60,749 nt of DNA from an uncultured Enterobacteriaceae bacterium (lineage in GTDB: Bacteria > Pseudomonadota > Gammaproteobacteria > Burkholderiales > SG8-39): the NCBI GenBank assembly GCA_964631735.1, contig CAZVZV010000230.1, forward strand, positions 1 to 60,749, read 5' to 3'. A model generated the notes under the pieces. The model was not told where the DNA came from and did not search any database. It saw only the letters and a list, made by a program, of their open reading frames with translations. This document shows, one piece after another, positions 1-60,749 of the stretch. The position numbers were made by a program, and so were the translations under genes. Every line of letters begins with the position of its first letter. Position 1 is the first letter of the stretch.

Positions 1-691
1 CGCGCTCGCCGGCGTGTCCGACCCGGAGGAAAAACGCAAAGTCATCGGCAAGCAATTCGTCGACGTGTTTCAGCGCGAGGCGGCAAAGATCAGCGGCGCT
101 AAGTGGCTCGCGCAGGGCACCATCTATCCGGACGTCATCGAGTCCGCGGGCGCCAAGACCAAGAAGGCGATGACCATCAAGTCGCACCACAACGTCGGCG
201 GCCTGCCAGAGTCCCTGCACCTCAAGCTGCTCGAGCCATTGCGGGAACTCTTCAAAGACGAGGTGCGCGAACTGGGCCTCGCGCTTGGCCTGCCGCGCGA
301 GATGGTATTCCGCCACCCGTTCCCCGGGCCGGGTCTGGGCGTGCGCATCCTGGGTGAAATCAAGAAGGAATACGTCGCGCTGCTGCAGCGTGCGGACGAC
401 ATCTTCATCCAGGAGCTGCGTGCCGCAGACTGGTACGACAAGACTGCCCAGGCCTTCGCCGTGTTTCTGCCGGTGAAGTCAGTGGGCGTGATGGGCGACG
501 GCCGCACCTACGAGTACGTGGTGGCATTGCGCGCCGTGCAGACCACTGACTTCATGACAGCGGACTGGGCGCCGCTGCCGCACGAACTGCTGGCGAAGGT
601 GTCCAGCCGCATCATCAACGAGGTGCGCGGCATCAACCGCGTCGCCTACGACATCTCCTCCAAACCCCCCGCCACCATCGAGTGGGAGTAG
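1..691 (+). CDS. guaA: GMP synthase (glutamine-hydrolysing), C-terminal part; 5' end lies outside the window
   Basis: Frame open from position 2. Translation ...[18 protein letters not shown]...HHNVGGLPE...[12 protein letters not shown]...[13 protein letters not shown] is the conserved GuaA C-terminus. Confidence 0.95.
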
Positions 692-705
692 GGCAGCGCC
701 GAGGT
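628..705 (+). repeat. att-like direct repeat, copy 1 (last 64 nt of guaA incl. stop + 14 nt downstream)
   Basis: The 78-nt string cggcatcaaccgcgt...gagtgggagtagggcagcgccgaggt recurs at 3405..3482 with 3 mismatches. Its coding part recurs again at 8907..8970. Confidence 0.8.
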
Positions 706-928
706 CGGGGACACTCGGCTGTCTTGTCCATTCTCGGGATCCGCACCATTTCCCTGCAATCAGCGGTGCAAGCGGCCACGCGCTGGCTCAAATAGTCTCT
801 GCGCGTAGTGTTCTGCAGCGATAGATCAACCACAAACCGGAGCCGCAGGGCAGGGGCGTGGAAAGAGTAAGATTGAATTTCTTATCGCTGGCTTCTGCTG
901 GGGCGGCCGCACTACCTGGACCTATTGC

Positions 929-1270
929 GTGCACAACCCGAAGGTGAAGGCAGGTATCGCCTGGTACGAGTGTCTCGTCGCGCCCTCGAAGGCGCCGCTG
1001 CAGCCGGCCTACCCGGTCGAGCTCGCGCCGCATCTCAAAGTGCCGGTGCTGGGGCTCTACGGCGGAGAGGACGCCAGCATCCCGGTCGCGAACGTCGAGC
1101 AGATGCGCGGCGTGCTGAAGAGCGCGGGCAACACCACGAGCGAAATAGTGGTCTACGACGGCGCGCCGCACGCGTTCTACGCCGACTACCGTCCGAACTA
1201 CCGCAAGGAAGCGGCCGATGACGGCTGGAAGCGGATGCAGGCGTGGTTCAGGAAATACGGCGTCGCCTGA
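929..1270 (+). pseudogene. dienelactone hydrolase family, C-terminal fragment only (5'-truncated)
   Basis: The 113-aa ORF ...[22 protein letters not shown]...[34 protein letters not shown] matches only the C-terminal third of DLH-type alpha/beta hydrolases. No N-terminal nucleophile region lies upstream. Confidence 0.6.
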
Positions 1271-1311
1271 GGAAATCGTTGGGTACCGGTCCGACGATTT
1301 CCTAACGATAC

Positions 1312-2280
1312 TTAATCCATCTTGATGCCCGACTCTTTGATCACCTTTGCCCACTTCGGAATTTCGGACTTGATGGCTGCAGCGAACTCGTCGGGCGAGT
1401 TGCCGATGCCTTCCATACCAAGATCGGCGAGTTTAGCGCGCAGATCGGGTAGCGCGAGCGCCTTAGAGGTTTCGAGATGGAGCTTGTGGAGGATCGTCGC
1501 TGGAGTCCCTGCCGGCGCGAGTAATCCGATCCATCCCGTAACTGCGAAGCCCGTATAACCGGACTCGGCGATGGTCGGCAATTCCGGGGCCGCTGAGGAG
1601 CGCCTTAGCGAGGTCACCGCGAGCGCGCGCAGCTTCCCGTCGCGCACCAGAGGCAACGCCACTTGCATGGGGCTGAACATCATCGTTACACGCCCGCCTA
1701 GCAAGTCCGGGATCGCCGGGGCCACGCCTTTGTAAGGGATATGCCGGATGTCAAGATCCGCCACGGTCTTGAACAACTCCGCGACCACGTGAGGGGTGCT
1801 ACCGCTACCGGCGGAGGCGAACGTGAGACCGCCGGGCTGGACCTTGGCCAAGGCAACTAACTCCTTGACGCTCTTTGCCGGCACGGCGTTGTGGACAACC
1901 AGCGCGTACGCAGACATTGTGACTTGCGAAACCGGCGCGAAATTGTTCACCGTATCAAATTCCAGCTTATACAGGCTGGGATTGATGGCGATCTGCGCCT
2001 CGGTCAAGAGTCCCAGCGTGTAGCCATCCGGTGTTGCTTTCGCGACGCGGTCTGACGCGATATTGCCGGCGGCGCCGGCAGCGTTGTCGACCACGACCGG
2101 TTTTCCCCACGCATCAGTGAATTTTAGGCCGAGGAGGCGCGCGACGGTGTCCGCCGGACCGCCAGGTGGGAAACCGACGACGATGCGGATCGGCTTTTCG
2201 GGGTAATTCGTTTGCGCGGCAGGACTCTCCACGATCAGCAGCGCCAGCAGCCCAAACATGAGACCAGATACTGGTTTCAT
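1312..2280 (-). CDS. Bug/TctC-family tripartite tricarboxylate transporter substrate-binding protein
   Basis: Signal peptide MKPVSGLMFGLLALLIVESPAAQ, then YPEKPIRIVVGFPPGGPADTVAR...IPYKGVAPAIPDLLGGRV...GWIGLLAPAGTP. ATG at 2280 is preceded by GAAGGAGGGAAGA. Confidence 0.85.
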   Translation of the reverse strand: MKPVSGLMFGLLALLIVESPAAQTNYPEKPIRIVVGFPPGGPADTVARLLGLKFTDAWGKPVVVDNAAGAAGNIASDRVAKATPDGYTLGLLTEAQIAINPSLYKLEFDTVNNFAPVSQVTMSAYALVVHNAVPAKSVKELVALAKVQPGGLTFASAGSGSTPHVVAELFKTVADLDIRHIPYKGVAPAIPDLLGGRVTMMFSPMQVALPLVRDGKLRALAVTSLRRSSAAPELPTIAESGYTGFAVTGWIGLLAPAGTPATILHKLHLETSKALALPDLRAKLADLGMEGIGNSPDEFAAAIKSEIPKWAKVIKESGIKMD

Positions 2281-2449
2281 TCTTCCCTCCTTCAGAAAGC
2301 GTTGCATCAGATTGACCGATGCTCGGGAATCAGACAAATGAATTGTTAGAATTCGTCACATTCAGCTTGTTCATGTCTCTGGGATCAGCGCAAGGGATCG
2401 CAGCACGAAATCGAGAATCGACACTGTCGGTGGCCGCATTGATCTGAAC

Positions 2450-3328
2450 TTGCTCGTCGTTTTCGACGCAATCTTTAGATTGCGTAACCTGACGGCGGCA
2501 GGAAGGACGCTGGGCCTCAGCCAGCCTGCCATGAGCCATGCGCTCGGCAGGCTGCGCACTACTTTCAAGGACCCGCTATTCGTGCGATTGCCTCGCGGCC
2601 TGCAGCCCACGCCGTTCGCGACCGAACTCGCGCCCGCGCTCATGGAAGGTCTGGGCAAGATACGTGGTGGCCTGGAACGCAGGACTTTCGATCCTGCCAA
2701 GTCGACCCGCATCTTCAATATCGGGATGGGAGACATCGCCGAAGTGGTTCAACTGCCGCAGCTCCTGCGTGAACTACGAGCGAGCGCGTCCCACGTCAGG
2801 CTGCATACCACGCAGATTCCCGGTCCTCGCCTCCGCGACGCCCTTGGCGATGGCGAAGTAGACATGGCTATAGGCGACTACAAGCTCGGCGCCGGTTGCC
2901 GCGACGTCGCGCTTTACGAGGTCGAATACGCCTGTGTGCTGCGCGCGGACCACCCGGCCATAGGCGCACGGCTCACGTTGAAGCAGTTCAAGGCCGCCGA
3001 GCATATCCTGGTCGCTCCCCAAGACGCTTTTCACCATGCCCAAAATATCGAGCGGGCGCTGACGAGCCGTAAGGTCAAAGCGCGCATCGCTGTGCAGGTA
3101 TCGCACTTTCACGGCGTTATGGCATTGATCACCAGCACCGACCTGATCGCCACGATTCCCGGCGGGCTGGCGCAATCGATGCAGCAGTTTGCAAACATCA
3201 AAGTCCTTCCACCACCCATCCCGCTGCCGAAGATCAGGGTGTCGCTGTATTGGCACGAGCGCTTCCACCGCGACCCGGGCAATGCCTGGCTGAGAGGCGT
3301 TTACATGAAGCTGTTCAAATCTGGATAG
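2450..3328 (+). CDS. LysR-family transcriptional regulator
   Basis: HTH (IDLN)[36 protein letters not shown] plus a LysR substrate-binding domain. Divergent from the Bug gene. Start uncertain: the first ATG/GTG/TTG in frame is TTG 2450, although IDLN is encoded just upstream. Confidence 0.8.
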
Positions 3329-3404
3329 CGAAACCGAAGCGAAGGCGCGGGCGGCGGCGCGCGCCGAGGGGATGCCGCTCAGCAAGTGGGTGGCCGGGCG
3401 CACC

Positions 3405-3482
3405 CGGCATCAACCGCGTGGCCTACGACATCTCCTCCAAACCGCCCGCCACCATAGAGTGGGAGTAGGGCAGCGCCGAGGT
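3405..3482 (+). repeat. att-like direct repeat, copy 2 (orphan guaA 3' fragment, 64 nt of CDS + same 14 nt downstream)
   Basis: Encodes ...[20 protein letters not shown] with no upstream guaA body. 75/78 nt are identical to 628..705, including the post-stop ggcagcgccgaggt. Confidence 0.8.
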
Positions 3483-3580
3483 TGTAGGTCGCAAGCGCCA
3501 TGAGCCGTTCGTCGGCACGATGGCCGACAAGCACGGCCCGCGGGCAGTCCTGAACCGGATTTAAGAGCAAGACAGACGCA

Positions 3581-5560
3581 TCACTCGAGCGACCTGGCGA
3601 CACGGAAACCGAGCGCGGTGAGGCGGTAATCGGCAAGGTGCTGGGAGCGGTTCGCCGAGCGTGCATAGCGCGGCTCGAGGGCCCAGGAACCGCCGCGGAA
3701 CACGCGCCGGGAACAGTCTCCGCTCAGCCAGGCGGAGCCGTCGGCCGGCGCTTCCTTGAAGCTTGCGTTCCAGCAATCCGCGGTCCATTCCCTCACGTTT
3801 CCCAGCATATCGTAGAGCCCGAAGCCGTTCGCCCGGTACGAGCCGGCCGGCGCAGTGAAGTATCTGCCGTCGTTGCATTCGTGCCTGCGCTCGCTCGGTC
3901 GCGAAAAAGTTCTGCGAAACGCTGTGCGGTAGGTACTCTGGTCGCCTACATTCTCATGGAGGCAGGCCTGATTGGGATCTTCGCCCCAGTAGCGTGCGGT
4001 TCTCGTCCCGGCGCGTGCTGCGTACTCCCATTCCGCTTCGCTCGGCAATCTATAGGTCTTCCCGGTCTTCGTCGACAGCCAGCGAACATACGCTCCTGCA
4101 TCGTTCCAGCTCACGCAGACCACCGGGTCGCGGTCGGTGTTCTGGTGGATTCCGGGATCGCGCCAGCTTCTTCCCGTCTGCCAGTCGGATTTTGACGCCT
4201 CCCCGTCGGAAAAATTGAACCCGAAGCATCCCGGATTGCCGACGTTACGTTCTGCTTCGGTCTTGTATCTCGCCTCCACCACGAATCGTTCGAACTCGGC
4301 ATACGTGACCTCGTTCCGCCCCAGCGCAAACGGCTGTGCGATCCGCACGGCGCGCAGCGGGCCCTCATGCTCGAAGCGCCCGGCTTCCGACGCCGGCGAA
4401 CCCATCGTGAATTCGCCCGCGGGAATCACCACCATTGGCGGGCAATCGTGGCAGTCGTCAAACACCGTTCCGGGCTTGTGCACCTGGCGCCGAGCCTGTT
4501 CGGCTTGAGCTTTTTCCACCTTGCGGGTTTCCTCGGCCTTGCTCGCGGAAAGCAAGAAGATCCGCGCAAGCTCCACGAACTGCCCCTTGGGGTATCTGTC
4601 GACGTACGCCTGGTACAGCGCAGGCTCTTTGCTGCCCTTGATGCTTTCCCAATAACTCAACTCCACAGCCATCGGGTCGAGCTTCGCCGGCGCAGCGGGC
4701 TTGGCACGAGTGGCGGCTGGACTGGTCACGGCGCGTGGCAGGAAGAAGACGAAGTCACCCTTGTCCAGATAGGGGTCGCGAATCTTGCCGTACTGGGGAG
4801 TCTGGGCACCGCGCGTGTAATTGATGACCGTCTCCTCGAGGAACTGGCTGAGCTCCGAGGCTGTGACGTACCCATCCCGGTTCAGATCGGCTTCGCCGGC
4901 CAGCGCCGCAACGAACTGGCGGCGGAACACACTGTCATCGGGCACCTCCTGATCAGCGGCGCCGGCCGTGATGAACTGGCGAACGGGCTTGGTGGTCTTG
5001 TCCGAAATCGTTGTCGGAACAGCCCGAGAGAGGCTGAAGATCGAACCCGAGAAGCAACTGTCGAACAGAAACAGCGCATGCTTGGCGTCCATCTGCTTAG
5101 CGTAGATCTCGATCTCAAGCATGCTTACTGCTCTGGAGGTGATTCCGCCGCGGCCGCCGCTCGGCAACGGGGTATCAACCGGCACCATGTACCCCATTTC
5201 CTGTCCCTGCGCGCCCTTGAGGGTGTAGCCATGACCGGCGTAGTAGAACAGCAGACGCGCCTTCGGGTCCTGTCCTTGCTTTGCGATGAAGGCACGCATC
5301 GCGCGGTCAAAGCCGGAACGGGTGGGGTCCATCACGGTCGTGACCTCAAAACCGTGCTTCTCGAGGGCGGTCTTCACCAGCGCCACGTCTTTCTTCACTC
5401 CCGGCAGGCGCGGCCAGTGCACGTAACTACTCGCGCCTACCACCAGCGCATAACTCTTGCCGTAGAGAGCAACCTGACCCTTGCCAGTGTCGAGGCGCAG
5501 GACTGCCTGCGCCGGAAACACCAGAACCGTCAGCAACAGGGCGAGATAGCGCATGGCCAC
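3581..5560 (-). CDS. exported caspase-like (peptidase C14) protein with EF-hand loop and C-terminal FGE/SUMF1-like domain
   Basis: Signal peptide MAMRYLALLLTVLVFPAQA. C14 dyad motifs FYYAGHGY and LFLFDSCFSGS. EF loop DLNRDGYVTASE. C-terminal FGE-sulfatase motifs RLPSEAEWEYAARAG, GLYDMLGNVREW, FRGGSW, LGFRVAR. The start is GTG 5560 or ATG 5554. Confidence 0.85.
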   Translation of the reverse strand: MAMRYLALLLTVLVFPAQAVLRLDTGKGQVALYGKSYALVVGASSYVHWPRLPGVKKDVALVKTALEKHGFEVTTVMDPTRSGFDRAMRAFIAKQGQDPKARLLFYYAGHGYTLKGAQGQEMGYMVPVDTPLPSGGRGGITSRAVSMLEIEIYAKQMDAKHALFLFDSCFSGSIFSLSRAVPTTISDKTTKPVRQFITAGAADQEVPDDSVFRRQFVAALAGEADLNRDGYVTASELSQFLEETVINYTRGAQTPQYGKIRDPYLDKGDFVFFLPRAVTSPAATRAKPAAPAKLDPMAVELSYWESIKGSKEPALYQAYVDRYPKGQFVELARIFLLSASKAEETRKVEKAQAEQARRQVHKPGTVFDDCHDCPPMVVIPAGEFTMGSPASEAGRFEHEGPLRAVRIAQPFALGRNEVTYAEFERFVVEARYKTEAERNVGNPGCFGFNFSDGEASKSDWQTGRSWRDPGIHQNTDRDPVVCVSWNDAGAYVRWLSTKTGKTYRLPSEAEWEYAARAGTRTARYWGEDPNQACLHENVGDQSTYRTAFRRTFSRPSERRHECNDGRYFTAPAGSYRANGFGLYDMLGNVREWTADCWNASFKEAPADGSAWLSGDCSRRVFRGGSWALEPRYARSANRSQHLADYRLTALGFRVARSLE

Positions 5561-5576
5561 AACGCCATCATGACCG

Positions 5577-6575
5577 CTATTGATGGCTAAACGATCTCGT
5601 TACCACGATGTCGTCAACACCCGCTTGCGCCGCGAATGCCTGTGGCGTGAACGAAACTCGCTGCCCCGACTCGGCTTGCACCGCGCTCTGCGTACCCATC
5701 TGGATCTTCACCAGGCCTCGCATGGCCTGAGGCGGTATCACCGCCTCACGCACCGGGCGCGAACTCCTTGCAAGGCCGGAGCGAGGAGTCTTTGCCAACT
5801 GGCCGAGAGAGGTTTCGAGGTCTTGGCGCGGTCCGCGCGAGGCGATGAAGAACACCTGCTCGACACCCTTGTACTGATCCAGCCCGTACCAGGCGGTGCC
5901 TTCCGGCACGATGTAAAGCTGGTCGGCGCGCACCGGGTTGGTCTTGCGAGTGGCTGGATCCGGGAACACGCGCGCGACGTACCCGGTCGCATCTACGCCG
6001 ATGACGTAAACGTAACAGTCGCAATTGGCGCGAAACGAGAATTTCACCACATCGCCCTTGCGCGGATCGCTTCCACCATCGCGCAGGACTTCGCCGTCCT
6101 GGATCGGCACCGGATCGGCTCGGCGTGCGGCGCGCTCGCTCGCGCGCTGGGCCAGTATTGCAGCGTCGAGAACGATCGCCGGCATGGCGGTCCCGGAGCC
6201 GCCCTGACCGTATCGCGGGTCCGGATACGGGCTGGGTTGACCCGGGATCGGAGGGTAGCCGGGCTGTCCGCCAGGGGCGGTGGATTGCGCCGGATACGGA
6301 TAATTCGAAGGTGCGCCGCCTTGCGGCTGCGGATACGGGCTGTCCTGCCCGTAGCCGGCTGTGCCCGGTGGCGTGCCGCCCTGGGTTCTCTTGACCATCC
6401 GATCCGAATAGAGGGCGAGCAGAAGGCCCTCGAGTTGATTTGAATACTGTTTTGAATAGTTCTGCGACGCCGCCGAGACGAGGTCTGCGCCCAACTTTAC
6501 CGCCAGCGGTGCAAGCGCGGCGCAGCCCGCCGCGCACGCGAGGATTGTCAGAACGCCAGATCTGATACTTGTCAT
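5577..6575 (-). CDS. probable lipoprotein with P/G/Q/Y-rich linker and C-terminal DUF4384-like domain
   Basis: MTSIRSGVLTILAC (lipobox-like), then a low-complexity GYGQDSPYPQPQGGAPSNYPYPAQ... stretch. C-terminal KGDVVKFSFRANCDCYVYVIGVDATGYVARVFPDP. ATG 6575 is preceded by GGGAGAG. A GTG at 6605 is an alternative start. Confidence 0.75.
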   Translation of the reverse strand: MTSIRSGVLTILACAAGCAALAPLAVKLGADLVSAASQNYSKQYSNQLEGLLLALYSDRMVKRTQGGTPPGTAGYGQDSPYPQPQGGAPSNYPYPAQSTAPGGQPGYPPIPGQPSPYPDPRYGQGGSGTAMPAIVLDAAILAQRASERAARRADPVPIQDGEVLRDGGSDPRKGDVVKFSFRANCDCYVYVIGVDATGYVARVFPDPATRKTNPVRADQLYIVPEGTAWYGLDQYKGVEQVFFIASRGPRQDLETSLGQLAKTPRSGLARSSRPVREAVIPPQAMRGLVKIQMGTQSAVQAESGQRVSFTPQAFAAQAGVDDIVVTRSFSHQ

Positions 6576-6632
6576 TGTTGCTCTCCCACGATGCCAATAT
6601 GCCACGGTTCCCCGCGTGCCGGGCGGCGCGCT

Positions 6633-8111
6633 TCACTGCAGTGTCGAGAACCGCAGCACCGCCTCACCGATGGCGGGCTGCGCGGCACCCGCTTTCCGAC
6701 CCTTTTCACCTGTTGCACCGGCCATGTTGACGCGCACGAGCCCTCGCACACGCTTGATGGTCTCGACGGGATCGGTCCCGATCATGTGCAGCTTTCGCAC
6801 CGGATCAAGCCGAGCGGGCGGCAGCGCGCGCTCGGGCGGCTCGCTAGTGGCAAACACCTGTATCGCTTCCAAGCCGAGCGGCGGCTCGACGGTGAATTGT
6901 CCCAGGGTCTGCCATCGGTTCGCGCCGTCTGCGTGAACACGCCGCACAAAGCGATTGCCGCCCCCTGCCTCCCCGATCTCCATCAGGTAACTGAAGCGCA
7001 GGTTCGCCTTGTCCACGTGTCCGACGACGTAGTAGTACCCGGGCCGATCCAGCTTGACGAGCAGCCGGTCACGGTCGCCCGGACGGTAATAAAGATTTCG
7101 CTGTCCGCGTTCCGTGCGGACATCGACGCCCATGATGTTGCTGGCACCCGCGCCGGCTGGCCTCGCGCCCTCATCGAGCGATTCGATGCGAACCAGTCCG
7201 CGGCTGAGCGCTTCGGTCAATCCGCGCGCCGCTGGCAACGCGCGAAAACCCTGCTCGGCCGCCGCCGGCAGCAGGAACACAAACGCCCGCTCGGTGTTGA
7301 AGGATGCGTCCAGGAGAAAAAGCGTCAGCAGAATTTTCTTGTTGATCTGCTCGTACCAGCCGTCGAGCGTATAACGTATCGCTTGGCCGGGAGTCGATAT
7401 CTGGCCGCTGAGCGCGTCGGCGATCGCGGCGGAGAGCCCCGTCACCTCCGAATTGTCGGCACGAATTGGCGCGATCACCCGAACTCCGGAAACCTTCGCG
7501 TGCTCGAGTTCGAACTTGACGCGCCGCGCCACATCTTTGGCGCCGGCAAGCGGCGACAGGTCCGTAGTGGCCCGGTGCCGGAGCGCCGCTTCATCCCATC
7601 GGACTTCGGAACGGGCGTCGGATGAGAAGAGCTTCAGCACCGCGTCGATGCGCTGGTACTGGTCGAGCCAGGCGAACTCCTCGGCGAATCGAGCCGCCGC
7701 CGATTGACCTGCCCGGATCGGAGCGGAATCGAGTCCGCGCAGGCGTTCTGCCAGCCGTCCGGCCTCGCGCTGGTACGCCGCGAGACTCGCGTCCGTCAGT
7801 CGCGCCTCAAAGCGCAGCTGCCCGGCGTCTGTGCCGGCGCGGACCATTTCGATGCCAATCAGCGGCAGCTCACGCCCAGGGGCCAACGCGCGTGGCAACG
7901 CAACCGCCTTGCCCGAAGCGCTTTGCGGCCGGTGCGCGCCAATTCGCTGCAACCTGTACGCGAGATCCTCTTGCGCCGCCGCCCGGGCCGCCTCTGCCGA
8001 TTTGCTGGAGCCGTGGCCGACGAGAAGCACTGCCGCCCAGGCAGGGGCGGCGACGACCGCGAGCAGGAATGTCGCGAAAAGGACGGACCGGCAAGACTGT
8101 ACGTTTCTCAT
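6633..8111 (-). CDS. exported protein of unknown function with C-terminal DUF4384-like domain
   Basis: Signal peptide MRNVQSCRSVLFATFLLAVVAAPAWA. C-terminal GDRDRLLVKLDRPGYYYVVGHVDKANLRFSYLMEI...LEAIQVFATSEPP. First gene of a tightly spaced three-gene operon (gaps of 27 and 16 nt). Alternative start at ATG 8177. Confidence 0.7.
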   Translation of the reverse strand: MRNVQSCRSVLFATFLLAVVAAPAWAAVLLVGHGSSKSAEAARAAAQEDLAYRLQRIGAHRPQSASGKAVALPRALAPGRELPLIGIEMVRAGTDAGQLRFEARLTDASLAAYQREAGRLAERLRGLDSAPIRAGQSAAARFAEEFAWLDQYQRIDAVLKLFSSDARSEVRWDEAALRHRATTDLSPLAGAKDVARRVKFELEHAKVSGVRVIAPIRADNSEVTGLSAAIADALSGQISTPGQAIRYTLDGWYEQINKKILLTLFLLDASFNTERAFVFLLPAAAEQGFRALPAARGLTEALSRGLVRIESLDEGARPAGAGASNIMGVDVRTERGQRNLYYRPGDRDRLLVKLDRPGYYYVVGHVDKANLRFSYLMEIGEAGGGNRFVRRVHADGANRWQTLGQFTVEPPLGLEAIQVFATSEPPERALPPARLDPVRKLHMIGTDPVETIKRVRGLVRVNMAGATGEKGRKAGAAQPAIGEAVLRFSTLQ

Positions 8112-8227
8112 GACACGCGTCCGGACGTCGTTGCGCCGCTGACCGAGATCCCGGAGGAGCGCCCGTGCTACTCTCATCGGGGTGTCTTGGCGTTCAGTTT
8201 CGGCATTCAACCGAGGAAGAGTAACCC

Positions 8228-8761
8228 ATGGCCAACGTGTTTCGAGTCGTTTTCCTTTGTCTGACCCTTGCAGCGGCGACGCAGGTCTGCGCGCAGACGA
8301 TTGTCTATTCCGTCGATGGGTGGCCACGCATGGGCACCCGCGCTGACGGCAAGCTCGAGGCACACACCTTCTCCTTCAGCGCCAACCGTCCAGCGCCGGC
8401 AGCAGCCGGCGCGCCCGCCGGCCGTGTCAGCGTTATTGACGTCCACTTGGCGATACAGGATGTTGATGCCACTCATCAGTTCCTGCGAGCGGCACTCCCC
8501 GGCCAGCCACTGAAAAGCGTCCTGATCGAAAACCCGCTGCCGAACGCAACGAAGGGAGCACCCGCTCCATTCGCGATTCGGCTCCTCGACGTATTGGTTA
8601 CTTCGATCCAGGGTGGGGTGGGGTACGGCGGCGGCCCTACAACGAACGTCAGCCTTCAAGCAGCAAGGATCGAGTTTTTCAATTCAGTTCAGGGCCCGAG
8701 CGGCAAACCAGGGCCGGTGAATCGGCTCGGGTATGACTTGAGAACCGGCAAAATCTTCTGA
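8228..8761 (+). CDS. secreted Hcp-like (T6SS tube-fold-like) protein with Sec signal peptide
   Basis: MANVFRVVFLCLTLAAATQVCAQ signal. The mature part follows the Hcp1 pattern by eye: FSFSANRP...AGRVSVIDVHLAIQDVDATHQFLRAAL...FAIRLLDVLVTSIQGG...NVSLQAARIEFF...RLGYDLRTGK. Divergent from the 8111-start operon. Confidence 0.55.
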   Translation: MANVFRVVFLCLTLAAATQVCAQTIVYSVDGWPRMGTRADGKLEAHTFSFSANRPAPAAAGAPAGRVSVIDVHLAIQDVDATHQFLRAALPGQPLKSVLIENPLPNATKGAPAPFAIRLLDVLVTSIQGGVGYGGGPTTNVSLQAARIEFFNSVQGPSGKPGPVNRLGYDLRTGKIF

Positions 8762-8805
8762 GCGCATCGACGTAGCGCATGTTTACAGGAAAACCCAACC
8801 GCCGC

Positions 8806-8970
8806 GCCGACGATATCTTCATCCAGGAATTGCGCGCGGCGGACTGGGCGCCGCTGCCGCACGAACTGCTGGCGAAGGTCTCCAGCCGCATCATCAACGA
8901 AGTGCGCGGCATCAACCGCGTGACCTACGACATCTCCTCCAACCCCCCCGCCACCATCGAGTGGGAGTAG
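8806..8970 (+). pseudogene. guaA: guaA 3' fragment (copy 3) carrying a 135-nt internal in-frame deletion
   Basis: Encodes [14 protein letters not shown]|[40 protein letters not shown]. It aligns to 392..433 plus 569..691 of the intact gene with several substitutions. The downstream sequence differs from copies 1 and 2. Confidence 0.85.
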
Positions 8971-9009
8971 ATGGCGGTCCCGGCTGCCGCTTGGCGACAG
9001 GATAGAACG

Positions 9010-9366
9010 CTAGCTGCCGACCCCGGCATCCGCGGCAGCGCGTGCCAACCGCCGGTCGAAGGTCCAGAGCGGCGTTCGTGCCAGCACGCAACTCGCAAGC
9101 AGATGCGCATCGATATAGCCGAGCCCCTTGCCGTGCAGGCGCCTGCCCACGATCATCGCGAGTACCTCGGGGTCAGCGGCGCGCTGCACATGGGGAAGCG
9201 CGGAAAGCAGGCCGAGCAGTTCGTCGCGATTGCGCAGTTGGCCGCACGCCAGCTCGCCGACGACAAAGGGATGACTGCAGACCTCGGCCGAGCGAAGCAA
9301 TTTCGCGAGCCCCGGCTCTCCCCGCCTGAGATGTTCCACCCAGACGGAGCTGTCCACCAGGATCAT
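9010..9366 (-). CDS. vapC: PIN-domain toxin, type II TA system
   Basis: MILVDSSVWVEHLRRG...HPFVVGELACG...YIDAHLLASCVL has the typical PIN acidic residues (D5, E-containing GEL, D in IDAHL). The start abuts the vapB stop. Confidence 0.85.
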   Translation of the reverse strand: MILVDSSVWVEHLRRGEPGLAKLLRSAEVCSHPFVVGELACGQLRNRDELLGLLSALPHVQRAADPEVLAMIVGRRLHGKGLGYIDAHLLASCVLARTPLWTFDRRLARAAADAGVGS

Positions 9367-9570
9367 TCAGGCTGCGCGGCGGCGCGGAATTCGTCGCAAC
9401 CGGCGTTCGCTTCCGCCGAGGGCCGCCAAACGCTCCGCGCTCGCCTTCGCGATGAGTGCCTCGAGTCCCATGCGCACCAGCTCGGTCTTCGTTCTGACTC
9501 CGGTGAGCGCGGCAGCCCGCGCCAGCGCGGCGCGATCGAGATTCAGAGTGGTCCGGTCTGTTTCTTTCAT
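9367..9570 (-). CDS. vapB: type II antitoxin, VapB-like
   Basis: 67-aa MKETDRTTLNLDRAALARAAALTGVRTKTELVRMGLEALI... lies immediately upstream of vapC (TGA 9367-9369 adjacent to ATG 9364-9366). The longer ORF to 9744 was rejected. Confidence 0.75.
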   Translation of the reverse strand: MKETDRTTLNLDRAALARAAALTGVRTKTELVRMGLEALIAKASAERLAALGGSERRLRRIPRRRAA

Positions 9571-9599
9571 GCATACGATTATGCTCGATTCATATGCAT
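9569..9599 (-). promoter_or_regulatory. inverted repeat ATGCATA-N17-TATGCAT at the vapB start/promoter (candidate operator)
   Basis: Arms at 9569..9575 and 9593..9599 are perfect reverse complements. The left arm overlaps the vapB ATG. Confidence 0.3.
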
Positions 9600-9719
9600 C
9601 CGGCAAGCACCGCCTGGTGCACCACCGGCATGTGGCGCAGCGTATCAGTCGAGCGTATTGTGCAGATGACCAGGCGTGAAAGCGCGATACAGCACCGACC
9701 TCCGGCAGCGCGGCGCTGA

Positions 9720-11600
<1,881 letters not shown>

Positions 11601-11604
<4 letters not shown>

Positions 11605-13571
11605 ACCAGTTTTTCCGTGCCGCCATCCACCGGCACCTGCGCCGCGGTGGTCTTGGCGAACAGCGGCCCGCACATCTCGGCGGCCATTTCGGCCACGTCC
11701 TTCGACGTCACCTCCGTCTTCAGCAGGTTGTTCTTTTTGTATTGCTCTACGGTCAGGTCGTAGGCCTTGGCACGTGAGGCGAGGACCTCTTCGGTCCAGA
11801 GCGCCGTGTCGTAGACGGCATTGGGATGGATGGTGTTGATGCGGATGCCGTCCCTGGCCCACTCCAGCGCCGCCACGCGCGCCAGCTGGTTGAGCGCCGC
11901 CTTCGACGCCGAGTAGGCCGCCGCGCCCATGCCCGGCGCCGGCACGTTCTTCGATCCGATGACCACCACGCGGCCGCCGCGCGGCGCAAGCTTGAGCAGG
12001 CCGTGGCAGGACTGCATCACCAGCAGGTTCGCCTCGACATTGACCGCCATTGCGCTCCTCCACATCTCTGGGGCGATGTCCTTGACCGCCTGGGAGGAAG
12101 GAAAGATGCCGGCATTGAGGACCAGCATGTCCACCCCGCCGAAGCGCTTGACCGCAGCGTCCATCGCAGCCTGGATGGCGTTCCCGTCGGTGAGATCGCA
12201 GGCGACGCCCAGGTAGTCCTGACGCTTGAACAGGTCCGCAATCGCCGGATTGCGATCCAGGCCCACCACCGCGGCACCGCGCCTGAGGAATGCTTCGGCA
12301 CTGGCCTTGCCGATGCCAGACGCGGCACCGGTCACGACCGCGACCTCTCCGGTGAAGGCCGGCGGATTACCGGCTTTCGTCAGCTTTGCCTGCTCCAGGT
12401 CCCAGTACTCGATGTCGAAGGTGTGCTTTTCCTCCAGCGCGCGCCATCCGCCCAGCGCTTCGGCGCGCAGGATGACGTCGATGGTGTGCTCGTACAGGTC
12501 CGCGACGATCGCGGTGTCCTTCGCCGTACGGCCGAACGCGGCCAGGCCCAGTTCCGGGTCGAGCGCCATGCGCGGCGCGGTATCGAGGATGGTCTTGGCT
12601 TGTCTGGCTTGCTTGGCGTTTTTCTCGAAGTAGCCGCGATAGGCAGCGCTGAAGCGCGCCACGTCCCGCCCGAGCATCGGCAGCGGCTTGGTGCGGATGA
12701 CGTGGTCCGGCGTGGCCGGGCCGCGCTGCGAGATGCGCGCCACGTCGGGATGCCGCGCGAAGCCGAGAAAGCGCGGCGAGTCGTTGCACAGGCAAAGCAT
12801 GGGAAAGCCTGCCGCGCGCGAGACCTCATGGCGCATCAGCGCCACCTCCTCGCGTCGGAATCCCCGGGAGGAAGCTGGCGGCAGGCCGATGCTCCAGGCT
12901 TTCTTCGCCTCGAGGTAACGCTCGGCCATGGACACCAGCTCGATCATCAGCTCGTAGGACTCGCGCGCATCCTCGGCGAAAGAGAACACGCCGTGCGACA
13001 ACAGCACCATGCCCACGGTGCTGCTGGTCGCCTGCTTTGGATACTCGCGCGCGCAATAGGCGGCGAGGTCGAAGCCCGCCATGACGTAGGGAATCACCAC
13101 CGCCTTGCCGCCGTAGATGTCGCGGATGCGTTTTTCGCCGTCCGGCGAATTCGACACCGAGAGCACGGCATCGGCGTGCGTATGGTCCACATACTTGTGC
13201 GGCAGGATGGCGTGCAGGATGGTTTCCACCGACGGCGCCGGCGCGCCGCTGCGCAAAGTATGCGTGGCAAGCTCGTTCACCATCTGCGGGTCCGACAGCG
13301 CGGGCAGTGACGCAAGCCGCCGCACGTAGCCCAGTTTCACCGGAGCGAACCCGGCGGCTTCGATGCTCTCCAGGTCCCAGCCGCTGCCCTTGACGTAAAG
13401 AATGTCCTGGTCCTCGCCGAACAGGTTCTTTTCGCTCAGCTTGACCGAGGTGTTGCCGCCGCCGTGCAGCACCAGGGATTTGTCGCGCCCAAGCAGGCGC
13501 GAGGTGTAGACGCGCGGGCCCAGCGGGCCGGAGAATTTCACCGCCTCGGCATCGTTCCACAGGCTTTGCAT
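11601..13571 (-). CDS. bifunctional class II aldolase/adducin-domain + short-chain dehydrogenase (SDR) protein
   Basis: 656 aa. N-terminal aldolase_II-like LHGGGNTSVK...VDHTHADAVL. C-terminal SDR with VAVVTGAASGIGKA, NAGI and YSASKAAL motifs. Confidence 0.85.
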
Positions 13572-13594
13572 GGCGCGAATTATACTTTTGCGCG

Positions 13595-14017
13595 ATGTTG
13601 CGAATCGAACTGATGGACTGGAGCACCGCCCGCGTCGAAGCTGGCCGCATTCGCCTGAAGGTGTTCGTCGAAGAGCAGCGCGTGCCGGCCGAGATCGAGA
13701 TGGACGAAAAGGACGCCGCTTGCGTGCATGCGCTGGCCTACTGGGAGGGCAGGGCAGTGGGCACCGGCCGGCTGTTGCCGGACGGTCACATCGGGCGTAT
13801 GGCAGTGCTCAAGCAGGTCCGCTCCCGCGGCGTGGGCGGCGTGATCCTCGAGCGCCTGGTCGAGGAGGCGCGCCGCAGGGGGATGAAGCAAGTCGTCCTG
13901 TCAGCGCAGACACACGCCCTGGGCTTCTATCGCAGGCACGGCTTCATCGAAGAAGGCGCAATCTTCGAGGAGGCCGGCATACCGCATCAGGAAATGCGGC
14001 GCGTGCTGAATTCATAA
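13595..14017 (+). CDS. GNAT-family N-acetyltransferase
   Basis: 140 aa with the acetyl-CoA motif RMAVLKQVRSRGVGGVILERLVEEARRRG and ...ALGFYRRHGF. Confidence 0.8.
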   Translation: MLRIELMDWSTARVEAGRIRLKVFVEEQRVPAEIEMDEKDAACVHALAYWEGRAVGTGRLLPDGHIGRMAVLKQVRSRGVGGVILERLVEEARRRGMKQVVLSAQTHALGFYRRHGFIEEGAIFEEAGIPHQEMRRVLNS

Positions 14018-14649
14018 CGCAATGTGTCTTGCGCGGTGCCATCGCTGGCGAACGCGCGCTCGGCGAAAGCGATCCCTTCCTCGCCCTGCATCAGCACGCT
14101 CGAGCAGCGGGTGCCGTATCGCTCGTCGACGATCTTGGCCTTGGCGAGCACGCCGAACAGCGGTTCTACGGACACCGGGCAATCGCGGAAGCGCTGCTTG
14201 TGCTCCTGCACGTCCGGCGTGTCGAGCAGCAGGTTGCCCAGGCCGTACCAGCCGGGCTCGAGCCGGCGCGAGTCGCCGTCGCGATTGGACAGCCACCAGA
14301 GCTCTTCGCCGTCCGAGGCGAACAGGTTGAAGCCGCTGTAGGCCGACTTGCGCTGCGCCAACTCCCGCACGCTCACGCCCTCCAGGAAGCTCGTGACGAG
14401 CGCGCCGCGAGACTCCGCGGCAGCGGGCTCAGTTCCGCCCCGGTAGTTGGTGACCGCCGCAAAGCGCCCGCCGCGCGACACGCCCATCCAGGTGCCACGC
14501 GCCTGCAGGTCGCGACCCGCGAGCACGTCGGGGTTGTCGTCCCAGAACCCGGCGCGCGCAGCCGGTCGGCCGTGGAACTCGTCGCGGTTCGCGGCGACCA
14601 CCAGCGGGAAGCGCGCGTGCACCTTCCACGCGACGAGGATCAGGCACAT
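13987..14649 (-). CDS. NRDE-family (TANGO2-like, DUF833) protein
   Basis: MCLILVAWKVHARFPLVVAANRDEF has the family-defining N-terminal Cys and NRDE motif. Confidence 0.8.
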   Translation of the reverse strand: MCLILVAWKVHARFPLVVAANRDEFHGRPAARAGFWDDNPDVLAGRDLQARGTWMGVSRGGRFAAVTNYRGGTEPAAAESRGALVTSFLEGVSVRELAQRKSAYSGFNLFASDGEELWWLSNRDGDSRRLEPGWYGLGNLLLDTPDVQEHKQRFRDCPVSVEPLFGVLAKAKIVDERYGTRCSSVLMQGEEGIAFAERAFASDGTAQDTLRYEFSTRRIS

Positions 14650-14897
14650 ACGAAGCGCTCGACGTGCCGTTGCAGGCCGAGCGGCGCGGCCTCGCGCTCG
14701 AGCAGCGCCTCGAACGCCAATTCGTCGCCGACGTCCTCGTAGACTTCCATGTAGGTTGCCGGCTCGTCGCGGCGGCGCATCCAGCGGCCACGCACGCCGG
14801 TCGCCGCTTCGATACTGCGAAACAGCTGGCGCACCTCTTCCTGCAACGACGCAATCCGGCCGGGTTCGACCCGGTAGTAGACGAAGTAACTGGTCAC
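14640..14897 (-). CDS. DUF4936-like small protein
   Basis: 85 aa, MTSYFVYYRVEPGRIASLQEEV... Overlaps the ygfZ stop (4 nt) and the NRDE start (10 nt), suggesting one operon. Confidence 0.6.
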   Translation of the reverse strand: MTSYFVYYRVEPGRIASLQEEVRQLFRSIEAATGVRGRWMRRRDEPATYMEVYEDVGDELAFEALLEREAAPLGLQRHVERFVCA

Positions 14898-15805
14898 GCC
14901 GCGCTGGGCAGGGGAAGCAATTCGAGCTGCGGCCCGTCAGCGGCGCCGAGCCGGATCGTGCTGGCGCTCTCCAGCGAACTGATCTGCACCACGGCCAGCA
15001 ATTCGGTTCCTCCTTCCGGCGCGGCCGCAGCGTTCACCACCGTGCCGCTCGCCTGGCCGGGCAGGTCGGCCGCGTAGAGATCGTTGCCTGGCGCCGCAGG
15101 CGCTGCTACTCGCGCGCGCACCATGCGGCGCTTGAGAACGCCGCGATACTGGGTGCGCGCCACGATTTCCTGCCCCGGGTAGCAGCCCTTCTTGAAGTCG
15201 ACGGCGCCCAGCCGTTCAAGGTTCACCATCTGCGGCACGAACAGGTCTTGTGTCGCCTGCACCACCAGCGGCCGGCCGGCGCGGATCTCCTCCAGCGCCC
15301 AAGCCTCGTCATCGCCGCCGAACAGCGCCCGCTCGCGCAGCGCCGGCGTAAGCATGAGAAGAAAGCGCTGTGGCGCGACCCGGACCACCACCGCGACGGC
15401 ACTCTGCGCGGCCGCGAGGTCCTCGGCCGGGACAGGCATGCCCAGTGCCGCCAGCCGCGCTTCGGCGCCCGGGCCCCATAGCCCGCACTGCACCCAGTCC
15501 GCGCTGGCGTCCGCCACTTTGGCCTTGGCGCGCAGGACGAACATGGACAGGCGCTTGGTGACGGCCGGTGCCAGGTCGCGCGACAACTGCAGCAGGAATC
15601 CACGCCCGAACGGCACCACGAGAATGCTCGCCAACAACCGTCCCTTCGCCGAACACCAGCCGGCGTAGCGCGCGCGGTCTGCCTCGAGGCCGGCGATGTC
15701 GCTGCTGAGTTGCGCGTGCAGGAATGCGCGCGCCTCGTCGCCCGTGCACGTTAGCATGCCGAGCCGCTTCAATTCCGCCGTTGCGTGGGAGACCTTGGTG
15801 TCCAT
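14894..15805 (-). CDS. ygfZ: folate-binding tRNA-modification/Fe-S protein YgfZ
   Basis: C-terminal signature KKGCYPGQEIVARTQYRG. N-terminus ...LTCTGDEARAFLHAQLSSDI. Start taken at ATG 15805; the ORF is open to 15850. Confidence 0.8.
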   Translation of the reverse strand: MDTKVSHATAELKRLGMLTCTGDEARAFLHAQLSSDIAGLEADRARYAGWCSAKGRLLASILVVPFGRGFLLQLSRDLAPAVTKRLSMFVLRAKAKVADASADWVQCGLWGPGAEARLAALGMPVPAEDLAAAQSAVAVVVRVAPQRFLLMLTPALRERALFGGDDEAWALEEIRAGRPLVVQATQDLFVPQMVNLERLGAVDFKKGCYPGQEIVARTQYRGVLKRRMVRARVAAPAAPGNDLYAADLPGQASGTVVNAAAAPEGGTELLAVVQISSLESASTIRLGAADGPQLELLPLPSAA

Positions 15806-15811
15806 CGTAGA

Positions 15812-16843
15812 ATGCTTGCACGATTTTATTCCCATTCCGCTGTGACCCACGTTCGACTCTTCCTCGCCCTGGTGTTAGTCGGGTTGCTGTCCGCGGCTGG
15901 CTACGCCGCCTGGTACCTGAGCACGCCCGTACCCATCGCCACCCTGCCTGTGGAGTTTGAAATACCCGCGGGCAGCGGCTTGCGCGCCGCCGTGCGCCGC
16001 ATGGAGCAGGCCGGCATCGGCATGCGACCGCTGCAGTTCGAGCTGCTGGCCCGGGCGCTGGGGCGCGATGCGGAGATCAGGGCTGGCTACTACCAAGTCA
16101 CCACCGCGGCGAGACCGCTGGCGCTGCTCGACAAGCTGGCGCGCGGCGACGTGATGCAGGCCGAACTCCAGGTGATCGAGGGCTCGACCTTCCTCCAGTT
16201 GCGCGCGGCACTCGACGCCAGCCCGGTCCTGCGCCACGACAGCGCGGGTCTGAGCGACGCGGAACTGCTCAAGCGCGTTGGGGCGGACGAGCGGCACGCG
16301 GAAGGACTGTTCTTTCCCGACACCTATGTCTTCGATCGCGGTTCGAGCGATCTCGCCGTGCTGAGGCGTGCCTACCGGGTAATGCAGGCGCATCTGGCGC
16401 AGGAATGGGAGCAGCGCGCTGCCGACGTGCCCTACCGCACGCCGTACGAAGCGCTCATCATGGCGTCGATCGTCGAAAAGGAAACCGGCAAGGCCGAAGA
16501 GCGTGAGCAGATCGCCGGCGTGCTGGTGAATCGGCTGCGCATCCGCATGGCGCTGCAGGCCGATCCCACCGTGATCTACGGACTGGGCGCAAGCTTCGAT
16601 GGCAACCTGAAAAAGGCGCACTTGAAGGCGGACGGGCCCTACAACACCTATACGCGCCGGGGCTTGCCGCCGACGCCGATCGCGCTGCCTGGCCAGGCAT
16701 CACTGCGCGCCGCGTTGCGCCCAGCGCAGATAAAGGCTCTCTACTATGTCTCGCGTGGCGACGGCAGCAGCCAGTTTTCGCGCACGCTGCAGGAGCACAA
16801 TCGGGCGGTGTCACAATACCAGCTCAAGCCAAGACGCCGATGA
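15812..16843 (+). CDS. mltG: endolytic murein transglycosylase
   Basis: N-terminal TM helix LFLALVLVGLLSAAGYAAWYL and YceG motifs ASIVEKET...VLVNRLRIRMALQADPTVIYG...YNTYTRRGLPPTPIALPG. GTG 15842 is an alternative start. Confidence 0.85.
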   Translation: MLARFYSHSAVTHVRLFLALVLVGLLSAAGYAAWYLSTPVPIATLPVEFEIPAGSGLRAAVRRMEQAGIGMRPLQFELLARALGRDAEIRAGYYQVTTAARPLALLDKLARGDVMQAELQVIEGSTFLQLRAALDASPVLRHDSAGLSDAELLKRVGADERHAEGLFFPDTYVFDRGSSDLAVLRRAYRVMQAHLAQEWEQRAADVPYRTPYEALIMASIVEKETGKAEEREQIAGVLVNRLRIRMALQADPTVIYGLGASFDGNLKKAHLKADGPYNTYTRRGLPPTPIALPGQASLRAALRPAQIKALYYVSRGDGSSQFSRTLQEHNRAVSQYQLKPRRR

Positions 16844-17451
16844 CCAGGGGCCGCTTCATCACGCTCGAAGGCGTGGACGGCGCTGGCAAGTCCACGCACG
16901 TGGCGTGGATCGCCGAGCGGCTGCGCGCGCGCGGCCGCACGGTGCTGGTGACGCGCGAACCCGGCGGCACGCCGCTCGCAGAGAAGCTGCGCGAACTCGT
17001 GCTCGCCGAACCGATGGATCCGATCGCCGAAACCATGCTGCTGTTCGCGGCACGGGCGGACCACGTGCAGCGCGTGATCGCCCCGGCGCTGCAGGCGGGC
17101 GACTGGGTGCTGTGCGACCGCTTCACCGACGCGACGTTTGCCTACCAAGGCGGAGGGAAGGGCGTCGCCGCGGAACTGATCGCCCACCTGGCGCAGGTCT
17201 CGCATGACGGATTGCTGCCGGACCGCACGCTGGTGTTCGATTGTCCTTACGAAGTCAGCCGCGAACGGCTCCGCCGTACCGGCCGTGCGCCGGACCGTTT
17301 CGAGCGCGAGGATCGCGAGTTCTTCGAGCGGGTGCGCCAGGCCTACCTGGGTTTGGCGCGCACCGACCCCGAGCGGATCCGCGTGGTGGACGCGACTGGG
17401 ACAGTGGCTAATATTAAGAAGATGATTGAAGAAGAGATTGCAATAGATTGA
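16840..17451 (+). CDS. tmk: thymidylate kinase
   Basis: MTRGRFITLEGVDGAGKSTH contains the P-loop; also TREPGGTP. ATG overlaps the mltG stop. Confidence 0.92.
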   Translation: MTRGRFITLEGVDGAGKSTHVAWIAERLRARGRTVLVTREPGGTPLAEKLRELVLAEPMDPIAETMLLFAARADHVQRVIAPALQAGDWVLCDRFTDATFAYQGGGKGVAAELIAHLAQVSHDGLLPDRTLVFDCPYEVSRERLRRTGRAPDRFEREDREFFERVRQAYLGLARTDPERIRVVDATGTVANIKKMIEEEIAID

Positions 17452-18434
17452 ATAACAAACTATATCCGTGGCAGAAAGTGGTCTGGGAGCAGCTCCTGGG
17501 CATGCGTGCCAGGTTGCCCCAAGCGCTGTTGGTCCATGGGCCCGAAGGCATCGGCAAACTGGTGCTGGCCGAGCAATTCGCGCAGCTCCTGCTGTGCGAG
17601 ACGGCCGGGCCGTTGCAGGCTCCTTGCGGCACCTGTGATGGCTGCCGGTGGTTCCTGGCGGGTACCCATCCGGATTTACGCCGCCTTGAGCCCGAATCCC
17701 TGTCGCGGCTGCGCGAAACGGGCCAGGAGCTGGATGAGGCAGCGCCCACGGCATCGAAGACGCAAAAGCCCAGCGCCGAGGTCAAGATCGACCAGGTGCG
17801 CTCGCTGGACAGCTTCCTCAACCTGCGTTCGCACCGCGGGCGGCAGCGGGTGGTGCTGGTGCATCCGGCGGAAGACATGAATCGAAACGCTGCGAACGCA
17901 CTGCTCAAGGGCCTCGAGGAACCCCAATCGCAAGCGCATTTCATCCTGGTATCGCACCGGCCGGCGCGTCTGCTGCCGACCATCCGTAGCCGCTGCGTGG
18001 CATTGCCGGTGGCATTGCCTGATTCGGCGGCAGCCGGTTCCTGGCTCAAGGCGCAGGGGGTGCCGGATTGGGAAGCTTGGCTGGCGTTTGCGGGTGGCGC
18101 GCCTTTGCGCGCGCTGGAGTACGCCTCAGGGGCTGGCGAGACGATCGCCAGGCTGCGCAAGGCCCTTCAGGCGAAGGATCTGGACGCTTTGGGGGCGATC
18201 AATGACCGGGAGCAGCTCGAGACGTTGGCGGAAGTCCTGCAGAAGCACGCGTTGAACGTCGCAATGCAGTCTTTATGCAGTGTTTCGAGGTATGGACAGG
18301 CTACTGCGTCAGCTCAGGCGGTCGCTTGGCTGCGTTACGCACGGCAGATGGGGAGGAATCGGTTGCTGGCTAGCCATCCGCTGAACCCGCGGTTATTTGC
18401 GGGGGAGATGATTGCTGGAATGCCTAAGAACTGA
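17448..18434 (+). CDS. holB: DNA polymerase III subunit delta'
   Basis: YPWQ...LPQALLVHGPEGIGK...CGTCDGCRW...HPDL...NALLKGLEEP...SRC. TTG start overlaps the tmk stop. Confidence 0.88.
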   Translation: MNNKLYPWQKVVWEQLLGMRARLPQALLVHGPEGIGKLVLAEQFAQLLLCETAGPLQAPCGTCDGCRWFLAGTHPDLRRLEPESLSRLRETGQELDEAAPTASKTQKPSAEVKIDQVRSLDSFLNLRSHRGRQRVVLVHPAEDMNRNAANALLKGLEEPQSQAHFILVSHRPARLLPTIRSRCVALPVALPDSAAAGSWLKAQGVPDWEAWLAFAGGAPLRALEYASGAGETIARLRKALQAKDLDALGAINDREQLETLAEVLQKHALNVAMQSLCSVSRYGQATASAQAVAWLRYARQMGRNRLLASHPLNPRLFAGEMIAGMPKN

Positions 18435-18513
18435 AGGGGGCGGACTGGGGGAAGTAATCTGCCCTATTACTTAACATAATACACATTGATTAACTTAGAT
18501 CTGGCTCGAGCCC

Positions 18514-18945
18514 TCAATTCCAGCGCCCAGAAGGCGGTATGGGAAGTCTCGCTACAGGGATCCCTTCTTCGACCAGAGCGTCGTGTTCCTCCTGGCTTGC
18601 CTGGCCACGGATGGAGCGTGCAGGCGCTTCCTGGTTGTGAATGCGCCGCGCTTCCGCCGGGAACGAAGAACCGACGTCCTCCGATTTCGTCAGCAGATCG
18701 TCCAGCATGCGCGAGTAAAGCTTCTGCGCGAGGGCCAGAGGGTCCTGCCCCGCTTGCTCGCGCGCGGCGGGTTGGGGCGCACCTGTATTGAAACGCGTCG
18801 CAGAGGGAACGCGGTCCACCTGCTGCGATGCACAGGCCGGGCAAGCCACCAAACCGCGCGCCTTCTGCTTCGTGTAGTCCTCAGCCGACGCGAACCAGCC
18901 CTCGAATCGGTGGCCGGTACCGCACAGCAGATCGAAAATCTTCAT
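18514..18945 (-). CDS. DUF1178-family protein
   Basis: MKIFDLLCGTGHRFEGWFASAEDY...CPACAS has the typical DUF1178 N-terminus with Cys pairs. Confidence 0.7.
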   Translation of the reverse strand: MKIFDLLCGTGHRFEGWFASAEDYTKQKARGLVACPACASQQVDRVPSATRFNTGAPQPAAREQAGQDPLALAQKLYSRMLDDLLTKSEDVGSSFPAEARRIHNQEAPARSIRGQASQEEHDALVEEGIPVARLPIPPSGRWN

Positions 18946-18971
18946 GTGCTGGATTCTATTACGATTACACC

Positions 18972-20009
18972 ATGATCGCCGACCGGCTCGAGGGGAAATG
19001 GATCGACCTGTTTGCCGAGGTGTTCGCCCTTTGCAAGGTGAGCCCCGGCGACGCCTGCGCCATCCTGTCCGAGACCCAGTCGCGTGCCCTGAACGTTCAG
19101 CTCGCCGAGCTCGCTCTGCTCAGGCTTGGCGCCAGACCATTCCACGTCGTGGTGCCTACGCCACGCCAAACGGCGCCGGTACCGATCCGCTCCACCGGCG
19201 CGTCGGTTGTCCTCGCGGGCCAAGGCCCCGCCTTGCAAGCGCTCGCCGCCTCTGCATTCATCGCCGATTGCACGCTGGAAGGCCTGATGCATGCGGCCGA
19301 ACTGCCCGCCATCCTGAAGGGCGGGGCGCGGGTGCTCTACATCTCAAATGAGCACCCCGACGTGCTCGAGCGCCTTGCCCCCTCCCCCGCAGACGAACAG
19401 CAGGTGAGGGCGGGGATGCGCCGGCTGCGCGAAGCGAAGCAAATGCAGGTGACCTCGCCTGCCGGCACCGCCCTCGCAATCCGCGTGGAAGGCGCACGCG
19501 TCGGCGGCGTATGGGGCTTTACGGATAAGCCTGGCACGCTATCGCACTGGCCGGGTGGGCTTTGCCTCTGCTTTCCAACCGCCGGGAGCGTCAACGGCAC
19601 GCTGGTCATGGCGCCAGGGGACCTCAATCTCACTTTCAAGCGCTACGTGGAATCGCCGGTGCGCCTGAGCATTGAGAACGACTACGTGACACGCATCGAC
19701 GGCGAGTCGCTCGATGCGGAACTGATGCGCGAGTATTTCGCGGCCTGGGGCGATCGCGAGGCCTACGCGGTCTCGCACGTCGGCTGGGGCATGAACGCGC
19801 GCGCGCGCTGGGACGCGCTCGCCCTTTACGACCGGCGGGACGTCAACGGCACGGAGCAGCGTGCCTTTGCGGGCAATTTCCTCTATTCCACCGGCGCGAA
19901 CGAAGTCGCCGGGCGCCATACGCTCGGTCACTTCGACCTGCCGTTTCGCCATTGCACAGTGGCGCTGGACGGTGGGGCGGTCGTGCGGGACGGCAAGCTG
20001 GTCGCTTGA
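18972..20009 (+). CDS. NicX-like 2,5-dihydroxypyridine 5,6-dioxygenase / aminopeptidase-T-fold protein
   Basis: ...HWPGGLCLCFP...AVSHVGWGMNARARW...RAFAGNFLYSTGANE...LGHFDLPFRHCTVALDG parallels NicX, including His/His/Asp ligand contexts (SHVGWG, GHFD). The longer ORF from 18828 was rejected. Confidence 0.7.
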   Translation: MIADRLEGKWIDLFAEVFALCKVSPGDACAILSETQSRALNVQLAELALLRLGARPFHVVVPTPRQTAPVPIRSTGASVVLAGQGPALQALAASAFIADCTLEGLMHAAELPAILKGGARVLYISNEHPDVLERLAPSPADEQQVRAGMRRLREAKQMQVTSPAGTALAIRVEGARVGGVWGFTDKPGTLSHWPGGLCLCFPTAGSVNGTLVMAPGDLNLTFKRYVESPVRLSIENDYVTRIDGESLDAELMREYFAAWGDREAYAVSHVGWGMNARARWDALALYDRRDVNGTEQRAFAGNFLYSTGANEVAGRHTLGHFDLPFRHCTVALDGGAVVRDGKLVA

Positions 20010-20749
20010 GCACCCTGCTCTTCCTGCATGGCGTGGGCGGCGGGCGCGCCGCGTGGGACCGGCAAGTCCCCTACTTTTCCGCTCTGGGTCATCGTTCGCA
20101 CGCGTGGGACCAGCCGGGTTACGGCGGCACCTCCCTGATCGACCCCTACGACCTGGAACAGGTCGCCGGTGCCCTGCGCCGGCTGATCGAGTCGCTCGGC
20201 GGCGAGCCGGTGGTGCTGATCGGGCACAGCATGGGCGGATTCATCGCTCAGGAGGCCTGCGTGCGCTTCCCGCAGTTGGTCAAGGCCCTCGTGCTCGGCT
20301 TCACCAGCCCGTCGTTTGGTGGCGGCAGCCAGGAGTTCGTCGACAAGTTCATCGCCGCGCGCATCGCACCCCTCGACGCGGGACACAGCATGGCCGACAT
20401 CGCGGCAAAGCTGATGCCGACGCTGCGCGGCTCGAAGTCGCTGCCCGAGGGACTGGTGCAAGCCGAGCGCATCATGGGCGCCATCGCGCCAGCCACTTAC
20501 CGGAAGGCGGTGCAACTGCTCACCACATTCGACCGGCGCGCCCAGTTGCCTTTGATCGGTGCGCCGGCGCTGCTGATCGCCGGCAGTGACGACAGCGTGG
20601 CGCCCGCGAACGTCATGCAACGCATGGCGCAGAAGATCCCGGGCGCCGAGTTCGTCCTGCTCGAAGGCTGCGGGCATCTCGGCCCGATGGACCAGCCGGA
20701 CGCGTTCAACGAGGCGCTGCGCGACTTCCTCGAACGCCGCAAACTCTGA
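20006..20749 (+). CDS. alpha/beta-fold hydrolase (NicD-like position)
   Basis: LLFLHGVGGG...LIGHSMGGFIAQ (nucleophile elbow)...GCGHLGPMDQP. TTG 20006 overlaps the upstream stop (TTGA). Confidence 0.8.
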   Translation: MSTLLFLHGVGGGRAAWDRQVPYFSALGHRSHAWDQPGYGGTSLIDPYDLEQVAGALRRLIESLGGEPVVLIGHSMGGFIAQEACVRFPQLVKALVLGFTSPSFGGGSQEFVDKFIAARIAPLDAGHSMADIAAKLMPTLRGSKSLPEGLVQAERIMGAIAPATYRKAVQLLTTFDRRAQLPLIGAPALLIAGSDDSVAPANVMQRMAQKIPGAEFVLLEGCGHLGPMDQPDAFNEALRDFLERRKL

Positions 20750-20750
20750 G

Positions 20751-21989
20751 ATGACCGACCCGCGCTACGACGTCACAGGCTCCAACTATCCGTTGAACGG
20801 CAAGCAGCGGGCGCTGATCGCGCTCGCAGACGAGCTCGGGCCGCGCTTCGCCGCACGCGCGGAGCGCTACGACCGCGAGGCGAGTTTTCCCTTCGAGAAC
20901 TATGCCGACCTGCGCGCGGCGGGGCTGCTCGGCCTGTGCGTGCCGGAGAAATTCGGCGGCCAAGGCGCCGACCTTCGCACCTATGCCCTGGTATCGGCCA
21001 CGCTCGGCAAATACTGCGGCGCGACCGCCCTCACCTTCAACATGCATGCGTGCTCGACGCTGTGGCCCGGCGTGCTTGCCGACGACCTGGACATGACGCG
21101 CGAGCAGCGCGCCGAGCACGAGCGGCACCGCGCGCTGCATTTCGAGCGCGTGGTGAGCCAGGGTGCCGTGTACGCACAGCCATTTTCGGAAGGCAGTGCA
21201 GCCGCCGCCGGCAGGGCGCCATTCGGCACCACCGCCGCCAAGGTGGAGGGCGGCTGGCTGGTGAACGGCAAGAAGATCTTCGCATCGCTTGCCGGCGCGG
21301 CCGACTACTACGGCGTGCTGTGCACGGAAGACAAGCCGGAACTGTCGATGCGCGACACGCTGTACCTGGCGATACCCGGCAAGGCCCCTGGTCTCGAGGT
21401 CAGCGGAGACTGGGACCCCCTCGGCATGCGCGGCACGGTGTCGCGCACCCTCGTGTTCAAGGACGTCTTCGTGCCGGACGAGGCAGCGATGATGCCGCGC
21501 GGCATCTACTTCCAGGCAGCGAGCCGGTGGCCGCACATGTTCACCACCCTCTCCCCGACTTACATGGGCATCGCCATCGCGGCCCACGAGTTCACGGTGC
21601 GCTACTTGCGCGGAGAAGTGCCCGGCATGCCGCCGGTCAAGCGCCGTATGTATCCCACCAAGCAGATCGCTGTGGCCGAGATGTGGATCAAGCTCGAGCA
21701 GACGCGCGCCCTGTTCCTGCGCATGCTGGAGGACGCGCGCGTCGATCCGCCCAAGGATGCGCGCCTGCGCGCCTACGCGGCGCAGTACACGATCATGGAG
21801 AACTCCAACGACATCTGCCGCCTTGCGATCCGCACCTGCGGCGGGCAGTCGATGCTCAAGTCCCTGCCGCTGGAACGCCTGTATCGCGATTCGCGCTGTG
21901 GCGCGCTGATGCTGCCCTGGACCGCCGAGCTGTGCCTGGACCGCATCGGCCGCGAAGCCCTGTACGAACCCGGGGAGGCCGACGACTGA
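20751..21989 (+). CDS. acyl-CoA dehydrogenase family protein
   Basis: 412 aa. ...FENYADLRAAGLLGLCVPEKFGGQGADL...DWDPLGMRGTVSRTLVF...RTCGGQSMLKSLPLERLYRD. Confidence 0.85.
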   Translation: MTDPRYDVTGSNYPLNGKQRALIALADELGPRFAARAERYDREASFPFENYADLRAAGLLGLCVPEKFGGQGADLRTYALVSATLGKYCGATALTFNMHACSTLWPGVLADDLDMTREQRAEHERHRALHFERVVSQGAVYAQPFSEGSAAAAGRAPFGTTAAKVEGGWLVNGKKIFASLAGAADYYGVLCTEDKPELSMRDTLYLAIPGKAPGLEVSGDWDPLGMRGTVSRTLVFKDVFVPDEAAMMPRGIYFQAASRWPHMFTTLSPTYMGIAIAAHEFTVRYLRGEVPGMPPVKRRMYPTKQIAVAEMWIKLEQTRALFLRMLEDARVDPPKDARLRAYAAQYTIMENSNDICRLAIRTCGGQSMLKSLPLERLYRDSRCGALMLPWTAELCLDRIGREALYEPGEADD

Positions 21990-23386
21990 ATATTTCGCGC
22001 TTCATCGAGCGCCGGGCTCAGCAGACGCCTGACATGTTTGCGCTCCGTTTCCAGGAGCGCGACTGGAACTACGCAGATTTCTGGCAGCGCATCGAGCTTG
22101 CGACGCGCGCGCTCGCCGCGGGCAAGGGCGAGCGCATCGCCTGGCTTGGTTACAACCACCCGGACATGCTGGCGCTGCTGTTCGCGGCGGCCAGGCTGGG
22201 CGCCATCCTGGTACCGCTCAACTGGCGCCTCACGGCGGCCGAGCATGCGACGATCCTGCGCGACTGCGCGCCGCGCCTGCTGTACTGCGACGCTGCCTTC
22301 GAGCCGCAGGCCCGAGAACTGGGCGTTCCACTGGGCGACTGGCGCGACAGGGGCGAACCGCTCCTGGCAGGCGCAGAGGAAGACGACGTGCTGATCGTGT
22401 ATACCTCAGGCACCACTGGGACTCCCAAGGGGGCGGTGTTGACGCAACGCGCGCTGCTGTCGAATGGCGCCAACTCGATCCATGCCCACGAGATGACGCA
22501 GAACGACCACGTGCTGACCGCCCTGCCGCTGTTCCACGTTGGCGGTTTGAACATTCAGACGCTGCCGGCGCTGCTGGCGGGCGCCAGGGTGACGCTGCAT
22601 CCACGGTTCGAGGCAGGAGCCTGGTTGCACGGCGTCGCGGCGCTCCGCCCGACGCTCAGTCTCCTTGTCCCTGCGACCATCGCGGCCGTCATCGGCCATC
22701 AGGACTGGACGAGGACCGACCTGTCTAGCCTGCGCTTGCTCAATACCGGGTCCATGGCGGTGCCAGCAAGCCTGATCGAAGCCTTTCATGCCCGGGGCAT
22801 TCCGGTAGGCCAGATCTACGGATCGACCGAAACGGCGCCCATTGCGACGGTGCTGCGGCGGGAAGACGCAATGCGCAAACCGGGTAGCGCGGGAAAACCT
22901 GCCCTGCACTGCGAGGTCAAGCTGGTGCAAGGCGAGGTCTGGGTGCGCGGACCGAATGTGATGCGCGGTTACTGGAACGATGCCGCAGCGACTGCAGCGG
23001 CACTGACGCCGGAGGGTTGGTTCAGAACGGGCGACCTGGCGCGCGTCGACGACGAGGGCTACTACTGGATCATGGGCAGGTCGAAGGACCTGATCATCTC
23101 CGGCGGCGAGAACGTGTATCCGGCCGAACTGGAGAACGTGCTGGCCGACTGCCCGCTGATCGCCGAGGCGGCAGTGGTCGGGATGGAGGACGCGAAGTGG
23201 GGAGAAGCGGCGTGCGCCGTAGTGGTGCGCAAGCCGGGCGCCAAGCTGGATGAGGCTGCCGTGCTCGCCCTGTTCGAGGATCGGCTCGCGCGTTTCAAGC
23301 ACCCTCGGCGCATCTTGTTCGTCGACCGGCTGCCGAAGAACGCGCTCGGCAAGGTGCAGAAAAACGAGCTGCGCAAACTTCTCTAG
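21986..23386 (+). CDS. AMP-dependent acyl-CoA synthetase/ligase
   Basis: AMP-binding motif LIVYTSGTTGTPKGAVLT; also GYWN, TGDLARVDDEGYYWIMGRSKDLIISGGENVYP, and a terminal ...GKVQKNELR. Start uncertain: no ATG/GTG/TTG lies before the conserved N-terminus, so CTG 21986 is assumed. ATG 22034 is the alternative. Confidence 0.8.
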   Translation: MNISRFIERRAQQTPDMFALRFQERDWNYADFWQRIELATRALAAGKGERIAWLGYNHPDMLALLFAAARLGAILVPLNWRLTAAEHATILRDCAPRLLYCDAAFEPQARELGVPLGDWRDRGEPLLAGAEEDDVLIVYTSGTTGTPKGAVLTQRALLSNGANSIHAHEMTQNDHVLTALPLFHVGGLNIQTLPALLAGARVTLHPRFEAGAWLHGVAALRPTLSLLVPATIAAVIGHQDWTRTDLSSLRLLNTGSMAVPASLIEAFHARGIPVGQIYGSTETAPIATVLRREDAMRKPGSAGKPALHCEVKLVQGEVWVRGPNVMRGYWNDAAATAAALTPEGWFRTGDLARVDDEGYYWIMGRSKDLIISGGENVYPAELENVLADCPLIAEAAVVGMEDAKWGEAACAVVVRKPGAKLDEAAVLALFEDRLARFKHPRRILFVDRLPKNALGKVQKNELRKLL

Positions 23387-23389
23387 GAC

Positions 23390-24196
23390 TTATTCCACCG
23401 CCAGCTCGATCGCGCCGAGCGCGCCTGCCTCGAACTTCAACCGGTCGCCGGCGCGGGGAAATTTGGACGTCACCAGGCTGCCGGTGATCACCACGTCGCC
23501 TTTGCGCAGAAATCGGCCCCTGCCCGCGAGGTGATTCGCCACCCAGGCCAGCGCGGCGAGGGGGTGCCCCATCGCGTCACCACCCGTCCCCTCCCCCACG
23601 ACCTGACCGTTGATGCTCGCCACGCCGCGAATGGCTGCGAGGTCGATGCCTCGCCAGTCGTCGATCGGCGTCCCCAGCACTGCACCTTCGTTCCACGCAT
23701 TGTCGGCCGCCAGTTCCAGCCCGCGAGTGGCGAGCGTCGAATAGTCCGCACCCAGGTCGTCGGCCAGTTCAAACGCCGGCATCACGGAACCCACGGCCGA
23801 AACCACTTGTTCTCTCGAATACGGCGCGGCAAGCAAGGGAAGGTCCGCGCGCATGCGCACCGCGATCTCGAATTCGACCAGCAGCCGCCCGTAGTCCGCC
23901 GCCCGCACCGTGGCCGGAGCGCGCACCACCTGACGCGCATGGAGGCAACCGGCGATCGAATCCTGCAGGCCGACAAGCTTGCGCATCTGCGGCGTGGTCA
24001 GCGCAATCTTGTATCCCGCGATGGGTCCGCAGACACGGGCCTTCAGGGCGGCAAACGCGTCCTGGATGGCGTAGGCCTCTTCGATGCTGCGCGGCGCAAG
24101 CGCCGCAGGCGGCGGCTCGGAGCGGCCCCTGGCCAGATGCCGGTTCACCAGCCAGCGCGCCGCGCCGAGGATGCGTTGGTCACCGACAGTGGCCAT
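23390..24196 (-). CDS. 2-keto-4-pentenoate hydratase / FAH-family hydratase-decarboxylase
   Basis: ...IEEAYAIQDAF...GYKIALTTPQMRK...FEIAVRM...LELADD...NAWNEGAVLG...GDVVITGSL is an MhpD-like pattern. Confidence 0.75.
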   Translation of the reverse strand: MATVGDQRILGAARWLVNRHLARGRSEPPPAALAPRSIEEAYAIQDAFAALKARVCGPIAGYKIALTTPQMRKLVGLQDSIAGCLHARQVVRAPATVRAADYGRLLVEFEIAVRMRADLPLLAAPYSREQVVSAVGSVMPAFELADDLGADYSTLATRGLELAADNAWNEGAVLGTPIDDWRGIDLAAIRGVASINGQVVGEGTGGDAMGHPLAALAWVANHLAGRGRFLRKGDVVITGSLVTSKFPRAGDRLKFEAGALGAIELAVE

Positions 24197-24263
24197 GCCG
24201 CGATTCTAGCTGTTGCCGTCGGCCCCGGCTTTGCAGACAATAGGCGCCGGGAACTCAAAGAAA

Positions 24264-24638
24264 ATGCCGCTCGCCCACCATCTTTACGGCACCGCACTGG
24301 TGCTCTCGCCTGCGGGCCGCCTGGACCACGACAACTGCGAGACATTTCGCGAGGAACTCGCGCCGCACCTGGAGCGCGCGGCCAAGGATGGCACGCCGAT
24401 CGTGCTCGACCTGTCGGGCCTGGAGTACGTTTCGAGTGCCGGACTGCGCTGCTTCATGCTGGCGGCGAAGCAAGCCAAGGCGCAGAACAGCCGCATCATC
24501 ATCGCCTCCATGCAGCCGGTGGTAGCCGAGATTTTCCAGATCGCGCGCTTCAACCTGGTGTTCGAGGCCTACCCGAAAGTGCGCGACGCGCTCGCCTCGC
24601 TCTCGCCAGCCGCGGCCGCTGCCTTCGACCGGGGCTAG
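24264..24638 (+). CDS. STAS-domain anti-sigma-factor antagonist (RsbV/SpoIIAA-like)
   Basis: ...LVLSPAGRLDHDNCETFREEL...IVLDLSGLEYVSSAGLRCFMLAAK contains the conserved phosphorylatable Ser context (DLSGLEYVSSAGL). Confidence 0.8.
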   Translation: MPLAHHLYGTALVLSPAGRLDHDNCETFREELAPHLERAAKDGTPIVLDLSGLEYVSSAGLRCFMLAAKQAKAQNSRIIIASMQPVVAEIFQIARFNLVFEAYPKVRDALASLSPAAAAAFDRG

Positions 24639-24643
24639 CGCGG

Positions 24644-25600
24644 GTGCGCGTCCGCTTCTGGGGCACCCGCGGTTCGATTCCCGTCGCGCTTACTGCCGCC
24701 GACATCCGCGACAAGATCGCCGTGGCGCTGATGCGGGCCGGGGGACGCAGTTTCGAGTCGATCGGCGCGGCTTATGCCTACGCCGAGCAGCACCTCGACT
24801 TTTCCTTGTCGCACACCTTCGGCGGCCATTCGGCCTGCGTCGAACTGGCAACCGGTCACGAGGAGTACTTCGTCTGCGACATGGGCAGCGGCGCGCGCCC
24901 GTTCGGCGCACACGTGCTCGCGCGCCAGTCAGGCAGGCCGGCGACGGTCAATGTGTTCATGTCGCACGTGCACTGGGACCACATCATGGGTTTCCCGTTT
25001 TTCGGTCCGGCCTATGTGCCGGGCACGCGCATCCGCATCCACGGCTGCCACGACGTGCTGGAGCACGCCTTCCGCCTGCAGCAGGCCCCGCCCTGTTTCC
25101 CGGTGGAGTTCTCGCAATTGTCCGCGGACATCGAGTTCATTCGGCTCACGCCCGGCAAGGCGCATGAGGTCTCCGGCATCCGCGTGACGCCTGCGCCGCA
25201 GATGCATTCCGGCGACTCCTTTGGTTATCGCTTCGAGACGCCGGGCAAGTCCTTCGTCTACACCACCGATTCGGAGCACAAGCTGGAGAACCGCGCGCAG
25301 ACCGCGCGGTTCGTCAAATTCTTCCATGAAGCCGACGTCGTGGTGTTCGATGCCATGTATTCGCTCGCCGACGCAATCTCGGTGAAGGCCGACTGGGGAC
25401 ATTCGAGCAACATCATCGGCGTCGAGCTGTGCCAGATGGCACGCGTCAAGCACCTGGTGCTGTTCCACCACGAGCCGGCCTACGACGACGCCACCATCGA
25501 GGGCGTGCTGCGGGAGACGCGCCGCCTGGAGGAGCTGACACGGGGCACGCAAGCGCTGCAGGTTTCCGCCGCCTATGACGGCCTGGAGATCGACGTCTGA
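24644..25600 (+). CDS. MBL-fold metallo-hydrolase
   Basis: VRFWGTRGSIP...FMSHVHWDHIMGFPFF (HxHxDH)...HSGDSFGYR...LFHHEP. GTG start lies 5 nt after the STAS stop. The long upstream extension of the ORF (from 23531) was rejected. Confidence 0.8.
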   Translation: MRVRFWGTRGSIPVALTAADIRDKIAVALMRAGGRSFESIGAAYAYAEQHLDFSLSHTFGGHSACVELATGHEEYFVCDMGSGARPFGAHVLARQSGRPATVNVFMSHVHWDHIMGFPFFGPAYVPGTRIRIHGCHDVLEHAFRLQQAPPCFPVEFSQLSADIEFIRLTPGKAHEVSGIRVTPAPQMHSGDSFGYRFETPGKSFVYTTDSEHKLENRAQTARFVKFFHEADVVVFDAMYSLADAISVKADWGHSSNIIGVELCQMARVKHLVLFHHEPAYDDATIEGVLRETRRLEELTRGTQALQVSAAYDGLEIDV

Positions 25601-25638
25601 GGTCCGTCTGGTCCAAGCGGGCAGCCCCGCTCGCCCTG

Positions 25639-27729
25639 GTGGTCGTATTGATGGCCTTGCTCGCGGCGGAGCCGCAGTTCGTGCAAGCGCTGCGCAATGC
25701 CCTGTTCGACGGCTACCAGATGCTGTTCCCGCGCGAACGGCGCAGCGCTCCGGCGCTGATCGTCGCGATCGACGAGTTGGCGCTGGAACGCCACGGTCAG
25801 TGGCCCTGGCCGCGCACCAGGATTGCGCAATTGATCGCCGGCATCGCTGCCGCCAAGCCGGCCGCCATCGGCCTGGACCTGCTGTTTGCGGAACGCGACC
25901 GCTTCTCGCCGGCCGAGGTGGCGCAGGAAGTGCAGGAAATGTCGGCCGACGTGGCGCGCCGCCTGCGTTCCCTGCCGTCGAACGACGCGGCGCTGGCCGC
26001 GGCCATACAAGGCCGCAATGTCGTGCTGGGCATCGCCGGCCTGGAAGCGCCGCACCCGCGCTTCCCGCAGCCTCCTGCTGCCGCCCCGGTCCGCATCTTC
26101 GATGCGCCCGATCTCGCGCTGCGGCGATTCGCCGGACACCTCTCCAGCCTTCCGGTGATCGATCGCGCCGCCGCCGGCCGCGGCCTGCTCAGCGTCGACC
26201 CGGAGAGCAGCGTGATTCGGCGTGCCCTCGTCGCTGGGATGGTGGGCGATGTCATCGTGCCGGCGCTGAGCACCGAGATGCTGCGGGTGGCGACCGGCGC
26301 GCCGCTGTCCCTGGTCGGACGCAAGCGTGACCAGATCGAACTCCGCCTCGGCGACATCGCGGTGCCAGCGCATGCTGACGGCCGCTTCTGGATCTGGTAC
26401 GGGCCGCACGACGAGGGGCGATTCGTGTCCGCGGCGAAGGTGCTCGAGGGCAGCGTTGCCGCGGGCGAACTCGAGAGCAAGCTGGTGCTGGTCGGCGTCA
26501 CCGGCCTCGGCCTGCTCGATTACCAGAGCACCTCCCTCGGCGAGCGCGTGCCCGGGGTCGAGATCCATGCCCAGATCCTGGAGCAGATCTATGATCAGGC
26601 CTACCTGCGTCGCCCGGCCGTGCTGCACGCGCTGGAGATGGCGCTGCTCGCCGCCGCCGCACTGGTGCTCGCCTTCGGCGTACCCGCTCTCGGTGTCGCC
26701 GGCTCGATCGCGCTGTACGTGGCGGTGGTGGCCGCGCTGGGCGCACTGGGTGTCGAAGGGTTTGCGCGGGAAGGCATGCTGCTCGACGTGGCCTGGCCCG
26801 CGATCGGGGCCACGATCGTGTTCGGCATCGTGCTGGCGCAGGCATTGAGCGAGGCGGACGAACAGCGCCGGAGTCTGCGGGAACAAGCGGCGCGTGTGAC
26901 CGGTGAGCTGGAATCCGCCCGCCGCATCCAGATGGGCCTGCTGCCGGTGCCCGGCATTCTGTTCGCGCGCGAAACGCGCTTCGACATCGAGGCGCACCTG
27001 GAGCCCGCGCGCACGGTAGGCGGTGATTTCTACGATTGCTTCATGATCGACGCGCACCGGCTGTTCTTCATCGTTGCCGATGTGTCCGGCAAGGGCCTGC
27101 CGGCGAGCCTGTTCATGGCGCTGTCCAAGACCCTGCTGAAGAGCGCGGCGCGGCGCGCGGATGACGTCGGCGGCCTGCTGGTGCGGGCCAATGCCGAGGT
27201 GTCCAGCGAGAACCCGGAATCGCTGTTCATCACCGCTTTTGCCGGAATCCTGGACACGCGCACCGGCGTGCTCGAATTCAGCAATGCGGGGCATGAGCCG
27301 CCGTTCGCGCGGCGCCCGGGCGGCAGGCTGGCACGCCTGGAGCATTCGGGCGGGCCCCCGCTGTGCGTGGTGGAGAACTACGCCTATCCGGTGGAGTCCC
27401 ACCAGGTGACCGCCGGCGAATGGATCTGCGTGGTTACCGATGGCGTCACTGAAGCGATGAACGCAGCCGGGAAATTGTACGGCGTGGCCCGCCTGCACTC
27501 GGTCCTGCAGACACTGCCGGAACACATCGCGCCCGCCGCCCTGCTGTCCGCGGTGCGCGCCGACGTAGCGCGCTACGTCGGCGCTGCCGAACCCTCGGAC
27601 GACCTGACCCTGCTGTGCGTGCGCTGGAACGGCCGCGCCGCAGCGGCGCCCGGCGGCGAGGAATTAACGGACGCTGACCTCGACCCGCCGGTTGCGGGGC
27701 TCGGGGACTTCGTCGTCGGTCGGCACTAG
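25639..27729 (+). CDS. CHASE2 sensor domain - transmembrane - PP2C/SpoIIE serine phosphatase (RsbU-like)
   Basis: The N-terminal ~330 aa are CHASE2-like (IVAIDELALERHGQWPWPR...GLDLLFAE...D.DGV-type region). Then three TM helices, then RRIQMGLLP...GGDFYD...VADVSGKGLPASLFM...TDGVTEA...DDLTLLCVRW. The exact start is uncertain. Confidence 0.8.
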   Translation: MVVLMALLAAEPQFVQALRNALFDGYQMLFPRERRSAPALIVAIDELALERHGQWPWPRTRIAQLIAGIAAAKPAAIGLDLLFAERDRFSPAEVAQEVQEMSADVARRLRSLPSNDAALAAAIQGRNVVLGIAGLEAPHPRFPQPPAAAPVRIFDAPDLALRRFAGHLSSLPVIDRAAAGRGLLSVDPESSVIRRALVAGMVGDVIVPALSTEMLRVATGAPLSLVGRKRDQIELRLGDIAVPAHADGRFWIWYGPHDEGRFVSAAKVLEGSVAAGELESKLVLVGVTGLGLLDYQSTSLGERVPGVEIHAQILEQIYDQAYLRRPAVLHALEMALLAAAALVLAFGVPALGVAGSIALYVAVVAALGALGVEGFAREGMLLDVAWPAIGATIVFGIVLAQALSEADEQRRSLREQAARVTGELESARRIQMGLLPVPGILFARETRFDIEAHLEPARTVGGDFYDCFMIDAHRLFFIVADVSGKGLPASLFMALSKTLLKSAARRADDVGGLLVRANAEVSSENPESLFITAFAGILDTRTGVLEFSNAGHEPPFARRPGGRLARLEHSGGPPLCVVENYAYPVESHQVTAGEWICVVTDGVTEAMNAAGKLYGVARLHSVLQTLPEHIAPAALLSAVRADVARYVGAAEPSDDLTLLCVRWNGRAAAAPGGEELTDADLDPPVAGLGDFVVGRH

Positions 27730-28260
27730 CGGCTCGCGCTCACCGCGCCCCGCGATCTGGATGCGGCTCTGCGCGATGCCAAGCTGCACCAGCTCGGCGC
27801 GCACCCGCTCGGCACGCTGCAGGGAAAGCCGGTCGTTGAATTGCACGCTGCTGACGCGATCCGTGTGCCCGATCACCATCACGTCGGGCGCGCCGCGCTG
27901 GCGCAGCTCGGCCAGCATCAAGTCGAGTGCGACGCGCGATTCCGGCGTGAATTCGTCCTTGCCCTCGAGAAAATACAGCAGGAATGACTTGGGCCGCCCG
28001 GGCAGCGCAGCGAGCAGCGGGCCGAACTCCCGCTGCACTTCGGTTTCCGTCAGGCGTTGCGCCTGCGGCCCGCCGCCGTCCATGATGCGGCTTGCGGCAT
28101 AGGGCTGGTTGAGTACCGCCCGTTCGCCGGCGCGCTCAACCACCACCGTTCCCACCTTGTCGTCCAATCCCGGGAGCACCACCACCAGTTCGTCGCCTAC
28201 CTGGCCCTGGTGCGCATAGATCACGAGCGCCATCCCCAGCGCGGCGATCACGACCCCCAT
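27664..28260 (-). CDS. OmpA-like (peptidoglycan-associating) domain protein with N-terminal membrane anchor
   Basis: C-terminus ...VIGHTDRVSSVQFNDRLSLQRAERVRAELVQLGI...IAGRGEREPL...RNRRVEVSV. The start abuts the FecR-like stop. Confidence 0.8.
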   Translation of the reverse strand: MGVVIAALGMALVIYAHQGQVGDELVVVLPGLDDKVGTVVVERAGERAVLNQPYAASRIMDGGGPQAQRLTETEVQREFGPLLAALPGRPKSFLLYFLEGKDEFTPESRVALDLMLAELRQRGAPDVMVIGHTDRVSSVQFNDRLSLQRAERVRAELVQLGIAQSRIQIAGRGEREPLVPTDDEVPEPRNRRVEVSVR

Positions 28261-28713
28261 CTACTTTTTCGCCGGTTCGTCCACCTGCACGACGAACTCG
28301 GTGCCGCGCACGCCCATGACGGCGGCAGGCGTACGCACTTTCATCGCATCGGGGGACTGCTTGACCATCTTGCCTGACACTACGGCCAGGGTACCCTTCT
28401 TCAGCGAGGCATCGAAGTGGCCCGCGTGCGTGGTGCTGTCGAAGCTGTAGCGGTCTACCACCAGCACGCTGTTCGGGCCCGTGGACAAAAGGCTGTTGTC
28501 GCTGAAGGTCACTCCGACGGAGCCGTCGGCACCGGTAACCAGGGTGTCCGACTGGCGGATCGGCATGCCGACCGACGCTGGCATGAGCTTGCCGGCGCGT
28601 TCGACGTGCACAGTGCCTTTCGCGGTCTTGACCTGGCCGACGTCATTGGCCCATGACGTCCCTGTGACCACGAGGGCGGAAGCGATTGCCGCTGCTGCAA
28701 TGATTTGGCGCAT
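28261..28713 (-). CDS. exported FecR-domain protein
   Basis: Signal peptide MRQIIAAAAIASALVVTGTSWA, then VGQVKTAKGTVHVERAG...IRQSDTLVTGADGSVGVTFSDNSLLSTGPNS...VRGTEF. AGGAGG precedes the ATG. Confidence 0.75.
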   Translation of the reverse strand: MRQIIAAAAIASALVVTGTSWANDVGQVKTAKGTVHVERAGKLMPASVGMPIRQSDTLVTGADGSVGVTFSDNSLLSTGPNSVLVVDRYSFDSTTHAGHFDASLKKGTLAVVSGKMVKQSPDAMKVRTPAAVMGVRGTEFVVQVDEPAKK

Positions 28714-28771
28714 GGTTCCTCCTGCTGGTTTGCGAGGATTCTATAATGCGCCGGGGAGGACAGGGTACACA

Positions 28772-29191
28772 GTGAAATACGCCCGAGTCGGACAGTTTCT
28801 TGCACGCCTGGACCAGCTGCGCATGGTGCAGTCGTTCCTGGAGGCGTTTTGCGCCGATTCCGGCCTGCCGCGCGAGCGCTGTCTGCGTCTCAACCTTGTG
28901 CTGGAGGAACTGTTCACCAACACCGTGAAACACGGGCATCGTGGTGATTGCGATGCACCAGTCTGGGTGGCGCTGTCGCGTACGGGCGACGCCGTACAGA
29001 TTGTCTACGAAGACAAGGCGCCCGCGTTCAACCCGTACGCGCACCTCCCCGAGGAGCCACCTGACACCACGCTCGAATTGCGCAAGGTCGGCGGGCTCGG
29101 TGTGCTGCTGACGAAGGAACTGGCGGCCTCCCGCGACTACGCCTACCTGTTCGGCCGCAACCGCATCCGTCTGACCCTCGCTGCGGGCTGA
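28772..29191 (+). CDS. RsbW/SpoIIAB-like anti-sigma-factor serine kinase (HATPase_c)
   Basis: ...LNLVLEELFTNTVKHGH (N-box)...VYEDKAPAFNP...GGLGVLLTKELA (G-box). GTG 28772, with GGGGAGGA upstream. Confidence 0.75.
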   Translation: MKYARVGQFLARLDQLRMVQSFLEAFCADSGLPRERCLRLNLVLEELFTNTVKHGHRGDCDAPVWVALSRTGDAVQIVYEDKAPAFNPYAHLPEEPPDTTLELRKVGGLGVLLTKELAASRDYAYLFGRNRIRLTLAAG

Positions 29192-29194
29192 GTC

Positions 29195-29281
29195 TGGTGC
29201 CCGGGGCCGGATTCGAACCGGCATGGCCTTGCGGCCCAGGGATTTTAAGTCCCATGCGTCTACCAATTTCGCCACCCGGGC
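29195..29281 (-). tRNA. tRNA-Leu (anticodon UAA)
   Basis: The reverse complement GCCCGGGTGGCGAAATTGGTAGACGCATGGGACTTAAAATCCC...GGTTCGAATCCGGCCCCGGGCACCA folds as a cloverleaf with a long variable arm and encoded CCA. Confidence 0.93.
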
Positions 29282-29301
29282 AGCGACGCGGCAAGGAAGT
29301 T

Positions 29302-29375
29302 TGGAGGCGGGAGTCGGAATCGAACCGGCGTCCACGGCTTTGCAGGCCGCTGCATGACCACTCTGCCATCCCGCC
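29302..29375 (-). tRNA. tRNA-Cys (anticodon GCA)
   Basis: The reverse complement is GGCGGGATGGCAGAGTGGTCATGCAGCGGCCTGCAAAGCCGTGGACGCCGGTTCGATTCCGACTCCCGCCTCCA. Confidence 0.93.
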
Positions 29376-29388
29376 CGGGGATGCAACG

Positions 29389-29414
29389 AAAAGGGAAGGC
29401 CTCCCGGCCTTCCC
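29389..29414 (-). terminator. intrinsic-terminator-like hairpin between tRNA-Gly and tRNA-Cys
   Basis: Minus strand reads GGGAAGGCC-GGGA-GGCCTTCCC followed by TTTT (9-bp GC-rich stem). Confidence 0.55.
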
Positions 29415-29424
29415 TAACCTGAAC

Positions 29425-29500
29425 TGGAGCGGGAGACGAGTCTCGAACTCGCGACCTCAACCTTGGCAAGGTTGCGCTCTACCAACTGAGCTACTCCCGC
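29425..29500 (-). tRNA. tRNA-Gly (anticodon GCC)
   Basis: The reverse complement is GCGGGAGTAGCTCAGTTGGTAGAGCGCAACCTTGCCAAGGTTGAGGTCGCGAGTTCGAGACTCGTCTCCCGCTCCA. Confidence 0.93.
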
Positions 29501-29523
29501 GTCATGGAGCCGGAAATTATAGC

Positions 29524-30090
29524 TCATCCCTGCACGTGAGGCAGAGCGCGGCGCAGGTAGTGCAGCATCGACACCACGGTCAGTACCGCGGCCACGTTGA
29601 TCAGGATGGTGCCGAGCAATTGCGTGTTCAGCAGCCCGAACAATTCATCGTGGAACAGCAGCAACGGGATGGCGATCATCTGGCTGACAGTCTTCACCTT
29701 GCCGATGTAAGCCACCGCCACGCTGGCCGACTGGCCGAGCTTGGCCATCCACTCGCGCAAGGCGGAAATCGCAATCTCGCGACCGATGATGATCAGCGCG
29801 ATGACCGGCTCGACGCGCTCCAGTTGCACCAGCATGATCAGCGCGGCCGCCACGATCAGCTTGTCAGCCACCGGGTCGAGGAAGGCACCGAAGGCGGACA
29901 TCTGGTTGAGCGCGCGTGCAAGGTAGCCATCGAGCCAGTCGCTGAGCGCCGCGACCACGAATATCGCGCAGGCGGCGACATTCTTTCCCGTGCTCGACAG
30001 CCACGCCTCAGGCAGGTAGAACACGCCGATGATCAGCGGGATCATGAGGATGCGCAGCCAGGTCACCAGATTCGGCAGGTTCAGCGGCAT
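29524..30090 (-). CDS. pgsA: CDP-diacylglycerol--glycerol-3-phosphate 3-phosphatidyltransferase
   Basis: MPLNLPNLVTWLRILMIPL...SDWLDGYLAR...GAFLDPVADKL contains the CDP-alcohol phosphatidyltransferase motif. It follows the classic uvrC-pgsA-tRNA Gly/Cys/Leu order. Confidence 0.92.
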   Translation of the reverse strand: MPLNLPNLVTWLRILMIPLIIGVFYLPEAWLSSTGKNVAACAIFVVAALSDWLDGYLARALNQMSAFGAFLDPVADKLIVAAALIMLVQLERVEPVIALIIIGREIAISALREWMAKLGQSASVAVAYIGKVKTVSQMIAIPLLLFHDELFGLLNTQLLGTILINVAAVLTVVSMLHYLRRALPHVQG

Positions 30091-31856
30091 CAGTGCAAGG
30101 CCTTGTAGATACGCTCGGCAAGCGGCCGGCTGATGCCCTCGACTTGCGCAATTTCGTCGACTGCCGCCGCCTGGACGTCGCGCAGCCCGCCGAAGTGCGC
30201 CAGCAGGCGCTGACGCCGCTGCGCCCCGATGCCCGGGATCTCGCTCAGCGACGAGGTGGTACGCGACTTGGCGCGCCGCGCCCGGTGGCCAACGATGGCG
30301 AAGCGGTGCGCCTCGTCGCGGATCTGCTGCACCAGGTGCAATCCAGGATGCACCGTGGGCAGCTGGAGGCTGCGCTCACCGGCGTCGAGGATCAGCTCTT
30401 CCAGTCCGGGCTTGCGCAGCGCGCCCTTGGCGACGCCGACCACGGTGACCTCGTGCAGGCCGATCTCTGCCAGCGCCAGCCGGGCCGCCGAAACCTGTCC
30501 CCTGCCTCCGTCGATCAGCAGCAGATCCGGCATCTTGCCCTCCTGCGCGCTGACGCGTGCGTAGCGCCTGGTCAGCGCCTGGCGCATCGCCGCGTAGTCG
30601 TCCCCGGGCGTGATGTCGCGCAAGTTGAAGCGCCGGTATTCGCCCTTTTGCATCGCGTGCCGGTCGTACACCACGCACGACGCGACAGCCGCCTCGCCCA
30701 TGGTGTGGCTGACGTCGAAACATTCGATGCGCTGCGCCGAATCCGGCAGGCCGAGTGCTTCGCGCAGCGCCGCCAGGCGTTCTTCCTGCGCATTGCGTTG
30801 CCGGGCGCGCTGCTCCAGGGCCAGTTCGGCGTTCTTCGCCGCCATTGCCACCCACACGCGCCGCTCGCCTTGCGTCGGCACCAGTGCGTCGAAGTCCACC
30901 GCGTGGCTTGCCAGCACCAGCGGCGGAGCCGGCTGCGCCAGATAGTGCTGCTCGAGAAAAGCCTGCAACACCTCTTCCGGGGCAGCGGAGTCCGCGTTGG
31001 CGGGAAAGAAACTGCGGTCGCCGACGTGGCGGCCGCCACGGATCATCGTCAGATTCACGCAGGCCAATGCGCCCTTGACCACGCAGGCGACGACGTCGCA
31101 GTCGACGCCGCGCTCGGATTCCACGTATTGCCGCGCCTGCACGCGCGACAGCGCGCGCACCTGGTCGCGATAACCGGCCGCGGCTTCATATTGCCTCGCT
31201 GCGGACGCAGCCTGCATGCGTTCGGTGAGCCGCTGCATGACGTCGTCCTCGCGTCCCTTCAGGAACAGCTCGGCGTGCAGCACGTCCTGGGCGTAGGACT
31301 GTTCGCCGATCAGCGCGGTGCAAGGCGCGGTGCAGCGCCGGATCTGATGCAGCAGGCAGGGCCGCGAGCGGTTCTCGAACATCGTGTCTTCGCAGCTGCG
31401 CAGACGGAACACCCGCTGCAGCAATTGGATGCTCTCGCGTACCGCCGAGGCGTGCGGAAACGGGCCGAAGTAGCGGTGGCGGGAGTCGCGCGCCCCACGG
31501 TGGAAACCCAGGCGCGGGAAGCGGTGCCCGCTGAGCGTCAGGTACGGGTAGGACTTGTCGTCGCGGAACAGGATGTTGTAGCGCGGCGCGAGGCTCTTGA
31601 TGAAATTGTTCTCCAGCAGCAGGGCCTCGGCTTCGGAGCGCGTCACCGTCACTTCGACCTGCGCCACCTGCGCCAGCATCATGCGGATGCGCGGGCTGGC
31701 GACGCTATTGTGGAAATAGCTTGCCACGCGCTTCTTCAGGTCGCGCGCCTTACCGACGTACAGAGCATCGCCGGCCGGTCCCAGCATGCGGTAGACGCCG
31801 GGCAGGCTGGGCAGCCCGGCAACAAAGCCCTTCGGGTCGAGGCGCGGTGCGTCCAT
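30090..31856 (-). CDS. uvrC: excinuclease ABC subunit C
   Basis: GIY-YIG N-terminus LPSLPGVYRMLGPAGDALYVGKARDLKKRVASYF, then ...ECFDVSHTMGE...DEAHRFAI..., then a C-terminal HhH. The stop overlaps the pgsA ATG by 1 nt. Confidence 0.92.
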   Translation of the reverse strand: MDAPRLDPKGFVAGLPSLPGVYRMLGPAGDALYVGKARDLKKRVASYFHNSVASPRIRMMLAQVAQVEVTVTRSEAEALLLENNFIKSLAPRYNILFRDDKSYPYLTLSGHRFPRLGFHRGARDSRHRYFGPFPHASAVRESIQLLQRVFRLRSCEDTMFENRSRPCLLHQIRRCTAPCTALIGEQSYAQDVLHAELFLKGREDDVMQRLTERMQAASAARQYEAAAGYRDQVRALSRVQARQYVESERGVDCDVVACVVKGALACVNLTMIRGGRHVGDRSFFPANADSAAPEEVLQAFLEQHYLAQPAPPLVLASHAVDFDALVPTQGERRVWVAMAAKNAELALEQRARQRNAQEERLAALREALGLPDSAQRIECFDVSHTMGEAAVASCVVYDRHAMQKGEYRRFNLRDITPGDDYAAMRQALTRRYARVSAQEGKMPDLLLIDGGRGQVSAARLALAEIGLHEVTVVGVAKGALRKPGLEELILDAGERSLQLPTVHPGLHLVQQIRDEAHRFAIVGHRARRAKSRTTSSLSEIPGIGAQRRQRLLAHFGGLRDVQAAAVDEIAQVEGISRPLAERIYKALH

Positions 31857-31930
31857 GCGGAGAAGGAATTCTAGCGCCAGCCTGCAGAATCAGTGTAAAC
31901 TTCGCGCCCTTTTCCGCCCGCCCGACAGCC

Positions 31931-32497
31931 ATGGCCAAGGTCTCCGCAGTAGAAATCCGTGTCGGCAACCTGCTCGAATGGGACAAGCGCGTGTGGCGCG
32001 TGCTCAAGTGCTACCACGTGCACGTCGGCGGACGCGGCGGTGCCTTCATGCAGGTCGAGATGAAGGACATCGAGGCGGGCACCAAGACCAACCAGCGCTT
32101 CCGCACCGAGGACAAGATCGAGCGTGCCTTCGTCGACGCGCGCGACATGCAGTTTCTCTACCAGGATGGCGGGGGCTTCGTGTTCATGGACCAGGAGAAC
32201 TACGAGCAGCTGACGCTGCCGGCGGAGTTCCTCGAAAGCCAGGCGGGCTTCCTGCTGCCCAACGCCGAGGTGCAGATCAATTTCTACAACGGCCGCGCCA
32301 TCGGCATCGAGATCCCGCCTTCGGTGGTGCTCACCGTGGTGGACACGGAGCCCGGCATCAGGAACGCCACCGCCACCAATACCTTCAAGCCGGCAACGAT
32401 GGAAACCGGCATCACCGTGCAGGTGCCGCCCTTCATCAACAAGGGCGAGAAGATCAAGATCGACACCATCCAAGGCACCTACATGGAGCGCGGCTAG
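31931..32497 (+). CDS. efp: elongation factor P (Arg at the modified-loop position)
   Basis: 188 aa, MAKVSAVEIRVGNLLEWDKRVWRVLKCYHVHVGGRGGAFMQVEMKD...KPATMETGITVQVPPFINKGEKIKIDT. The long ORF from 31721 was rejected. Confidence 0.88.
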   Translation: MAKVSAVEIRVGNLLEWDKRVWRVLKCYHVHVGGRGGAFMQVEMKDIEAGTKTNQRFRTEDKIERAFVDARDMQFLYQDGGGFVFMDQENYEQLTLPAEFLESQAGFLLPNAEVQINFYNGRAIGIEIPPSVVLTVVDTEPGIRNATATNTFKPATMETGITVQVPPFINKGEKIKIDTIQGTYMERG

Positions 32498-33525
32498 GCC
32501 AGCGCTTCGAACGCCAGCTGCGCTTCGCGGTAGGCCACGCTGTTTCTCAGGTCGCGCGCACCACCCCGGCGCCGCATGCGTTCCGCCCGGTGCGCCGCCG
32601 CCAGCGGGACATCGCCCAGCGCATCCAGCAGGCGTTCCTGCCCCCGTGGATCATTGCACAGCAAGACCATGTCGCAGCCGGCAGCCAACGCCGCGCGCGC
32701 GCGCGCGCCAAAGTTGCCAGCGGATCTGGCGCCCGCCATCGACAGGTCATCGCTGAAGATCAGTCCGCCAAACCCCAGCTGAGTGCGCAAGACATCCTGC
32801 AACCAGACTCGCGAGTAGCCTGCGGGCTCGCTGTCCACGCACGGATAGATGACATGCGCGGGCATCACCGCTGCGAGGCCCGCCTTGATTGCCGCGACAT
32901 AGGGAGGAAGGTCCTTGCGCCGGATCTCCGCCAGCGACCGGTCGTCGATCGGCACGGCAACGTGCGAGTCCGCCACTGCGTAGCCATGGCCGGGAAAGTG
33001 TTTCCCCACGGCAGGCATGCCGCCTTCGTCCAATCCTCCGATCAGCGCCGCGGCCAGCGCGCCGGCGGCGAGCGGATCGAAGTGCAGGGCGCGGTCGCCG
33101 ATCACCGTGCTCGAACCGTAGTCCAGGTCCAGCACCGGCGTGAAGCTGAAATCCAGCCCGTGCGCGGCCAGCTCGGCAGCGATCACATAGCCGGCGGCAT
33201 GGGCGGCCGCCCGTCCCGCCTCTCGGTCCCGGTCCCAAAGCCTGCCGAGCGCACGCATGGGCGGCAGCGCGGTGAAGCCCTCCTTGAAGCGCTGCACCCG
33301 CCCGCCTTCGTGGTCAACGCCGATGAGCAGTTGCGGCTCGCGCAGCGCGCGGATCTCTTGCGTCAGCGCCTGCAGCTGGTCGGGATTCTCGTAGCTGCGG
33401 CTGAACAGGACGACGCCGCCCGCGGCCGGATGCAGCATGCGGCGGCGGTCGTCTTCGGTCAGCACCGCACCCTGGGGGTCCAGCACCACGGGACCCAGGG
33501 GCAAGCGGGCCCTCAGCCGTCGCAT
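32494..33525 (-). CDS. nagZ: beta-N-acetylhexosaminidase
   Basis: ...GGVVLFSRSYENPDQL...IGVDHEGGRVQRF...GKHFPGHGYAVADSH...VIYPCVD...FSDDLSM. Confidence 0.9.
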   Translation of the reverse strand: MRRLRARLPLGPVVLDPQGAVLTEDDRRRMLHPAAGGVVLFSRSYENPDQLQALTQEIRALREPQLLIGVDHEGGRVQRFKEGFTALPPMRALGRLWDRDREAGRAAAHAAGYVIAAELAAHGLDFSFTPVLDLDYGSSTVIGDRALHFDPLAAGALAAALIGGLDEGGMPAVGKHFPGHGYAVADSHVAVPIDDRSLAEIRRKDLPPYVAAIKAGLAAVMPAHVIYPCVDSEPAGYSRVWLQDVLRTQLGFGGLIFSDDLSMAGARSAGNFGARARAALAAGCDMVLLCNDPRGQERLLDALGDVPLAAAHRAERMRRRGGARDLRNSVAYREAQLAFEALA

Positions 33526-33896
33526 TCAAGGATCACAGTGGCGCCAGCCATGCTGCGCTCATCGGTCAACGTGAGGTGGCAGCGCCGGATGCCGCGTTGC
33601 TGCAGCAGCGCGCAAACTGCGGCGGAGAATTCCAGCTGGGGCTTGCCCGACTTCAGGTTGATCACCCACACGCCGTGCCAGTTCGCCGGCGCGTGGATCC
33701 CGGTGCCGAGCGCCTTGGTGAACGCCTCCTTCGCCGCGAAGCGCTTGGCGAGATAGGCCGCCGGCTTCGCGTGGCCGTGAAAGCGCCGCAGTTCCGGCTC
33801 GCACAGGATGCGGCGTGCAAAGCGCTCGCCAAAGCGTGCCAGCGCGCGCTCGACGCGCGCAATTTCGATCAGGTCGCTGCCGAGGCCGTAGATCAC
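33513..33896 (-). CDS. acpS: holo-[acyl-carrier-protein] synthase
   Basis: [16 protein letters not shown]...[15 protein letters not shown]. Confidence 0.9.
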
Positions 33897-34639
33897 CTTG
33901 CGGCCCGCACGATGAGCTGCTTCATCTCGCGTACCGCCTCTCGCATGCCAACGAATACGGCCCGGCTGACGATGGCATGCCCGATGTGCAACTCGCGCAC
34001 GCCCGGCAGCCGCGCCACTGGCTCGACGTTGACGTAATTGAGGGCGTGGCCGGCATTGAAGCGCATGCCGAGGGCCTGGATCCGTTCGCCCGCAAGACGG
34101 ATCTTCTGCAGTTCGGCGACGACTGCCGGCGATTCGGCACTGCGCCCCTTGGCATGAAAGGCATGCGCGTAGGGCCCAGTGTGCACTTCACACACCGCGG
34201 CACCGATGCGCTGGGCGGCCTCGACCTGGCTCGCCTGCGCGTCGATGAACACCGAAACGACGATGCCGCCTTGCGCCAGCCGTGCGACCGCTTCGCGCAA
34301 GCGGCTTTCCTGCGCGACGATGTCCAGCCCGCCTTCGGTAGTGATCTCGTGCCGTCCCTCCGGCACCAGCATCGCCATCTCCGGCCGGATGCGCCGCGCC
34401 AATTCCACCATCTCGTCGGTGGCGGCCATTTCCAGGTTGAGCCTGATGTGGGTCAGCTCGCGCAGCCGGCGCACGTCCTCGTCCTGGATGTGGCGCCGGT
34501 CCTCGCGCAGATGCACCGTGATGCCATCAGCGCCGCCAAGCTGCGCCTCCCGTGCCGCCAGGACCGGGTCGGGTTCATAGGTGCGGCGCGCCTGCCGTAC
34601 CGTCGCCACGTGGTCCACATTGACGCCCAGCTCGATCAT
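33893..34639 (-). CDS. pdxJ: pyridoxine 5'-phosphate synthase
   Basis: [18 protein letters not shown]...[12 protein letters not shown]...LNLEMA...VCEVHTG. Confidence 0.92.
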
Positions 34640-35355
34640 AGTTCCTGCAGCTCCCGCAGCACCTCGCGCGTATGCAGCGTCTGCCCCGACAGGCGCGCGG
34701 CGATCAGCCAGCGCATCAGGCGGCGCGCCTCGTCGCGCGTTTCAGCGCGCGCATAGTCGTCGCGCGCCATGTCGAGCAGCGTCTGTCCGCCGACGGTGAA
34801 TGCCTGCCCGGCGTCGCCGTTGGCGGCCAGCGGTCCGCGCTCCGGCTCGTACACATAGCGGCGCGCGGGCTCCACCGGCTGGCCGTTGCCGGCGTCGCGC
34901 TCGAGCAGAGGAGCATAGCCAATTTCGGTCAGCAGCCTGCGCTCGAAGCCGCGCATCACGGCCGAGTGATTCTCGCGCTCACCGAGGCGCGCCACGCAGT
35001 CGGCGTAGGCGTCGAACAGCGCTTCGTGCGCGTCCTCCCGTGGCAGCAGCTTGAGCAGCAATTCGTTGATATAGAAGCCGCACATCAGGCCCCTGCCTGC
35101 CAGCGCCGCCTGACCGCCGACCCAATCGACGGCCAGCAGCGTGCCCAGTTCGGCGGAGGCGCTCCAGCTCAGTCGCAGGGGATGGAAGGCGAGCAGGCTG
35201 CCGCGCATCGCTGAGCGCGGCCGCCTCGCGCCGCGTGCCAGCAATCCGACGCGGCCGCGGTGGCGCGTGAATGCCTCGACGATCAGGCTGGTCTCCTTGT
35301 AGGGATAGCTGTGCAGGACGAAGGCTGGCTCGTGCTCGGTGCGCCGGCGTGTCAT
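34636..35355 (-). CDS. recO: DNA repair protein RecO
   Basis: ...[37 protein letters not shown]... ATG 35355 overlaps the era stop (ATGA). The longer ORF to 35544 was rejected. Confidence 0.85.
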
Positions 35356-36236
35356 GCGTAGCCCAGCTGGCGCAGCATGCGCTCGTCGTCGGTCCAGCTG
35401 CGCCTGACCTTGACCCAGACCTGCAGGAAGACCTTGCCGCCAAACAGGCGTTCCATGTCTTTGCGCGCTTCGGTGGAAATGCGCTTCAGCGTGGCGCCCT
35501 GCTTGCCGATGACGATCGGCTTGTGGCTTTCGCGTTCGACCCACAGGGTGGCCTCGATACGCCGCAGCCGTCCTTCCTCGCGGAAGCTGTCGATCATCGC
35601 CTCGCAGCGGTAAGGCAGCTCCTCGCCCAGCAACCTGAAGATCTTCTCGCGCAGCAGTTCCGCCGCGAAAAAACGCTCGTCGCGGTCGGTGAGCTGGTCA
35701 GCCGGATAGGCCGCCGCGCACTCGGGCAGGCGCTCGCGCAATACCCGCAGCAGCTCCGGAATATTGCGGCCGCTCGCCGCTGACACCGGCACGATCGCGT
35801 CGAACTTGCGCTCGCGCGCCAGGCGCTCGAGGAACGGCAGCAGCTTTTCTGCGGGGCGCACCAGGTCGACTTTGTTGACCACCGCCACCAACGGCATGTC
35901 TTGCGGCACTTTGCCCAATGCTGCACGGTCGGCAGAGTCGAAGTGCAGCGCTTCCAGCACAAATGCCACCACGTCCACATCCCGCGCCGCCTCGCCGGCG
36001 CGGCGGTTGAGCGAGCGGTTGAGCAGGTTGCGGTGCCGCAACTGGAACCCGGGCGAATCGACGAATGCATACTGGCAGTCCGCGCTGGTCAGGATGCCGG
36101 TCAGCAGGTGCCGCGTGGTCTGCTCGCGTGACGAGACGATCGCCAGCTTCTGTCCCAGCAGCCTGTTGAGCAGGCTGGACTTGCCGGTGTTCGGCCTGCC
36201 CACCAGGCCCACGCTGCCGCTGCGGAAGCCGCTCAT
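35352..36236 (-). CDS. era: GTPase Era
   Basis: GSVGLVGRPNTGKSSLLN...DSPG...NKVD... plus a C-terminal KH domain (VERESHKPIVIGKQGATLKRI). The longer ORF to 36764 was rejected. Confidence 0.92.
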   Translation of the reverse strand: MSGFRSGSVGLVGRPNTGKSSLLNRLLGQKLAIVSSREQTTRHLLTGILTSADCQYAFVDSPGFQLRHRNLLNRSLNRRAGEAARDVDVVAFVLEALHFDSADRAALGKVPQDMPLVAVVNKVDLVRPAEKLLPFLERLARERKFDAIVPVSAASGRNIPELLRVLRERLPECAAAYPADQLTDRDERFFAAELLREKIFRLLGEELPYRCEAMIDSFREEGRLRRIEATLWVERESHKPIVIGKQGATLKRISTEARKDMERLFGGKVFLQVWVKVRRSWTDDERMLRQLGYA

Positions 36237-36904
36237 GCGCCCAGTTGGCGCAGCAGCGCCTCGGCCGCTTGTTGTTCCGCGGCGCGCCTTGACTCGCCCC
36301 TGCCCGTCGCGCGCAAGCCGAGCTGCTCCACCATGCATTCGACCTCGAAGGTCTGCCGGTGCGCGGCGCCTTGCGTCGCGACGACGTGGTAGCTGGGCAA
36401 ACCCTGCCCGCGCCCCTGCAGCAATTCCTGCAGGCGCGTCTTCGGATCCTTGGCGGTGGTGCAGGGATCCAGAGTGTCGAGCGCAGCGCCGAAGGTCCTG
36501 CAGACCGTTGCGTGCGCGCGCTCGTATCCGGCATCCAGGAACACGGCGCCGTAGAGTGCCTCCAGCGTATCGGCCAGGATCGAAGGCCGTGCTGCGCCGC
36601 CGCTCGCGCTCTCGCCTTCGCCCAGCCGCAGGTACTCGCCGAGACCGAGGTCGCGCGCCAACGCCGCAAGCGATTCCTTGCGCACCAGGCCGGCACGCAG
36701 GCGCGAAAGATCGCCTTCGTTCAGGGCCGGGAAACGGGCAAAAAGCTCCTGCGCCATGACGCAACCCAGCACCCCGTCGCCGAGGAATTCGAGGCGCTCG
36801 TTGTGCGGCGAACCGAAGCTGCGGTGCGTCAGCGCCTGCTCGAGCAGCTCGGCGCGCAGGAACCGATGGCCGAGGAGCTCCTCGAGGCGCGCGGTGCTGG
36901 ACAA
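36233..36904 (-). CDS. rnc: ribonuclease III
   Basis: ...ALTHRSFG...NERLEFLGDGVLG... plus a C-terminal dsRBD. TTG 36904 is assumed as start, because no ATG precedes the conserved N-terminus. Confidence 0.88.
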   Translation of the reverse strand: MSSTARLEELLGHRFLRAELLEQALTHRSFGSPHNERLEFLGDGVLGCVMAQELFARFPALNEGDLSRLRAGLVRKESLAALARDLGLGEYLRLGEGESASGGAARPSILADTLEALYGAVFLDAGYERAHATVCRTFGAALDTLDPCTTAKDPKTRLQELLQGRGQGLPSYHVVATQGAAHRQTFEVECMVEQLGLRATGRGESRRAAEQQAAEALLRQLGA

Positions 36905-36923
36905 GCTGCTGACGCCGCCCCGG

Positions 36924-37283
36924 TCAGTTCTTGGTCGACGCCGTAAAGTCGATGTAGATGCCAAGGTTGGCGAACAACGGGACCTCCCTGCGCCAGGCAG
37001 CGGACACCAGGTATTCGTTGCCTTCCCTGCTGATCTCCAGGTCGCTCGACTTGACGCTGTTGATGTCGTCGATGGCGGAGCGGTTCTCAAACGCGCGGCG
37101 GATGTCTGCCACCGAGGGGTTGCGGCCGCGTGTATCAACCGCGATCCCCGCCAGCGCTTTCTTGACGGAGCCGTATTCGATGTACGAGGGCACCAGCTTC
37201 ATCCCCAGCAGCAAGACGAAAATGACGACCACCCCGCCGATGATCAGCCCTGTCAATGTGAGTCCCTGCTGCCGGTTGCGCAT
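36924..37283 (-). CDS. DUF4845-like small membrane protein
   Basis: 119 aa, MRNRQQGLTLTGLIIGGVVVIFVLLLGMKLVPSYIEY... Lies in the conserved slot between lepB and rnc. Confidence 0.7.
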   Translation of the reverse strand: MRNRQQGLTLTGLIIGGVVVIFVLLLGMKLVPSYIEYGSVKKALAGIAVDTRGRNPSVADIRRAFENRSAIDDINSVKSSDLEISREGNEYLVSAAWRREVPLFANLGIYIDFTASTKN

Positions 37284-37309
37284 GGTCGATCTCCTGTCGG
37301 AAGAGGCCT

Positions 37310-38098
37310 TCATCGAAACGAGCCGAAGCGGCCAAGCTCGCCGAGGTTGAGCCAGATGAAGAAGGCCCGGCCGACAATGTTTTCGTCGGGCACGAAACCC
37401 CAGACCCTGCTGTCGCTCGAATTGTCGCGGTTGTCGCCCATCACGAAATAGTGGCCCGCCGGAACGGTGCACGTCACTCCCACCATATTGTAGTTGCAAT
37501 TGCCGAAATGCGGGAATGCGCGCGCCTGCGGCACGAAGGCAGGCGCGTCCTCTTCCAGCATGATCTCGTGCTGGGCGCCCTCCAGCGTTTCGAGGAAGCG
37601 CCGCGAGTACTGCATGCGCTCGCGCGACAGGTAGTCCTCGATCTGCTGCAGCGCTACCGGCTGGCCATTGATCGACAGGCGCTTGCTGCGGTACTCGATG
37701 CGGTCGCCGGGGAGTCCGACCACCCGCTTGATGTAGTCGAGCGACGGATCCTCCGGAAAGCGGAACACCATCACGTCGCCGCGGCGCGGCGCATTGATGG
37801 CGACCAGCTTCACGTTGAGCACCGGCAGGCGGATGCCGTACGTGAACTTGTTGACCAGGATGAAATCGCCGACCAGCAGCGTCGGGATCATCGAGCCCGA
37901 GGGAATCTTGAACGGCTCGAACAGGAACGAGCGCAGCAGGAACACGATCAGGATCACGGGGAAGAAGCTGACCGAATACTCCACCCACCAGGGCTGCTTC
38001 GCGCCTGGCCGGCGCCGCTTGCGCAGCAGGGCCGCCTCCAGCGCCCACACACCGCCGGTCACCAGCAGCAGGATCAGCAGGAACAGGGCGAAATTCAC
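37310..38098 (-). CDS. lepB: signal peptidase I
   Basis: ...FKIPSGSMIPTLLVGDFILVNKF...GDVMVF...IKRVVGLPGD...GDNRDNSSDSR. Confidence 0.92.
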   Translation of the reverse strand: MNFALFLLILLLVTGGVWALEAALLRKRRRPGAKQPWWVEYSVSFFPVILIVFLLRSFLFEPFKIPSGSMIPTLLVGDFILVNKFTYGIRLPVLNVKLVAINAPRRGDVMVFRFPEDPSLDYIKRVVGLPGDRIEYRSKRLSINGQPVALQQIEDYLSRERMQYSRRFLETLEGAQHEIMLEEDAPAFVPQARAFPHFGNCNYNMVGVTCTVPAGHYFVMGDNRDNSSDSRVWGFVPDENIVGRAFFIWLNLGELGRFGSFR

Positions 38099-38101
38099 GG
38101 C

Positions 38102-39904
38102 TTAGTCGGAGTCCCTCTGCAGCACTGCGAGGAACGCCTCCTGCGGGATCTCCACCGAACCGACCTGCTTCATGCGTTTCTTGCCTGCCTTTTGCTTCTC
38201 GAGCAGCTTCCTCTTGCGCGATACGTCGCCGCCGTAGCACTTGGCCAGCACGTTCTTGCGCAATGCCTTGACGTTCTCGCGCGCGATGATGTTGGAGCCG
38301 ATCGCCGCCTGGATCGCCACATCGAACATCTGCCGCGGGATCAGCCCGCGCAGACGCGCCGCCAGCTCGCGCCCCCGGCGCTGTGCCCCCTCGCGGTGCA
38401 CCATGCTGGACAAGGCATCGACCCGCTCCCCGTTCACCAGCACGTCGAGCCGGATCACGTCGGCCGGCCGGTACTGCCTGAACTCGTAGTCCATCGAACC
38501 GAAGCCGCGCGTCAGCGACTTCAGCCGATCGAAGAAATCGAGCACCACTTCATTCAGCGGCAGGTCGTAGGACAACACCACATGCCTCGCCGAGTAGTGC
38601 AGATTGGTCTGCGTGCCGCGCTTCTCGGTGCACAGCGTCATCACCGGGCCCACGTACTCCTGCGGCACGAAGATCGTGGTGGCGATCATCGGCTCGCGGA
38701 TCTCCTCGATCTGCGACGGATCGGGCAATTTCGCCGGGTTGGAGATTTGCTCGACCGTGCCGTCGCGCAGCAGCACTTCGTACACCACCGATGGCGCGGT
38801 GGTGACCAGCTGCATGCCGTACTCGCGCTCCAGCCTCTCCTGCACGATGTCCATGTGCAGCAGGCCGAGGAAACCGCAGCGAAAGCCGAATCCCAGCGCC
38901 TGCGACACCTCGGGCTCGTAGTGGAAGGAAGCGTCGTTCAGGTGCAGCTTTTCCAGCGCTTCGCGCAAACCCTCGTACTGGTTCGACTCCACGGGGTACA
39001 GGCCGGCGAACACCTGCGGCTTGATTTCCTTGAATCCGGGCAGCGGCGCCGGCGCCGGCTTGTCCGAGCGCGTGATCGTGTCGCCGACCTTGGCCTCGCG
39101 CAGTTCCTTCACTCCGGCCACCACGAATCCCACCTCGCCGGCCACCAGTTCATCGCGCGTCTCCGACTTGGGCGTGAACACGCCGACCTGCTCGCACAGG
39201 TGGGCGGCGTCCGTGCTCATCAGCAGCACCTTGTCCCTGGGGCGCAACGTGCCCTGCATCATCCGCACCAGCATCACCACGCCGACGTAGTTGTCGAACC
39301 AGGAATCGATCACCAGTGCCTGCAGACGCGCGTCGGGGTCGCCTTTGGGCGGCGGGATCCGGGCGATTACCGCCTCGAGGATCTCCGGCACACCTTCCCC
39401 GGTCTTGGCGCTGGCGCGCAGCGCATCCTGCGCCCGGATGCCGATGACATCTTCGATTTCCTGGATCGCTTTGTCCGGGTCGGCCGAGGGCAGGTCGATC
39501 TTGTTCAAGATCGGCACCACCTCGACGCCCTGCTCGATCGCGGCATAGCAGTTGGCCACCGTCTGCGCCTCCACCCCCTGCGACGCATCGACCACCAGCA
39601 GGGCGCCCTCGCAGGCGGCAAGCGATCGGCTCACCTCATAGGAGAAATCGACATGCCCGGGCGTATCGATCAGGTTCAGCAGGTAGCGTTCGCCGTCGCG
39701 GGCCTGGTATAGCAGCGCCGCGGTCTGCGCCTTGATGGTGATGCCGCGCTCGCGCTCCAGGTCCATCGAGTCGAGCACCTGGTCGCCCATCTCGCGCTCG
39801 GACAGGCCGCCGCACAACTGGATGATGCGATCGGCGAGCGTCGACTTGCCATGGTCGATGTGGGCGATGATCGAGAAATTGCGGATGCGGCTCTGTGGCG
39901 TCAT
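38102..39904 (-). CDS. lepA: translation elongation factor 4
   Basis: [20 protein letters not shown]...DTPGHVDF...NKIDL...; full-length EF4. ATG 39904 chosen over the 39934 ORF start. Confidence 0.93.
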
Positions 39905-39913
39905 GGGAGGCAC

Positions 39914-39938
39914 AAAAAAGGGTGCCCTGGGCACCCTT
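39914..39938 (-). terminator. intrinsic terminator upstream of lepA / downstream of the glutaredoxin-like ORF
   Basis: Minus strand reads AAGGGTGCC-CAG-GGCACCCTT followed by TTTTTT. Confidence 0.7.
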
Positions 39939-39952
39939 CTTTGCTGCGGGCG

Positions 39953-40174
39953 CTATCTTACCGCAAGCCGCGCCCGCAGGGCCGCTTCGTCCAGGTGGGT
40001 GTGACAGATCTCAGTACCCGCCGCGTCCGTGAGGACCGGCACCAGCGCGCCGTAGCGGGCAGCGAGGGCCGCATCGGCGTCGACGTCCAGTTCCTCGAAT
40101 TCCACGCCGCGCGTGCGCAGTGCTCGTGCCATCTCCTCGCACAGGTGGCACGCGCTGCGCCCGTACAGCCGCAG
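39953..40174 (-). CDS. glutaredoxin-family small protein (no canonical start codon)
   Basis: Read by hand: (AVAPA)LRLYGRSACHLCEEMARAL...DVDADAALAARYGALVPVLTD...LDEAALRARL*. It has a CxxC thioredoxin-fold pattern. Absent from the ORF track because no ATG/GTG/TTG precedes the CxxC. CTG 40174 is assumed. Confidence 0.55.
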   Translation of the reverse strand: MRLYGRSACHLCEEMARALRTRGVEFEELDVDADAALAARYGALVPVLTDAAGTEICHTHLDEAALRARLAVR

Positions 40175-40189
40175 TGCGGGAGCGACGGC

Positions 40190-41611
40190 CTAACCCTTGT
40201 CCGCCAGGCCGGTGACCGTGACGAAGGCGGTATTCTCGCCCCGGCGCACCTGCAGCGTGATCACCGCCGTCTTGTCCAGGCTGGCGAGCATCTTGTTGAA
40301 TTGCTCGGATGTCTTCAGCTCGGTGTGCTGGCCATTGTGGACCACCTTCAGGATCACGTCGCCCCGGCGCACCTCGGCCTTCGCGTCGGGCCGCACCTCC
40401 ACAACCACCAGGCCCTGTCCCAGCCGCATGTCCTTCTTCTGCTCGGCGCTGAGCTCGCTCACCACGATGCCCAGGCGGTTGGCTGCGAGTTCCGCCGGCT
40501 TGCGCTCTCGCTGCGGATCGCGCGCCGCCACCCGCTCCTCCGGCAATTCACCCACGGTCAGCGTCAGCGTGCGCGCTGCGCCCTTGCGCCAGACCTCGAC
40601 CTGGGCGCTGACCCCCGGTCGAGTGCCGCCGACGATGCGCGGCAGATCGCCGGAGGAGTCCACGCTCTTGCCGTCGAAGCGCACGATGATGTCGGTGGCC
40701 TCGATACCCGCCTTGTCCGCCGGGCTGCCTTTTTCCACCGAGTTCACCAGAGCCCCGCGCGGCCGGTCAAGACCGAAAGACTGCGCGAGATCCTTGGTGA
40801 CCTCCTGGATCACGACGCCGATGCGCCCGCGCGAGACGCGGCCCTTGTCACGCAGCTGCTTCTGGATATCGAGCGCCACGTCGATGGGAATCGCGAACGA
40901 CAAGCCCATGAAGCCGCCGGTGCGGCTGTAGATCTGCGAATTGACTCCGACCACCTCGCCGCGCATATTGAACAGCGGACCGCCGGAATTGCCCGGATTG
41001 ATCGCCACGTCGGTCTGGATGAAGGGAACGAAATTCTCCTGCGGCAGCGAGCGGCCCTTGGCACTGACAATGCCGGCGGTCACCGTGCTCTCGAAACCGA
41101 ACGGCGAGCCGATCGCCACCACCCATTCGCCCACTTTGAGCTTGACCGGATCGCCCATGCGCACCGCCGGCAGGCCGCTGGCTTCGATCTTGATCAGCGC
41201 CACGTCGGTGCGCTTGTCGGCGCCGATCACCTTGGCCTTGAACTCGCGCTTGTCGGTGAGCTTGACGGTGATTTCGTCCGCGGAATCGACGACGTGCGCA
41301 TTGGTCAGGATGTAGCCGTCCGCGCTGATGATGAAGCCGGAGCCGAGGGAGCGGCTCTCCGGCCGCCCGCCGGGTCCGGGGGGCTGGCGCGGCACGAAGC
41401 GCCGGAAAAACTCGAGCACTTCGTCGTCTTCCGTATTCGGCATCTGCGGCGCCGCGGCGCGCCGCGCCGCCTGCGTGGTGCTGATGTTGACCACCGCAGC
41501 GCCCTGCTCTTCGACCAGGCGTGTGAAATCGGGCAACTCCCGGCCTTGCGCCAGCGCGAACGCGGCGCTCAGGGTGAGGAGCATGGCAAGGACGGTTCTG
41601 ATCAATTGCAT
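40190..41611 (-). CDS. DegP/DegQ/MucD-family periplasmic serine endoprotease
   Basis: Signal peptide, then TNAHVV...D(V)ALIK...GNSGGPL catalytic triad contexts, and two PDZ domains. Confidence 0.9.
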   Translation of the reverse strand: MQLIRTVLAMLLTLSAAFALAQGRELPDFTRLVEEQGAAVVNISTTQAARRAAAPQMPNTEDDEVLEFFRRFVPRQPPGPGGRPESRSLGSGFIISADGYILTNAHVVDSADEITVKLTDKREFKAKVIGADKRTDVALIKIEASGLPAVRMGDPVKLKVGEWVVAIGSPFGFESTVTAGIVSAKGRSLPQENFVPFIQTDVAINPGNSGGPLFNMRGEVVGVNSQIYSRTGGFMGLSFAIPIDVALDIQKQLRDKGRVSRGRIGVVIQEVTKDLAQSFGLDRPRGALVNSVEKGSPADKAGIEATDIIVRFDGKSVDSSGDLPRIVGGTRPGVSAQVEVWRKGAARTLTLTVGELPEERVAARDPQRERKPAELAANRLGIVVSELSAEQKKDMRLGQGLVVVEVRPDAKAEVRRGDVILKVVHNGQHTELKTSEQFNKMLASLDKTAVITLQVRRGENTAFVTVTGLADKG

Positions 41612-41666
41612 GGGAATTCCTTTTGTTGAAGTGATGGCGCCGCGGAGCGAACCGCGGCGGGGATGA

Positions 41667-42626
41667 TTACTGCGGGCGACGGAACTCCACCTGGTTGCCG
41701 ATGCGCTGCACGCTGGCCGCCGGAGCTTCGCCTACCACTGTCACGAGATGGTCTGCCACCTCGCGCGTATAGACGTTCACCGCGCCCATGGTGGCGAGCC
41801 CGATGCGCGCTGGCTCGCTGCGCCCGGCGATTGGTTCGATGAAAACAGATACCGCCGCCAGGCCGTCCGAATACACCACCTGGCCGACCGGCCGGGCGTC
41901 GCGCAGCATCCTGCGGATCTCGGCCACCTTGTGAAACCCGGGCAGGTCCGCTACCACGATCCAGCCTGCTTGCGCGAAATTGGCCGGGGCGACTGCCGAC
42001 TGCTCCACGCGCCAGTTACGCGTGGCCTGCGGCGGCCGCAGGCGCTCGCGCGGCACATTGCCGATCTCGAGTTGGGTGAAAGTGAATTGTTCCACGGTCT
42101 CGCCCGCGTGGTTGAAAGCGCGCGCCTTGAGCAGCATGCCGGATTGCGCGTCGGCCCACAGCTGGTAGCCGTAGCGCAGTTCATCCCTGGGCGCGAGCAC
42201 GATCGTGCGGCACTCGAAACCGGCGATGCGGGCAGACTCGCCGACGCTGATCGTGTAGTTCTCCGTCAGTCCGGCGACCTGGGCCGGCAGCAGCGCCGGA
42301 AAGCCGCGCTGATCGCGCCGCCGGTCCACTTTGACCGTCTGGCTGTCGGGTAGATAACAGCGGATCTCGTCGCGCGTGCGCACCACCTCCCTGGGCAGGC
42401 CATCAAGCACCTCCAGCCTCTCGACGCCGCCGGAGGCATCGGCGCGGCGCGTGATGCGCGAAGTCTCGCTGCGCTCGCCTTGCTGGTAGACAAAGGTGCC
42501 GGTGTAAGACAGCTTCTCGGTGGCCTGATAGATCTTGCGCAGCCATTCCAGCGCCTCCGGCGCGGCCTGGGCCTGGGCCAGGCCGGCAGCCGCCCACAAC
42601 AGCAAGGCACCCGCTGCGCGGCTCAC
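41667..42626 (-). CDS. rseB: sigma-E regulatory protein RseB/MucB
   Basis: Signal peptide, then ...LEWLRKIYQATEKLSYTGTFVYQQGERSE... Positioned between rseA and degP. Confidence 0.85.
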   Translation of the reverse strand: MSRAAGALLLWAAAGLAQAQAAPEALEWLRKIYQATEKLSYTGTFVYQQGERSETSRITRRADASGGVERLEVLDGLPREVVRTRDEIRCYLPDSQTVKVDRRRDQRGFPALLPAQVAGLTENYTISVGESARIAGFECRTIVLAPRDELRYGYQLWADAQSGMLLKARAFNHAGETVEQFTFTQLEIGNVPRERLRPPQATRNWRVEQSAVAPANFAQAGWIVVADLPGFHKVAEIRRMLRDARPVGQVVYSDGLAAVSVFIEPIAGRSEPARIGLATMGAVNVYTREVADHLVTVVGEAPAASVQRIGNQVEFRRPQ

Positions 42627-43150
42627 GGCTTTCTCGCCACGGCCTGGTCGGAGACTGAGCGCACGTAGGGCGCCATCCCCTGCAGGGAATTTCGCGGCGA
42701 AAACGCCTGGTGCGCGATCAGGTAATCCTGCGCGGCGCTGGTGAGCGGCAGCCGCGCCGGCTCCTTGGCGCGTTCAGCCTGGGCGATAGGCGCCGGTGCA
42801 GGTCCGGCGCCCTGTTGCGGCGCCAGCGCCACCCAGCCGACCATGGCGACCATGGCGACCGCCGCGAGGCTTGCCGCAAGCGCGGAGGGCATGAACCAGC
42901 GTGACCGATCGGGTGGCCGCACGCTGGAGGGCAGCGGTCCGACCAGCGCCGGCTCCTGCGCCAGGCGCTGCGCCACACGCGCTGCGCAGTCGGCCGACAG
43001 CAACGCGCCGCCACGCAGCGTGTCGCTGATCAGGTGATAGGTGCGCCAGGTCTCGCGTGCCTCGCTATCGGTGCCCAGCGCGGACAGCGGCTCGTGCAGC
43101 TCGCGCGCCTCGAGCTCGCCATCCATCAGTGCCGATATCGCCGACTTCAT
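42623..43150 (-). CDS. rseA: anti-sigma-E factor RseA/MucA
   Basis: MKSAISALMDGELEARELH...WRTYHLISDTLRG..., with a central TM segment. Confidence 0.85.
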   Translation of the reverse strand: MKSAISALMDGELEARELHEPLSALGTDSEARETWRTYHLISDTLRGGALLSADCAARVAQRLAQEPALVGPLPSSVRPPDRSRWFMPSALAASLAAVAMVAMVGWVALAPQQGAGPAPAPIAQAERAKEPARLPLTSAAQDYLIAHQAFSPRNSLQGMAPYVRSVSDQAVARKP

Positions 43151-43154
43151 CGTG

Positions 43155-43754
43155 CTACCACCTCTGGTCCTTGGGCGTGTCGAGCAGCGGCCGCAGCCGC
43201 AGCGCGATCGCCTCGCGCGCCCTGAAAATGCGCGAGCGCACGGTGCCGATCGGGCAGTCCATCACGCGCGCGATATCCTCGTAACTCATGCCTTCGATCT
43301 CGCGCAACTGTATCGCCGTGCGCAATTCCTCCGGCAACTCCTCGATCGTCGCGTTCACTGTTTCGGCGATCTCCTTCGACAGCAACATGCTCTCCGGCGT
43401 GTTGATGTCGCGCAACTGCTCCCCATCCTCGAATCCCTCCGCGTCCTCCGCCACCACTTCGGTGGAGGTTGGTGCCCGCCGCCCCAGCGTCATCAGGTAA
43501 TTCTTGGCGGTGTTGATTCCGATGCGGTACAGCCACGTATAGAACGCGCTGTCGCCGCGAAACCCCGGCAGTGCCCGGTACGCCTTGATGAACGCTTCCT
43601 GCGTCACATCCTCCACCTCTGCCGGGTCGCGGATGAATCTCGTCAGCAGACGCCCCAGCTTGCGCTGGTACTTCTCCACCAGCAACTCGAAAGCGCGCTT
43701 GTCGCCGCGTTGCGCACGCTCCACCAGCTGCTGGTCGATGTCGCGCTCAGACAT
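43155..43754 (-). CDS. rpoE: RNA polymerase sigma-E (ECF) factor
   Basis: MSERDIDQQLVERAQRGDKRAFELLVEKYQRKL...DVTQEAFIKAY...FYTWLYRIGINTAKN...EIEGMSYEDIARVMDCPIGTVRSRIFRAREA. Confidence 0.93.
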   Translation of the reverse strand: MSERDIDQQLVERAQRGDKRAFELLVEKYQRKLGRLLTRFIRDPAEVEDVTQEAFIKAYRALPGFRGDSAFYTWLYRIGINTAKNYLMTLGRRAPTSTEVVAEDAEGFEDGEQLRDINTPESMLLSKEIAETVNATIEELPEELRTAIQLREIEGMSYEDIARVMDCPIGTVRSRIFRAREAIALRLRPLLDTPKDQRW

Positions 43755-43813
43755 CGCCGCCACCCAACCCCGCCCGGATTGCGCGGTCGACCCGGCTGCA
43801 ACGCCTATGTGCC

Positions 43814-43840
43814 ACAGACACTGACCTTTTGAAATAGTTC
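43814..43840 (-). promoter_or_regulatory. sigma-E/AlgU-type promoter upstream of rpoE
   Basis: Minus strand reads GAACTA-N16-TCTGT, against the consensus GAACTT-N16/17-TCTGA. The -10 element lies 60 nt upstream of the rpoE ATG. Confidence 0.6.
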
Positions 43841-43862
43841 GACGGCCCGGGCCGCCGGATGC

Positions 43863-44297
43863 TCAGGCGGGGAGTTGCGCTGCCGCCACGCCGGGCACCC
43901 ATCCCCATAGCGCCCAGATTCTCAACCGCCTGAAATCGTCCTCGGCGAGCATGTCCCGGGCCACCAGCAGGGTACGCCCCGCGGGCCCGACCAGGGGCAA
44001 AGTCACCCACCATGCATTGACGTTGCGCCGCGCGGCGACGATGCCCTCCAGCCGGCTGCCGTCCGCCAGCCCAAGCACCGCCACGCCGGCCGCATGAAGC
44101 TCGACATAGTGCACGGAACGTGCCGTGCGCAGCAGTGCACGGTCCCAGGCTGCCGCCGCGCCCAGGGCCGCGACCAGCGTTGCCAGCACCCCGCCCCAAG
44201 CCCCAGGCAGCACGACTGCAATGCAGGCAGCCGCCAACGCATGCAGCAGCAGCAGCGTGCCGGCCAGTGCCGGCGAGGCCTTCAACTCCAGGCGCAT
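43863..44297 (-). CDS. YgfX/CptA-family inner-membrane protein
   Basis: 144 aa, MRLELKASPALAGTLLLLHALAAACIAVVLPG...LLVARDMLAEDDFRRLRIWAL. It parallels E. coli YgfX (two N-terminal TM helices and a C-terminal L.LAADSM.E.EWR.LRR motif). Confidence 0.55.
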   Translation of the reverse strand: MRLELKASPALAGTLLLLHALAAACIAVVLPGAWGGVLATLVAALGAAAAWDRALLRTARSVHYVELHAAGVAVLGLADGSRLEGIVAARRNVNAWWVTLPLVGPAGRTLLVARDMLAEDDFRRLRIWALWGWVPGVAAAQLPA

Positions 44298-44311
44298 GAG
44301 CGGATGGCCGT

Positions 44312-45544
44312 TCAAATGCGGGCGAACACCAGCGACCCGTTGGTGCCCCCGAAGCCGAAGTTGTTCTTGACGGCGTAGTCGATCCTGAGGTCCCGCGCCG
44401 CATTGGCGCAGTAGTCCAGATCGCATTCCGGGTCCTGGTTGAAGATGTTGATGGTCGGCGGGGACACCTGGTGGTGCACCGCCAACGCGGTGAATACCGA
44501 CTCGATGCCCCCGGCGCCGCCCAGCAGGTGCCCGGTCATCGATTTGGTGGAATTCACCACCAGCTTCGCCGCGTGGGCGCCAAAGGCCAGCTTGATGGCT
44601 TCGGTCTCGTTCCTGTCCCCCAATGGCGTGGAGGTGCCGTGGGCGTTCAGGTATTGCACCTTGTCGGGGGCCAGGCGCGCGTTCGCAAGCGCTGTCGTCA
44701 TGGAACGCCGCGGCCCTTCGAGATCCGGTGCGGTCATGTGGAAGGCGTCAGCGCTCATGCCAAAGCCGACCAGCTCGCAATAGATTTTCGCGCCGCGCGC
44801 CTTCGCCTGTTCGAATTCCTCCAGCACCAGCACGCCGCTGCCCTCTCCCAGCACGAAACCGTCCCGGTCCTTGTCCCAGGGTCGGCTGGCGGTCGCAGGA
44901 TCGTCGTTGCGCGTGGACAGGGCTCGCGCGGCGGCGAAGCCACCGACACCCAGCGGCGAGATAGCTGCTTCTGCACCCCCGGCCAACATCACGTCCGCGT
45001 CGCCATACTCGATCATGCGTGCCGACAGCCCGATTGCGTGCAGTCCGGTGGTGCAGGCGGTGACCACGGCTAGGTTCGGGCCCTTCATGCCGTAGAGGAT
45101 CGACAGGTGCCCGGAAATCATGTTGATGATCGAGGCAGGAATGAAGAACGGCGAGATACGGCGCGGGCCGCGCTGCACCAACTCGCCGTGCGTCTCCTCG
45201 ATGCGCGGCAAGCCGCCGATGCCCGAGCCGATATTGACGCCAACGCGCTCGGCGTTCGCGTCCGTCACCTGCAGGCCGCAGTCCTTCCACGCCTGGATCC
45301 CCGCCGCGAGTCCGTAGTGGATGAAGGTATCCATGTGCCGCGCTTCCTTGGCGGGCAGGTAGGCGCCAGCGTCGAAGCCTTTCACCTCGCCCGCGATGCG
45401 GCAGGCGAATGCCGCCGCGTCGAAGCGCGTGATCGGCCCGATGCCGGGTTTCCCCGCTACCAGGTTGCTCCAGGCTTCCTCTACCGTATTGCCAACCGGG
45501 CAAACGATGCCCAGGCCGGTGACGGCGACTCTGCGACGCGGCAC
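44312..45544 (-). CDS. fabF: 3-oxoacyl-ACP synthase II
   Basis: (M)PRRRVAVTGLGIVCPVGNTVEEAW...ACTTG...HGTSTP...GHLLGGAG. GTG start lies directly after the acpP stop. Confidence 0.93.
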   Translation of the reverse strand: MPRRRVAVTGLGIVCPVGNTVEEAWSNLVAGKPGIGPITRFDAAAFACRIAGEVKGFDAGAYLPAKEARHMDTFIHYGLAAGIQAWKDCGLQVTDANAERVGVNIGSGIGGLPRIEETHGELVQRGPRRISPFFIPASIINMISGHLSILYGMKGPNLAVVTACTTGLHAIGLSARMIEYGDADVMLAGGAEAAISPLGVGGFAAARALSTRNDDPATASRPWDKDRDGFVLGEGSGVLVLEEFEQAKARGAKIYCELVGFGMSADAFHMTAPDLEGPRRSMTTALANARLAPDKVQYLNAHGTSTPLGDRNETEAIKLAFGAHAAKLVVNSTKSMTGHLLGGAGGIESVFTALAVHHQVSPPTINIFNQDPECDLDYCANAARDLRIDYAVKNNFGFGGTNGSLVFARI

Positions 45545-45784
45545 TTAGGGCTTCGAATGCGCCTTGACGAAATCGATGGCCTGCTGGACGGTGGTGATCT
45601 TCTCCGCCTCTTCGTCCGGGATCTCGGTCTCGAACTCCTCCTCCAGGGCCATCACCAGTTCGACGGTGTCGAGCGAATCGGCGCCCAGATCGTCGACGAA
45701 GGAGGACTCGCTCTTGATCTCCGCCTCGTTCACTCCGAGCTGTTCGGCGACGATCTTCTTCACGCGTTGTTCGACGTTTTCCAT
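45545..45784 (-). CDS. acpP: acyl carrier protein
   Basis: [18 protein letters not shown]...[23 protein letters not shown] contains the phosphopantetheine Ser in DSLD. Confidence 0.95.
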
Positions 45785-45848
45785 TTTTGCTCCTTCCCTG
45801 TAGGGGCCAAGCGGCGGCCCGGATTTTACCAAATCGCGGCGCGATTCC

Positions 45849-46592
45849 TCACGCCATGTACATTCCGCCGTTCACGTGCATTACGCAACCCGTGACATAG
45901 GCGGCCGCAGGCGAGGCCAGGTAGGCCACTGCAGCGGCGATCTCCTCCGGCGCGCCGAGCCGTCCCAGCGGAATCTGGCCCAGCAGCGCGCTGCGCTGCG
46001 CTTCGGGCAGCGCGCGCGTCATGTCGGTGTCGATGAATCCCGGCGCAACGCAGTTGACGGTGATGCTGCGGCTGCCCAATTCGCGCGCCAGCGACTTGCT
46101 CATGCCCACCACGCCCGCCTTGGCGGCCGCGTAGTTCGCCTGTCCCGCATTGCCTGCGGCGCCGACCACCGAGGTGATGTTGATGATGCGTCCCCAGCGC
46201 GCCTTCATCATGCCACGCATTACCGCGCGCGACAGGCGGAAGACGGCCTTCAGGTTGGTGTCGATGACCTCGTCCCAATCCGCGTCCTTCATGCGCAGCG
46301 CGAGGTTGTCGCGCGTGATGCCCGCATTGTTGACCAGCACCGCGATGTCCCCGTGCGCCTTCTGCACGTCCTCGATCAGCGCGTCACAGCCCGCCTCATC
46401 GCGCACATTCAGCACCATGCCCGCGCCCTTGATCTGTGCCTGCGAGAGCGCTTTGCCGATCTCCGCCGCGCCAGCTGCAGTAGTTGCCGTGCCGACCACG
46501 GTTGCCCCCTGGCGCCCGAGCTCGAGCGCAATCGCGCGGCCGATGCCTCGGGTGGCGCCGGTGACCAGGGCGAGTTTGCCTTGCAGTGTCAT
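45849..46592 (-). CDS. fabG: 3-oxoacyl-ACP reductase
   Basis: [22 protein letters not shown]...NNAGI...YAAAKAG... The longer ORF to 47096 was rejected. Confidence 0.93.
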
Positions 46593-47527
46593 GCGGCCGC
46601 CTTCAGCGCAGCCAACGTCGCCTCCAGCGACGCCCTGTCGGCCAGCGCGTGGCTGTGCAATTCGCCATCGATGCGCTTGGCCATCCCGGCCAGCACCTTG
46701 CCTGGGCCGCACTCGAGGACATGCGTCACGCCCATCTGCTTCATGCTGCGGACCGTATCCACCCAGCGCACGGGCGATGCAGCCTGGCGCACCAGCGCAT
46801 CCCTGATTTCTGCGGGCTGCGTGCGCACCGCGACGTCCACGTTGTTGACCAGGTCGATTTGCGGCTCGAGCACCGCCATGCGCTCCAGATAGCCGCGCAG
46901 TTTCTCGGCCGCCGGCCGCATCAGGCTGGAGTGAAACGGTGCGCTCACCGGCAGCGGCAGCGCCCGTTTGGCGCCGCGCGCCTTGCACGATTCCATCGCC
47001 CTTTCCACCGCAGCCTTGTGGCCGGCAATGACGACCTGTCCGGGCGCATTGAAGTTCACCGCCTGCACCACCTCGCCCTGCGCCGCCTCTGCGCATGCGG
47101 CGCGCACCTGCTCATCGTCGAGATTGAGGATCGCCGCCATCGCGCCCACGCCCTCCGGTACCGCCTCCTGCATCGACTGCGCACGGAACCTGACCAACGG
47201 CAGGCAATCGCGGAACGCGATCGACCCGGCGGCGACCAGCGCGGTGTATTCACCGAGGCTGTGCCCCGCCACCACTGAGGGCGCCGGCCCGCCGAGCGCG
47301 CGCCAGGCGCGGTAGGCCACGCATCCGGCGGTGACCATCGCAGGTTGCGTGTTGACCGTGAGATTGAGCGCCGCGCCGGGCCCTTGGTCGAGCAAACTGA
47401 CGAAATCGCTGCCGAGAGCCTCGCGTGCTTCCTGCCGCACTTCCTCCACGCCAGGCAGCCCGGCATAGGCCAGCAGCATGCCGACCGACTGCGACCCCTG
47501 ACCCGGAAAAACCATCGCCAGTTTCAT
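46589..47527 (-). CDS. fabD: malonyl-CoA:ACP transacylase
   Basis: MKLAMVFPGQGSQSVGM...GHSLGEYTALV... Confidence 0.93.
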   Translation of the reverse strand: MKLAMVFPGQGSQSVGMLLAYAGLPGVEEVRQEAREALGSDFVSLLDQGPGAALNLTVNTQPAMVTAGCVAYRAWRALGGPAPSVVAGHSLGEYTALVAAGSIAFRDCLPLVRFRAQSMQEAVPEGVGAMAAILNLDDEQVRAACAEAAQGEVVQAVNFNAPGQVVIAGHKAAVERAMESCKARGAKRALPLPVSAPFHSSLMRPAAEKLRGYLERMAVLEPQIDLVNNVDVAVRTQPAEIRDALVRQAASPVRWVDTVRSMKQMGVTHVLECGPGKVLAGMAKRIDGELHSHALADRASLEATLAALKAAA

Positions 47528-47531
47528 CGCC

Positions 47532-48491
47532 CTACATCGTCGCGAGAGTCGCGCCCCAGGTAAACCCGCCGCCTACGCCCTGCATCATCACACGATGCCC
47601 GGGCCGGATCTTGCCAGCTCGCACGTATTCATCGAGTGCCAGCGGCACCGACGCGGCCGATGTGTTGCCATGGTGGTCCACCGTCACCACCAGCTTGTCC
47701 CTCGGCAGCCCGAGCCGCTTCGCCGTGGATTCGAGTATTCGCACATTGGCCTGGTGCGGGATCAGCCAGTCGATGTCCTCGAGGCGCATGCCGGCCGCAG
47801 CCACTGTTTCGCGCGCCACCTCATCTAGCACCTTGACCGCGAACTTGAACACCTGGCTGCCCTGCATCTGCAGGAAGGGCGAGCCGACAATCCTGCCGCC
47901 ACAGACATTGCCGGGCACCGACAGGATGCCCGCCTGGCTGCCGTCGGCACGCAGCACGGATGCGTGCAGGCCCGGCGTTGCAGCGGCGGCGAGCACGACA
48001 GCCCCAGCGCCGTCACCGAACAGGACGCAGGTGCCGCGGTCGTTCCAGTCCAGGATGCGCGAGAACACCTCGGCGCCCACCACCAGCGCCGACTTGTGCG
48101 TGCCGGCGCGGATGAAATTGTCGGCGGTGGCGAGCGCATACACGAACCCGCTGCACACTGCCTGCAAGTCGAACGCCGCGCAGCCAGCGACGCCCAGCTT
48201 CGCCTGCAGCAGGCAAGCGGTGCTGGGGAAGATGAAATCCGGCGTCGAAGTCGCAACCACGATGAGGTCGAGCTTCGACGCCTTCATGCCGGAGGCCGCG
48301 AGTGCACTGCGGCTGGCTTCGAGCGCAAGGTCGCTGGAAGTCTGCGCTTCGGCAGCGATGTGGCGCTGCACAATGCCGGTGCGTTCCCGGATCCACGCGT
48401 CGCTGGTATCCAGGCGCGCCGCGAATTCCGCATTCATCATGACGCGGGGCGGCAGATAGCTGCCGGTGCCAACGATACGCGAGTAGGTCAC
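47532..48491 (-). CDS. fabH: 3-oxoacyl-ACP synthase III
   Basis: ...[16 protein letters not shown]...[10 protein letters not shown]...[10 protein letters not shown]...HQAN...GNTSAAS. Confidence 0.93.
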
Positions 48492-49522
48492 TCAGCCACC
48501 GCCCGCGCCGCCGCGGGTTTCATCTGCGCCATGCCCTGCGAGATGCGCCGGATCACGTCGTTGCGCACTTCGTCCACCGCGCGCTCCAGCGCCTTGCCGA
48601 AGGCGAATGCGTCGGCCGAGCCATGGCTCTTGATCACCACGCCGCGCAAGCCGAGCAGGCTGGCGCCGTTGTAACGAGCGGGGTCCATGCGCCGGCGCAA
48701 GGCCTTGAGCACCGGCATCGCCACCAGGGCGGCAAACCTGCGCAACGGATTGCGCGTGAACTCCTGCTTCAGGAATGCGACGATCATGGTGGCGACGCCC
48801 TCGGCGGCCTTGAGCACCGAGTTGCCGACGAAACCGTCGCACACCACCACGTCGGTCGTCCCCTTGAAGATGTCGTCGCCCTCCACGTTGCCGTGGAAAT
48901 TGAGCCCGCTGTCGCGCAGCAGTTCGGCCGCCCGTTTCACGGTCTCATTGCCCTTGATGTCTTCCACACCGATGTTCAGCAGCCCCACCGAAGGGCGCTC
49001 CTTGTGTTCCACCGCCGCCACCAGCATCGCGCCCATTACGCCGAATTGCATCAGTTGCTGCGGTGTGCAGTCGACGTTGGCGCCGAGGTCCAGCACATAG
49101 GTCCAGTCGCCGCGCATATTGGGCAGGACAGTGGCGATGGCGGGTCGGTCGATGCCGGGCAGGGTCTTCAACACATAGCGCGAAGTCGCCATCAAGGCGC
49201 CAGTATTGCCGGCGCTGACGCAGGCGTGGGCCGCGCCGCTCTTCACCAGGTTGACCGCCACGCGCATCGAGGAATCCTTCTTGTAGCGCAGCGCCTGCGC
49301 CGGCGGTTCGTCCATCATCACCACTTCGCTGGCATGCTGCAGACGCAACCGCGGCCCGGTCGCCGCACCGTGCCTGGCAAGCTCCGCTTCGAGCGCCTGG
49401 CGCTGGCCGACCAGGATGATGGCAACATCCGCATGGCTGCGCTGCATCGCGAGCGCGGCTGGGACCGTCACGTGGGGACCGTGGTCGCCCCCCATGCAGT
49501 CGATGGCTACGGTGATTTCCAT
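48488..49522 (-). CDS. plsX: phosphate acyltransferase
   Basis: [16 protein letters not shown]...GNTGALMA... Confidence 0.92.
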
Positions 49523-49572
49523 CGAGCCTGGTTCGCCCGCGCGGCGCGCGCAGGACACGAGTGGGCGCCGGA

Positions 49573-49752
49573 CTACTCGCCCTTGGCCTTGGTGACTTTC
49601 TTGCCGCGATAGTAGCCCGTCGGGCTGATGTGGTGGCGCAGGTGGACTTCACCTGTCGTCGGCTCGACCGCCACTGGCGGGTTGACCAGGAAATCGTGGG
49701 CGCGATGCATGCCGCGCCTGGACGGGGATTTCTTGTTCTGCTGGACTGCCAT
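49573..49752 (-). CDS. rpmF: 50S ribosomal protein L32
   Basis: [20 protein letters not shown]..., 59 aa. The longer ORF to 49899 was rejected. Confidence 0.93.
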
Positions 49753-49765
49753 GTTCAAGCTCCTC

Positions 49766-50278
49766 TCAATGTCGATTCCTGCTGCGCAGCATGCCGCGCA
49801 ACCCTGCCAACGGCGTGTGCCGCGTCCCCGGCGCGTTCCTGCCCTGCGCCGGACAATTCTCGTGCCGCGGCGCATACGGCAGCGCCAGCAGCAATTCATC
49901 TTCGATCAGGTCGCGCAGCGCCATTGCCTTCTGCGCCACGATCCAGTCCGGTCCATCGACGCTGATCGGTTCGGCGTCGATCTCAGCCTGCGACGCCGCC
50001 AACAGCAGCGTCGCCTCGGCGCCCAGCGCGCAATCCACAGCCCCCAGGCAGCGCCGGCAGGTCAACCGCAGCGTCGCCGAGGCGCGCAGCGCAAGCTGCG
50101 CACGCCCATGCGCGTCGTAACCGCCCTGCACTTCGAATTCGACTGCCCCCGCATCTTCATGCAATTCTTCGCACAACCGGGGCATCGTGCTGACGGGCCA
50201 GGCGCCACGCAACCTTCCGCCGGCTGCCGCAAACACGAGGCCGTCGACCAGGGGAAACTTCGCCGGCTGCAGCGGCAT
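49766..50278 (-). CDS. yceD: YceD-family (DUF177) protein
   Basis: ...[13 protein letters not shown]...[15 protein letters not shown]... Lies upstream of rpmF as usual. The start is uncertain (50278 or 50344). Confidence 0.8.
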
Positions 50279-50326
50279 GACGGCGCGAATGATATCATTG
50301 CCGAAAAACCGTGTCAAAACAAAGCC

Positions 50327-50920
50327 ATGCCTCAGCCCCGGCAACTGCTCCTAGCCTCCACCTCGCGCTACCGTCAGGAGCTGCTGACGCGGCTTGGAAT
50401 GCGCTTCGAGTGCGCCGACCCGGGCGTGCAGGAACATTCCTTGCCGGGAGAATCCGCCGCCAGTACCGCCGTGCGCCTCGCGGGACTCAAGGCGCGCGCG
50501 GTCGCCGCCCGCTATCCCGGAGCTCTGATCATCGGCGCTGATCAAGTGGCTTCCTGCGACGGCGCGATCCTCGATAAGCCCGGCACGCACGCCAATGCTG
50601 TGCGCCAGCTCACTGCGCTGAGCGGCAGGAGCGCTCGCTTCGACACTGCATTGGCGCTATTGGACGCCGCCAGCGGGGCGATCAGTTCGCGTGTGGTGCC
50701 TTGCCTGGTGCACTTTCGCCGACTGAGCGCCACGCAAATCGAACAGTACCTGCAGCGCGAGCAACCCTACGACTGCGCCGGCAGCGCCAAGTCCGAAGGA
50801 CTGGGCATCGCATTGATCGAGCGCATCGAGGGCGCAGACCCGACCGCGCTGATCGGCTTGCCGCTGATCGCGCTGACCGAGTTGCTGGCGCTGGCCGGGA
50901 TGCCCGTGCTGCGCGGATGA
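50327..50920 (+). CDS. maf: Maf-like nucleoside-triphosphate pyrophosphatase
   Basis: LLLASTSRYRQELL...IIGADQV...ILDKP...YDCAGSAKSEGLGIALIERIEG.DPTALIGLPL. Confidence 0.88.
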   Translation: MPQPRQLLLASTSRYRQELLTRLGMRFECADPGVQEHSLPGESAASTAVRLAGLKARAVAARYPGALIIGADQVASCDGAILDKPGTHANAVRQLTALSGRSARFDTALALLDAASGAISSRVVPCLVHFRRLSATQIEQYLQREQPYDCAGSAKSEGLGIALIERIEGADPTALIGLPLIALTELLALAGMPVLRG

Positions 50921-51603
50921 AGCCGGTCCTGTACCTGGTGCCCGCCCCGCTCGGTGCGCCGGCGACCGAAGCGCTTCCCGCCGCAGCTGCGCAAACGGTC
51001 CGTTCGCTGCGCGATTTCGCCGTGGAGAACGCGAAGAGTGCACGGGCGTTTCTCGGCGCACTGGGCATGCCCTGCGCCATGCGTGACTTGAGCATCCGGG
51101 AAATTGCGGGCGATGCGACAGCGCTGCTCGCGCCGCTGCGCGCGGGCCGTTCGCTCGGCGTGCTGGCGGAGGCAGGCTGTCCAGCGGTGGCGGACCCTGG
51201 CGCCGCATTGGTGGCGGCGGCGCACGCCGAAGGCTTCCGCGTGATTGCGCTGGTCGGCCCTTGCGCACTCCTGCTCGCGCTGATGGCCTCGGGGCTGGAA
51301 GGCCAGCGCTTCGCGTTCTGCGGCTACCTGCCACGCGAGAAGATGCCGCGGGCGGAGCGCATCCGTGTGCTCGAGCGGCGCTCGCGCGCCGAGCACGAGA
51401 CCCAGATCTTCATCGAGACACCGTACCGCAACGAGGCCTTGCTCTCGGCATTGCTTGAATGTTGCAGCCCGGCGACGCGCCTGTGCATCGCGGCGGACTT
51501 GACGCTGCCCACCGAACAAATCACCACGCGCGCAGTGGCGCAGTGGCGCCTGCAGCAGCCGACGATCGGACGGCGTCCGGCGGTGTTCCTGCTGCAGGCC
51601 TAG
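50917..51603 (+). CDS. SAM-dependent methyltransferase (tetrapyrrole-methylase/RsmI-like fold)
   Basis: MKPVLYLVPAPLG...LAEAGCPAVADPGAALV...FCGYLP...IFIETPYRN. ATG overlaps the maf stop. Confidence 0.7.
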   Translation: MKPVLYLVPAPLGAPATEALPAAAAQTVRSLRDFAVENAKSARAFLGALGMPCAMRDLSIREIAGDATALLAPLRAGRSLGVLAEAGCPAVADPGAALVAAAHAEGFRVIALVGPCALLLALMASGLEGQRFAFCGYLPREKMPRAERIRVLERRSRAEHETQIFIETPYRNEALLSALLECCSPATRLCIAADLTLPTEQITTRAVAQWRLQQPTIGRRPAVFLLQA

Positions 51604-52541
51604 CGCAATTGCGGCGTGTGCCGCAGCGCCAGCTCGAGGATCGCGTTCGCCGCACCCGCGCCGAAGCGGCGGGCGAACTTCTCGGCGATGTTTTCCTTCT
51701 GCGTGTAGTCGACGATATTCTCCGCCTTGATCACCTCGCGCGCCACGTAGTCCAGGCTGCCAAAGGCATCGGCGAGGCCCAGGTCGACGCTCGCCTGGCC
51801 GGTCCAGATCAGCCCCGAGAACATGTCCGGGGTCTCCTTCAGGCGCTTGCCGCGCCCCTCGCGCACCACGCCGATGAACTGTTGGTGGATGTCGCCCAGC
51901 AGCGTTTGCGCATGCTGCTTTTGCTTCTCGTCCACCGGCAGGAAGGGGTCCATGAAGCCCTTGTTCTCCCCTGCGGTAAGCAAGCGGCGCTCTACGCCGA
52001 GCTTCTCCATCAGGCCAGTGACGCCGAAACTGTCCATGCGCACGCCGATCGAGCCGACGATGCTGGATTTGGCGACGTAGATCTGGTCGGCGCCTGCGGC
52101 CACGTAATAGCCGCCGGACGCACACAGGTCCTCCACCACTGCGTACAGCGGCACATTGGGATGCTTCTGCCGCAGTCTGCGCATCTCGTCGTAGATGTTT
52201 TGCGCCTGCACCGGGCTGCCGCCGGGGCTGTTGATGCGCACCACCACGCCCTGCGTATTCTTGTCCTTGAACGCCGCCTGCAAGGCGGTGGTGACGCGCT
52301 CGGCGCTGGCGTCGGTGCCGGGAGCGATCAGCCCGCTCACTTCGACCAGCGCGGTGTGCTTGCCGGAGGTCTCGCCGCCGCCCTTCCAGTCAATCGCCAG
52401 CAGGATGATCACGGTGAGGTATGCGAAAGTGAGCAGCTTGAAGAAGATTCCCCACAGGCGTGCGCGCCGCTGCTCCTTGAGCGCCGCGGTGGCAAGCCGC
52501 TCGATCAGCCCGCGCTCCCACTGCCCGTCGTTGTCAGCCAT
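51600..52541 (-). CDS. sppA: S49-family signal peptide peptidase
   Basis: ...VVVRINSPGGSPVQAQ...ASGGYYVAAGADQIYV...GSIGV... Confidence 0.85.
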   Translation of the reverse strand: MADNDGQWERGLIERLATAALKEQRRARLWGIFFKLLTFAYLTVIILLAIDWKGGGETSGKHTALVEVSGLIAPGTDASAERVTTALQAAFKDKNTQGVVVRINSPGGSPVQAQNIYDEMRRLRQKHPNVPLYAVVEDLCASGGYYVAAGADQIYVAKSSIVGSIGVRMDSFGVTGLMEKLGVERRLLTAGENKGFMDPFLPVDEKQKQHAQTLLGDIHQQFIGVVREGRGKRLKETPDMFSGLIWTGQASVDLGLADAFGSLDYVAREVIKAENIVDYTQKENIAEKFARRFGAGAANAILELALRHTPQLR

Positions 52542-52890
52542 CGTCGACTCCCATGTAGTAGATCTGCCCGGCGCGCTCTTCGATCCTGAGCCGCACCAGC
52601 GGCGCGCCGCCGCACGGGCCGCCCAGGCAGCGGCCGCTGTCGGCGGCGTAGACCGCACCGTGCGTCGAGCATATCAAATCGCGCCGCTCGAGATCGAAGA
52701 ACTCGGCTGCGCGCCAATCCAGTTCCATCGCCACATGCGCGCAGCGGTTGAGGTAAGCGTAGACGCGCCCGCCGTAGCGCACCAGGAACGCGGGCGCTGT
52801 GTCGCCGAAGTACTCGACCTCGAAGCGCACGCCCGTGCCCGCGTCCTGCAACGCAGCCGAAGCGCAGATCAGGCGTTCGCCGCCAGCCAT
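52534..52890 (-). CDS. Rieske (2Fe-2S) domain protein
   Basis: CAHVAMEL (CxH) and CSTHGAVY (CxxH) motifs; 118 aa. Confidence 0.8.
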   Translation of the reverse strand: MAGGERLICASAALQDAGTGVRFEVEYFGDTAPAFLVRYGGRVYAYLNRCAHVAMELDWRAAEFFDLERRDLICSTHGAVYAADSGRCLGGPCGGAPLVRLRIEERAGQIYYMGVDDG

Positions 52891-53519
52891 TCGCGCAGTT
52901 CGGGCACGCTGGTGACGCAGGCGCGCGGCGCCAGGGCGCGCAGCGCAGCGTCCGGATGCGCCCCGTAGGCGACAGCCACGGCGTCCACACCGGCGCTGCG
53001 CGCCATCTCGAGGTCATGCGAGGTATCGCCGATCATCAGCACCTGCCCGGGCACGGCTGCCAGCTGCCCCATCAGCTCGAGCAGCATGGCCGGGTGCGGC
53101 TTCGGATTGGTCTCGTCGGCGCAGCGCGACGCGGCAAAGAACCTGCGCAAAGCAGTCGATTCGAGCGCGTGCTCGAGGCCGCGGCGGCTCTTGCCGGTCG
53201 CCACCGCCAGTCGGTGACCAGCGGCCTGCAGGTCCTGCAGCAGCTCGCGCACCCCGGGGAACAAGGCCATCATTCCCTGCCGGGCGAGAAAGTGCCTTCG
53301 ATACGCCTCGGCAAACTCCTTGTAGTTCTCTTCCGGCAGCGTCGGTACCGCCATGCGCAAGGAGTCGTGCAGGCCCAGGCCGATGACGTGGCTCGCCATC
53401 TCGCGTGCCGGCACCGGCAGACGCAGGTCGCGGGCCGCTTCCTGGATGCTCTCGACGATGCCGCCCGCCGAGTCGAGCAAGGTCCCGTCCCAGTCAAATA
53501 CGATCAGGCTGTAGCGCAA
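52869..53519 (-). CDS. HAD-superfamily hydrolase (phosphoglycolate-phosphatase-like)
   Basis: (M)RYSLIVFDWDGTLLDS...VATGKSR...MIGDTSHDLEMARSAG. TTG 53519 has GGAGG 8 nt upstream. The longer ORF to 53618 was rejected. Confidence 0.8.
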   Translation of the reverse strand: MRYSLIVFDWDGTLLDSAGGIVESIQEAARDLRLPVPAREMASHVIGLGLHDSLRMAVPTLPEENYKEFAEAYRRHFLARQGMMALFPGVRELLQDLQAAGHRLAVATGKSRRGLEHALESTALRRFFAASRCADETNPKPHPAMLLELMGQLAAVPGQVLMIGDTSHDLEMARSAGVDAVAVAYGAHPDAALRALAPRACVTSVPELREWLAANA

Positions 53520-54444
53520 GGCGCGCCTCCGCGAAGTGGCGCATGTCGGGCGGCAATGGCGCATCGAACTGCAGCGCCGACCCAGCCAGCGGATGGACGA
53601 ACGACAGGCGACGGGCATGCAACAACAATCTCTTCACGCCTTCCTTGGCCAGCGCATGATTGAGCTCGAAGTCGCCGTACTTGTCGTCGCCGAGGACCGG
53701 ATGGCCGGCGTGTGCCAGGTGGACCCGGATCTGGTGCGTGCGCCCGGTCAGCAGCCGCAACTCCAGCAGGCTGAATTCCCCGCTCACCGCGATCGGCTTT
53801 ACCTGGGTCACCGCGCTCTGTCCCTGCCCATGTACCGCCACGCGCCGCTCGCCCCCGGCATTGACGAACTTGTGCAGACGCTCGCGCAATTCCCGGGCGC
53901 CGCCCTGCCAGCGGCCCCGCACCAAGGCCAAGTACACCTTCTCCACTTCGCCCTCGCGCAGCATGCGGTGCAGCTCGACCAGGGCGCCGCGCTTCTTGGC
54001 GATGATCAGCAACCCGGAAGTATCGCGGTCCAGGCGATGGGCCAGTTCCAGCGACTTCGCTTCGGGCCGTTGCGCGCGCAGCGATTCGATCACCCCGTAG
54101 CTCACGCCGCTGCCCCCGTGCACCGCCACGCCGGAGGGCTTGTCGATCACCAGCAGGGCGGCATCCTCGTACACGATTGGCAGGTCGAGCGGACGCGGCG
54201 CGGGCTTGGCGGGACGGGTCGCAAGCCGCACCGGAGGCACGCGTACCCGGTCGCCGGCTCGCAGCCGGTAGTCGGGCTTGACCCGGCCACTGTTGACGCG
54301 GACCTCGCCGCTGCGCAGCACCCGGTAGACGTGGCTTTTCGGCACGCCTTTGAGCCGGCGGAGCAGGAAATTATCGATGCGCTGCGACACGCTTTCCTCA
54401 CCGACTTCGAGTAGCGTAGCGCGAGCCTTGCTTAAGTCTTTCAT
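53494..54444 (-). CDS. rluC: 23S rRNA pseudouridine synthase C
   Basis: S4 domain (RIDNFLLRRLKGVPKSHVYRVLRSGEVRVN), then ...HRLDRDTSGLLIIAKK...GRTHQIRVHLA. Divergent from rne as in many proteobacteria. Confidence 0.88.
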   Translation of the reverse strand: MKDLSKARATLLEVGEESVSQRIDNFLLRRLKGVPKSHVYRVLRSGEVRVNSGRVKPDYRLRAGDRVRVPPVRLATRPAKPAPRPLDLPIVYEDAALLVIDKPSGVAVHGGSGVSYGVIESLRAQRPEAKSLELAHRLDRDTSGLLIIAKKRGALVELHRMLREGEVEKVYLALVRGRWQGGARELRERLHKFVNAGGERRVAVHGQGQSAVTQVKPIAVSGEFSLLELRLLTGRTHQIRVHLAHAGHPVLGDDKYGDFELNHALAKEGVKRLLLHARRLSFVHPLAGSALQFDAPLPPDMRHFAEARLALQPDRI

Positions 54445-54697
54445 TTTTCGTATTATCTGTGGGTTGCTTTGAGATGCGAGGCACAGGTTCGATAGGTGTG
54501 GCGCAGATTTTTTCCGCCGCTGGAACCTGCAACCCGCCTCCTGTTCGGCCACAGCCGGGCCTGAAGCAGTGGTGATGATCGCTCACCGTAAGTAGCGATA
54601 CTACCCAATAGCGCGCGGCCGGATTGATCCCCGCCCCTTCAACATCGGTTTTTGCTGCCAGAACCCTAGGAGAGCATTGACCGACGGACCGCCGGGC

Positions 54698-54715
54698 CTC
54701 CTGCGCGCGCAGGAG
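54698..54715 (+). promoter_or_regulatory. perfect 18-nt palindrome in the rne leader that includes the Shine-Dalgarno sequence
   Basis: CTCCTGCGCGCGCAGGAG. Its 3' arm contains AGGAG, 8 nt before the rne GTG at 54724. Confidence 0.45.
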
Positions 54716-54723
54716 AACAAGAA

Positions 54724-57363
54724 GTGAAACGAATGTTGTTTAACGCGACCCAGCAGGAAGAACTGCGCGTCGCCATAGTAGACGGACAAAAGCTGGTCGA
54801 CCTCGACATCGAATCTGCCTCAAGGGAGCAGCGCAAGAGCAACATCTACAAAGGCATCATCACCCGGGTCGAGCCCAGTCTCGAAGCCGCCTTCGTCGAA
54901 TACGGCGAGGAAAAGCACGGTTTCCTGCCCTTCAAGGAAGTCGACAAGGTCTATTTCAAGCCCGGCGTGGACGTCGGCCGGGCCCGCATCCAGGACGCGC
55001 TCACCGAAGGCCAGGACCTGATCGTCCAGGTCGAGAAGGACGAGCGCGGCACCAAGGGCGCGGCGCTCACCACCTATATCAGTCTGGCGGGGCGCTACCT
55101 GGTGCTGATGCCCAACAATCCGCGCGGCGGAGGCGTATCGCGCCGGGTCGAGGGCGAAGACCGCGACGAGTTGCGCGACACCCTGGACAAGCTGCAGGTG
55201 CCCGAAGGCATGAGCGTGATCGCGCGCACCGCGGCGATCGGCCGTTCGCCCGAGGAACTGCAGTGGGACCTCAACTACCTGTTGCAGCTGTGGGGTGCCG
55301 TCGAGAGCGCAGCCAAGACCCAGGACAAGAAGCCGTTCCTGATCTACCTGGAATCGAGCCTCGTGATCCGCGCCATCCGCGACTATGTCCAGCCCGACAT
55401 CGGCGAGATCCTGATCGACACCGAGGAGATCTACGAGCAGGCGCTCGCCTTCATGCAGACCGTCATGCCGGGAAACGTCGGCAAGGTCAAGCTGTACCGC
55501 GACGACGTGCCGCTGTTCTCGCGTTTCCAGATCGAACACCAGATCGAGAGCGCCTACTCGCGCCAGGTCAGCCTGCCCTCGGGCGGCGCCATCGTCATCG
55601 ACCATACCGAGGCGCTGGTGGCGGTGGACGTCAACTCGGCGCGCGCCACCAAGGGCAGCGACATCGAGGAGACTGCGACGCGCACCAACCTGGAAGCCGC
55701 AGATGAAGTCGCCCGGCAACTGCGCCTGCGCGACCTGGGCGGCCTGATCGTAGTGGACTTCATCGACATGGAGTCGCAGAAGAACCAGCGCGAAGTCGAG
55801 AACCGCTTCCGCGATGCACTGCGCTTCGACCGCGCGCGCGTGCAGGTCGGCAAGATCTCGCGCTTCGGGCTGCTGGAGCTTTCACGCCAGCGCCTGCAGG
55901 CCTCGCTGGAGGAGACCGCGCACATCAGCTGCCCGCGCTGCAGCGGCACCGGCTTCATCCGCGGCACCGAGTCCACTGCACTGCACGTGCTGCGCATCCT
56001 GCAGGAAGAGGCCATGAAGGAGAACACCGGCGCAGTGCATGTGCAGGTGCCGGTCGACGTGGCGAGCTTCCTGCTCAACGAGAAGCGCCCCGAGATCCAG
56101 AAACTGGAGGCGCGCCTCAAGGTCAACATCATCCTGGTGCCCAACCCGCACCTGGATACACCGCATTACAAGATTCAGCGCCTGCGCCACGAAGAGCTCA
56201 ATGCCATGGAGCACGTGCCCGCGAGCTACGAGATGGTTGAGCAGCCGCAGGAGCCCAAACCCGAGGACGCGACCAGCGAAGCCAAGCGCGAGCGGCCCGA
56301 AGCCGCGGTGAAGGGCATCGTGCCGGACCAGCCGGCCCCGATCGTGCCGGAGCACCAGCCGCAAGCAGCGGTCCAGGTGCCCGCGCGTGCCGAGGCGCCC
56401 CGCCCCGCTGCGGCAGGTCCTGCGACCGTGCCGCAGACCGGATTCATGAGCAAGATCCTGGGTTGGTTCAAGACCGACAAGCAGGAAGCGCTGGCAGCCA
56501 ACGATGCCGCGCGCGCGCCGCGTGAGCCGCGCCGGGACCACCAGCAGCAACAGCAGCGCGAGCGCCGGCCCGAGCAGCGCCACGGCGGCGGCCAGCGCCA
56601 GGGTGGCGGCGAGCGCAGCGACCACCGGCGCGATCGTCCCCGGGACGAGAACCGCGGCGAGCGCCGCCCGCAACAAGGCGGTGAGCGCCGCCCCGACCAG
56701 CGCCCCGGCGGCCAGCAGCAGCGCGACCACCGCCCGGGCGGCGAGCGCCGTCCCGATCAACAGCGTTCGCAGCGCCAGCAGCGCCCTCCCCGGCCTGAGC
56801 AGGCTCAACAGCAGAATCAGAGCGCGCCGCAGGCAATCGTCCCGGCATTGGCGGTCGAGGGCGAGGAGCAGCGCCGCGGGAGACGCAATCGCCGCGACCG
56901 CCACCGTGAACGCCGCCCGGATCAGGCGGGCGGGCAGAATCCGCCGCAGGGACTGCCGGTTGCGGAGCACGACGCGAACGCACCCGTCGCGACATTCCCC
57001 GCCAAGGCCCCCGACGCCAAGGAGCTGCGCGCGCTCGAGCGTGAAATGCATCTGGCGCAGATGCGCGAAGAGGCGCGGCAGCGCGAGCAGGCAGCGGTAC
57101 CTGAGTCCCCGCGGGAAGAGCCAGTGCGTCAGGAATCGCCAATCGCGGAACCTGCTCCCGCACCGGCACCGCAGCCGGCACCCGTGCGCGCCGATCCCAG
57201 GGAAATCCTGGAGAGCGCCGGCCTGGAGATGGTCGAGACGCGCCCCGGTCGCGTTCCGGCGCTGCAGCCGGAAACCGCGGCTGTGCCGCTGGGCCGCCCG
57301 CGCCGGGAGCGCGCCGGCCCTGCCGCCGAAGAACCGCTGGTCCAGATCGAGACCAAGCAGTAG
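54724..57363 (+). CDS. rne: ribonuclease E
   Basis: (M)[29 protein letters not shown]...[23 protein letters not shown]..., the catalytic N-terminal half, and an Arg/Pro/Gln/Glu-rich C-terminal scaffold. GTG start. Confidence 0.93.
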
Positions 57364-57366
57364 CGG

Positions 57367-59436
57367 TTACTCGGAGGCCAGCACCACTCCGAACACGCGC
57401 CGCTTGAGTTCGGCGAGTCGGTCGCGCAGCGCGGCCGCCTTCTCGAACTCGAGGTTGCGCGCGTGCCCGATCATGTCCTTCTCCAGCTGCCGGATCTCCC
57501 TGGCGACCTGCTTTTCGCTCATCGCCTCGTAACGCGCCTCGTCCTGCGCGGCCTTGCGTTCGGCGGCGGCTTCGCCGGCGTCGTACACGCCTTCGATCAT
57601 GTCCTTGACGCCCTTGGAGATGCCCTTGGGCGTGATTTTGTGCAACGCGTTGTAGTCGATCTGCCTGTTGCGCCGGCGCTCGGTCTCGCCGATCGCGCGC
57701 CGCATTGAATCGGTCATCACATCGGCATACAGGATCGCGCTGCCATTGATGTGGCGCGCTGCCCGGCCGATAGTCTGGATCAGCGAGCGCTCGGAGCGCA
57801 GGAAACCTTCCTTGTCGGCGTCCAGGATCGCCACCAGCGAAACCTCGGGCAGGTCGAGCCCTTCGCGCAGCAAGTTGATGCCGACCAGCACGTCGAATTC
57901 CCCAAGGCGCAGATCGCGGATGATCTCGACGCGCTCGACCGTCTCCACCTCGGAATGCAGGTAGCGCACTTTGACGCCATGCTCCGCCAGGTACTCGGTG
58001 AGTTCCTCGGCCATGCGCTTGGTCAGGGTGGTCACCAGTACGCGCTCGTGCTTTTGCACGCGCTCATGGATCTCCGACATCAGGTCGTCCACCTGCGCGG
58101 CGGCCGGGCGCACCGTCACCTGCGGGTCCACCAGGCCGGTCGGGCGCACCAGCTGCTCCACCACCTGCGCCGACTTCCGGCGCTCGTAGTCGGCGGGTGT
58201 GGCCGAGACGAACACCGTCTGTCGCACCACCTGCTCGAACTCGTCGAAGCGCAGCGGCCGGTTGTCCAGCGCCGAGGGCAGGCGAAAGCCGTACTCGACC
58301 AGGTTCTCCTTGCGCGAGCGGTCACCCTTGTACATGCCGCTCAGCTGGCCGATGGTGACGTGGCTCTCGTCGACGATCATCAGCGCGTCGGAGGGCAGGT
58401 AATCGATCAGCGTCGGCGGCGGCTCTCCCGCCTTGCGCCCGGACAAATGGCGCGAGTAGTTCTCGATGCCTTTGCAAAAACCCAGCTCGGCGAGCATTTC
58501 CAGGTCGAAGCGCGTGCGCTGCTCGATCCTCTGCGCTTCGACCAGGCGCGTCGCCTGGTGGAAGAACTCGATGCGGCTGCGCAGCTCCGCCTTGATCGCC
58601 TCGACCGCGCGCAGCACAGTTTCACGCGGCGTCACATAATGGCTCGAGGGATAGACGGTGAAGCGCGGCAGCGCGTGCAGCACGTGGCCGGTCAGCGGAT
58701 CGAACAACTGCAGTCGCTCGATGCCGTCCTCGGCGAGCGAGATGCGCAATGCGTGCTCGGCATGCTCGGCGGGAAATACGTCGATCACGTCGCCGCGCAC
58801 GCGGAACACGCCGCGCCGGAAATCGATGTCGTTCCTTTCGTACTGCATCGCCACCAGGCGCGCAATGACCTCGCGCTGCGAACCCTTCTCGCCCTCGCGC
58901 AGGTGCAGGATCATGCCGTGGTACTCGGCGGGGTCGCCGATGCCGTAGATCGCAGACACGGTGGCGACGATCACCACGTCGCGGCGCTCCAGCAGCGACT
59001 TGGTCGCCGACAGGCGCATCTGCTCGATATGCTCGTTGATCGAGGAATCCTTCTCGATGTACAAGTCGCGCGACGGCACGTAGGCCTCGGGCTGGTAGTA
59101 GTCGTAGTAGGAAACGAAGTACTCCACCGCATTGTCGGGAAAGAACTCGCGGAATTCCGAGTACAACTGCGCGGCAAGGGTCTTGTTGGGCGCCAGTACC
59201 AGCGCCGGCCGGCCCAGGCGGGCGATGACGTGCGCCATGGTGTAGGTCTTGCCCGAGCCGGTGACGCCGAGCAAGGTCTGGAAGGCAAGGCCGTCCTGCA
59301 ACCCCTCGATCAGCTTGTCGATCGCTTCGGGCTGGTCGCCCGCCGGCGCGAACGGCTGGTGCAGCCGGTAGGGGCTGTTGGGGAAAGTCGGCGCCACGGG
59401 TAGAATTTCGGCTGGAGAAACGAACGATGCTAGCAC
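57367..59436 (-). CDS. uvrB: excinuclease ABC subunit B
   Basis: ...[18 protein letters not shown]...[14 protein letters not shown]...[10 protein letters not shown]...DESH..., with a C-terminal UVR domain. Start is GTG 59436 or, more plausibly, GTG 59397. Confidence 0.92.
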
Positions 59437-59437
59437 G

Positions 59438-60655
59438 ATGAACGCGCCTCACTCACCCTCCCTCCTCGCTGCGGTGCCGATGGCGCCGAAGGACCCGATC
59501 CTCGGCATCACCGAGCTCTACGTCGCGGACAAGAACCCGCACAAGGTCAACCTCGGGGTGGGCGTGTATTACGACGAAAACGGAAAAGTGCCGCTGCTCG
59601 AATGTGTGCGGCAGGCGGAACAGCAGCAGGTGCAATCGGGTGCGTCGCGGCCTTATCTCCCGATCGACGGCCTGCAGTCCTACGATCAGGCCGTGCAGGC
59701 GCTGGTGTTCGGCGCGGAAGCGCCGGCAACGAAGGAAAAGCGCGTCGTCACTGTGCAGGCGCTGGGCGGCACGGGCGGCCTCAGGATCGGTGCCGATTTC
59801 CTCAAGCAATTGAGTCCTGATGCGCAGGTCTGGATCAGCGAGCCGAGCTGGGAGAACCACCGCGCGCTGTTCGAGAGCGCCGGCTTCAAGGTCAACGCCT
59901 ATCCGTACTACGACTCGGCCACCCGCGGACTGAAATTCGAGGCGATGCTGGGGGCGCTGGGCGCGTTGCCCTCGGGCACCATCGTCGTACTGCATTCCTG
60001 CTGCCACAACCCCACCGGGGTGGACTTGAGCCAGGAACAGTGGCGCAAAGTCCTCGCCGTGGTGCAGGCGCGCGGCCTGGTGCCTTTCCTCGACCTCGCC
60101 TACCAGGGCTTTGCCGACGGCATCGACGCCGATGCCTACGCCGCACGGCTGTTCGCCGCAGCCATGTCACCGGTGTTTCTATCGAGTTCCTTTTCCAAGT
60201 CGCTGTCGCTCTACGGCGAGCGCATCGGCGCCTTTAGTCTCGTCGCCGGCAGCGCCGACGAAGCGGCGCGCGCGCTGTCGCACCTCAAGCGCATCGTGCG
60301 CACCACCTACTCCAACCCGCCGACCCATGGCGGCGACATCGTCGCGCGCGTGCTCACCAACCCCGCGCTGCGGCAACTGTGGGAGCAGGAACTCGGCGGC
60401 ATGCGCGAGCGGATCAAGGCGATGCGCAAGGCGCTGGCCGAAGGGATCGCGCAGCGCGTGCCGGGCGCCGACTGGAGCTTCGTGCTCAGGCAACGCGGCT
60501 TGTTCTCCTATACCGGCCTGAGCAAGACCCAGGTCGAACGCCTGCGCACGGAATTCTCGATTTACGCCATCGAGACCGGGCGCGTCTGCGTCGCTGCGAT
60601 CAACGCGAAAAACATCGGCTACGTCGCCGACGCGATCGCGAAAGTAATCCGGTAG
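59438..60655 (+). CDS. aspartate/aromatic amino acid aminotransferase (class I, AspC/TyrB-like)
   Basis: ...[10 protein letters not shown]...[14 protein letters not shown]...[11 protein letters not shown]...[16 protein letters not shown] (PLP-binding Lys)...YSNPP.HG. Confidence 0.88.
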
Positions 60656-60673
60656 AATTGCGCCCCTCTCGGG

Positions 60674-60749
60674 TCCCCGATAGCTCAGTTGGTAGAGCGA
60701 CGGACTGTTAATCCGCAGGTCCCAGGTTCGAGCCCTGGTCGGGGAGCCA
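60674..60749 (+). tRNA. tRNA-Asn (anticodon GUU)
   Basis: TCCCCGATAGCTCAGTTGGTAGAGCGACGGACTGTTAATCCGCAGGTCCCAGGTTCGAGCCCTGGTCGGGGAGCCA, ending at the window edge. Confidence 0.93.

What the first reader, a model, noticed from the sequence alone, without database searches (positions are those of the whole stretch)
3581..8761. Four-gene module of exported proteins: caspase-like protease, two DUF4384 proteins and a signal-peptide Hcp-like protein (candidate undescribed envelope system)
Segment B carries only four genes, and every product has an N-terminal export signal. Three form a tight operon on the minus strand (gaps of 27 and 16 nt). The first is a 492-aa exported protein ending in a DUF4384-like domain. 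The second is a lipoprotein with a P/G/Q/Y-rich linker and a DUF4384-like domain. The third is a 659-aa protein combining a peptidase C14 (caspase/metacaspase-like) domain with an intact His/Cys dyad, an EF-hand loop and an FGE/SUMF1-like domain. A 177-aa Sec-signal protein with an Hcp-like sequence pattern is transcribed divergently from a 116-nt shared intergenic region. Caspase-like domains fused to FGE-sulfatase domains and found with DUF4384 proteins recur in bacterial genome surveys, but I know of no assigned function. Combining them with an exported tube-fold protein on an acquired segment suggests a periplasmic or cell-surface proteolytic sensing or effector system, not a cytoplasmic death or defence caspase.
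Basis: partly seen in the sequence, partly recalled or inferred. Interest (0 to 1): 0.8.

Follow-up and report, generated by a model that had tools for sequence, protein, structure and literature searches.

The report
Exported caspase module with Hcp-like protein
A small gene cluster encodes a caspase-like protease, two partner proteins and a protein shaped like the type VI secretion tube, all carrying signals for export from the cytoplasm; these families sit together in about two dozen related soil-bacterial contigs, match no described system, and have no known function.

Summary
All four genes lie at the stated coordinates, and each product has an N-terminal export signal. Profile and structure searches confirm Peptidase_C14 (invariant His110/Cys169 plus an EF-hand-like loop), an FGE-fold domain, DUF4384 and an Hcp fold.

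Four refinements:
- The FGE-like domain is PvdO-like and lacks FGE's catalytic cysteine pair. In a 47%-identical relative a diversity-generating retroelement mutates its C-terminus, so it is probably a ligand-binding domain, not an enzyme. Most module variants lack it.
- The conserved core is the 492-aa protein (two LPP20/HP1454-like modules plus a β-sandwich) followed by the DUF4384 lipoprotein, in 20 of 20 loci. A caspase and one to three Hcp-like genes accompany them in 12 of 13 evaluable loci.
- Fuller variants add an outer-membrane β-barrel and a twin-arginine-signal T4 gp19-like tube protein.
- The window's own Hcp-like copy groups with a paralogue clade at the edge of the neighbourhood, not with the in-operon clades.

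No T6SS, contractile-injection or defence-system partner genes are nearby. Nothing supports recent acquisition. The family is rare: 6 loci in 185,579 species genomes, mostly Burkholderiales. No matching system was found in the literature. The mechanism remains inferred.

The parts
3581..5560 (-). Exported caspase-like protease fused to an FGE-fold (PvdO-like) domain, 659 aa (C14a-FGE)
   Evidence: Pfam Peptidase_C14 9.9e-21 and FGE-sulfatase 2.9e-64. More than 3,695 homologues were found, and the C14+FGE architecture is common among them. The N-terminal signal is MAMRYLALLLTVLVFPAQA.
5504..5560 (-). Sec-type signal peptide of the caspase (aa 1-19)
   Evidence: Read from the sequence. The stand-alone homologue in L024 has the same type of N-terminus.
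4751..5455 (-). Caspase (p20-like) domain, aa 36-270, with His110 (in 5228-5245) and Cys169 (in 5045-5065)
   Evidence: His and Cys are invariant in the 19-sequence alignment A3. Weak PDB sequence matches to the MALT1 paracaspase and a metacaspase.
4853..4888 (-). EF-hand-like calcium loop DLNRDGYVTASE (aa 225-236)
   Evidence: Pfam EF-hand_5 at 0.001, sub-threshold. The D, D, T and E positions are invariant across relatives 42-86% identical. The stand-alone C14a of L024 has the same loop.
4445..4693 (-). Linker (aa 290-372) with a conserved helical motif (E..W..I..S...Y..YP.G...A)
   Evidence: Consensus of alignment A3. Function unknown.
3593..4444 (-). FGE-fold, PvdO-like domain (aa 373-656) lacking FGE's catalytic Cys pair; probably a ligand-binding C-type-lectin-fold domain
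   Evidence: PDB matches: PvdO 5hha at 1.7e-57, true FGEs at about 1e-25. FGE's ...SYLCHDSYC... aligns with SWALEPRYA at 3662-3694. The equivalent stretch is the variable region of a diversity-generating retroelement in L004.
5577..6575 (-). DUF4384 lipoprotein, 332 aa. Lipobox AAGC at 6522-6533; P/G/Q/Y-rich low-complexity linker at about 6186-6386; DUF4384 domain at 5832-6062
   Evidence: Pfam DUF4384 1.1e-14. The lipobox Cys and the linker are conserved in homologues. This gene follows the 492-aa gene in 20 of 20 loci.
6633..8111 (-). Exported 492-aa scaffold-like protein. Signal at 8034-8111; two LPP20/HP1454-like α/β modules at 7797-8015 and 7266-7484; C-terminal DUF4384-like β-sandwich at 6642-7127
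   Evidence: AF2 model, mean pLDDT 75.6. Foldseek best hit is HP1454 (E 1.1e-5), and the LpoB C-terminal domain scores probability 0.99. 59 unnamed homologues. Pfam DUF4384 is sub-threshold.
8112..8227 (.). 116-nt divergent intergenic region between the operon and the Hcp-like gene
   Evidence: A GAGGAAG ribosome-binding site lies before the Hcp-like ATG. The consensus scan found no sigma-70 promoter match.
8228..8761 (+). Sec-signal Hcp-fold protein, 177 aa (signal at 8228-8293)
   Evidence: Pfam T6SS_HCP 23.7 bits. Family profile against PDB Hcp1: 4.9e-8. AF2 plus Foldseek: TM 0.70-0.79 to Hcp1. The signal is conserved in the family.

Best explanation
This is a reduced variant of a rare, lineage-restricted envelope module found mostly in soil Burkholderiales. 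The module is built around an exported caspase-like protease.

**Shown.**
- All four products carry export signals.
- The protease keeps its His/Cys dyad and an invariant EF-hand-like loop.
- The 492-aa protein and the DUF4384 lipoprotein always occur as a pair.
- Caspase genes and Hcp-fold genes accompany that pair in three different gene orders.

**Inferred mechanism.**
- The lipoprotein is tethered to a membrane, probably the outer membrane, because Ala follows the lipobox Cys. It reaches into the periplasm on a roughly 70-residue P/G/Q/Y-rich linker.
- The lipoprotein and the 492-aa protein form a sub-membrane scaffold. The 492-aa protein resembles HP1454/LPP20-type envelope scaffold proteins.
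- The DUF4384 β-sandwiches of these two proteins dock the protease, are cleaved by it, or both.
- The protease is probably calcium-dependent and specific for basic residues, like other orthocaspases.
- In the window's version, a fused PvdO-like C-type-lectin-fold domain supplies ligand or target recognition. It is not a formylglycine-generating enzyme.
- The exported Hcp-fold protein, probably a ring, is a partner, cargo holder or substrate of this proteolytic complex.
- The physiological output is unknown. Envelope or surface protein processing is the most likely.
For: **Domains and signals.**

**Pairing.** The 492-aa gene is followed by the DUF4384 lipoprotein gene in 20 of 20 non-redundant loci.

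**Caspase and Hcp-like genes.** Both are present in 12 of 13 loci that have at least 2.5 kb of sequence beyond the lipoprotein gene.

**Gene orders seen.**
- P492 > lipoprotein > OMP > C14a > Hcp.
- P492 > lipoprotein > Hcp (one to three copies) > C14b.
- Hcp < > P492 > lipoprotein > C14a-FGE.
- In L017 the Hcp and C14b ORFs overlap by 4 nt.
- More distant Hcp-like proteins again sit between the lipoprotein gene and C14b (L052, L053).

**Export of the other module products in relatives.** These include a β-barrel protein ending in ...GLVY and a gp19-like protein with a conserved twin-arginine motif.

**Link between DUF4384 and proteases.**
- C14-DUF4384 fusion proteins occur in L004 and L005.
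- The Craspase preprint states that DUF4384 is often fused to protease domains. It also notes that DUF4384 forms the C-terminal domain of some Csx30 proteins, which are substrates of the caspase-like Csx29.

**Scaffold reading.**
- Foldseek matches the 492-aa model to HP1454 and LpoB.
- HP1454 and Lpp20 interact with the FlgP and FapH envelope rings (PMC11756786).

**FGE-like domain as a binding module.**
- The catalytic cysteines are absent and the closest structure is PvdO.
- A diversity-generating retroelement mutates the same C-terminal stretch in a 47%-identical relative; 9 of 10 mismatches fall at template adenines.
- FGE domains up to 71% identical occur in proteins that also carry Ser/Thr-kinase domains.
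- Orthocaspase-CLec variable proteins are known in cyanobacteria (PMC7517822).

**Envelope context of wider relatives.** Fusions to SH3_3, PG_binding_1 and PEGA domains, and OmpA-DUF4384-OmpA clusters.
Against: - There is no experimental evidence and no test of activity, localisation or interaction.
- Signals were judged by eye.
- Nearly all informative loci come from one clade (492-aa protein at least 50% identical). They often share flanking genes (TctC, 3-hydroxyacyl-CoA dehydrogenase, the aldehyde/xanthine-dehydrogenase cluster). The loci are therefore not independent, and part of the linkage could be inherited synteny.
- L029 keeps only the 492-aa and lipoprotein genes.
- L009 has the Hcp-like gene without the operon.
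- The window's Hcp-like copy belongs to the 'outside' paralogue clade (neighbour-joining tree without bootstrap).
- Distant relatives of the 492-aa protein (25-30% identity; Methylomonas, a spirochaete) have no Hcp-like or gp19-like genes nearby and mostly no caspase.
- The AF2 models are of moderate confidence (pLDDT 73-76).
- The HP1454 match has low TM-scores (0.20 and 0.36).
- DUF4384 in the 492-aa protein is below Pfam's threshold.
Confidence: 0.5

Rival explanations
1. The functional unit in this window is the three-gene operon only. The divergent Hcp-like gene is a neighbour by descent. It would be a paralogue that belongs with the adjacent aldehyde/xanthine-dehydrogenase / Exo_endo_phos neighbourhood and was brought next to the operon when about 5 kb of intervening genes were deleted.
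For: - Hcp-like homologues 46-50% identical lie between an Ald_Xan_dh gene and an Exo_endo_phos gene in L011-L015, and without the operon in L009.
- In L016 and L026 this copy lies about 5 kb upstream of the 492-aa gene, in the same divergent orientation as in the window.
- The neighbour-joining tree groups the window's copy with these.
Against: - Two other clades of the same family sit inside the operon with short gaps or overlapping ORFs, so the family as a whole is tied to the module.
- In L016 the 'outside' copy is the only Hcp-like gene near the operon.
- The divergent adjacent arrangement is kept in relatives at 63-78% identity.
- It also recurs in L018, with Hcp-like genes of a different clade.
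Confidence: 0.25
2. Protease-driven assembly of a surface or periplasmic polymer. The clan CD protease would remove a segment from lipoprotein or tube-fold precursors so that they polymerise. Precedents are gingipain-dependent maturation of type V pilins and the sortase-like role of PorU in type IX secretion. The product would be a T6SS-independent tube or fibre made of Hcp-like and gp19-like subunits.
For: - An exported clan CD protease occurs with a lipoprotein β-sandwich protein, an outer-membrane β-barrel and one to three tube-fold genes.
- C14b gives a weak Peptidase_C25 match.
- The closest outgroup relatives of the Hcp-like family carry exactly six tandem Hcp domains, which implies that ring formation is retained outside T6SS.
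- The type V pilus and PorU precedents are from my own knowledge and were not checked here.
Against: - Foldseek found no similarity to FimA/Mfa pilins.
- No conserved cleavage site has been identified.
- The window variant lacks the β-barrel and gp19-like genes.
- No usher or secretin gene is present.
Confidence: 0.12
3. Envelope immunity against incoming contractile weapons (T6SS, tailocins, phage tails). Periplasmic Hcp-like and gp19-like proteins would act as mimics that capture incoming tubes or cargo carried inside Hcp, and the caspases would degrade what is captured.
For: - Two unrelated tube families have both been given export signals and are linked to proteases.
- T6SS effectors that act in the periplasm are carried inside Hcp rings (own knowledge).
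Against: - There is no link to known immunity or defence genes.
- No T6SS genes are nearby.
- The idea is wholly speculative.
Confidence: 0.06
4. The FGE-like domain is a periplasmic enzyme like PvdO (maturation of a pyoverdine-type chromophore) or a true formylglycine-generating enzyme that acts on a sulfatase, and the caspase domain is accessory.
For: - NCBIfam PvdO match at 3.4e-72.
- PDB PvdO match at 1.7e-57.
Against: - The PvdO score of 242.9 is far below the 500-bit equivalog cut-off.
- FGE's Cys pair is absent.
- No pvd, NRPS or sulfatase genes are present in the flanks.
- The domain is missing from most module variants.
- In a relative, a diversity-generating retroelement diversifies the domain, which is typical of binding sites and not of catalytic sites.
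Confidence: 0.04

Closest known systems
Bacterial orthocaspase / metacaspase-like proteins fused to an FGE-sulfatase (C-type-lectin-fold) domain
   Same: - Same two-domain architecture.
- Surveys have reported this fusion since 2012 as a recurrent one with no assigned function (PMC3501461).
- Orthocaspase N-termini on diversity-generating-retroelement variable proteins are described in cyanobacteria (PMC7517822).
- More than 3,695 homologues were found here.
   Different: - Here the protein has a Sec signal.
- Here it sits in a conserved operon with two DUF4384 proteins and Hcp-like genes.
- In sister loci the same caspase occurs without the FGE domain.
- The window has no retroelement.
PvdO (periplasmic FGE-fold protein of pyoverdine maturation; PDB 5hha)
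   Same: - Closest solved structure by sequence (1.7e-57).
- Periplasmic.
- According to my own recollection of the literature (not checked here), PvdO also lacks FGE's catalytic cysteines.
   Different: - The score is below the NCBIfam equivalog cut-off.
- It is fused to a caspase.
- There is no pyoverdine gene context.
T6SS tube protein Hcp
   Same: - Same fold (TM 0.70-0.79).
- Weak but significant sequence homology.
   Different: - It carries a cleavable-type Sec signal.
- It has no T6SS genes nearby.
- It belongs to a small clade (30 representative clusters at E<=1e-30). The nearest relatives of that clade are six-fold tandem Hcp repeats in giant secreted-type proteins.
Helicobacter pylori HP1454 / Lpp20 (LPP20 family) envelope proteins and FlgP
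   Same: - The best structural match of the 492-aa protein is HP1454, an exported multi-domain α/β protein.
- A distant homologue gives a weak Pfam LPP20 hit and lies next to an LPP20 lipoprotein gene.
- HP1454 and Lpp20 bind envelope ring proteins.
   Different: - TM-scores are low.
- The 492-aa protein itself gives no Pfam LPP20 hit.
- It has an added DUF4384-like β-sandwich.
- It has no flagellar context.
Type III-E CRISPR 'Craspase' (Csx29 protease with Csx30 substrate)
   Same: A caspase-like protease is paired with a separately encoded protein whose C-terminal domain can be DUF4384. This is a precedent for DUF4384 as a protease-associated partner or substrate domain.
   Different: - Craspase is cytoplasmic, RNA-guided and uses a CHAT-type protease.
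- Here there are no CRISPR genes and every product is exported.
Clan CD proteases of the Bacteroidota envelope (gingipains in type V pilus maturation; PorU and the FGE-fold lipoprotein PorK/GldK in type IX secretion)
   Same: - Extracytoplasmic clan CD proteases process lipoprotein or secreted precursors (own knowledge).
- The FGE-fold domain matches PorK/GldK at 1.9e-33 against NCBIfam and about 5e-18 against PDB.
   Different: - No T9SS or pilin genes are present.
- The protease family differs (C14, not C25).
- This is an analogy of mechanism only.

Membership tests
Peptidase C14 (caspase / orthocaspase) | Profile match above the curated threshold | tested here: met
   PF00656 scores 74.9 bits against a cut-off of 21.4.
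Peptidase C14 (caspase / orthocaspase) | Catalytic His-Cys dyad | tested here: met
   His110 (YYAGHG) and Cys169 (FDSCFSG) are invariant in 19 relatives.
Peptidase C14 (caspase / orthocaspase) | p20-type domain without a p10 domain (the definition of an orthocaspase) | tested here: inconclusive
   The Pfam match covers profile positions 2-145 of 233 only. No structure of this domain was predicted.
Peptidase C14 (caspase / orthocaspase) | Proteolytic activity | not testable with these tools
   Needs an enzyme assay.
Formylglycine-generating enzyme (SUMF1/FGE) | FGE-sulfatase fold | tested here: met
   PF03781 at 2.9e-64, covering profile positions 2-255 of 255.
Formylglycine-generating enzyme (SUMF1/FGE) | Catalytic, copper-binding cysteine pair | tested here: not met
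   In the alignment to 6muj, FGE's SYLCHDSYC corresponds to SWALEPRYA.
Formylglycine-generating enzyme (SUMF1/FGE) | Sulfatase gene partner | tested here: not met
   No sulfatase among the flanking genes.
PvdO | NCBIfam equivalog score | tested here: not met
   242.9 bits against a cut-off of 500.
PvdO | Pyoverdine biosynthesis gene context | tested here: not met
   The flanks hold guaA, TctC, LysR, VapBC, tadA, YkuD and mtnA.
T6SS Hcp | Hcp fold and profile match | tested here: met
   PF05638 scores 23.7 bits against 23.5. The PDB profile search gives 4.9e-8. Foldseek TM-scores are 0.70-0.79.
T6SS Hcp | Made in the cytoplasm without a signal peptide and loaded into a sheath | tested here: not met
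   An N-terminal extension of about 22 residues with a basic n-region, a hydrophobic core and a VCA|Q site is conserved family-wide. SignalP was not run.
T6SS Hcp | Linkage to T6SS core genes (TssB/C, VgrG, TssM and others) | tested here: not met
   None among the module's flanking genes or the window's ten longest other ORFs. None was seen in the called genes of the related loci.
T6SS Hcp | Hexameric ring | not testable with these tools
   Indirect hint only: the nearest relatives have six tandem domains.
DUF4384 (PF14326) | Profile match above the gathering score | tested here: met
   The lipoprotein scores 54.6 bits against a cut-off of 27.
DUF4384 (PF14326) | Profile match above the gathering score (492-aa protein) | tested here: inconclusive
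   16.2 bits against a cut-off of 27. One close homologue carries PF14326, distant homologues score 6e-5 and 2e-4, and the AF2 model has a β-sandwich.
LPP20 / HP1454-like envelope proteins | LPP20 profile or clear fold match | tested here: inconclusive
   The 492-aa protein gives no Pfam hit. Foldseek matches HP1454 at E 1.1e-5 but with TM-scores of 0.20 and 0.36, and LpoB at probability 0.99. A distant homologue gives a weak LPP20 hit at 0.0041.
Diversity-generating retroelement target | Reverse transcriptase, Avd and a template repeat matching the gene's 3' end | tested here: not met
   The window holds no RT or Avd (best E-values 0.38 and 0.016) and no second copy of the 3' end. All three are present in the relative L004.
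Known anti-phage defence systems that use caspase-like proteases | Match to system-specific models and partner genes | tested here: not met
   PADLOC gives only the generic 'caspase' model at 3.7e-9 and nothing for the other three proteins.
Contractile injection system / phage tail | Sheath, baseplate and spike genes alongside the tube gene | tested here: not met
   None in the window's flanks or its longest ORFs. In related loci the tube-like genes are flanked by module or metabolic genes.

The most novel reading that the evidence does not exclude
The module is a previously unrecognised envelope machine in which tube-fold proteins borrowed from contractile injection systems work outside the cytoplasm under the control of caspase-like proteases. 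The tube-fold proteins are Hcp-like with Sec signals and, in fuller variants, T4 gp19-like with Tat signals. They would be exported and would assemble into rings or tubes in the periplasm or on the surface. Assembly, release or cargo handling would be governed by proteolysis on a scaffold of DUF4384 and LPP20-like proteins. This would be a use of Hcp and tail-tube proteins independent of T6SS and contractile injection systems, and it would give bacterial orthocaspases a defined extracytoplasmic job.
Probability: 0.2. Interest if true: 0.88.

Novelty: categorically new. Interest (0 to 1): 0.66.

Why it matters
- **A tractable test case for orthocaspases.** Bacterial caspase homologues are widespread, yet almost none has a known substrate or role. 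Here a compact exported caspase sits beside a very small set of candidate partners or substrates (two DUF4384 proteins and an Hcp-fold protein). That makes the question directly testable.
- **Tube proteins outside the cytoplasm.** Two different contractile-system tube folds (Hcp and gp19) have been given Sec or Tat export signals and are genetically tied to proteases. Specialists in T6SS and contractile injection systems would not expect this.
- **Reading of the fusion architecture.** The caspase-'FGE-sulfatase' fusion has long been noted. This work suggests the second domain is a binding module and not a sulfatase-maturing enzyme.

Tried and rejected
1. **Early reading that the Hcp-like gene is only a synteny accident.** Searches showed homologues next to Ald_Xan_dh/Exo_endo_phos genes without caspases. 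I dropped this at the family level once the genome and metagenome scans showed Hcp-like genes inside the operon in two other arrangements. I kept it as a rival for the window's own copy.
2. **Diversity-generating retroelement in the window.** No RT, Avd or template repeat.
3. **Plasmid carriage.** tblastn of the 492-aa protein against 72,556 plasmids found no match.
4. **Known defence system.** PADLOC returned only the generic caspase model.
5. **Recent acquisition.** No compositional break, no nearby tRNA and no integrase gene. VapBC and a truncated DLH fragment nearby only hint at a variable region between guaA and tadA.
6. **Pairwise paralogy of the two DUF4384 proteins.** BLASTP was not significant.
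7. **True FGE or PvdO function.** Rejected on the missing Cys pair, the sub-threshold score and the gene context.
8. **Tube-like genes near distant relatives of the 492-aa protein.** HMM searches of all ORFs in L019-L021 and L040-L049 found none.
9. **Promoter and terminator scans.** Uninformative: 0 promoter-like sites, and 8 terminator-like sites against 4.4±1.9 expected.
10. **Context of P0197.** The contigs were too short to use.
11. **Literature.** Searches for exported Hcp, periplasmic orthocaspases and DUF4384 found no description of this module.

Full report
**1. What is in the sequence**

The region holds four real genes at the coordinates given.
- On the minus strand: a 492-aa gene (6633-8111), a 332/342-aa gene (5577-6575 or 6605) and a 659-aa gene (3581-5560). 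The gaps between them are 27 nt and 16 nt.
- On the plus strand: a 177-aa gene (8228-8761), diverging across 116 nt.

Every product starts with an export-type N-terminus.
- Three have AxA-type Sec signals.
- The fourth has a lipobox (AAGC) whose cysteine is conserved in homologues.
- I judged these by eye. No signal-peptide predictor was available.

**2. Domain assignments**

Pfam gives:
- Peptidase_C14 (9.9e-21) and FGE-sulfatase (2.9e-64) in the 659-aa protein.
- DUF4384 (1.1e-14) in the lipoprotein.
- A sub-threshold DUF4384 match (0.011) in the 492-aa protein.
- A borderline T6SS_HCP match (23.7 bits against a cut-off of 23.5) in the 177-aa protein.

In a 19-sequence alignment of relatives 42-86% identical, His110 and Cys169 are invariant. 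So are four positions of the loop DLNRDGYVTASE. The dyad and the EF-hand-like calcium loop are therefore conserved features and not chance matches.

The Hcp assignment holds up. A profile of the family finds solved Hcp1 structures at 4.9e-8. The AlphaFold2 model (pLDDT 72.9) superposes on Hcp1 with TM 0.70-0.79. The first roughly 22 residues are an extension relative to Hcp.

**3. The 'FGE' domain is not an FGE**

- Its closest solved relative is the periplasmic protein PvdO (1.7e-57). True FGEs score about 1e-25.
- The catalytic cysteine pair of FGE (SYLCHDSYC) aligns with SWALEPRYA.
- The NCBIfam PvdO score (242.9) is far below the equivalog cut-off of 500. No pyoverdine or sulfatase genes are nearby.

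In L004, a caspase-FGE protein 47% identical to the window's lies beside an Avd gene and a reverse-transcriptase gene.
- A 122-nt template repeat matches the 3' ends of three caspase-FGE genes.
- 9 of 10, 17 of 20 and 17 of 21 mismatches fall at template adenines. This is the signature of a diversity-generating retroelement.
- The diversified stretch corresponds to the part of the domain where FGE's cysteines would lie.

Together with published orthocaspase-CLec variable proteins (PMC7517822), this indicates a ligand-binding C-type-lectin-fold domain. FGE domains up to 71% identical in proteins that also carry Ser/Thr-kinase domains point the same way. The window itself has no retroelement.

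**4. The 492-aa protein**

- It has 59 homologues, none with a functional name.
- Its AlphaFold2 model (pLDDT 75.6) shows two small α/β modules, helical segments and a C-terminal β-sandwich.
- The only Foldseek hit below 1e-3 is HP1454, a secreted protein of the Helicobacter pylori lpp20 operon. The LpoB C-terminal domain follows at probability 0.99. TM-scores are low, so this is a lead and not a membership.
- HP1454 and Lpp20 interact with the envelope ring proteins FlgP and FapH (PMC11756786).
- Distant homologues (25-28% identity) in Methylomonas lie next to a lytic transglycosylase gene and an LPP20 lipoprotein gene.

**5. Is it a module?**

The caspase-FGE architecture alone is very common and occurs in varied contexts. 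It is therefore not the anchor of the module. The anchor is the 492-aa protein.
- A scan of one genome for each of 185,579 species found only six loci.
- The metagenome scan found 28.

I mapped all module proteins onto all loci with tblastn and removed duplicates.
- The 492-aa gene is followed by the DUF4384 lipoprotein gene in 20 of 20 loci.
- Of 13 loci with at least 2.5 kb of further sequence, 12 carry a caspase gene and an Hcp-like gene in or within about 5.5 kb of the cluster.

Three architectures occur.
- **Type A:** (gp19-like) > 492-aa protein > lipoprotein > a 240-aa signal-bearing protein ending in GLVY, probably an outer-membrane β-barrel > a stand-alone caspase 78-82% identical to the window's caspase domain > (gp19-like) > Hcp-like > (a second caspase type, C14b).
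- **Type B:** 492-aa protein > lipoprotein > one to three Hcp-like genes > C14b. In L017 the Hcp and C14b ORFs overlap by 4 nt.
- **Type C** (the window and its 73-79%-identical relatives): Hcp-like < > 492-aa protein > lipoprotein > caspase-FGE fusion.

More distant Hcp-like proteins taken from the exhaustive search again sit in Type B contexts (L052, L053).

The gp19-like protein matches Pfam Phage_T4_gp19 at 7.6e-11. It carries a conserved twin-arginine motif (…ARRQFLRRTG…LLALGAPALA) in five loci. Every module product in every variant has an export signal.

**6. Caveats on linkage**

- All informative loci belong to one clade, mostly annotated as Burkholderiales MAGs or soil metagenome contigs. 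They share flanking genes, so they are not independent samples.
- L029 has only the first two genes.
- L009 has an Hcp-like gene without the operon.
- A neighbour-joining tree (no bootstrap) places the window's Hcp-like copy with a paralogue clade that otherwise lies beside an aldehyde/xanthine-dehydrogenase-type gene, about 5 kb from the operon in L016 and L026. It does not group with the two in-operon clades.
- The window's arrangement looks like that layout after loss of the intervening genes.
- The family-level link is therefore strong, and the link of this particular copy is weaker.

**7. Surroundings**

- Flanking genes: the guaA C-terminus, a truncated dienelactone-hydrolase fragment, a TctC/Bug receptor and a LysR regulator on one side. 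VapBC, tadA, a YkuD transpeptidase and mtnA lie on the other.
- The ten longest other ORFs of the window are housekeeping genes such as uvrB, uvrC, lepA and rne.
- No T6SS or contractile-system genes were seen.
- GC content does not change across the module, no tRNA is near and there is no plasmid match. Recent acquisition is unsupported.

**8. Mechanism**

*Shown.* Export signals, an intact dyad and Ca-loop, an obligate gene pairing and recurrent linkage with caspases and tube-fold genes.

*Inferred.*
- The lipoprotein, on a long P/G/Q/Y-rich linker, and the 492-aa protein form an envelope scaffold.
- Their DUF4384 β-sandwiches dock the protease or are cleaved by it. Two observations support this. 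Caspase-DUF4384 fusion proteins occur in L004 and L005. In addition, the Craspase preprint reports that DUF4384 is often fused to proteases and forms the C-terminal domain of some Csx30 substrates.
- The fused CLec-fold domain targets the protease.
- The Hcp-like ring is a partner or substrate.

Confidence in this outline is about 0.5. The physiological output is unknown.

*Rivals.*
- A three-gene unit with a bystander Hcp-like gene (0.25).
- Protease-driven assembly of a tube or fibre (0.12).
- Immunity against incoming contractile weapons (0.06).
- An enzymatic PvdO/FGE role (0.04).

**9. Comparison with known systems and novelty**

- The caspase-FGE fusion is a known architecture of unknown function (PMC3501461).
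- The module as a whole matches nothing in PADLOC or in the literature searched.
- It fails the defining tests for T6SS Hcp (signal peptide present, no T6SS genes), FGE, PvdO, diversity-generating-retroelement targets and contractile injection systems.
- I rate it as a candidate new kind of envelope system, supported by comparative genomics only.

**10. A further surprise**

The exhaustive profile search shows that the nearest relatives of the exported Hcp-like clade are giant proteins with exactly six tandem Hcp-like domains.
- Repeat starts in P0191 are at 5, 182, 359, 532, 708 and 881.
- The repeats are followed by Ig-like and RTX-type repeats.
- This suggests covalent pseudo-hexameric Hcp rings in secreted proteins. 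It also implies that ring formation is retained in this non-T6SS branch of the fold.

Noticed in passing
P0191, P0192, P0198 and about 30 more hits (not in the window): The closest relatives of the exported Hcp-like clade are 1,000-2,100-aa proteins with six tandem Hcp-like domains, followed by Ig-like and RTX-type calcium-binding repeats. They look like covalent pseudo-hexameric Hcp rings in secreted proteins. I know of no description of these.
   Followed up: partly
L004:10020-11701, with variable regions at L004:9717-9838, 13365-13486 and 7724-7845: A diversity-generating retroelement (Avd, reverse transcriptase, 122-nt template repeat) targets the 3' ends of three paralogous caspase-FGE genes. 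9 of 10, 17 of 20 and 17 of 21 mismatches fall at template adenines.
   Followed up: yes
L026:5620-6669; also L023:8300-9334, L033:136-975, L035:6939-7985 and L031:5883-6563: A 330-350-aa protein with a T4 gp19 tail-tube domain (Pfam 7.6e-11) carries a conserved twin-arginine (Tat) signal. It is encoded inside or just upstream of the caspase module. The window has no copy.
   Followed up: partly
L024:2420-3154 and homologues in L025, L026, L028, L031, L038: A 240-aa signal-bearing protein ending in ...GLVY, probably a small outer-membrane β-barrel, lies between the lipoprotein and caspase genes in the fuller module variants. It matches no Pfam family and is absent from the window.
   Followed up: partly
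L026:11816-13273, L017:13137-14555: A second exported caspase type (C14b) is about 25% identical to the window's caspase. It has a full-length Peptidase_C14 match and a β-rich C-terminal domain of about 200 aa with no family assignment.
   Followed up: no
window 9010-9600 (-): A VapC (PIN) / VapB toxin-antitoxin pair lies directly downstream of the Hcp-like gene, between the module and tadA.
   Followed up: partly
window 929-1270 (+): This dienelactone-hydrolase ORF matches only profile positions 117-216 of 217. It is probably a truncated gene remnant, which hints at past rearrangement between guaA and the module.
   Followed up: no
L020:7855-11758 and L021:182-4249 (Methylomonas MAGs): Distant relatives of the 492-aa protein (about 27% identity; weak LPP20 and DUF4384 hits) sit in a different cluster. 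That cluster has a 150-aa protein, an SLT lytic transglycosylase, an LPP20 lipoprotein and a TPR protein. It has no caspase or Hcp-like gene.
   Followed up: partly
window 4445-4693 (-): A conserved helical motif (E..W..I..S....Y..YP.G....A) lies in the linker between the caspase and FGE-like domains and is shared across caspase-FGE relatives. Its function is unknown.
   Followed up: no
window 25639-27729 (+): A protein that combines a CHASE2 sensor domain with a SpoIIE-type phosphatase domain. It is unrelated to the finding.
   Followed up: no
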